A stretch of DNA of 24,000 bases from Corynebacterium maris DSM 45190 (GCF_000442645.1 NC_021915.1:855799-879798); one strand, 5' to 3'; shown: positions 1-24,000, counted from the stretch's first letter. Numbers and translations are program-made. The notes: generated from the letters alone by a model not told the origin.

Positions 1-1416
1 ATCGCCATTCCGGAGCTGCTCGTCGTCCTGGTGCTGGTGGTGATCTCTCTCGCGGGCATCATGTTCGCGTCGGGGACGATGGGGGCCCTGCCCGCCACGA
101 TCGCCACCGCGTGGATGGTCCTGAACCTGGCGCCGGTCGTGCTGTCCGACGTCACCGTCTCCTTGTTGCCGTTGCTGCCCGCCATGGGTCTGGTGGCGGT
201 GATCGCTTACCGAGTGCGGCGGGCGGTACGCACAAAGGTCAGCGTCATTGACCTGGCTGTTTTGCTGGCCTGCACCCTGTTTGTGCCAGTGGTTTTGACG
301 TTGATCGCCTGGGTGATGTTGTGGGACGCCGCGAAAGTCTTCGATCTCTCCCCGCCGCCGGTGTGGGAGGCTCTGGCACGCACGCTGCTGCTGCACCTGA
401 TCGCCTATGTGCTGGGGCTCGGGCGGCGGTTGTGGCGGGCGGTGGCCAGACACTACCGGTTGCCGGCCCAGCTTGTCGACGGCGCCGTCGACGCCGGGTT
501 CTTCTTCCGCCGCATGGCGGTCGTGGCACTTGTGGTCATGGCTGGCCTCCTGCTTTTCGGGTGGGGCAGGCAGGTCCAGATGGCCGAGTCCTTCGATTCC
601 TTCGGGGGAGGGGAGATCACCGGATTGCTGCTGACTTCCCTGCTCTACCTTCCCAACGCCGTGATCGCGATGGTCGCGGTGCTGCTCGGCGGGGAGTTCG
701 TGGCTGGTGAGGCCAGTGCCTCGCTCTTCAGCGTGCATCTGGTTCCTTTGCCTCCCATGCCGCTGTTCGCGCTGATCCCCGGAGAGGTCAGTCAGTGGGC
801 CCCGGTGCTGTTGTTGGTCGCCGGTGCGTTGGCGTCTTGGCAGGCGGCACGGTCTCGGCCGAGTCTGGTGCAGGCGGTCGGCGCGGGACTGGGCGCCACG
901 CTGGCGGCCGCGGCCGGAGCGTACCTCGCTGGGGGAGAGCTCGGCTGGTACGGAAACACCGGTCCGACCGTATGGCTCGCGGCGCTGCTCGCCGGCGCAT
1001 GGGTGGGCGTCATCGGCGTCGGCACCTCGTTGATCCTGGGCCTTCTTGAGCGACGGACGACGGCGCTGGACGCTGAGCCCGCCGAAGAGGACGTCGAGGA
1101 GCAGGAACCGGAAGAGGAGTCGCAGGAAGAAGCGGCAGAAGCAGAGGAAGAGGAGTCGCAGGAAGAAGCGGCAGAAGCAGAGGAAGAGGAGTCGCAGGAA
1201 GAAGCGGCAGAAGCAGAGGAAGAGGAGGAAGAGGAGGAAGACGCCGAAGAAGAAACAGACGACGTCGACGGTGACGAAGAAGTTGACGAAGAAAGTGGCG
1301 TAGAGAGTAAGGAGGACGAGGAGGACGAGCAAGACGACGAAAGGGAGGAAGAGGAGGAAAAAGACGCCGAAGACGGGGGCGAAGACGAGGGCATTGAGAA
1401 AGACGAGCGTCGTTAA
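1..1416 (+). CDS. perM: PerM-like polytopic integral membrane protein with a poly-acidic C-terminal tail. The 5' end is cut by the window edge.
   Basis: Frame 1 is open from nt 1 (atc gcc att ccg ...) to TAA 1414-1416, so the true N-terminus lies outside the window. The product has many A/L/V/G-rich helices followed by a roughly 115-aa D/E-rich tail. It sits 8 nt upstream of purN-purH, the position of perM (Rv0955) in M. tuberculosis by recalled synteny. The family name is inferred from context, not from a motif I can verify. Confidence 0.6.
   Translation: MAIPELLVVLVLVVISLAGIMFASGTMGALPATIATAWMVLNLAPVVLSDVTVSLLPLLPAMGLVAVIAYRVRRAVRTKVSVIDLAVLLACTLFVPVVLTLIAWVMLWDAAKVFDLSPPPVWEALARTLLLHLIAYVLGLGRRLWRAVARHYRLPAQLVDGAVDAGFFFRRMAVVALVVMAGLLLFGWGRQVQMAESFDSFGGGEITGLLLTSLLYLPNAVIAMVAVLLGGEFVAGEASASLFSVHLVPLPPMPLFALIPGEVSQWAPVLLLVAGALASWQAARSRPSLVQAVGAGLGATLAAAAGAYLAGGELGWYGNTGPTVWLAALLAGAWVGVIGVGTSLILGLLERRTTALDAEPAEEDVEEQEPEEESQEEAAEAEEEESQEEAAEAEEEESQEEAAEAEEEEEEEEDAEEETDDVDGDEEVDEESGVESKEDEEDEQDDEREEEEEKDAEDGGEDEGIEKDERR
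1111..1218 (+). repeat. Perfect in-frame tandem repeat of 3 x 36 bp, encoding (EEESQEEAAEAE)x3 within the PerM-like tail
   Basis: The unit gaagaggagtcgcaggaagaagcggcagaagcagag starts at 1111, 1147 and 1183 with no mismatch. A degenerate fourth start (gaagaggag) begins at 1219 and runs into a GAA/GAG tract. Confidence 0.95.
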
Positions 1417-1424
1417 GGACTAGG

Positions 1425-2054
1425 GTGGGAGCAGTGACAACGACATCACTGCCCGACACTCATGCTTCTCACCAGAACGACGTGGTCGTTCTCGTCTCCG
1501 GCTCCGGCACCCTGCTGCAGGCCATTCTGGACCACCAGGACGAGACATACCGTGTGGTCAAGGTCATCGCGGATAAGGATTGTCCGGCGTTGGCCAGGGC
1601 TGAAGCGGCGGGCGTCGACAAGCAGGTCGTTGCACTCGCCGACGACCGCGACGCCTGGAACGTCGACCTCGCCGACGCGGTCGCAGCCGCAGCCCCCGAC
1701 CTCGTCGTCTCTGCGGGATTCATGAAGATCCTCGGCGCCGGTTTCCTCGACCGTTACGCCGGTCGCACCATCAACACCCACCCGGCGTTGCTGCCGTCGT
1801 TCCCCGGGGCCCACGCCGTGCGTGACGCCCTGGCTTACGGTGTGAAAGTGACCGGTTCCAGCGTCCATTTCGTGGACGCCGGGGTGGACACCGGAGAAAT
1901 CATCGCGCAGGAAGCCGTCACGGTTCACGCCGGTGAGACAGAGGAAAGTCTGCATGAGCGCATCAAGCAGGTGGAACGTCGGCTCATCGTCACGGTGCTG
2001 CGATCCGCACGCACCGACAACACCACAGGGAAGGTTCAGTTTGCCAATGAGTGA
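1425..2054 (+). CDS. purN: Phosphoribosylglycinamide formyltransferase (GAR transformylase)
   Basis: The translation contains [16 protein letters not shown] near the N-terminus and [17 protein letters not shown], both typical of PurN. It lies directly upstream of purH and overlaps it. Start choice (GTG 1425 versus GTG 1434) is uncertain. Confidence 0.9.
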
Positions 2055-3615
2055 TGGCCGCAAGGAAATTAAGCGCGCACTGATCAGCGTGTACGACAAG
2101 ACCGGGCTCGAAGACCTGGCCACGTCCCTCGGCGACGCCGGCGTGGAGATCGTCTCCACGGGATCCACCGCCGCGAAGATCGCCGAGGCCGGTGTGCCGG
2201 TCACCCAGGTCGAAGAACTCACGGGCTTCCCGGAGTGCCTCGAAGGTCGCGTCAAGACCCTCCACCCGAAGGTCCACGCCGGCATCCTGGCCGACACCCG
2301 CAAGGACGACCACCTCAGCCAGTTGAACGACCTCGGCGTCGAGCCGTTCCAGCTCGTGGTGGTCAACCTCTACCCGTTCACCGAAACCGTGGCCTCCGGC
2401 GCCACCTTCGACGAGTGCGTCGAGCAAATCGACATCGGCGGACCCTCCATGGTTCGCGCCGCGGCGAAGAACCACCCGTCCGTGGCCATCGTCACCGACC
2501 CGGCCCGCTACGGCGACGTCGCCGAGGCGCTGCAGAACGGCGGATTCACCCGCCCGGAGCGCACTGAACTGGCCCTCGAGGCCTTCCGCCACACCGCGTC
2601 CTACGACGTCGCCGTCGCCACCTGGCTCGGCGAGCAGGCCCAGGACGAAGGCTTCCCGGCCTGGATCGGCGAGAGCCACGAACTCAAGGACACCCTGCGC
2701 TACGGGGAGAACCCGCACCAGCGGGCCGCGCTCTACGCCGACGCCGGGGCGCCGGGACTGGCCAACGCCGTCCAGCACAACGGCAAGGACATGAGCTACA
2801 ACAACTACCAGGACGCCGACGCCGCGTGGCGCGCCGCCTGGGACCACGAGCGCCCGGCCGTGGCCATCATCAAGCACGCCAACCCCTGCGGCATCGGCGT
2901 CTCCGACGAGTCCATCGCAGACGCGCACCGCAAGGCGCACGCCTGCGACCCGCTCAGCGCCTACGGCGGCGTCATCGCCGTCAACCGCCAGGTCACCCTC
3001 GAGCTGGCGGAGAGCGTCAAGGGCATCTTCACCGAGGTCATCATCGCCCCCTCCTATGAGGAGGAGGCGCTGGAGCTGCTGAAGACCAAGAAGAACCTGC
3101 GTGTGCTGACCGCCGAAGCCCCGGAGCGTGGGGGAGTGGAGACCCGTCAGATTTCCGGCGGCGTGCTCGTCCAAAGCGCCGACGCCCTGCAGGCCGAAGG
3201 CGACGACCCCGCCAACTGGACGCTGGCCGCCGGGGAGGCCGCGTCCGAGGATGTGCTCGCCGACCTGGCGTTCGCATGGAACGCGATCCGCTGCGTCAAG
3301 TCCAACGCCATCTTGATCGCCGCCGACGGCGCCACCGTCGGCGTCGGCATGGGCCAGGTCAACCGCGTCGACTCCGCCAAGCTAGCCGTCGACCGTGCCA
3401 ACACCCTCGCCGACGGCAAGAACCGCACTCAGGGCGCCGTCGCCGCTTCCGACGCGTTCTTCCCGTTCGCCGACGGCTTCCAGGTGCTCGCCGACGCCGG
3501 CGTCACCGCCGTCGTCCAGCCGGGCGGCTCCATCCGCGACGAGGAAGTCATCGACGCGGCCAACGCCGCCGGCGTGACCATGTACCTGACCGGGGCACGT
3601 CACTTCGCCCACTAG
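2047..3615 (+). CDS. purH: Bifunctional AICAR formyltransferase / IMP cyclohydrolase
   Basis: From ATG 2047 the product begins [21 protein letters not shown]...[15 protein letters not shown] and ends ...[12 protein letters not shown], which is classic PurH. ATG 2047 overlaps the purN stop (atgagtga). The ORF-track start at 1933 is an upstream in-frame extension lying inside purN. Confidence 0.95.
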
Positions 3616-3630
3616 TCACGGCCCATCCAG

Positions 3631-3667
3631 CAGCCGCGTCCCACACCAGGGGTGCGGCTGTTTTTAT
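3631..3667 (+). terminator. Rho-independent terminator downstream of purH
   Basis: The stem cagccgcgtccc (3631-3642) pairs with ggggtgcggctg (3649-3660), including two G-U pairs, around the loop acacca. It is followed by TTTTTAT. Confidence 0.8.
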
Positions 3668-3715
3668 GGCAAGCTATGAGAACCCTGAAACGTCCTCACA
3701 GCGAAGGAGCACACC

Positions 3716-4357
3716 GTGAGCAACCAGCCGCCGATCCCGGATAACCCGTGGGCCACGCAGAGGGAACCTGCGTCGGGGCCCACGGGCAGCACCGGAGTCA
3801 TCGTCGTGGTCACGATCCTGGCGACGGTCGTGGTCATCCTCGCGGCCTTCGCCGCCTACCTCATCTTCGGCCGCGGCGGCGGCACAGAGACGAGGGCGGC
3901 GGAAACTTCCGCGACGAGCGCCCCGCCCGCAGTGGTGGAGACGGTCGTGGAAACGGTGGAGGAGACGGTCACCGCCGCCCCGGCGACCACGGCCCCCACC
4001 ACCACGTCGAGCACGACCTCCCCGGCGCCGGAGGTGGCCGGCCTGACCGCCCGCGGCTGGACCGCGAGCCCGGTCACCCGGTGCGGGGGAGGGGAGAGCG
4101 TCAGGTACGCGGCCCGGGACGGGGCGGGCTCCTACATCACCGTCTGCTCGTCGGGTAACTCGATGACGTACCGCTCCGACATCTTCGGGGGCACCCTCGA
4201 AATGCCCGTCGACGCCGGCGCCTCCGCACCGTCGCAGGGGTATTTCAGTGTGCCGGCCGGACAGCACCGCATCGTCATCGACGGTGATCGGCTCGAAGTG
4301 CGGGAGGGATCCAGCGTGGTCAACAGCGCCGACTTCGCCTTCTTCTACGTGATGTAG
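3716..4357 (+). CDS. Hypothetical membrane-anchored extracytoplasmic protein with an N-in TM helix, a Thr/Pro/Ala-rich linker and a two-Cys C-terminal domain
   Basis: GTG 3716 is preceded by gaaggag at about 7 nt spacing. Third positions are very G/C-rich. The TM segment is VIVVVTILATVVVILAAFAAYLIF, the linker is ...VVETVVETVEETVTAAPATTAPTTTSSTTSPAPE, and a roughly 110-aa domain with 2 Cys follows. I recognise no family. Confidence 0.7.
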   Translation: MSNQPPIPDNPWATQREPASGPTGSTGVIVVVTILATVVVILAAFAAYLIFGRGGGTETRAAETSATSAPPAVVETVVETVEETVTAAPATTAPTTTSSTTSPAPEVAGLTARGWTASPVTRCGGGESVRYAARDGAGSYITVCSSGNSMTYRSDIFGGTLEMPVDAGASAPSQGYFSVPAGQHRIVIDGDRLEVREGSSVVNSADFAFFYVM

Positions 4358-4373
4358 CGAGGCCAGGGACGAC

Positions 4374-4409
4374 AAAATCCGCCGCCCAGCAATGCTGGGC
4401 GGCGGATTT
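4374..4409. terminator. Bidirectional intrinsic terminator between the convergent hypothetical gene (+) and the rpmB-rpsR operon (-)
   Basis: A 16-bp perfect stem aaatccgccgcccagc / gctgggcggcggattt encloses the loop aat. An A-tract lies on one side and a T-tract on the other. The minus-strand reading ends ...GGATTTTGTCG. Confidence 0.85.
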
Positions 4410-4483
4410 CATGAACGACTCTAGCCGATGTCACTAGAGGACAGCGGCAAAGTCATTTGCGCTGTTGCGTCCTCACAACCGAC

Positions 4484-4741
4484 TTAGCGGGTGGTGAACG
4501 GCAGGAGAGCCATTTCGCGGGCGTTCTTCACGGCAGTAGCGACCTGGCGCTGCTGCTGCGGGGTCAGACCGGTGACGCGACGCGAGCGGATCTTGTGACG
4601 ATCAGAGATGAACAGACGAAGGGTCTTGATGTCCTTGTAGTCCACCTTCTCAATGCCTTCGGCCTTGAGCGGGTTCTTCTTCGGGCGACGGGACTGCTCG
4701 ATCCGTGCCTTCTTGTGGTTGGTGCGCTTCATCTTTGCCAC
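4484..4741 (-). CDS. rpsR: 30S ribosomal protein S18, cysteine-free form
   Basis: The product [11 protein letters not shown]...[51 protein letters not shown] is unmistakably S18. It contains no Cys. Confidence 0.95.
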
Positions 4742-4744
4742 TCC

Positions 4745-5050
4745 TTACCAGCTGGACTTACGAACGCCGGGAAGCTCACCGCGGTGAGCCATCTCGCGCA
4801 TGCGGACACGGGACAGACCGAACTTGCGGAGGTAACCGCGGGGACGACCGTCGTGGGCGTCACGGTTACGGACGCGCACCGGGGAGGCGTCGCGCGGCTG
4901 ACGGTTCAGCTCGAACTGCGCGTCCAAGCGGTCTTCGTCAGAGGTGTTCGGGTTCTTGATGATGTTCTTGAGCTCAGCGCGACGCTCCGCATAGCGGGCG
5001 ACGATTTCCTTGCGCTGCTCGTTCTTAGCGATCTTGGATTTCTTCGCCAT
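4745..5050 (-). CDS. rpsN: 30S ribosomal protein S14, long 101-aa cysteine-free form
   Basis: The product [28 protein letters not shown]...[24 protein letters not shown] is S14. It contains no Cys. A 3-nt gap separates it from rpsR. Confidence 0.95.
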
Positions 5051-5052
5051 AC

Positions 5053-5217
5053 TTATCGCTCCTCACGGAATTCGACGTGCTTGCGGACGACCGGGTCGTA
5101 CTTCTTCATGGAGATACGGTCCGGGTTGTTGCGCTTGTTCTTACGGGTGACATAGGTGTAACCGGTGCCAGCCGTGGACTTGAGCTTGATGATGGGGCGA
5201 ATGTCATTACGTGCCAT
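5053..5217 (-). CDS. rpmG: 50S ribosomal protein L33, cysteine-free form (54 aa; absent from the ORF track because of its size)
   Basis: Hand translation of the minus strand from ATG (5217-5215) to TAA (5055-5053) gives [54 protein letters not shown]. This is an L33 signature without CxxC pairs. Gaps of 2 nt separate it from both neighbours. Confidence 0.9.
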
Positions 5218-5219
5218 GC

Positions 5220-5456
5220 TTAAATCTTCTCCCCACGTGCTCGGATCTTGGCGACGACAGACTCGATGCCGTCGCGGTCGATGACCTTCATGCCCTTGGT
5301 GGACACGGTCAGAGTAACGGTGCGCCCCTCAGAGGGCAGGTAGTACCGACGACGCTGCACGTTGGGGTTCCAACGACGCGAGTGGCGGCGGTGCGAGTGC
5401 GAGACGGTCTTGCCGAACTTCGGCGAGCGTCCCGTGACCTGGCAAATAGCCGACAT
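5220..5456 (-). CDS. rpmB: 50S ribosomal protein L28
   Basis: The product [39 protein letters not shown]... is L28. It has one Cys and no CxxC pair. It is the first gene of the rpmB-rpmG-rpsN-rpsR operon. Confidence 0.95.
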
Positions 5457-5830
5457 GGTGCTTCTTTCTCCTTGCCGCCCACATCACGGCTACAAAGTGC
5501 GGAAACACTAAAGGCGGCGCCGCGCCGTCCAAGCCAGTGGCCAGGTCGGGGCGCTGCCGGAATAGCCGGCTGACGGGGCGTAAACGATTACTTTCGACAA
5601 CAGCAAGGGTCAACCCTACCGGTGGAGAGCGAAAAAACCTAATCCCCTCTATGGTTAAGTGATTTCTGGATTCGTCGCCCCCTCTGTATGATTGTCTGAG
5701 CTGTCGCCGACGCGCGTCTTGCGTGCGTCCGGCGCTGATGACCATCTATCGAAACCCAACTCAGGCACGATCCTCGGCGAGCTCGCGCGGGGAACCGACC
5801 TGAAGTTCAATCCTGAGGGACACGATTTTC
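5457..5830. promoter_or_regulatory. Divergent 374-bp promoter and 5' leader region between rpmB (-) and rpmE2 (+)
   Basis: The spacer is unusually long for this compact region. The candidate minus-strand promoter has -35 TTGACC (5613-5608), a 17-nt spacer and -10 TAATCG (5590-5585). The candidate plus-strand -10 is TATGAT (5687-5692). Hairpins lie at 5706-5733 and 5852-5869. All promoter calls are by eye and weak. Confidence 0.35.
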
Positions 5831-6103
5831 ATGAAGAACGACATCCACCCGGACTACCACCCGGTAGTCTTCCAGGATGCGGGCACGGGCTTCCAGTTCC
5901 TGACCCGCTCCACCGCCACGTCGGACCGCACGGTCGAGTTTGAGGGCAACGAATACCCGCTGATCGTCGTTGACGTCACCAGCGAGTCCCACCCGTTCTG
6001 GACCGGCGCCCAGCGCGTCATGGACACGGCCGGCCGCGTCGAGAAGTTCCAGAAGCGCTTCGGTGGCATGGCCCGCCGCAAGAAGAAGACCGACAACAAC
6101 TAA
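5831..6103 (+). CDS. rpmE2: 50S ribosomal protein L31, type B (cysteine-free)
   Basis: The product is [28 protein letters not shown]...HPFWTG...[10 protein letters not shown]. It has the L31 N-terminal signature, contains no Cys, and its 90-aa length is typical of type B. Confidence 0.9.
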
Positions 6104-6124
6104 CCCAAGGAGGGAAAACAGACC

Positions 6125-6298
6125 ATGGCAACTCCCAAGTTCAAGAAGTCCCGCGCCAACACGCGCATGCGTCGTTCACAGTGGAAGGCCGACAACGTCG
6201 CCCTCCAGGAGGTCACCGTCGACGGTCAGACCGTGCGCATCCCGCGCCGTCTGGTCAAGGCCGCCAAGCTCGGCCTCGTCGACGTCGAGCAGTTCTAG
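6125..6298 (+). CDS. rpmF: 50S ribosomal protein L32, cysteine-free (57 aa; absent from the ORF track)
   Basis: Hand translation from ATG 6125 to TAG 6296-6298 gives [57 protein letters not shown]. The L32 N-terminal motif (PK.K.SR..T..RR..WK) is present. A ggaggg Shine-Dalgarno sequence lies upstream. In M. tuberculosis rpmF also precedes mprA (recalled). Confidence 0.85.
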
Positions 6299-6319
6299 TC
6301 GCGCTCGATAGCTCCGGTC

Positions 6320-6359
6320 ACGCCGTCCCCGCCCCGCTGGGACGGCGTTTCTGCTTTCT
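6320..6359 (+). terminator. Rho-independent terminator after rpmF
   Basis: A 10-bp perfect stem acgccgtccc (6320-6329) / gggacggcgt (6339-6348) is followed by tttctgctttct. Confidence 0.8.
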
Positions 6360-6398
6360 GCCGGGGGTGCCCTGGGTAGCGGAGGCACACAGGGTGGG

Positions 6399-6453
6399 GA
6401 AAGATGTATGGAAACGTCACTCAATTTTTAATTAAATAGGACATAGTCTCATT
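6399..6453 (+). promoter_or_regulatory. AT-rich promoter region of the response-regulator operon; the transcript may be leaderless
   Basis: There is a sharp local drop in GC (gaaagatgtatggaaacgtcactcaatttttaattaaataggacatagtctcatt). No Shine-Dalgarno sequence lies at normal spacing before ATG 6454. A -10-like CATAGT (6442-6447) lies 6 nt before the A of the ATG. This is inference only. Confidence 0.3.
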
Positions 6454-7149
6454 ATGAATATTTTGGTCGCCGACGATGAACAGGCCGTGCGGGACTCCCT
6501 CAAGCGGTCGCTCACCTTCAACGGGTACGGGGTGTGTCTGGCGGGTGACGGCGAGGAAGCGCTTTCCCTCATCGGCAAAGAGTCGCCGGACTTGGTCATC
6601 CTGGATGTCCTCATGCCCGGAATGGACGGGTTGGAGGTGTGCCGCACTCTGCGGGGCGCTGGCTACGAACGCCCGGTCCTGATGCTCACCGCCCGCGGTG
6701 AGGTCGCGGACCGGGTGGCGGGGCTCGACGCCGGCGCCGACGACTACCTGCCCAAGCCTTTCGCCCTCGAAGAGCTTCTCGCCCGGGTGCGTTCCCTGGC
6801 CCGACGCTGCGCCATCGAATCCCGGGGCAGGGGAACGCAGGACGCGGAGCTGACTTTCGAGGACCTCTCCCTGAACGTGCAGACCCGCGATGTGCGCCGC
6901 GGCGACCGGAGCATCAGTCTCACGCGCACGGAGTTCGCTCTCATGCAGCTGCTCATGCAAAACCCCCGTCACGTTCTGTCGCGTGCGACGATCCTCGAGG
7001 AAGTGTGGGGGTACGACTTCCCCACGTCCGGGAACGCCCTCGAGGTGTACATCGGGTACCTCCGCCGCAAGACGGAGGCCGCGGGCGAGGAGCGTCTGAT
7101 CCACACCGTGCGAGGCGTCGGCTACGTGCTGCGGAGCAGCACGCCGTGA
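6454..7149 (+). CDS. mprA: OmpR/PhoB-family response regulator, MprA-like
   Basis: The receiver domain shows [16 protein letters not shown]...[14 protein letters not shown]...LMLTAR, and the winged-helix output domain shows ...[13 protein letters not shown]...VRGVGYVL. The symbol comes from the RR-HK-pepD-moaB2-mscL synteny with Rv0981-Rv0985c. Confidence 0.85.
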
Positions 7150-8141
7150 CTTTTCGACGGCTGGCCTCAGCGGTCGTCGTCGTGCTTGCCCTGGGCGCGT
7201 GGTCTTTGATGGCTGCGTGGCTGCTGACCGGTGACGTCGAGGACCTCGGTTGTCCTCCGTTCCTGCTCGTCGGCGGCGGCGCGCTCGTCACGCTGGTGGT
7301 CGGGCTGTCCGTGGCGTTCTCGGCCGCCCCAGGCCGGGCCTCGGCACGGCGATTGCGAGAGTCGATGGAACGGGTCGCCGACACAGGTGACCTAAGGCCG
7401 ATACCAGAGACTCCCGATGAGGGGTTGACCCGCTCCTTCAACCACATGCTGGCCTCGCTGCAGGAGTCCCGAGTGCGACAGGAACGGCGGATCACGGAGC
7501 TCGGCCACGACCTGCGCAACCCGTTGACCGCGCTGCGCGTCAACGTCGAGTTGCTGCTGTCGCTGCACAGGGACGATCGACCGCGTGCACTTCCCCCCGA
7601 GGAACACCGGGAGCTGGAGCGTGACGTGCTCACCCAGCTCGACGAATTCGCCGGGCTCATCGACGAGCTGGTGGACCTGTCGGGAGGGGCGGCCGGACCC
7701 GTGCGCTTCGACGCCGTAGTAGAGACCGCGTGCGAGCGGGCGCGCTGCCGACGCGGGGACGTGGAGGTCCAGGTGACGACGACACCGTGGCTGGTGCGCG
7801 GTGACGGCGGCGCCCTGGGCAGGGGCGTGACCAACCTGGTGGACAACGCCGTCAAATGGTCGCCCTCCGGCGGCGTCGTCAGGGTGCGGCTAACGAGGGA
7901 CGGCGACCGGCGGGCGACGCTCACCGTCGCGGACTCCGGCCCGGGGGTGGATCCGGGAGAGCGCGACCGCATCTTCGACCGTTTCTACCGCCCCCCGGAC
8001 GTACGCAACACCCCAGGCTCAGGATTGGGGCTGGCCATCGTCAAAGAAGCGGTCGAAGACATCGGCGGGGACATCGACGTCGGTGAATCCGGGGACGGCG
8101 GAGCGTTGTTCACCGCCCGGGTCCCCGGCTCGCCCGGGTAG
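7146..8141 (+). CDS. mprB: Sensor histidine kinase, MprB-like, with two TM helices separated by a loop of only about 10 aa
   Basis: GTG 7146 overlaps the mprA stop (gtga). The product has TM1 [22 protein letters not shown], loop [11 protein letters not shown] and TM2 [25 protein letters not shown]-like segment, the H-box [13 protein letters not shown] and the ATPase motifs [14 protein letters not shown] and GSGLGLAIV follow. The ORF-track start at 7005 lies inside mprA. Confidence 0.85.
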
Positions 8142-8250
8142 TGTCGCCGGTCATGGCTACACTGGAAGGTCAGAAAACGTCCAGACACTGGACGGCTGAC
8201 ATTGACGAGGGCTAAAGCGCGATCACATCAGTGAGGGGCAAGATAAGGAT

Positions 8251-9468
8251 ATGACGAACACCACCGGGGACAACTCCTACCACCCGGGGCAGCGGCCCCA
8301 GTCGCCCTACCAGCCCTTCAACGCCACTGGCCAGGACCCGACCTACCCGAGTCCCGAGGCCCCGGCCCCGGAGGACAGCGACGGGAAGCGGGGCCGCGGC
8401 ATAGGCGGCGTCATCGCCCTCATTGCGATTCTCAGCCTGCTCGTCGGCGGGGTGGCCGGTGGCGTGGCCGGATACGCGGTCTCGTCGACGGGCGATGAGC
8501 CGGCACCGAGCACCGGCCCGGACAACGCGTTGACCGCCCCGCCGGCCGACGCGCCCGACACCCCGGCGGGGAGCGTGGAAGAGGTCGCCGACGCCGTCCT
8601 TCCCACCGTCGTCTCCATCCAGGTGGTCACCCCGATGGCGGCGGGGGAAGGATCGGGCTCCATCTTCACCTCCGACGGCTATGTGCTGACCAACCACCAC
8701 GTCGTCGCCGGCGCCGAGGACGGCGCGATGCAGGTCACCCTGAACGACGGCACCGACATGACCGCGGACTTCGTGGCCTCCGACGCGGCGACGGACATCG
8801 CCGTGATCAAGATCCGGGACGCCGAAAACTTACCGACCATCCAGTTCGGAGACTCCGAGCAGCTCGCCGTCGGCCAGCAGGTCGTCGCGGTCGGCGCCCC
8901 GCTGGGACTGTCCGGCACCGTCACCAGCGGCATCGTCTCCGCGATGGATCGCCCGGTCCGTGCCTCCCAGGGGGGCGGCGAGTCGTCGCTGATCGACGCC
9001 ATCCAGACCGACGCGGCCATCAACCCCGGCAACTCGGGCGGGCCGTTGGTGGACATGAACGGCAACCTGGTGGGCATGAACTCCGTCATCGCGACATTGT
9101 CCACGGGCAATACCGCCGGCTCCATCGGGCTCGGATTCGCGATCCCGTCGAACTTCGCCCAACGCGTCGCAGAACAGCTGCTCGCAGAAGGAGAAGCCAG
9201 CCAACCCATGCTGGGCGTGACCGTCGACGGCGCCAACCCCGTGGACGGGGCACTCATCGTCGGCGTGCAGCCGGACGGGCCGGGGGCGGACGCAGGGTTA
9301 GAAGAGGGGGAGGTGATCACCCGCCTCAACAACCGGAACATCGACACCTCGGACGCCCTCATCGCTGCAGTTCGTTCCCATGATTTCGGGGAAACCGTCA
9401 CCTTGGAGGTGGTGGACCCGGAAACGGACGAGCGCAAAGAGGTTCAGGTTACGCTGAGCGTCGAGTAG
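8251..9468 (+). CDS. pepD: HtrA/DegP-family membrane-anchored serine protease with a C-terminal PDZ domain, PepD-like
   Basis: The aaggat Shine-Dalgarno sequence precedes ATG 8251. A Pro-rich N-terminus is followed by the TM segment GGVIALIAILSLLVGGVAGGVAG. The catalytic motifs are TNHHVV, DIAVIK and GNSGGPL, and a PDZ-like C-terminus follows. Confidence 0.9.
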   Translation: MTNTTGDNSYHPGQRPQSPYQPFNATGQDPTYPSPEAPAPEDSDGKRGRGIGGVIALIAILSLLVGGVAGGVAGYAVSSTGDEPAPSTGPDNALTAPPADAPDTPAGSVEEVADAVLPTVVSIQVVTPMAAGEGSGSIFTSDGYVLTNHHVVAGAEDGAMQVTLNDGTDMTADFVASDAATDIAVIKIRDAENLPTIQFGDSEQLAVGQQVVAVGAPLGLSGTVTSGIVSAMDRPVRASQGGGESSLIDAIQTDAAINPGNSGGPLVDMNGNLVGMNSVIATLSTGNTAGSIGLGFAIPSNFAQRVAEQLLAEGEASQPMLGVTVDGANPVDGALIVGVQPDGPGADAGLEEGEVITRLNNRNIDTSDALIAAVRSHDFGETVTLEVVDPETDERKEVQVTLSVE

Positions 9469-9521
9469 CGTTAGCGACTAGATTCATTCCCATAACAGGG
9501 AACTTAAGTTTGAGGAGAAAC

Positions 9522-10103
9522 ATGGACACGATCCCCGTCGCTCGCGAAGCATCCGACGAGCTGAACGACATCGTCGAGCCCAATGACGAGTTTCTGCGGG
9601 CCACTGAGGAAGCGGAGGACATGCCGGCCCGTCGGCGGGCGTTGGTCGTGTTGGTCAGCGACCACCACAACGGCGCTGAGGACGACACCGACCGCCTGAT
9701 GACGGAGCTGCTCATCGAATGCGGTTTCCAGGTCGACGCGGTCGTCCGCGTCAAGTCGAAGAAGAGCGAGATCCGCCAGGCCATCGAGACCGCCGTGGTG
9801 GGCGGCGTCGACCTGGTGCTGACGGTGGGGGGCACTGGCGTCGGTCCGCGCGACCGCACCCCGGACGCCACCCTGACCGTCCTGGACCAGGAGGTTCCGG
9901 GCATCGCGCAGGCGCTGCGGGATTCCGGGCAGGCGTGCGGCGCCGTGGACGCGGTGGTCTCCCGCGGCGTGTCCGGCGTCTCCGGTTCGACGGTCATCGT
10001 CAACCTCGCCTCGTCGCGGGCCGCGATCCGGGACGGCATGGCGGCGCTTCCCCCGCTGGTGCACCACGTGGTCGATGAGCTGCAGACCTACAGCGTGCAC
10101 TGA
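9522..10103 (+). CDS. moaB2: MoaB/MogA-family molybdopterin-binding-fold protein, MoaB2-like, with a roughly 45-aa acidic N-terminal extension
   Basis: The gaggag Shine-Dalgarno sequence lies 4 nt before ATG 9522; the track start TTG 9510 is less likely. The core reads RRALVVLVSD...DLVLTVGGTGVGPRDRTPDAT, carrying the GGTG..RD motif of the MogA/MoaB fold. Its position after pepD matches Rv0984. Confidence 0.8.
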   Translation: MDTIPVAREASDELNDIVEPNDEFLRATEEAEDMPARRRALVVLVSDHHNGAEDDTDRLMTELLIECGFQVDAVVRVKSKKSEIRQAIETAVVGGVDLVLTVGGTGVGPRDRTPDATLTVLDQEVPGIAQALRDSGQACGAVDAVVSRGVSGVSGSTVIVNLASSRAAIRDGMAALPPLVHHVVDELQTYSVH

Positions 10104-10105
10104 TC

Positions 10106-10333
10106 ATGTCTGACCCACAGCACAGCCCGCGCCGCAAAGACCGCCGCCGGGTCCGCCGTCCCAGCGCGGCGGAGCACATCGACCGCAGCGCGGATACCCC
10201 GCGGCACGGTTTCGCCGACGACCTGGTCTCCGATGACGCCGAACGTCCCGTGCCCGTCGAGGACAGTCAGACAGACGACCCGGCGGGCGAGGAATTCTTG
10301 CGGGAGCAGCGCCCTCCTCACTACGGGGAGTGA
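10106..10333 (+). CDS. Small 75-aa highly charged, probably disordered protein of unknown function, coupled to moaB2
   Basis: ATG 10106 lies 2 nt after the moaB2 stop. Third positions are G/C-rich throughout. There is no TM segment and no Cys. The product ends ...EEFLREQRPPHYGE. I recognise no family. Confidence 0.5.
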   Translation: MSDPQHSPRRKDRRRVRRPSAAEHIDRSADTPRHGFADDLVSDDAERPVPVEDSQTDDPAGEEFLREQRPPHYGE

Positions 10334-10347
10334 CGCAAGCGCACGGA

Positions 10348-10758
10348 CTACTCCTTGGCGGAAGAATCCTTGTCCGCCAGCAGATCACGGATTTCTGACA
10401 GCAACTGCACCTCGGTGGTCTCCGGCTCTTCCGGGTCGACGTCCTGCTTCCGCTTCTGGATCTCCTGGAGTTTGTTCATCGGCAGCACCAGCGCGAAGTA
10501 GATGACCGCCGCGACGATCAAGAAGTTGACGATCGCGGTGATCACGGCGCCGAAGTCGAGGAAGGTGGAGTCATCGCCCGGGCGGATGTGAAATCCCAGC
10601 CCGGAGACGTCCGGATTGCCCAAGGAGGCGATGAGTGGGTCGAGCAGATTCTGGGTGAACGAAGTGACGATGGCGGTGAAAGCGGCGCCGATGACGACCG
10701 CCACGGCCAAGTCGATGACGTTGCCGCGCATGATGAAATCTCTGAAACCCTTGAGCAT
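10348..10758 (-). CDS. mscL: Large-conductance mechanosensitive channel
   Basis: The product MLKGFRDFIMRGNVIDLAVAVVIGAAFTAIVTSFTQNLLDPLI... is the canonical MscL N-terminus and TM1. A gaaagga Shine-Dalgarno sequence lies upstream. Confidence 0.95.
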   Translation of the reverse strand: MLKGFRDFIMRGNVIDLAVAVVIGAAFTAIVTSFTQNLLDPLIASLGNPDVSGLGFHIRPGDDSTFLDFGAVITAIVNFLIVAAVIYFALVLPMNKLQEIQKRKQDVDPEEPETTEVQLLSEIRDLLADKDSSAKE

Positions 10759-10818
10759 GTGCCGGGGTCCTTTCTGAGGAGTGTGGCCGAATAGTCAGAA
10801 GGCACCTTACACAGTGTC

Positions 10819-11472
10819 TCACCGGCCGTGTGCACGGTCTCCCGTGAGCACGACCGCCAGCGGGGACGTCAGCGAAGCCGCCGCGACCCGCTGCGCCGCT
10901 TCGTTCTCCAAGGCCACCAGCAAAGACTCTGAACCGGCTTCGGCGCCTGCCAGGATCACCCGGGCCCCGTCGGCCACCATCACCGGGTCCGTCCCCTCTG
11001 CGGCGACCGTGACGATGGACACGGTGTCCCCGTGCCGCAACAACGTCGCGACGTCCGGGTCCGCCAACGTCACCGGGACCATGGTGGCGGAGGAGGGGCC
11101 TTCGTCCCTCGAGCCCACCAGCGTGTTGATCAGCTCCGGTCCGATCAGCCGCGCCGCGGTGACCGGTTCGCCGGCGTCGGCCGCCGCGGTGACCACTAGG
11201 CCGACGGCCTCTTGCGGGTCTGTGAGGGCGGAGTCGGGGATGAGGTCGGCGGGCACGGCGCGGAGCACGACGTCGTCTTCCCCCAGCGACGCACCGGCGG
11301 CGACGGCGCCGGCGAAAACGACGATGCGGGGATGCTCGGCCGTCGCCGAACGGACCACGGACGTCACCGCCGCCAGCACGAGGGCGGCGGCCAGCAGCCG
11401 GCGGAGCAGGAGGGAACGGCGGTGTCCGGGTGGACGCAACAGGGCGTGCAGCGAAGATGCGGAAGCGGTCAC
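10819..11472 (-). CDS. SAF-domain / CpaB(RcpC)-like protein with an N-terminal membrane anchor
   Basis: The N-terminus RRLLAAALVLAAVTSVV is followed by the pattern ...GASLGEDDVVLRAVPADLIP...GEPVTAARL.... This resembles SAF/CpaB N-domains. Its position between mscL and the 5-FTHF cyclo-ligase matches Rv0990c (recalled). Confidence 0.55.
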   Translation of the reverse strand: MTASASSLHALLRPPGHRRSLLLRRLLAAALVLAAVTSVVRSATAEHPRIVVFAGAVAAGASLGEDDVVLRAVPADLIPDSALTDPQEAVGLVVTAAADAGEPVTAARLIGPELINTLVGSRDEGPSSATMVPVTLADPDVATLLRHGDTVSIVTVAAEGTDPVMVADGARVILAGAEAGSESLLVALENEAAQRVAAASLTSPLAVVLTGDRAHGR

Positions 11473-11508
11473 ACTCCCTTGGACTGTCCGCGGGGCGCCC
11501 GGGGTTCC

Positions 11509-12111
11509 CTACACGCGGTGGAGCGCTTCGGCCGTGACGATGACGTTGACGGGCATGTCATGGGCTTCGACGGGGACGTCGTGGGTGACCTCGTGATCGA
11601 AAAGAACGACGGCCAGCAACGGCTGCGGGGCTTCAGCCTCCGCCAGGCGGGCCAGCGTGCGGTCGTAGTAGCCGGCGCCTTTGCCCAACCGGAAACCCCG
11701 GCGGTTGGCGCCCAGGGCGGGCAGAAAGACGATGTCGCAGTCCAGCAGGGCCCGCCAGTCCCGGCGTTCGCCGACGGGTTCGGGGATGTTTAAATCTCCC
11801 TTGGCCATGGCTTCCTCCCCCTCGTAGGGGGCCCACAGCATGGCGCCTTCGGCCTCGGAAATCGGCAACAGGACAGCACCCGTGGCCGCGCGGAGGGCGG
11901 GAAGGAAACCCGGGCCGCCGGGCTCGTCGGGAAGCGGGTGGTACGCGGCGACGGTGCCGGCGGAACGTTCGTGGATCAGCTCCACGCACCGAGCGATCAG
12001 AGCCGTGTGCTGCCGCTCCCGAGTGGTTTTATCGAGCTCTTGCCGCGCCTGCTTGAGGGTGCTGCGCAAGACGCGTTTTGTGCCGCCGGGGTCGCTGATG
12101 TCCATGCTCAT
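11509..12111 (-). CDS. 5-formyltetrahydrofolate cyclo-ligase (MTHFS)
   Basis: A roughly 200-aa protein containing ...KRVLRSTLKQARQ...AAYHPLPDEP...DIVFLPALGANRRGFRLGKGAGYYDRTL.... The G.G.GYYDR motif is characteristic of this family. It lies divergent from galU, as does Rv0992c. Confidence 0.8.
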   Translation of the reverse strand: MSMDISDPGGTKRVLRSTLKQARQELDKTTRERQHTALIARCVELIHERSAGTVAAYHPLPDEPGGPGFLPALRAATGAVLLPISEAEGAMLWAPYEGEEAMAKGDLNIPEPVGERRDWRALLDCDIVFLPALGANRRGFRLGKGAGYYDRTLARLAEAEAPQPLLAVVLFDHEVTHDVPVEAHDMPVNVIVTAEALHRV

Positions 12112-12205
12112 GGCCCTCAGCCTAGCTTCGCGGGGAGAAAAACACGTGTGAATGCGGCCGGGTCTTTGTCAATCACGGCGCCACAGAGAAGGTAAGGTCT
12201 CGGGC

Positions 12206-13162
12206 ATGGTTGAGACGAATGACTTTCACCCCAACGGTGTGCGGACGGTCGTTGTGCCGGCCGCGGGTATGGGGACCCGGTTCCTGCCGGCGACGAAGAC
12301 GGTGCCGAAGGAACTGCTGCCGGTGGTGGACACTCCGGGCATCGAATTGATCGCGGAGGAGGCGTCGGCGTTGGGGGCGTCGCGTCTGGCGGTGATCACC
12401 GCTCCGTCCAAGGATGAGGTCTTGGCGCACTTCGGTGAGTTCCCGGGCCTGGTGGAAACGCTGGAGGCTCGCGGCAAGGATGAGCAGGTGGCCAAGGTCA
12501 AGCGTGCCTCTGCATTGATTCAGCCGGTCGCGGTGGAGCAGGAGCGGCCGCTGGGGCTGGGGCATGCGGTCGGGCTGGCCGAGGACGCGCTCGATGAAGA
12601 TGAGGACGCGTTCGCCGTGATGCTGCCGGATGATCTGGTCTTGCCTGAGAATGGGCGGCCGGGTGTGCTGGAGTTGATGTGCCGGGTGCGTGAGCAATTC
12701 GGCGGCAGTGTGTTGTGTGCGTTCGAGGTCGAACGCGATGAGGTGTTCAACTACGGGGTCTTCGACGTCGAGGAGATTGACGGGGCGTCCGGGTTGCCGG
12801 GTGAGTTGGTCAAGTCGGTGGCCGGGATGGTGGAGAAGCCGGATCCGGCGGCGGCGCCGTCGACGTTGGTGGCCGCGGGACGGTATTTGTTGGATCGGGC
12901 GGTGTTTGATGCGTTGCGCCGGATCACCCCGGGCAAGGGCGGTGAGCTGCAGCTGACGGATGCGATTGAGCTGATGATTCAGGAGGGGCATCCGGTGCAC
13001 GTGGTGGTGCACACGGGCAAGCGCCATGACCTGGGGAATCCGGCGGGATACATCCCGGCGAACGTGGACTTTGGTCTGCATCATCCGAAGTACGGCCCGG
13101 CGTTGTATCGCGCGATCAAGCAGGTCATCGCCGACTTCGAGGCGGAGCAGGCACAAAGCTAA
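12206..13162 (+). CDS. galU: UTP--glucose-1-phosphate uridylyltransferase
   Basis: From ATG 12206 the product reads MVETN...VVPAAGMGTRFLPATKTVPKELLPVVD...LGLGHAV...MLPDDL.... This is the GalU signature. The track start at 12152 has no Shine-Dalgarno sequence, whereas gaaggtaagg precedes 12206. Confidence 0.9.
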   Translation: MVETNDFHPNGVRTVVVPAAGMGTRFLPATKTVPKELLPVVDTPGIELIAEEASALGASRLAVITAPSKDEVLAHFGEFPGLVETLEARGKDEQVAKVKRASALIQPVAVEQERPLGLGHAVGLAEDALDEDEDAFAVMLPDDLVLPENGRPGVLELMCRVREQFGGSVLCAFEVERDEVFNYGVFDVEEIDGASGLPGELVKSVAGMVEKPDPAAAPSTLVAAGRYLLDRAVFDALRRITPGKGGELQLTDAIELMIQEGHPVHVVVHTGKRHDLGNPAGYIPANVDFGLHHPKYGPALYRAIKQVIADFEAEQAQS

Positions 13163-13243
13163 GTGTCATAACGCTGCCGGACACGGCCGCGGCGGTAGGC
13201 TGACGGAGATGACATCCGGGCCGGCACAACAGGAGGTAACCAC

Positions 13244-14509
13244 GTGCGCTCCGTGGAAGAACAGTTGGCGATCGTCACCGACGCCGCGGTCACCCCTGAG
13301 CCCGTCCGTACGTCGATCACCGACGCGCTCGGACTGATGAGTGCCGAGGAAGTCCAGGCGAGCACCCCGCTGCCGGCCTTTCCACAGGCCGCCATCGACG
13401 GCTACGCGGTACGCGCCGTCGACGTCGGCGGCGAACGCGCCCTGAGCGCCGTCACCGGCCCCGACCGGCCCGCCGCGGCGCACTCCCTGCCCGTCGTGGG
13501 GGAGGTGCCCGCCGGGTCCCGTCAACGCATTCGCCTGCAGCCGCAACAGGCGGTGCGCGTCCACACCGGCGCCCCGCTGCCCACGCTGGCCGACGCCGTG
13601 CTGCCTCTCGAATGGTCCGACCGCGGACGCAAGCGCGTGACCCCGCTGCAGCCGGTGCGCTCCGGGGACTTCATGCGCCGCCGCGGCGACGACATCCAGC
13701 CCGGCGACGTCGCCGTCACCGCCGGCACCGTCCTGGGGCCGGCGCAGATTGGGCTGCTCGCCGCCGTGGGGCGCACCAAAGTGCTCGTGTACCCGACGCC
13801 ACGGGTCAGCGTCTTCAGCTTTGGCGCCGAACTGATCGACATCGACCGAGAGCCCGGCCCCGGGCAGGTCTACGACGTCGCCTCTTACGCCTTGGCAGCA
13901 GCGGCCAAGGAGGCCGGCGCCCAGGTCAGCCGGGTCGGTCTCCTCGATGGCGAACCCCGCCGCCTCCGACAGACCATCGAAGCTCAGCTGCAACGCAGCG
14001 AAATGCTCGTCATTTCCGGCGCGGTCGGCGGTTCCGGCTCGGACCTGATCCGGTCGGTGCTCACCGAGATCGGTGAGATCGACACCACCCGGGTGGCCAT
14101 GCACCCCGGTTCCGTGCAGGGATTCGGGCTGCTGGGCGAGGAGCGCATCCCGGTGTTTCTGCTGCCGAGCAACCCGGTCTCCGCCCTGGCGGCCTTTGAA
14201 GTGTTCGTCCGTCCCGTGCTGCGATTGTCGTTGGGCAAGCGTTCCGCCAACCGCCGGGTGGTCCGCGCCCGAGCCCTCAACCACGTCACCTCGACCCCCG
14301 GCCGCCGTGGTTACGTCCGTGCCCAGCTCATGCGCGACGCCCATTCCCAGGATTACCTGGTCGAAGGCCTCGGTGGCGCGACGGGCGCACCGGCGCATCT
14401 GCTGGCCGGTCTGGCGGAGGCCAACGCCATGATCCGCATCCCCGAAGAGGTCACGGAAATCCGTCCCGGTGACGTGGTCGACGTGCTCTTCTTGGCGCAG
14501 CGATCTTGA
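13244..14509 (+). CDS. glp: MoeA-fold (gephyrin E-domain-like) protein, the probable orthologue of the corynebacterial divisome protein Glp
   Basis: The aggagg Shine-Dalgarno sequence precedes GTG 13244. MoeA hallmarks include ...PLPAFPQAAIDGYAVRAVDV..., ...PGQVYDVASYALAAAAKEAGA... and ...LPSNPVSALAAFEVFVRPVL.... The MoeA fold is high confidence. The Glp assignment rests on the galU-moeA-rimJ-membrane protein context and has moderate confidence. Confidence 0.8.
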   Translation: MRSVEEQLAIVTDAAVTPEPVRTSITDALGLMSAEEVQASTPLPAFPQAAIDGYAVRAVDVGGERALSAVTGPDRPAAAHSLPVVGEVPAGSRQRIRLQPQQAVRVHTGAPLPTLADAVLPLEWSDRGRKRVTPLQPVRSGDFMRRRGDDIQPGDVAVTAGTVLGPAQIGLLAAVGRTKVLVYPTPRVSVFSFGAELIDIDREPGPGQVYDVASYALAAAAKEAGAQVSRVGLLDGEPRRLRQTIEAQLQRSEMLVISGAVGGSGSDLIRSVLTEIGEIDTTRVAMHPGSVQGFGLLGEERIPVFLLPSNPVSALAAFEVFVRPVLRLSLGKRSANRRVVRARALNHVTSTPGRRGYVRAQLMRDAHSQDYLVEGLGGATGAPAHLLAGLAEANAMIRIPEEVTEIRPGDVVDVLFLAQRS

Positions 14510-15219
14510 CGGGGGGTCTGACTGTGCTCATGGATCCCTTCGGACTCGCGGCCGCCCGCTTCGACAAGCCCGCCACCGGCCCCCGCGACCCGGTGCACCC
14601 GGGGTGGCCGGAATCCACCCCGACCGTGCGGTTGACCACCGGTGAAAAAATGCGGTTACGCCCGCTGACCAACCGCGACGGCGCAGACTGGGCCGAGATC
14701 CGCCTCCTGGACGAACAGTGGCTGCGCCCCGTGGAACCCACCACCGCCGACACCTGGCAGGAAGCACATTCCTCCACTTCCTGGCGCAACACCTTCTCCT
14801 ACCTGCGAGGATTGGCGTCGCGTGGCGTCGCGATCCCGCTGGTCATCGAGATCGACGGCGCATTCGCCGGGCAGACGACCATCGGCAACATCCAGCACGG
14901 AGCCGTCTCGGAGGCGTGGATCGGCTACTGGGTGCATTCGGCCCACATGGGGAAGGGGGTGGCCACCGCGGCGTGCGCGCTGGGCACCGACCACGCTTTC
15001 TCCCGCATCGGGCTGCACCGGGTGACCGCCACCTACCTGCCGTCGAACCCTGCGTCGGGGAAAGTGCTGGTGACGGCCGGATTCAGGGAAGAAGGCCTCC
15101 TGCGCCGGAACCTGCACATCGACGGCGAATGGCGGGACCATCACTTCGTCGCGCAGAACGCGGAGGACCACCCGGACACGTGCGTTGCGCGTCTGCGCCG
15201 GGCCGGTCGGCTACTCTAG
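14506..15219 (+). CDS. rimJ: GNAT-family N-acetyltransferase, RimJ-like (ribosomal-protein-alanine acetyltransferase family)
   Basis: The product contains ...LRPLTNRDGADWAEIR...IEIDGAFAGQTTIGNI...GYWVHSAHMGKGVATAA...GLHRVTATYLPSNPASGKVLVTAGFREEGLLRRNLHIDGEWRDHH, typical of RimJ/RimL-type GNATs. TTG 14506 overlaps the moeA-like stop. The alternative starts GTG 14524 and ATG 14530 cannot be excluded. Confidence 0.75.
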   Translation: MTGGLTVLMDPFGLAAARFDKPATGPRDPVHPGWPESTPTVRLTTGEKMRLRPLTNRDGADWAEIRLLDEQWLRPVEPTTADTWQEAHSSTSWRNTFSYLRGLASRGVAIPLVIEIDGAFAGQTTIGNIQHGAVSEAWIGYWVHSAHMGKGVATAACALGTDHAFSRIGLHRVTATYLPSNPASGKVLVTAGFREEGLLRRNLHIDGEWRDHHFVAQNAEDHPDTCVARLRRAGRLL

Positions 15220-15318
15220 GTCACAATGCACGGCGTGGCAGGCCAGGCGTGCCTGGCCAGCGAATTACGCTTGTTGTGACCGACTGGTTCTCGAACGACG
15301 AAAGGTAGGCGACGGGGT

Positions 15319-16428
15319 ATGTCCGATGGTTTGATGATCATCCTGGTCATCGTGGTGTGGCTCTTTGTCCTCGCACCGCTGCTGCTGCGTGGTCAGCGAC
15401 CGATCAACAAAACCGGCGAAGCTTTCGACGACACCCGCGTCGTCTATGAGGGCGGAAGCGGCGACATCCCCGCCCGCCGTCACCCCCGGGTGTTGCCGAA
15501 AGACGTCCGCTCCCGCGCCGACGAAGACGAGGAAGATTATGAACTCGTCGAGGCGCTCGCCGAGGAGGACGCCGACGTCCTCATCGACGAGCGCCGTGCT
15601 CCGCTGATCGAAGATCCGGTGGAAGAGCCCGTCGTCGAAGAACGACGTGAGGAGATCGTCGACGGCGAAGTGGTCGACGAGCCCGTGGCCGAACTTCCGC
15701 AGGGCGGATCCACCGCCTACTCCGCGCTGGAACAGGCCGAGGAGGTCACCGCACCCCTGGCAGACAGCGACGTCTATGAACACGATGACACGTACGTCAC
15801 CGCCGCAGACTATCTGCATCCCGCCACTCGGACGCTTGCGGAGCCCGCGCCGGTACCGGAGACCGCTGAGGTTGAACCTGCTCTTGTCGGCGACGCCGCT
15901 CACGAGGAGGACGAGGAGCTGCTCGTCGAGGACATCGACTTGACCGACGAGGACTTGGCTTTCGCCAAGCGCCGCGCCGGCCGTGGCGGATGGGATCCGG
16001 AGTCCGATCAGAGATACTCCGTCGACCGCTACCAGCGCCGCCGCCGCACTCTGGCGGGTCTGCTCGCCGCGGTGGCCGTGACCCTGGTGTTGAGCATCGT
16101 CGTCGGCGGGTGGGCATGGATCACGGTCCTGCTCACTGGCGCGTTGACCGCCGTCTACCTGGTCGCCCTGCGTAAGCAGGTGCAGGAGGAGAAGGCACTG
16201 CGCGCCCGCCGGATCCGGCAACTGCGGCGCGCCCGCATGGGGGTGCGCCGGGCTGACGACGCCGAGGGCGGCGTCCCCCGCGAACTGCGCCGGCCCGGGG
16301 CGGTGGTCGTGGAACTCGACGACGAAAGCCCGGACTTCGACTACCTCGGCGTCACCGAGGCGTCCTTTGAGCCGACGACGCTGCGCCCGGTGCGTGGCGG
16401 GAATTTCAACGGTCGTCGCGCCGGATAG
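15319..16428 (+). CDS. glpR: Three-TM membrane protein with a long acidic disordered cytoplasmic loop, the candidate Glp receptor (GlpR-like)
   Basis: The N-terminal TM segment is LMIILVIVVWLFVLAPLLL. A roughly 220-aa D/E/P/V-rich low-complexity segment follows. The TM hairpin is LAGLLAAVAVTLVLSIVVGGWAWITVLLTGALTAVYLVAL, followed by a basic and then mixed tail of roughly 85 aa. The architecture and its position downstream of the moeA-like and rimJ genes fit GlpR as described for C. glutamicum. The assignment comes from context and architecture only. Confidence 0.6.
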   Translation: MSDGLMIILVIVVWLFVLAPLLLRGQRPINKTGEAFDDTRVVYEGGSGDIPARRHPRVLPKDVRSRADEDEEDYELVEALAEEDADVLIDERRAPLIEDPVEEPVVEERREEIVDGEVVDEPVAELPQGGSTAYSALEQAEEVTAPLADSDVYEHDDTYVTAADYLHPATRTLAEPAPVPETAEVEPALVGDAAHEEDEELLVEDIDLTDEDLAFAKRRAGRGGWDPESDQRYSVDRYQRRRRTLAGLLAAVAVTLVLSIVVGGWAWITVLLTGALTAVYLVALRKQVQEEKALRARRIRQLRRARMGVRRADDAEGGVPRELRRPGAVVVELDDESPDFDYLGVTEASFEPTTLRPVRGGNFNGRRAG

Positions 16429-16481
16429 GTTGAATATTTATGGTTGTCCGCCGGCCTGGTCGGTAAGTAAACTGACCAGTC

Positions 16482-16500
16482 AGCGGGGCAACCCCGCTTC
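16482..16500 (+). terminator. GC-rich hairpin after the glpR-like gene, abutting the tRNA 5' end (candidate terminator or tRNA 5'-leader structure)
   Basis: The hairpin is agcgggg caa ccccgct followed by tc, so the T-tail is very short. A second hairpin, ctggtcgg (16456-16463) / ctgaccag (16472-16479), lies just upstream. Confidence 0.35.
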
Positions 16501-16576
16501 GGGGGCGTAGCTCAGTTGGTAGAGCGTCGCGTTCGCAACGCGAAGGTCAGGGGTTCGATTCCCCTCGTCTCCACCA
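16501..16576 (+). tRNA. tRNA-Ala, anticodon CGC, with encoded CCA
   Basis: Hand-folded cloverleaf. The acceptor stem GGGGGCG/CGTCTCC includes the G3:U70 alanine identity pair. The D-arm is GCTC/GAGC with loop AGTTGGTA. The anticodon stem is TCGCG/CGCGA with loop TTCGCAA, giving anticodon CGC. The T-arm is AGGGG/CCCCT with loop TTCGATT. The discriminator is A73 and the 3' end is CCA. Confidence 0.95.
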
Positions 16577-17170
16577 CACTCCCGACGATCCGCGCCGGTG
16601 AGAGCCGATGAGATGGGTGTCCACGACGCCGATCGATTCCATGAGGGCGAACATCGTGGTCGGGCCGACGAACACGAAACCTTCCTTCTTCAGGGCCTGG
16701 GCCAGGGCGACGGATTCGGGGGAGGTGGTGGGCACCTCGGCCATGGTGCGTGGCTCCGGCGTCTCCTCCGGCTGGAAGGACCAGATGAAGTCGGCGAGGC
16801 CTGCCTTGTCCCGCAGTGCGACGGTGGCACGCGCGTTGGTGATCGCGGCGAGGATCTTCCGGCGGTTGCGGATGATGCGGGCGTCGGCAAGCAGTCTGTC
16901 GACGTCGGCGTCGTCGAATGCGGCGACGACCTCCGGGTCGAAGTCCGCGAAGGTCTCGCGGAAGGCCGGGCGTTTGCGCAGCACCGTCGCCCAGGACAGG
17001 CCAGACTGAAAGCCTTCGAGGGTGACGCGCTCGTAGAGCCCGTGCTCGTCGCGCACGGGCATGCCCCATTCGACGTCGTAGTAGTCGCGCAGCAGGTCGC
17101 TGGCCTCTGCCCAGGGCGGGCGGGCGAGCCCGTCGGCGCCGATGATCAATCCGTTTTCAGTGGTCTCCAT
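16547..17170 (-). CDS. tag: DNA-3-methyladenine glycosylase I (Tag family)
   Basis: The product contains ...[55 protein letters not shown]...IIRNRRKI...NAR...[21 protein letters not shown], which aligns by eye along E. coli Tag. The last 30 nt of the ORF, including the stop, are antisense to the tRNA-Ala 3' half. Confidence 0.85.
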
Positions 17171-17254
17171 ACTCTGTTAGACGGTACTGGAACGGCTCAG
17201 GTTCCCGTTTCGTCGTGAACGCTTTCGGGGTCGATCCGTTGTAGTCTGATCATC

Positions 17255-17662
17255 ATGGATAGGCCCGTGGTCAGAGATGCAGCGCTGCTGTTCCTGCGTG
17301 TCGTGCTCGGCGTGGCGTTCATCGCCCACGGCTGGGACCGCTGGTTCCTGAGCGGGATCGTCGAAACCACCGGGCAATTTTCCGCCTGGGGAGTGCCGCA
17401 GCCGCGCTTGTCCGCGTACCTGACCGCCACGGCGGAATTGCTGGGCGGCGCCCTGCTCGCGCTGGGGCTGCTGACCACCCTGACGGCCGGGGCGCTGACG
17501 CTGTTGGTCGTCGCCGCGCTGTATTTCGTGCATCTGGGCAACGGCTTCTTCGTCGCGCAGGGCGGGGTGGAGTACCCCCTCGTGGTCATCGCGGCGTTGG
17601 TGATGATCGTGGTCTTCGGCTCCGGCCGGGCTAGTATCGACGGGGTGTTGCAGCGTGATTGA
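17255..17662 (+). CDS. DoxX-family integral membrane protein
   Basis: The product is 135 aa with four hydrophobic helices. The N-terminal LLFLRVVLGVAFIAHGWDRW and the pattern ...ELLGGALLALGLLT... are typical of DoxX. Confidence 0.75.
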   Translation: MDRPVVRDAALLFLRVVLGVAFIAHGWDRWFLSGIVETTGQFSAWGVPQPRLSAYLTATAELLGGALLALGLLTTLTAGALTLLVVAALYFVHLGNGFFVAQGGVEYPLVVIAALVMIVVFGSGRASIDGVLQRD

Positions 17663-18356
17663 TCATGATGAGGTGCAGGCGGCCCTGTCGGCGCGCCTTG
17701 ACGGGGAGCCCTCGGGGCTCGACGAAGACGTCGTGGACGCACACGTCGCGGGCTGCGAGGTGTGTTCCAAATTTTGGGAGGAGTCGCTGGCCTTGTCGCG
17801 GCGGCTGAATTTCGTGGAGTCCTCCGGCGTCGGCATGAGCCCGCCGAAGGACCTCTCCGAGATCATCATCGCCGGGGTGGAGCCGGAGTGGCGCAAGCGC
17901 TCCGCCAACCGCCTGGTGTCGTTGACCGTCGCCCGTGTCCTCGCGACGCTGCTCGCGGTCGGGCTGGTGGCCTGGGCGATAGTGCTGGTGCTGGAAACCG
18001 GCGGGCTGATGCAGGTCAGCAGCGACGGACAGGTGCTCTCCCCGGAGGCGCAGCCGGAGGTGGCGGCCCTGCGCATCGAAGGCGCGGCGGTACGCCTGGC
18101 GTTGGCGGTCGGCCTGGGGCTGGCGGCCTGGCAGCCGAAGATGGCGGGAGGAATGGCGCCGGTGGTGGCCACGCTGTGGGCGTTTCTCACCGGCTTCGCC
18201 GTACGCGACATCGTGCTGGGGGCGACGTCGCTGGCCCAGATCGCACAGCTGGGCGGACTCGCCCTGGTCGCCGTCGTGCTCGTCTGGCTGTGGGGCGCCG
18301 GCCGCGGACTGAACCCCGGTCAGCTGTGGCGCTCACTGAGCGCCCGGCCCAATTAG
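17655..18356 (+). CDS. Membrane protein with an N-terminal zinc-binding anti-sigma (ZAS, zf-HC2) motif and about four TM helices; no sigma factor gene is adjacent
   Basis: GTG 17655 overlaps the DoxX stop by 8 nt. The N-terminus is MIDHDEVQAALSARLDGEPSGLDEDVVDAHVAGCEVCSKFWEE. This gives H30-x3-C34-x2-C37 plus H4 located 26 residues upstream, matching ZAS ligand spacing. Hydrophobic segments follow from about residue 90 to 215. Confidence 0.7.
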   Translation: MIDHDEVQAALSARLDGEPSGLDEDVVDAHVAGCEVCSKFWEESLALSRRLNFVESSGVGMSPPKDLSEIIIAGVEPEWRKRSANRLVSLTVARVLATLLAVGLVAWAIVLVLETGGLMQVSSDGQVLSPEAQPEVAALRIEGAAVRLALAVGLGLAAWQPKMAGGMAPVVATLWAFLTGFAVRDIVLGATSLAQIAQLGGLALVAVVLVWLWGAGRGLNPGQLWRSLSARPN

Positions 18357-18366
18357 GGGCGGGCTT

Positions 18367-19935
18367 TTAAGTCCAGCTGGGCAGCCACATCAACTCGTGG
18401 TAAATGGACTCCGGTATCAGATATCCGTAGAGGATCGGGGAGAAGTAGGCGAACATCGCCACCACCAACGAAAGATAGACGATCACGGCGACGGTGCCCC
18501 AGGTGATGTCTCCGCCGGCCAGGCGGCGCACCCACCGCCACCGCACCGGCTTCCCGGACGCCACGAGCTGGCCCAGCGCCAGGGCGAGCAGGCAGATGGT
18601 GAACGGCACCAACGCCGTGGCGTAGAAGAAGTACATCTGGCGGTCGTAGGCCACCAGCCACGGCACAAAGCCGGCGGCGAAACCGATGATCGGGATGAGG
18701 AAGCGGCGGTCCCGGCGGATCAGCAGGCACCACAGCCCCCACGCCAGGGCGGGCACGGTCAGCCACCAGATGGCCGGGGTGCCGAAGAGGTAGATCATCG
18801 ACGAGCACGTCGTCTCCCCGCAGTCCACGCCGGTGGAGGAGTAGTAGAGGATCGGCCGCGCCGCCACGAGCCAGGCCCACGGCTTCGACTCCCACGGATG
18901 GGAGTGGCCGCCGGAGGTGGTCAGGTCCCCGTGGAAGTCGAGCACGGAGAAATGATAGTAAAACCAGCCGGCCAGGGCGTCGGGAAGCAGCTGCAGGACA
19001 GAGTCTTCGGCGATGGAGCCGTCGACGGCCGCATGCCGGTAGACGGAGGTCTCGGAGGCGAACCACGCGCGCCAGGAGTACAGGTAGAGTGCGGCGGGCA
19101 GCGCCACCAACGACGCCAGCGCCGGCAGCGTGTCGCGCACCAGCGCGCCGGCGACGTAGCGGCGCACGCCATAACGTTTGCGCAGCGCGAGATCCATGAA
19201 CACGCTCATCAGCCCGAAGAAGGCGATGTAGTACAGGCCCGACCATTTCACGGCCAGCGCGCAGCCCAGCGCGACGCCGGCGGCGAAACGCCACCACCGG
19301 AACCCCAGCCGCGGGCCGAAGGGCGAGTCGCCCATCGCCCCGGAGATGAAGGCCGCGTGAAAGCGTGCGCGGACCTGCTCGTGGTCGCGGGCCAGGGCCC
19401 AGGCGGCGGCGACGATGAAGAACACCTGGAACATGTCCAGCATGCCGAACTTCGCCGAGACCAGCAGCACCCCGTCGAACACGGCGATCACCCCGGCGAA
19501 CGCGGCCACCTGCCAGGACTGCGAGAGGCGTCGCGCCAGCGCCATGATCAGCACCACCGTGGCGACGCCGAAAAGTGCGACGGACACTCGCCACCCCAGC
19601 GGGGTATATCCGAAGAGCATCTCGCCGAAGGCGATCAGCTGCTTACCCAGCGGCGGGTGCACCACCAGCCCGTACCCGGGGTTGGCCTCGACGCCGCCGA
19701 GGAAAGGGTTGAACCAGGAGCGCACCATGTCCCAGGCCTGTGGCACATAGTGCTTCTCGTCGAAGACGGGGGTGCCCTGCACGCTCGCCGAGGTCAGGCC
19801 CACAAAACGAGTCAGGAAAGCAAGGGCGGCGATCACCAGGGTGCTGTAGGTGTCGGCGCGGGTCCAGCGATAGCGCGTCGGAGCAGGCGGGGTGACCGGC
19901 GGCGGGGACGGCCGCGTACTCGTGGCGGTGTTCAC
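18367..19935 (-). CDS. pmt: Protein O-mannosyltransferase (GT39 / PMT family)
   Basis: The product is a 522-aa polytopic protein with the loop-1 motif VFDEKHYVPQAW (the DE motif of PMTs). It lies divergent from rsmI, as in Rv1002c/Rv1003. The start is GTG (19935-19933). Confidence 0.85.
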   Translation of the reverse strand: MNTATSTRPSPPPVTPPAPTRYRWTRADTYSTLVIAALAFLTRFVGLTSASVQGTPVFDEKHYVPQAWDMVRSWFNPFLGGVEANPGYGLVVHPPLGKQLIAFGEMLFGYTPLGWRVSVALFGVATVVLIMALARRLSQSWQVAAFAGVIAVFDGVLLVSAKFGMLDMFQVFFIVAAAWALARDHEQVRARFHAAFISGAMGDSPFGPRLGFRWWRFAAGVALGCALAVKWSGLYYIAFFGLMSVFMDLALRKRYGVRRYVAGALVRDTLPALASLVALPAALYLYSWRAWFASETSVYRHAAVDGSIAEDSVLQLLPDALAGWFYYHFSVLDFHGDLTTSGGHSHPWESKPWAWLVAARPILYYSSTGVDCGETTCSSMIYLFGTPAIWWLTVPALAWGLWCLLIRRDRRFLIPIIGFAAGFVPWLVAYDRQMYFFYATALVPFTICLLALALGQLVASGKPVRWRWVRRLAGGDITWGTVAVIVYLSLVVAMFAYFSPILYGYLIPESIYHELMWLPSWT

Positions 19936-19964
19936 CCGGGACAGTCTAGGCCACCCGCCCCTCA

Positions 19965-20876
19965 GTGAACGGCAGGCAGGGGTGTGGAATGCTGGACGGC
20001 ATGAGCGCCACCCACGACACCAACCCGCCCCTGGATCTCGACCCGTTGCCGCGCGGGGTGATTCTGGCCGCCACCCCGTTGGGCAACGTCGGCGACGCCT
20101 CGCCGCGTCTGCGGCACGCGTTGGCCACCGCGGACGTCGTGGCCGCCGAGGACACGCGCCGGGTGCGTAACTTGGCGACGGCGCTGGGCGTGGAGATCCG
20201 CGGGAAAGTGGTGTCCAACTTCGACCACAACGAGGCCGCCCGCAGCGAGGGGCTGCTGGAGTCGGCGCGCTCCGGCAGCGTCGTGGTGGTCACCGACGCG
20301 GGCATGCCGCTGGTGTCGGATCCGGGCCACTCGTTGGTCGACGCCGCGCATGAGGCGGGGGTGTCCGTCACGTGCATCCCGGGGCCGTCGGCGGTGCCGA
20401 CGGCGTTGGCGTTGTCGGGGTTGAATGTGGGGCACTTCATTTTCGACGGCTTCGCGCCCCGCAAGGCGGGTGCACGCCGTACGTGGCTGGAGAGCCTGCG
20501 GGCGGAGAAGCGGGCGGTGTGTTTCTTCGAGTCCCCGCACCGGGTACACGAAACGCTCCTCGAGGCGGCCGAGATTCTGGGGGACTCCCGTCGGGCGGCG
20601 GTGTGTCGCGAACTGACCAAGACCTACGAAGAGGTCCGTCGCGGGACGCTGCCGGAATTGGCGGAATGGGCCGCCGGGGGAGTCAAAGGTGAGGTCACCG
20701 TCGTGCTGGAGGGCGGGGCAGGGGAGGCCGCGGAGCCGGAGGAGCTGGTTCCCGCCGTCGAGAAACAGGTGGCTGACGGGGTGCGGCTGAAGGACGCCTG
20801 CAAGGCGGTGGCGGGCAGATACGGGGTTTCGAACCGGGAATTGTATGAGGCGGTGCTTATGGCTCGAGGCAGGTGA
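19965..20876 (+). CDS. rsmI: 16S rRNA (cytidine1402-2'-O)-methyltransferase
   Basis: The product contains ...ILAATPLGNVGDASPRL...EDTR...VVVVTDAGMPLVSDPG...IPGPSA...FESPHR..., the RsmI (tetrapyrrole-methylase fold) motifs. The start is uncertain among GTG 19965, ATG 19988 and ATG 20000. Confidence 0.85.
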   Translation: MNGRQGCGMLDGMSATHDTNPPLDLDPLPRGVILAATPLGNVGDASPRLRHALATADVVAAEDTRRVRNLATALGVEIRGKVVSNFDHNEAARSEGLLESARSGSVVVVTDAGMPLVSDPGHSLVDAAHEAGVSVTCIPGPSAVPTALALSGLNVGHFIFDGFAPRKAGARRTWLESLRAEKRAVCFFESPHRVHETLLEAAEILGDSRRAAVCRELTKTYEEVRRGTLPELAEWAAGGVKGEVTVVLEGGAGEAAEPEELVPAVEKQVADGVRLKDACKAVAGRYGVSNRELYEAVLMARGR

Positions 20877-20990
20877 GGGGATCGTTATTATTCCGTGACC
20901 TAACTGGGTGTACAGTCGGAGCCACCTGGAAAAACATTGGATAACAATTGGGTAAATCGCCAGTTGGCGTTTGTGCCCGTCAGTGAAGTG

Positions 20991-21016
20991 CCAGGTTTTC
21001 TGGTTTGAAAACCCGG
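20991..21016 (+). promoter_or_regulatory. Inverted repeat upstream of the BCCT transporter gene, a candidate operator or 5'-UTR hairpin
   Basis: The arms ccaggttttc (20991-21000) and gaaaacccgg (21007-21016) are 9/10 complementary and are separated by tggttt. The repeat lies 24-49 nt upstream of ATG 21040 in an AT-richer spacer. Confidence 0.25.
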
Positions 21017-21039
21017 CCCTCTACTCGGAAGGTGTAGCC

Positions 21040-22860
21040 ATGTCTGACAAGGATTTGAATAACGTGGAGGGACCGCCGGGAGCGGTCCCCGGCCCGGAGG
21101 CCGGCCCGGACTATGAAACAGTCCGTGACCGTCTCGACAACGCCACCGCCACTGAGCAGCTGGCGTCGATGCTCTCCGATGAAAGTGCGCTTTCCGGGCA
21201 AGTGCCCGAGGATGACAAGACGGTCAAACGCCTCGCCGATGACAAGAACGCACCCATCAGCTGGATCGTCGTGGTCCCCGCCTTCATCCTGGTCATCGCC
21301 GTCGTCATGTGGGGTCTCGTCTTCCCCGACAACTTCTCCAACGTGGCCAACGGGGCCTTCACCTGGGTCGTCGAGAACCTGGGCTGGGCCTTCCTGCTCT
21401 TCGGCACCATCTTCGTCGCCTTCGTCCTGTTCATCGCGTTCTCCCGTTTCGGCTCCATCCGGCTCGGCGAGGTGGATGAACAACCCGAGTTCCGCACGAT
21501 CTCCTGGATCGCCATGATGTTCGCCGCCGGCATGGGCATCGGCCTGATGTTCTTCGGCGCCGCCGAGCCACTGACCTTCTACCTCGACGCGGTGCCCAAC
21601 CACGAGGAACGTGAGGTCGGCGCGGCCCTGGCCACGACGATGTACCACTGGACCCTGCACCCGTGGGCGATCTACGCCATCGTCGGCCTGGCCATCGCCT
21701 ACTCGACCTTCCGACTCGGCCGCAAGCAGCTGATCTCGTCCGCGTTCATCCCGCTGATCGGCGAAAAGAACGCCAATGGCTGGCTGGGCAAGGTCATCGA
21801 CATTCTGTCGATCTTCGCCACCATCTTCGGCACCGCCTGCTCCCTGGGCCTCGGCGCCCTGCAGATCCGTTCCGGACTGCAGGCTTCCGGCATCATGGAG
21901 GATCCGGGCCAGGGCGTGATTCTGGGCATCGTGCTGGTGCTGACGCTCGCCTTCCTCCTCTCCGCGCTGTCCGGCGTGGGCAAGGGCATCCAGTACCTGT
22001 CCAACTTGAACGTGATCTTCGCCGCGATCCTCGCGATTTTCGTCTTCGTCATGGGCCCGACCCTGGTGCAGCTGAACATCGTGCCCACCTCCGTCGGCAG
22101 CTACCTGTCGCAGTTCTTCGAGATGGCCTCGCGCACCCCGGTCTCCGAAGACGGCACCGCCGGCGAGTGGCTCGGCGGCTGGACCATCTTCTACTGGGCC
22201 TGGTGGATCTCCTGGTCCCCGTTCGTCGGCATGTTCCTGGCGCGCATTTCCCGCGGCCGCTCCATCCGCGAATTCTGTCTCAGCGTCCTGCTCATCCCGG
22301 CCGGAGTCTCCACCATCTGGTTCGCCATCTTCGGCGGCACCGCCATCTGGATGGAGAACAACGATCAGTCCATCGTCGGCGGCGGCACGACCGAGGAGAT
22401 GCTCTTCAACCTGCTGCAGAATCTGCCGGGCGGCCAGATCGTTTCCATCGTGGCGATCATTCTGCTGGGCACCTTCTTCATCACCTCCGCCGACTCCGCG
22501 TCGACGGTCATGGGGTCGATGTCGCAGAACGGCGTCTCCGATGCTAAGCGCCCTCTGACCGCCGGTTGGGGCATCATGGCAGCGCTCGTCGGCGTGACCT
22601 TGCTCGTCGCCGGCGGCGACGACGCCCTCAGCGCGCTGCAGAACGTCACCATCGTCGCGGCGACGCCGTTCCTGCTCATCGTCATCCTGCTGATGTTCGC
22701 CATCTTCAAGGATCTGCGTAACGACGTGATCTACAAGGACCAGATCGACCAGCGCAACTTCGCCCGCCAACTGGCGATCGAACGTCGCCTGTACCGCGAA
22801 AAGGCCTACCGCGAGGCGCAAAAGGACCGCCGTTCCGCGGTCATCCACCGCAGGAAATAA
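21040..22860 (+). CDS. betP: BCCT-family compatible-solute (glycine betaine) transporter, BetP-like
   Basis: The ggaaggtg Shine-Dalgarno sequence precedes ATG 21040. The product has an acidic N-terminal extension and 12 hydrophobic segments. The BCCT signature is [33 protein letters not shown] basic helical C-terminal tail (...[35 protein letters not shown]) resembles the BetP osmosensor domain. It lies between rsmI and metG, as I recall for C. glutamicum betP. Confidence 0.85.
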
Positions 22861-22950
22861 CAGCCAACCAGAGCCCTCTTCGAACCCGCGCACCTACGGA
22901 TCACCACCCGTGGGCGTGCGGGTTCACTCGTCTAAATTATGCTGAAGGAC

Positions 22951-24000
22951 ATGACTGAGACCAACAACGTTCTTGTGTGCGTCGCGTGGCCGTACGCCAA
23001 CGGCCCCCGCCACATCGGCCATGTCGCCGGATTCGGCGTCCCTTCGGATGTTTTCGCCCGTTATCAGCGAATGTCCGGCGCGAACGTCCTCATGGTCTCC
23101 GGCACCGACGAGCACGGCACCCCGCTGCTGGTCCAGGCGGACAAAGAAGGCGTCACCGTCCAGGACCTGGCGGACCGCTACAACCGTCAGATCGTCGAGG
23201 ACCTCGCGGGATTGGGCCTGTCCTACGACCTGTTCACCCGCACCACCACCCGCAACCACTACGCCGTGGTCCAAGAGCTGTTCACCGGCCTGTACGAGAA
23301 CGGGTACATGATCAAGGAGACCACCCTCGGCGCGGTGTCTCCGAGCACGGGGCGCACCCTGCCGGACCGCTACATCGAGGGCACCTGCCCGATCTGCGGC
23401 GCCACCGATGCCCGCGGCGACCAGTGCGACGACTGCGGCAACCAGCTCGACCCCTCCGAACTGATCGACCCGCGCTCCAAGATCGACGGGGAAGCCCCGA
23501 AGTTCGTCGAGACGGAACACTTCCTGCTCGACCTGCCGTCGCTGGCCCAGGCGCTGCGCGAATGGCTGGAGGCCCGTCAGGACTGGCGCCCCAACGTCCT
23601 GCAGTTCTCCCTGAACCTGCTCGACGACATGCGCCCGCGCGCCATGACCCGCGACATCGACTGGGGCGTGCCCGTCCCGGTCGACGGCTGGCAGGACAAC
23701 AACGCCAAGAAGCTCTACGTGTGGTTCGACGCCGTCATCGGCTATCTCTCCGCCTCCATCGAGTGGGCGCACCGCACCGGCGACGACGACGCCTGGAAGA
23801 CCTGGTGGCAGGACCCGGCCACCCAGTCCTTCTACTTCATGGGCAAGGACAACATCACCTTCCACTCCCAGATCTGGCCGGCGGAACTGCTCGGTTACGC
23901 GGGCAAGGGGACCAAGGGCGGCAAGGCCCACGAATACGGCGACCTGAACTTGCCCACGGAGGTCGTCTCCTCGGAGTTCCTGACGATGTCCGGCTCGAAG
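22951..24000 (+). CDS. metG: Methionine--tRNA ligase, with its 3' end beyond the window (open-ended, so absent from the ORF track)
   Basis: Hand translation from ATG 22951 gives [58 protein letters not shown].... It carries the HIGH motif and the zinc knuckles CPICG...CDDCG, and runs ...[13 protein letters not shown]...[16 protein letters not shown]...EFLTMSGSK. The frame is open to nt 24000. The alternative in-frame start is ATG 22939. Confidence 0.9.

Follow-up and report, generated by a model that had tools for sequence, protein, structure and literature searches.

The MoeA-like gene at positions 13244..14509 of the 24-kb stretch of DNA analysed here (hereafter called the window) raised the question of whether it serves molybdenum cofactor (Moco) biosynthesis or cell division. 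An initial annotation had favoured cell division and had taken this gene, together with that of an acidic membrane protein close by, for the orthologues of Glp and GlpR; what it stated of the work on C. glutamicum matched Martinez et al. 2023 (PMC10522489). In C. glutamicum, Glp is a MoeA-fold homodimer kept open by two Pro-rich hinges, which gives a central groove where a domain-IV beta-hairpin and a hydrophobic pocket bind the FtsZ C-terminal peptide (PMC10522489). GlpR of the same species has three transmembrane (TM) segments as well as two disordered regions (IDRs), both cytoplasmic, and binds Glp with nanomolar affinity, needing the same Glp loop, and the N-terminal domain of Wag31 with micromolar affinity (PMC10522489). 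This work computed the orthology and signature residues of the pair, its topology and charge pattern, and its synteny; it is in C. glutamicum that partner binding was shown. Since identity, equivalog scores, signatures, topology and synteny agreed, the two genes were very probably clear orthologues of glp and glpR, forming a Glp-GlpR division pair as had been proposed.

Results

The MoeA-fold protein is assigned to the Glp clade

The glp gene (13244..14509, plus strand) starts with GTG and encodes a predicted gephyrin-like MoeA-fold divisome protein of 421 aa. The open reading frame and the MoeA fold described for it in the initial annotation were both recovered, as MoeA_N, MoCF_biosynth and MoeA_C were all detected above the Pfam cut-offs, corresponding to the four-domain MoeA fold. 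Its N-terminus, MRSVEEQL, aligned to residue 1 of the crystal construct of C. glutamicum Glp, and the full-length protein matched the structures of that protein (PDB 8BVE, apo; 8BVF, with the FtsZ C-terminal peptide) with an E-value of 3.8e-195. The identity over the full length was 73.6% to C. glutamicum Glp (Cgl0883) and 30% to E. coli MoeA, and the best Glp identity among the 80 loci returned was 77%.

The HMM comparison suggested along with the initial annotation separated the Glp family clearly from the enzymes. The equivalog model NF045515 Glp_gephyrin was passed with 564.7 bits (cut-off 475), and a SepX/GlpR model was likewise passed by the downstream protein, whereas both MoeA models failed on Glp: NF050098 MoeA_actino reached 329.6 bits against a cut-off of 560, and the E. 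coli-type model PRK10680 reached 250.3 bits against 440. With E-values of 9e-170 for Glp and 8e-77 for GlpR, the matches were far better than chance would give. By these scores the 13244-14509 protein falls in the Glp clade rather than in the enzyme MoeA clades.

Signature residues of Glp and the Moco enzyme alternative

The Pro-rich hinges that join domains I and III are a signature separating Glp from MoeA paralogues (Martinez et al. 2023, PMC10522489). Hinge 1 of the window protein, TPEPV (residues 17-21, 13292..13306, plus strand), aligned with APEPV of C. glutamicum and with a gap lacking prolines in E. coli MoeA. Hinge 2, YPTPR (residues 183-187, 13790..13804, plus strand), aligned with YPRPR of C. 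glutamicum and with IRKVR of E. coli MoeA. The FtsZ-binding beta-hairpin loop of C. glutamicum Glp is bounded by M361 and Y369 and is complemented by a hydrophobic pocket, the contacts being defined in PMC10522489. Its predicted counterpart in the window was LMRDAHSQDYL (residues 362-372, 14327..14359, plus strand), equivalent to L360-L370 of C. glutamicum, where L362, M363, R364, D365, A366, Y371 and L372 were the same in both proteins, and so were the pocket residues V340, L345 and F416. Only two non-contact residues of the loop differed, E365 and T366 of C. glutamicum being replaced by H and S. None of the L, M, R, D and Y of the loop varied across 82 Glp sequences, 81 of which also kept the last L, whereas most of the loop and pocket positions differed in E. 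coli MoeA, which reads Q-R-N-A-D-G-E-L-E where Glp has M-R-D-A-x-x-x-D-Y-L. Thus all three sequence signatures by which Martinez et al. 2023 told Glp from MoeA were present in the window protein.

The glycine-rich loop ISGAVGGSGSD was read in translation at residues 257-267 (14012..14044, plus strand), exactly as given in the initial annotation, which had noted its departure from SGGVSxG. The form xGAVGG was found in 76 of 82 Glp-clade sequences, and E. coli MoeA has SGGVSV instead of SGAVGG. By this alignment the seemingly odd loop is a trait of the whole Glp clade and not a peculiarity of the window.

Given the complete four-domain MoeA fold, the protein might also be, or might instead be, a working molybdopterin molybdotransferase that moonlights as gephyrin does, perhaps encoded by the sole moeA of the genome. 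Twelve positions of the active-site cleft of E. coli MoeA were compared, chosen from residues reportedly probed by mutagenesis by Nichols and colleagues in 2007. Nine of the twelve were identical in the window protein (D59, T100, R137, D142, E188, D259, P298, P301 and R350), which would be compatible with a retained activity, and Martinez et al. write of a 'putative active site' and report no loss of activity (PMC10522489). The other three positions were changed (D228 to G, K279 to a clade-invariant H, S371 to A). Against an activity, the changes were clade-wide at D228 (to G/A/T/S), at K279 and in the glycine loop (SGGVSxG to xGAVGG), and both curated cut-offs for MoeA enzymes were failed. 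In addition, C. glutamicum possesses two further MoeA paralogues, both cytoplasmic, and most actinobacterial genomes carry moeA in two or more copies (PMC10522489).

The gene content of the window pointed in both directions. The statement that moaA/C/D/E, mobA and modABC were lacking proved literally true, as none was detected in the 24-kb window by domain search, but it had left out a MoCF_biosynth gene of the MoaB2 type, which lies 3.1 kb 5' of glp at 9510-10103. This gene could be counted in favour of Moco synthesis; however, E. coli MoaB plays no part in that pathway, and mycobacterial MoaB2 is given as a protein of unknown function (PMC11656743). On this balance, a molybdotransferase role was judged unlikely, and the Glp assignment was preferred.

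Identity and architecture of GlpR

The glpR gene (15319..16428, plus strand) encodes a putative membrane receptor for Glp of 369 aa. For this assignment the protein was compared with curated HMMs, with homologues named by NCBI and with the architecture published for C. glutamicum GlpR (Cgl0885). The protein passed NCBIfam NF045516 SepX_GlpR_1 with 258.9 bits (cut-off 160), and Pfam PF28211 'GlpR' was precomputed on an identical public protein (P0001) and on the gene called on contigs L001-L004. Its homologues carried the NCBI name 'gephyrin-like molybdotransferase receptor GlpR', and the identity of the nearest named ones was just about 50%, as the IDRs diverge rapidly.

The layout given in the initial annotation, a 369-aa protein 99 nt past the GNAT gene with one N-terminal TM helix, an acidic loop of about 220 residues, a hairpin and a tail of about 85 residues, was reproduced. 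TM1 (residues 3-24, 15325..15390, plus strand) coincided with a hydropathy maximum of 3.21 and an AF2 helix at 3-24 (pLDDT 81-87), and its W14 and P20 were invariant or nearly so among orthologues. It was followed by the acidic, disordered and poorly conserved IDR1 (residues 25-214, 15391..15960, plus strand), with pLDDT mostly below 60. This feature ends at 214, where the juxtamembrane helix starts, and its charge was computed over the 220 residues 25-244, giving a pI of 4.19 with 28% D/E. The core (15961..16245, plus strand) comprised the juxtamembrane helix, the TM2-TM3 hairpin at 245-284 and, after TM3, a basic helix reaching residue 309, and was modelled by AF2 as helices 210-220, 227-262 and 266-307 (pLDDT 85-91), with R222, G223, D226, P227, R241, R243, R285, E291, R298 and R304 among its invariant residues. 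The C-terminal tail was 85 residues long, and the pI of IDR2 was 10.92. The modelled protein, with three TM segments and two oppositely charged IDRs whose cytoplasmic side is predicted, matches what has been published for GlpR, which in C. glutamicum has three TM segments, an IDR1 of pI 4.05 and an IDR2 of pI 10.87 (PMC10522489). The size differed, being 369 aa in the window and about 340 aa in C. glutamicum.

An acidic, low-complexity reading frame in a high-GC genome may arise by chance, and many long spurious frames occur in such DNA, several of them overlapping here on other frames. For glpR this origin was rejected as extremely improbable: 731 homologues were found at E <= 1e-3, including relatives of 86% and 65% identity on other contigs, 37 columns were invariant in 94 sequences, the curated HMM cut-off was exceeded and the AF2 helices were confident.

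A conserved linear motif was located in IDR2 (residues 320-343, 16276..16347, plus strand; PRELRRPGAVVVELDDESPDFDYL) from the identity profile of the columns. It was the most conserved 20-residue block of GlpR in 80 orthologues (identity 0.69), with the profile P-x-R-L-R-R-P-G-A-V-V-[LV]-E-[IVL]-D-D-E-[DS]-P-x-F-[DE]-[HY]-L, and its pLDDT was below 50 in the AF2 monomer model. This conservation suggests that the motif may have a function. The acidic P-x-F core of this disordered motif bears a loose likeness to the FtsZ tail.

Relationship of GlpR to SepX

The NCBI family name 'divisome protein SepX/GlpR' raised the possibility that the 369-aa protein acts mainly as SepX does, stabilising the Z-ring through the dynamin-like DynB, and not as a receptor of Glp. 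SepX of Streptomyces venezuelae (vnz_14865) likewise combines three TM segments with two cytoplasmic regions that are disordered, and it co-localises with FtsZ (PMC8748795). The models SepX_GlpR_2-4 matched the window protein over the TM-hairpin core with E-values of 1e-11 to 3e-18. These matches were confined to the TM core and stayed below the cut-offs, at no more than 66 bits, whereas SepX_GlpR_1 was by far the best model. Moreover, SepX differs from GlpR in its partner, DynB rather than a MoeA-like protein, and in its gene, which is reported not to lie near known divisome genes (PMC8748795), whereas glpR was linked to glp in all 71 loci with a long enough flank. Nanomolar Glp-GlpR binding in C. 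glutamicum, the closest model organism (PMC10522489), also spoke against a SepX-like role, as did the lack of dynA/dynB in the window. Such a role was therefore considered highly unlikely, and the receptor assignment was retained. Kinship of SepX and GlpR would be consistent with the joint NCBI name and the same architecture, with SepX homologues sharing less than 10% identical residues (PMC8748795); a paper stating a link between the two was not found in the literature searched.

Gene order and the start of the GNAT gene

Upstream of glp, galU (12152..13162, plus strand) was recognised by NTP_transferase and by TIGR01099 galU, the latter with 223.6 bits, under the cut-off of 326.8. The gene between glp and glpR encodes a RimJ-like GNAT acetyltransferase (14530..15219, plus strand; Pfam Acetyltransf_3), whose best NCBIfam match was S5-alanine N-acetyltransferase with 78 bits, also under the cut-off (190). 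This frame is open from TTG 14506, and the initial annotation had described an overlap of this codon with the glp stop. TTG 14506 and TGA 14507-14509 are indeed present, but the TTG is probably not the real start. On four identical metagenome contigs, gene callers placed the start 24 nt downstream, at ATG 14530, giving 229 aa, and 73 of 80 orthologue frames had no residue aligned to residue 1 of the longer GNAT form, conservation beginning near Met9. With the probable start at ATG 14530, glp and the GNAT gene would be separated by a gap of 20 nt instead of a 4-nt overlap.

The order galU-glp-GNAT-glpR was found in essentially all of 80 Mycobacteriales loci. Counting only loci with a long enough flank, galU was directly 5' of glp in 75/75 and the GNAT gene lay between glp and glpR in 77/79. 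In the window, the four genes were co-directional with intergenic gaps of 81, 20 and 99 nt, no terminator was predicted within the cluster, and they may be co-transcribed. Neither ftsZ nor wag31 was present in the window.

Discussion

The locus, which comes from a high-GC Corynebacterium, has the gene order of C. glutamicum, where glp-GNAT-glpR also follows galU, and the Glp hinges, FtsZ loop and pocket residues are shared; the two are different species, compared from their sequences. In the loci of Mycobacterium and other Mycobacteriales that were compared, galU-glp-GNAT-glpR was also kept, with htrA(pepD)-moaB2 upstream. Mycobacterial Glp proteins were about 59-62% identical to that of the window, and the likeness of the GlpR proteins lay mostly in TM1, the TM hairpin and the IDR2 motif. 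We take MoeA1/Rv0994-RimJ/Rv0995-Rv0996 to be the counterpart cluster of M. tuberculosis. Its context is displayed in Fig. 5a of PMC10522489.

E. coli MoeA (b0827) has the same four-domain fold but no Pro-rich hinges, forms a closed dimer and is encoded beside moeB. The E domain of eukaryotic gephyrin is a MoeA-fold dimer acting as a sub-membrane scaffold, and it matched the window Glp in the PDB with an E-value of about 3e-42. In gephyrin, which is an established Moco enzyme and serves glycine and GABA-A receptors, a MogA-like G domain is fused covalently. Like Glp, gephyrin binds a cytoplasmic peptide of its receptor on domain IV and is tied to a tubulin-family cytoskeleton, but the peptide-binding site on domain IV differs (PMC10522489), and there is no relation between the two in their receptors or in the biological process. 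As far as the comparison goes, the likeness is one of analogy and shared fold ancestry, not orthology of the systems.

That automated annotation would overlook this pair, as had been expected, holds for older pipelines: an older Pfam copy gave zero matches on GlpR, and several NCBI records of its homologues still read 'hypothetical protein'. Current NCBIfam/PGAP and Pfam (PF28211), however, name both proteins. Glp-GlpR is a published (2023), widely conserved system, so that its occurrence here is not new, and its mechanism was still cited as current in 2026.

By analogy with C. glutamicum, Glp in the organism of the window would form an open homodimer through its hinges, and its 362-372 hairpin and the pocket of V340, L345, L362, Y371 and F416 would bind the FtsZ C-terminal peptide, by which Glp would be brought to the early Z-ring. 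GlpR, a three-TM protein with cytoplasmic IDRs, would bind Glp at the same loop. Deleting glpR affects C. glutamicum only subtly (PMC10522489), which indicates a modest physiological weight of GlpR even there. Binding and localisation of this kind may likewise apply here, where Glp and GlpR together would anchor a scaffold associated with FtsZ at the septal membrane and may hold back Wag31 until cytokinesis is complete, so that cells would pass from division to polar elongation in a coordinated way.

Identification of Glp and GlpR

The gene at 13244-14509 (+) starts with GTG and encodes a 421-aa protein in which MoeA_N, MoCF_biosynth and MoeA_C domains were detected by Pfam. This protein scored 564.7 bits with the NCBIfam equivalog NF045515 "molybdotransferase-like divisome protein Glp" (cut-off 475) and fell below the cut-offs of both the actinobacterial MoeA model (329.6 vs 560) and the E. 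coli-type MoeA model (250.3 vs 440). The best solved structures were 8BVE/8BVF, matched end to end with an E value of 3.8e-195, which are the apo and FtsZ-peptide structures of C. glutamicum Glp (Martinez et al. 2023, PMC10522489). C. glutamicum Glp shared 73.6% identity with the protein and E. coli MoeA 30%, and the closest Glp proteins among species representatives, about 77% identical, were all from Corynebacterium (C. hylobatis, C. sp. zg-331, C. casei and others). Proteins identical to the window Glp and GlpR occur on metagenome contigs of at most 50 kb (Logan SRR31097905 and several ENA assemblies).

What sets Glp apart from MoeA paralogues is the FtsZ-binding loop together with a pair of Pro-rich hinges (PMC10522489). 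These regions were compared after aligning the window protein with C. glutamicum Glp, E. coli MoeA and 80 Glp orthologues drawn from genome loci. Hinge 1 was TPEPV in the window protein and APEPV in C. glutamicum Glp, where E. coli MoeA had a gap, and hinge 2 was YPTPR and YPRPR respectively, against IRKVR in E. coli MoeA. The FtsZ-binding loop read LMRDAHSQDYL in the window protein and LMRDAETQDYL in C. glutamicum Glp; its L, M, R, D and Y were invariant in 82/82 Glp sequences and its final L was found in 81/82. The pocket residues V340, L345 and F416 were kept as well. The proposal of the initial annotation that this MoeA-fold protein is a Glp orthologue was thus borne out by the equivalog model, the failed MoeA models, and the presence of hinges, loop and pocket.

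The unusual glycine-rich loop remarked on in the initial annotation was real, and was shared across the clade: xGAVGG was found in 76/82 Glp sequences, compared with SGGVSV in E. coli MoeA, so that on this alignment the loop marks the Glp clade and is no peculiarity of the window gene. Nine of 12 E. coli MoeA cleft positions, which we take to be those of Nichols et al. 2007, were retained in the window Glp. D228 of E. coli MoeA was replaced by G, and the commonest residues of the clade at this position were never acidic; K279 was replaced by H, invariant across the Glp clade, and S371 by A in the window protein. The replacements at D228 and K279, like the xGAVGG loop, are clade-wide markers which may bear on a possible loss of catalysis by Glp, for which "putative active site" is the only wording on catalysis in the C. 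glutamicum work (PMC10522489).

The glpR gene (15319-16428, +, ATG start, 369 aa) follows the GNAT/RimJ-like gene after a 99-nt spacer. Its product had no match in the local Pfam copy and scored 258.9 bits with NCBIfam NF045516 "divisome protein SepX/GlpR" (cut-off 160), and the newer Pfam family PF28211 "GlpR" was annotated on the identical protein in public data. Among 731 homologues found, all 120 listed carried PF28211, the named ones among those listed were Corynebacterium, and many of the 120 were named by NCBI as "gephyrin-like molybdotransferase receptor GlpR" or "divisome protein SepX/GlpR", while some legacy records among the matches listed were still "hypothetical protein". The concern that automated annotation would miss this system therefore applied to the local Pfam copy and legacy records, but not to current NCBIfam and Pfam, which name both proteins.

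Hydropathy and composition gave a GlpR layout of an N-terminal helix (residues 3-24), a 220-residue acidic region (IDR1), a TM hairpin (245-284) and an 85-residue tail. IDR1 contained 28% D/E, and its pI was 4.19, compared with 4.05 for published C. glutamicum GlpR; the second disordered region (IDR2) was basic in both proteins, with pI of 10.92 and 10.87 respectively, and three TM segments were common to the two (PMC10522489). AF2, run on an alignment of 94 sequences, predicted confident helices at TM1 (3-24) and at 210-307 (pLDDT 85-91), a stretch that takes in a juxtamembrane helix, the TM2 and TM3 helices and a basic helix, and it gave both IDRs low confidence. No solved GlpR structure was found by the solved-structure search, even at E <= 1. 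The homology suggested at the outset for this membrane protein was supported by the NF045516 score, by PF28211 and by the matching TM/IDR architecture.

The Streptomyces divisome membrane protein SepX, which co-localises with FtsZ, is built in the same way, from three TM segments and a pair of IDRs (Bush et al. 2022, PMC8748795). Three other SepX/GlpR models matched GlpR in the TM core region (E values from 1e-11 to 3e-18, all below their cut-offs), and NCBI unites the two under a joint name. No paper joining the names was found in the literature search. Given the same architecture, the merged name and the cross-model matches, GlpR is likely homologous to SepX.

Gene boundaries and gene order

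The high GC content of the window (59-71%) makes long spurious ORFs in other frames common. The glp, GNAT and glpR ORFs were all present where initially called and were genuine genes by homology; for GlpR, a chance ORF was ruled out by the 731 homologues, the curated HMM score above cut-off and the invariant alignment columns. The GNAT ORF (+) can be read from TTG 14506, a codon that shares bases with the glp stop TGA 14507-14509. Both codons were in the sequence as described, but the 4-nt overlap deduced from them is probably not real, because gene calls on four metagenome contigs with identical Glp placed the GNAT start 24 nt downstream, at window ATG 14530 (229 aa), and because in the alignment of 80 orthologue ORFs 73 had nothing opposite window residue 1, with conservation beginning at about Met9. 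A 20-nt gap between glp and the GNAT gene is more likely. A G-run at 14511-14516 precedes ATG 14530 and may be a ribosome-binding site.

No promoter-like site was detected in 12000-16700 by the promoter/terminator scan, and the sole terminator-like site there, a minus-strand site within glp, did not exceed chance expectation. The GNAT-glpR spacer carried a perfect GC-rich inverted repeat at 15238-15258 (+), GGCCAGGC-g-TGCCTGGCC. No T-run followed the repeat, and the scan did not score it as a terminator; upstream of glpR it may form an RNA structure or serve as a protein-binding site.

Synteny was examined at 80 loci (Corynebacterium, Nocardia, Rhodococcus, Mycobacterium, Dietzia, Lawsonella and others), counted where the flank sufficed. 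Immediately upstream of glp, galU was found in 75/75 loci, and a 5-FTHF cyclo-ligase gene was upstream in 74/75. The GNAT gene was immediately downstream in 77/79, and glpR was downstream in all 71 loci, as the third gene in 66 and with one inserted gene in 5. These counts agreed with the published co-localisation and co-occurrence of glp and glpR (PMC10522489). A Lawsonella clevelandensis MAG was the sole locus of the 80 without a detected GNAT homologue, and its glp and glpR were closer together, therefore the acetyltransferase is dispensable for glp-glpR linkage. Two loci labelled "Clostridia bacterium" and "uncultured Campylobacter sp." carried a Corynebacterium-like glp cluster with 68-72% Glp identity and full synteny, most likely resulting from binning contamination of public MAGs.

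MoaB2 and other neighbouring genes

Besides glp, a second MoCF_biosynth gene was located at 9510-10103 (+), of MoaB2 type with the MogA/gephyrin-G-domain fold, and its closest structures were mycobacterial MoaB2 3RFQ, 3TCR and 8BYR (E about 1e-47). The initial annotation had stated that moaA/C/D/E, mobA and modABC were absent from the window, and had omitted MoaB2 from its neighbours; no other molybdenum cofactor (Moco), mob or mod gene was found within the 24-kb window. MoaB2 and HtrA were each kept within 10 kb upstream of glp in 50/50 loci, and Cgl0877, the C. glutamicum gene at the position equivalent to that of MoaB2, appeared in one broad SepF pull-down list, which would suit a split gephyrin, with MoaB2 as the G domain that partners Glp. 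Such a partnership is nevertheless highly improbable: Cgl0877 was not in the core SepF interactome, its single occurrence in the whole interactome file was in the SepF list and not in the Glp interactome tables, moaB2 adjoins htrA rather than glp, lying directly downstream of the HtrA/PepD protease and a two-component system, and MoaB2 of M. smegmatis (8BYR) reportedly forms a hexamer that binds sigma-A and is otherwise of unknown function (PMC11656743).

Several smaller ORFs were observed upstream of glp. A highly charged 75-aa ORF at 10106-10333 (+), between moaB2 and mscL, was called on identical metagenome contigs and matched no Pfam or NCBIfam family. A 213-aa ORF at 3716-4357 (+), for which a single TM helix was predicted and whose linker is rich in Thr, Ser, Pro and Ala, had no significant family match, and its coding strand is uncertain because a 233-aa minus-strand ORF overlaps it. 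A cluster of ribosomal-protein paralogues occupied both strands of 4484-6298: S18 (4484-4741), S14 (4745-5050), L33 (5053-5217) and L28 (5220-5456) on the minus strand, and, divergent from these, L31 (5831-6103) and L32 (6125-6298) on the plus strand. By eye, they were without CxxC zinc-ribbon cysteines and thus look like zinc-independent "alternative" ribosomal proteins; the spacer 5457-5830 may hold a Zur-type control region, and a 232-aa ORF opposite the minus-strand genes (4457-5155, +) is probably spurious.

A conserved motif in IDR2 of GlpR

Conservation of GlpR across 80 Mycobacteriales orthologues peaked in IDR2 and not in the membrane region, with a mean identity of 0.69 at residues 321-340. 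The column profile defined a 24-residue linear motif at residues 320-343 (16276-16347, +) with the consensus P-x-R-L-R-R-P-G-A-V-V-[LV]-E-[IVL]-D-D-E-[DS]-P-x-F-[DE]-[HY]-L, in which P320, L323, R324, P326, E332, D335, P338, D339 and F340 were invariant in the Corynebacterium-rich 94-sequence alignment. The motif belongs to no TM helix or folded domain and was disordered in the AF2 model, as expected for a motif that may fold on its partner. No description of it was found in the literature consulted.

Discussion

With this pair, a further Corynebacterium carries the Glp/GlpR system as published, which is already known and ordinary for Mycobacteriales. Every testable sequence-level feature that defines the system was found, and none was absent. 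In C. glutamicum, Glp is the top SepF/FtsZ interactor and reaches mid-cell early, and the central groove of its open homodimer takes up the FtsZ C-terminal peptide with a Kd of 4.7 uM; deletion of glp results in elongated, multiseptate and ethambutol-sensitive cells (PMC10522489). The affinity of GlpR is 5.5 nM for Glp and 15-43 uM for the Wag31 N-terminal domain, deletion of the Glp loop abolishes the binding of both FtsZ and GlpR, and deletion of GlpR IDR2 partially phenocopies that of glp (PMC10522489). In the working model for that species, Glp-GlpR, retained by FtsZ, would restrain Wag31 at the septum until cytokinesis ends, and citations of the C. glutamicum mechanism in 2026 still treat it as current. 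On the grounds of orthology and conserved residues, we infer that the window Glp and GlpR would follow it.

The IDR2 motif has an acidic-P-x-F core loosely like the crystallised FtsZ peptide DDLDVPSFLQ, the occupant of the Glp groove, and the likeness is modest because the hydrophobic anchors L435 and V437 are out of register. Together with the loop-deletion and IDR2-deletion results, this likeness makes the motif a tentative candidate, at a little under even chances, for a Glp-binding determinant. That it would be the high-affinity determinant and mimic the FtsZ tail in the same groove is rather unlikely; if so, FtsZ and GlpR would compete for, or alternate in, the two sites of the Glp dimer. 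The motif could equally be a Wag31 site.

The window adds one more orthologous pair to a system conserved across Mycobacteriales and brings no conceptual change. Genes labelled "MoeA" and "hypothetical membrane protein" at this conserved location are to be read as divisome genes; up-to-date NCBIfam and Pfam name them as Glp and GlpR, and older releases and legacy records do not. Of interest, apart from this annotation lesson, is the IDR2 motif, the sole forward-looking element, which offers a precise and inexpensive target for locating where GlpR binds Glp (or Wag31).
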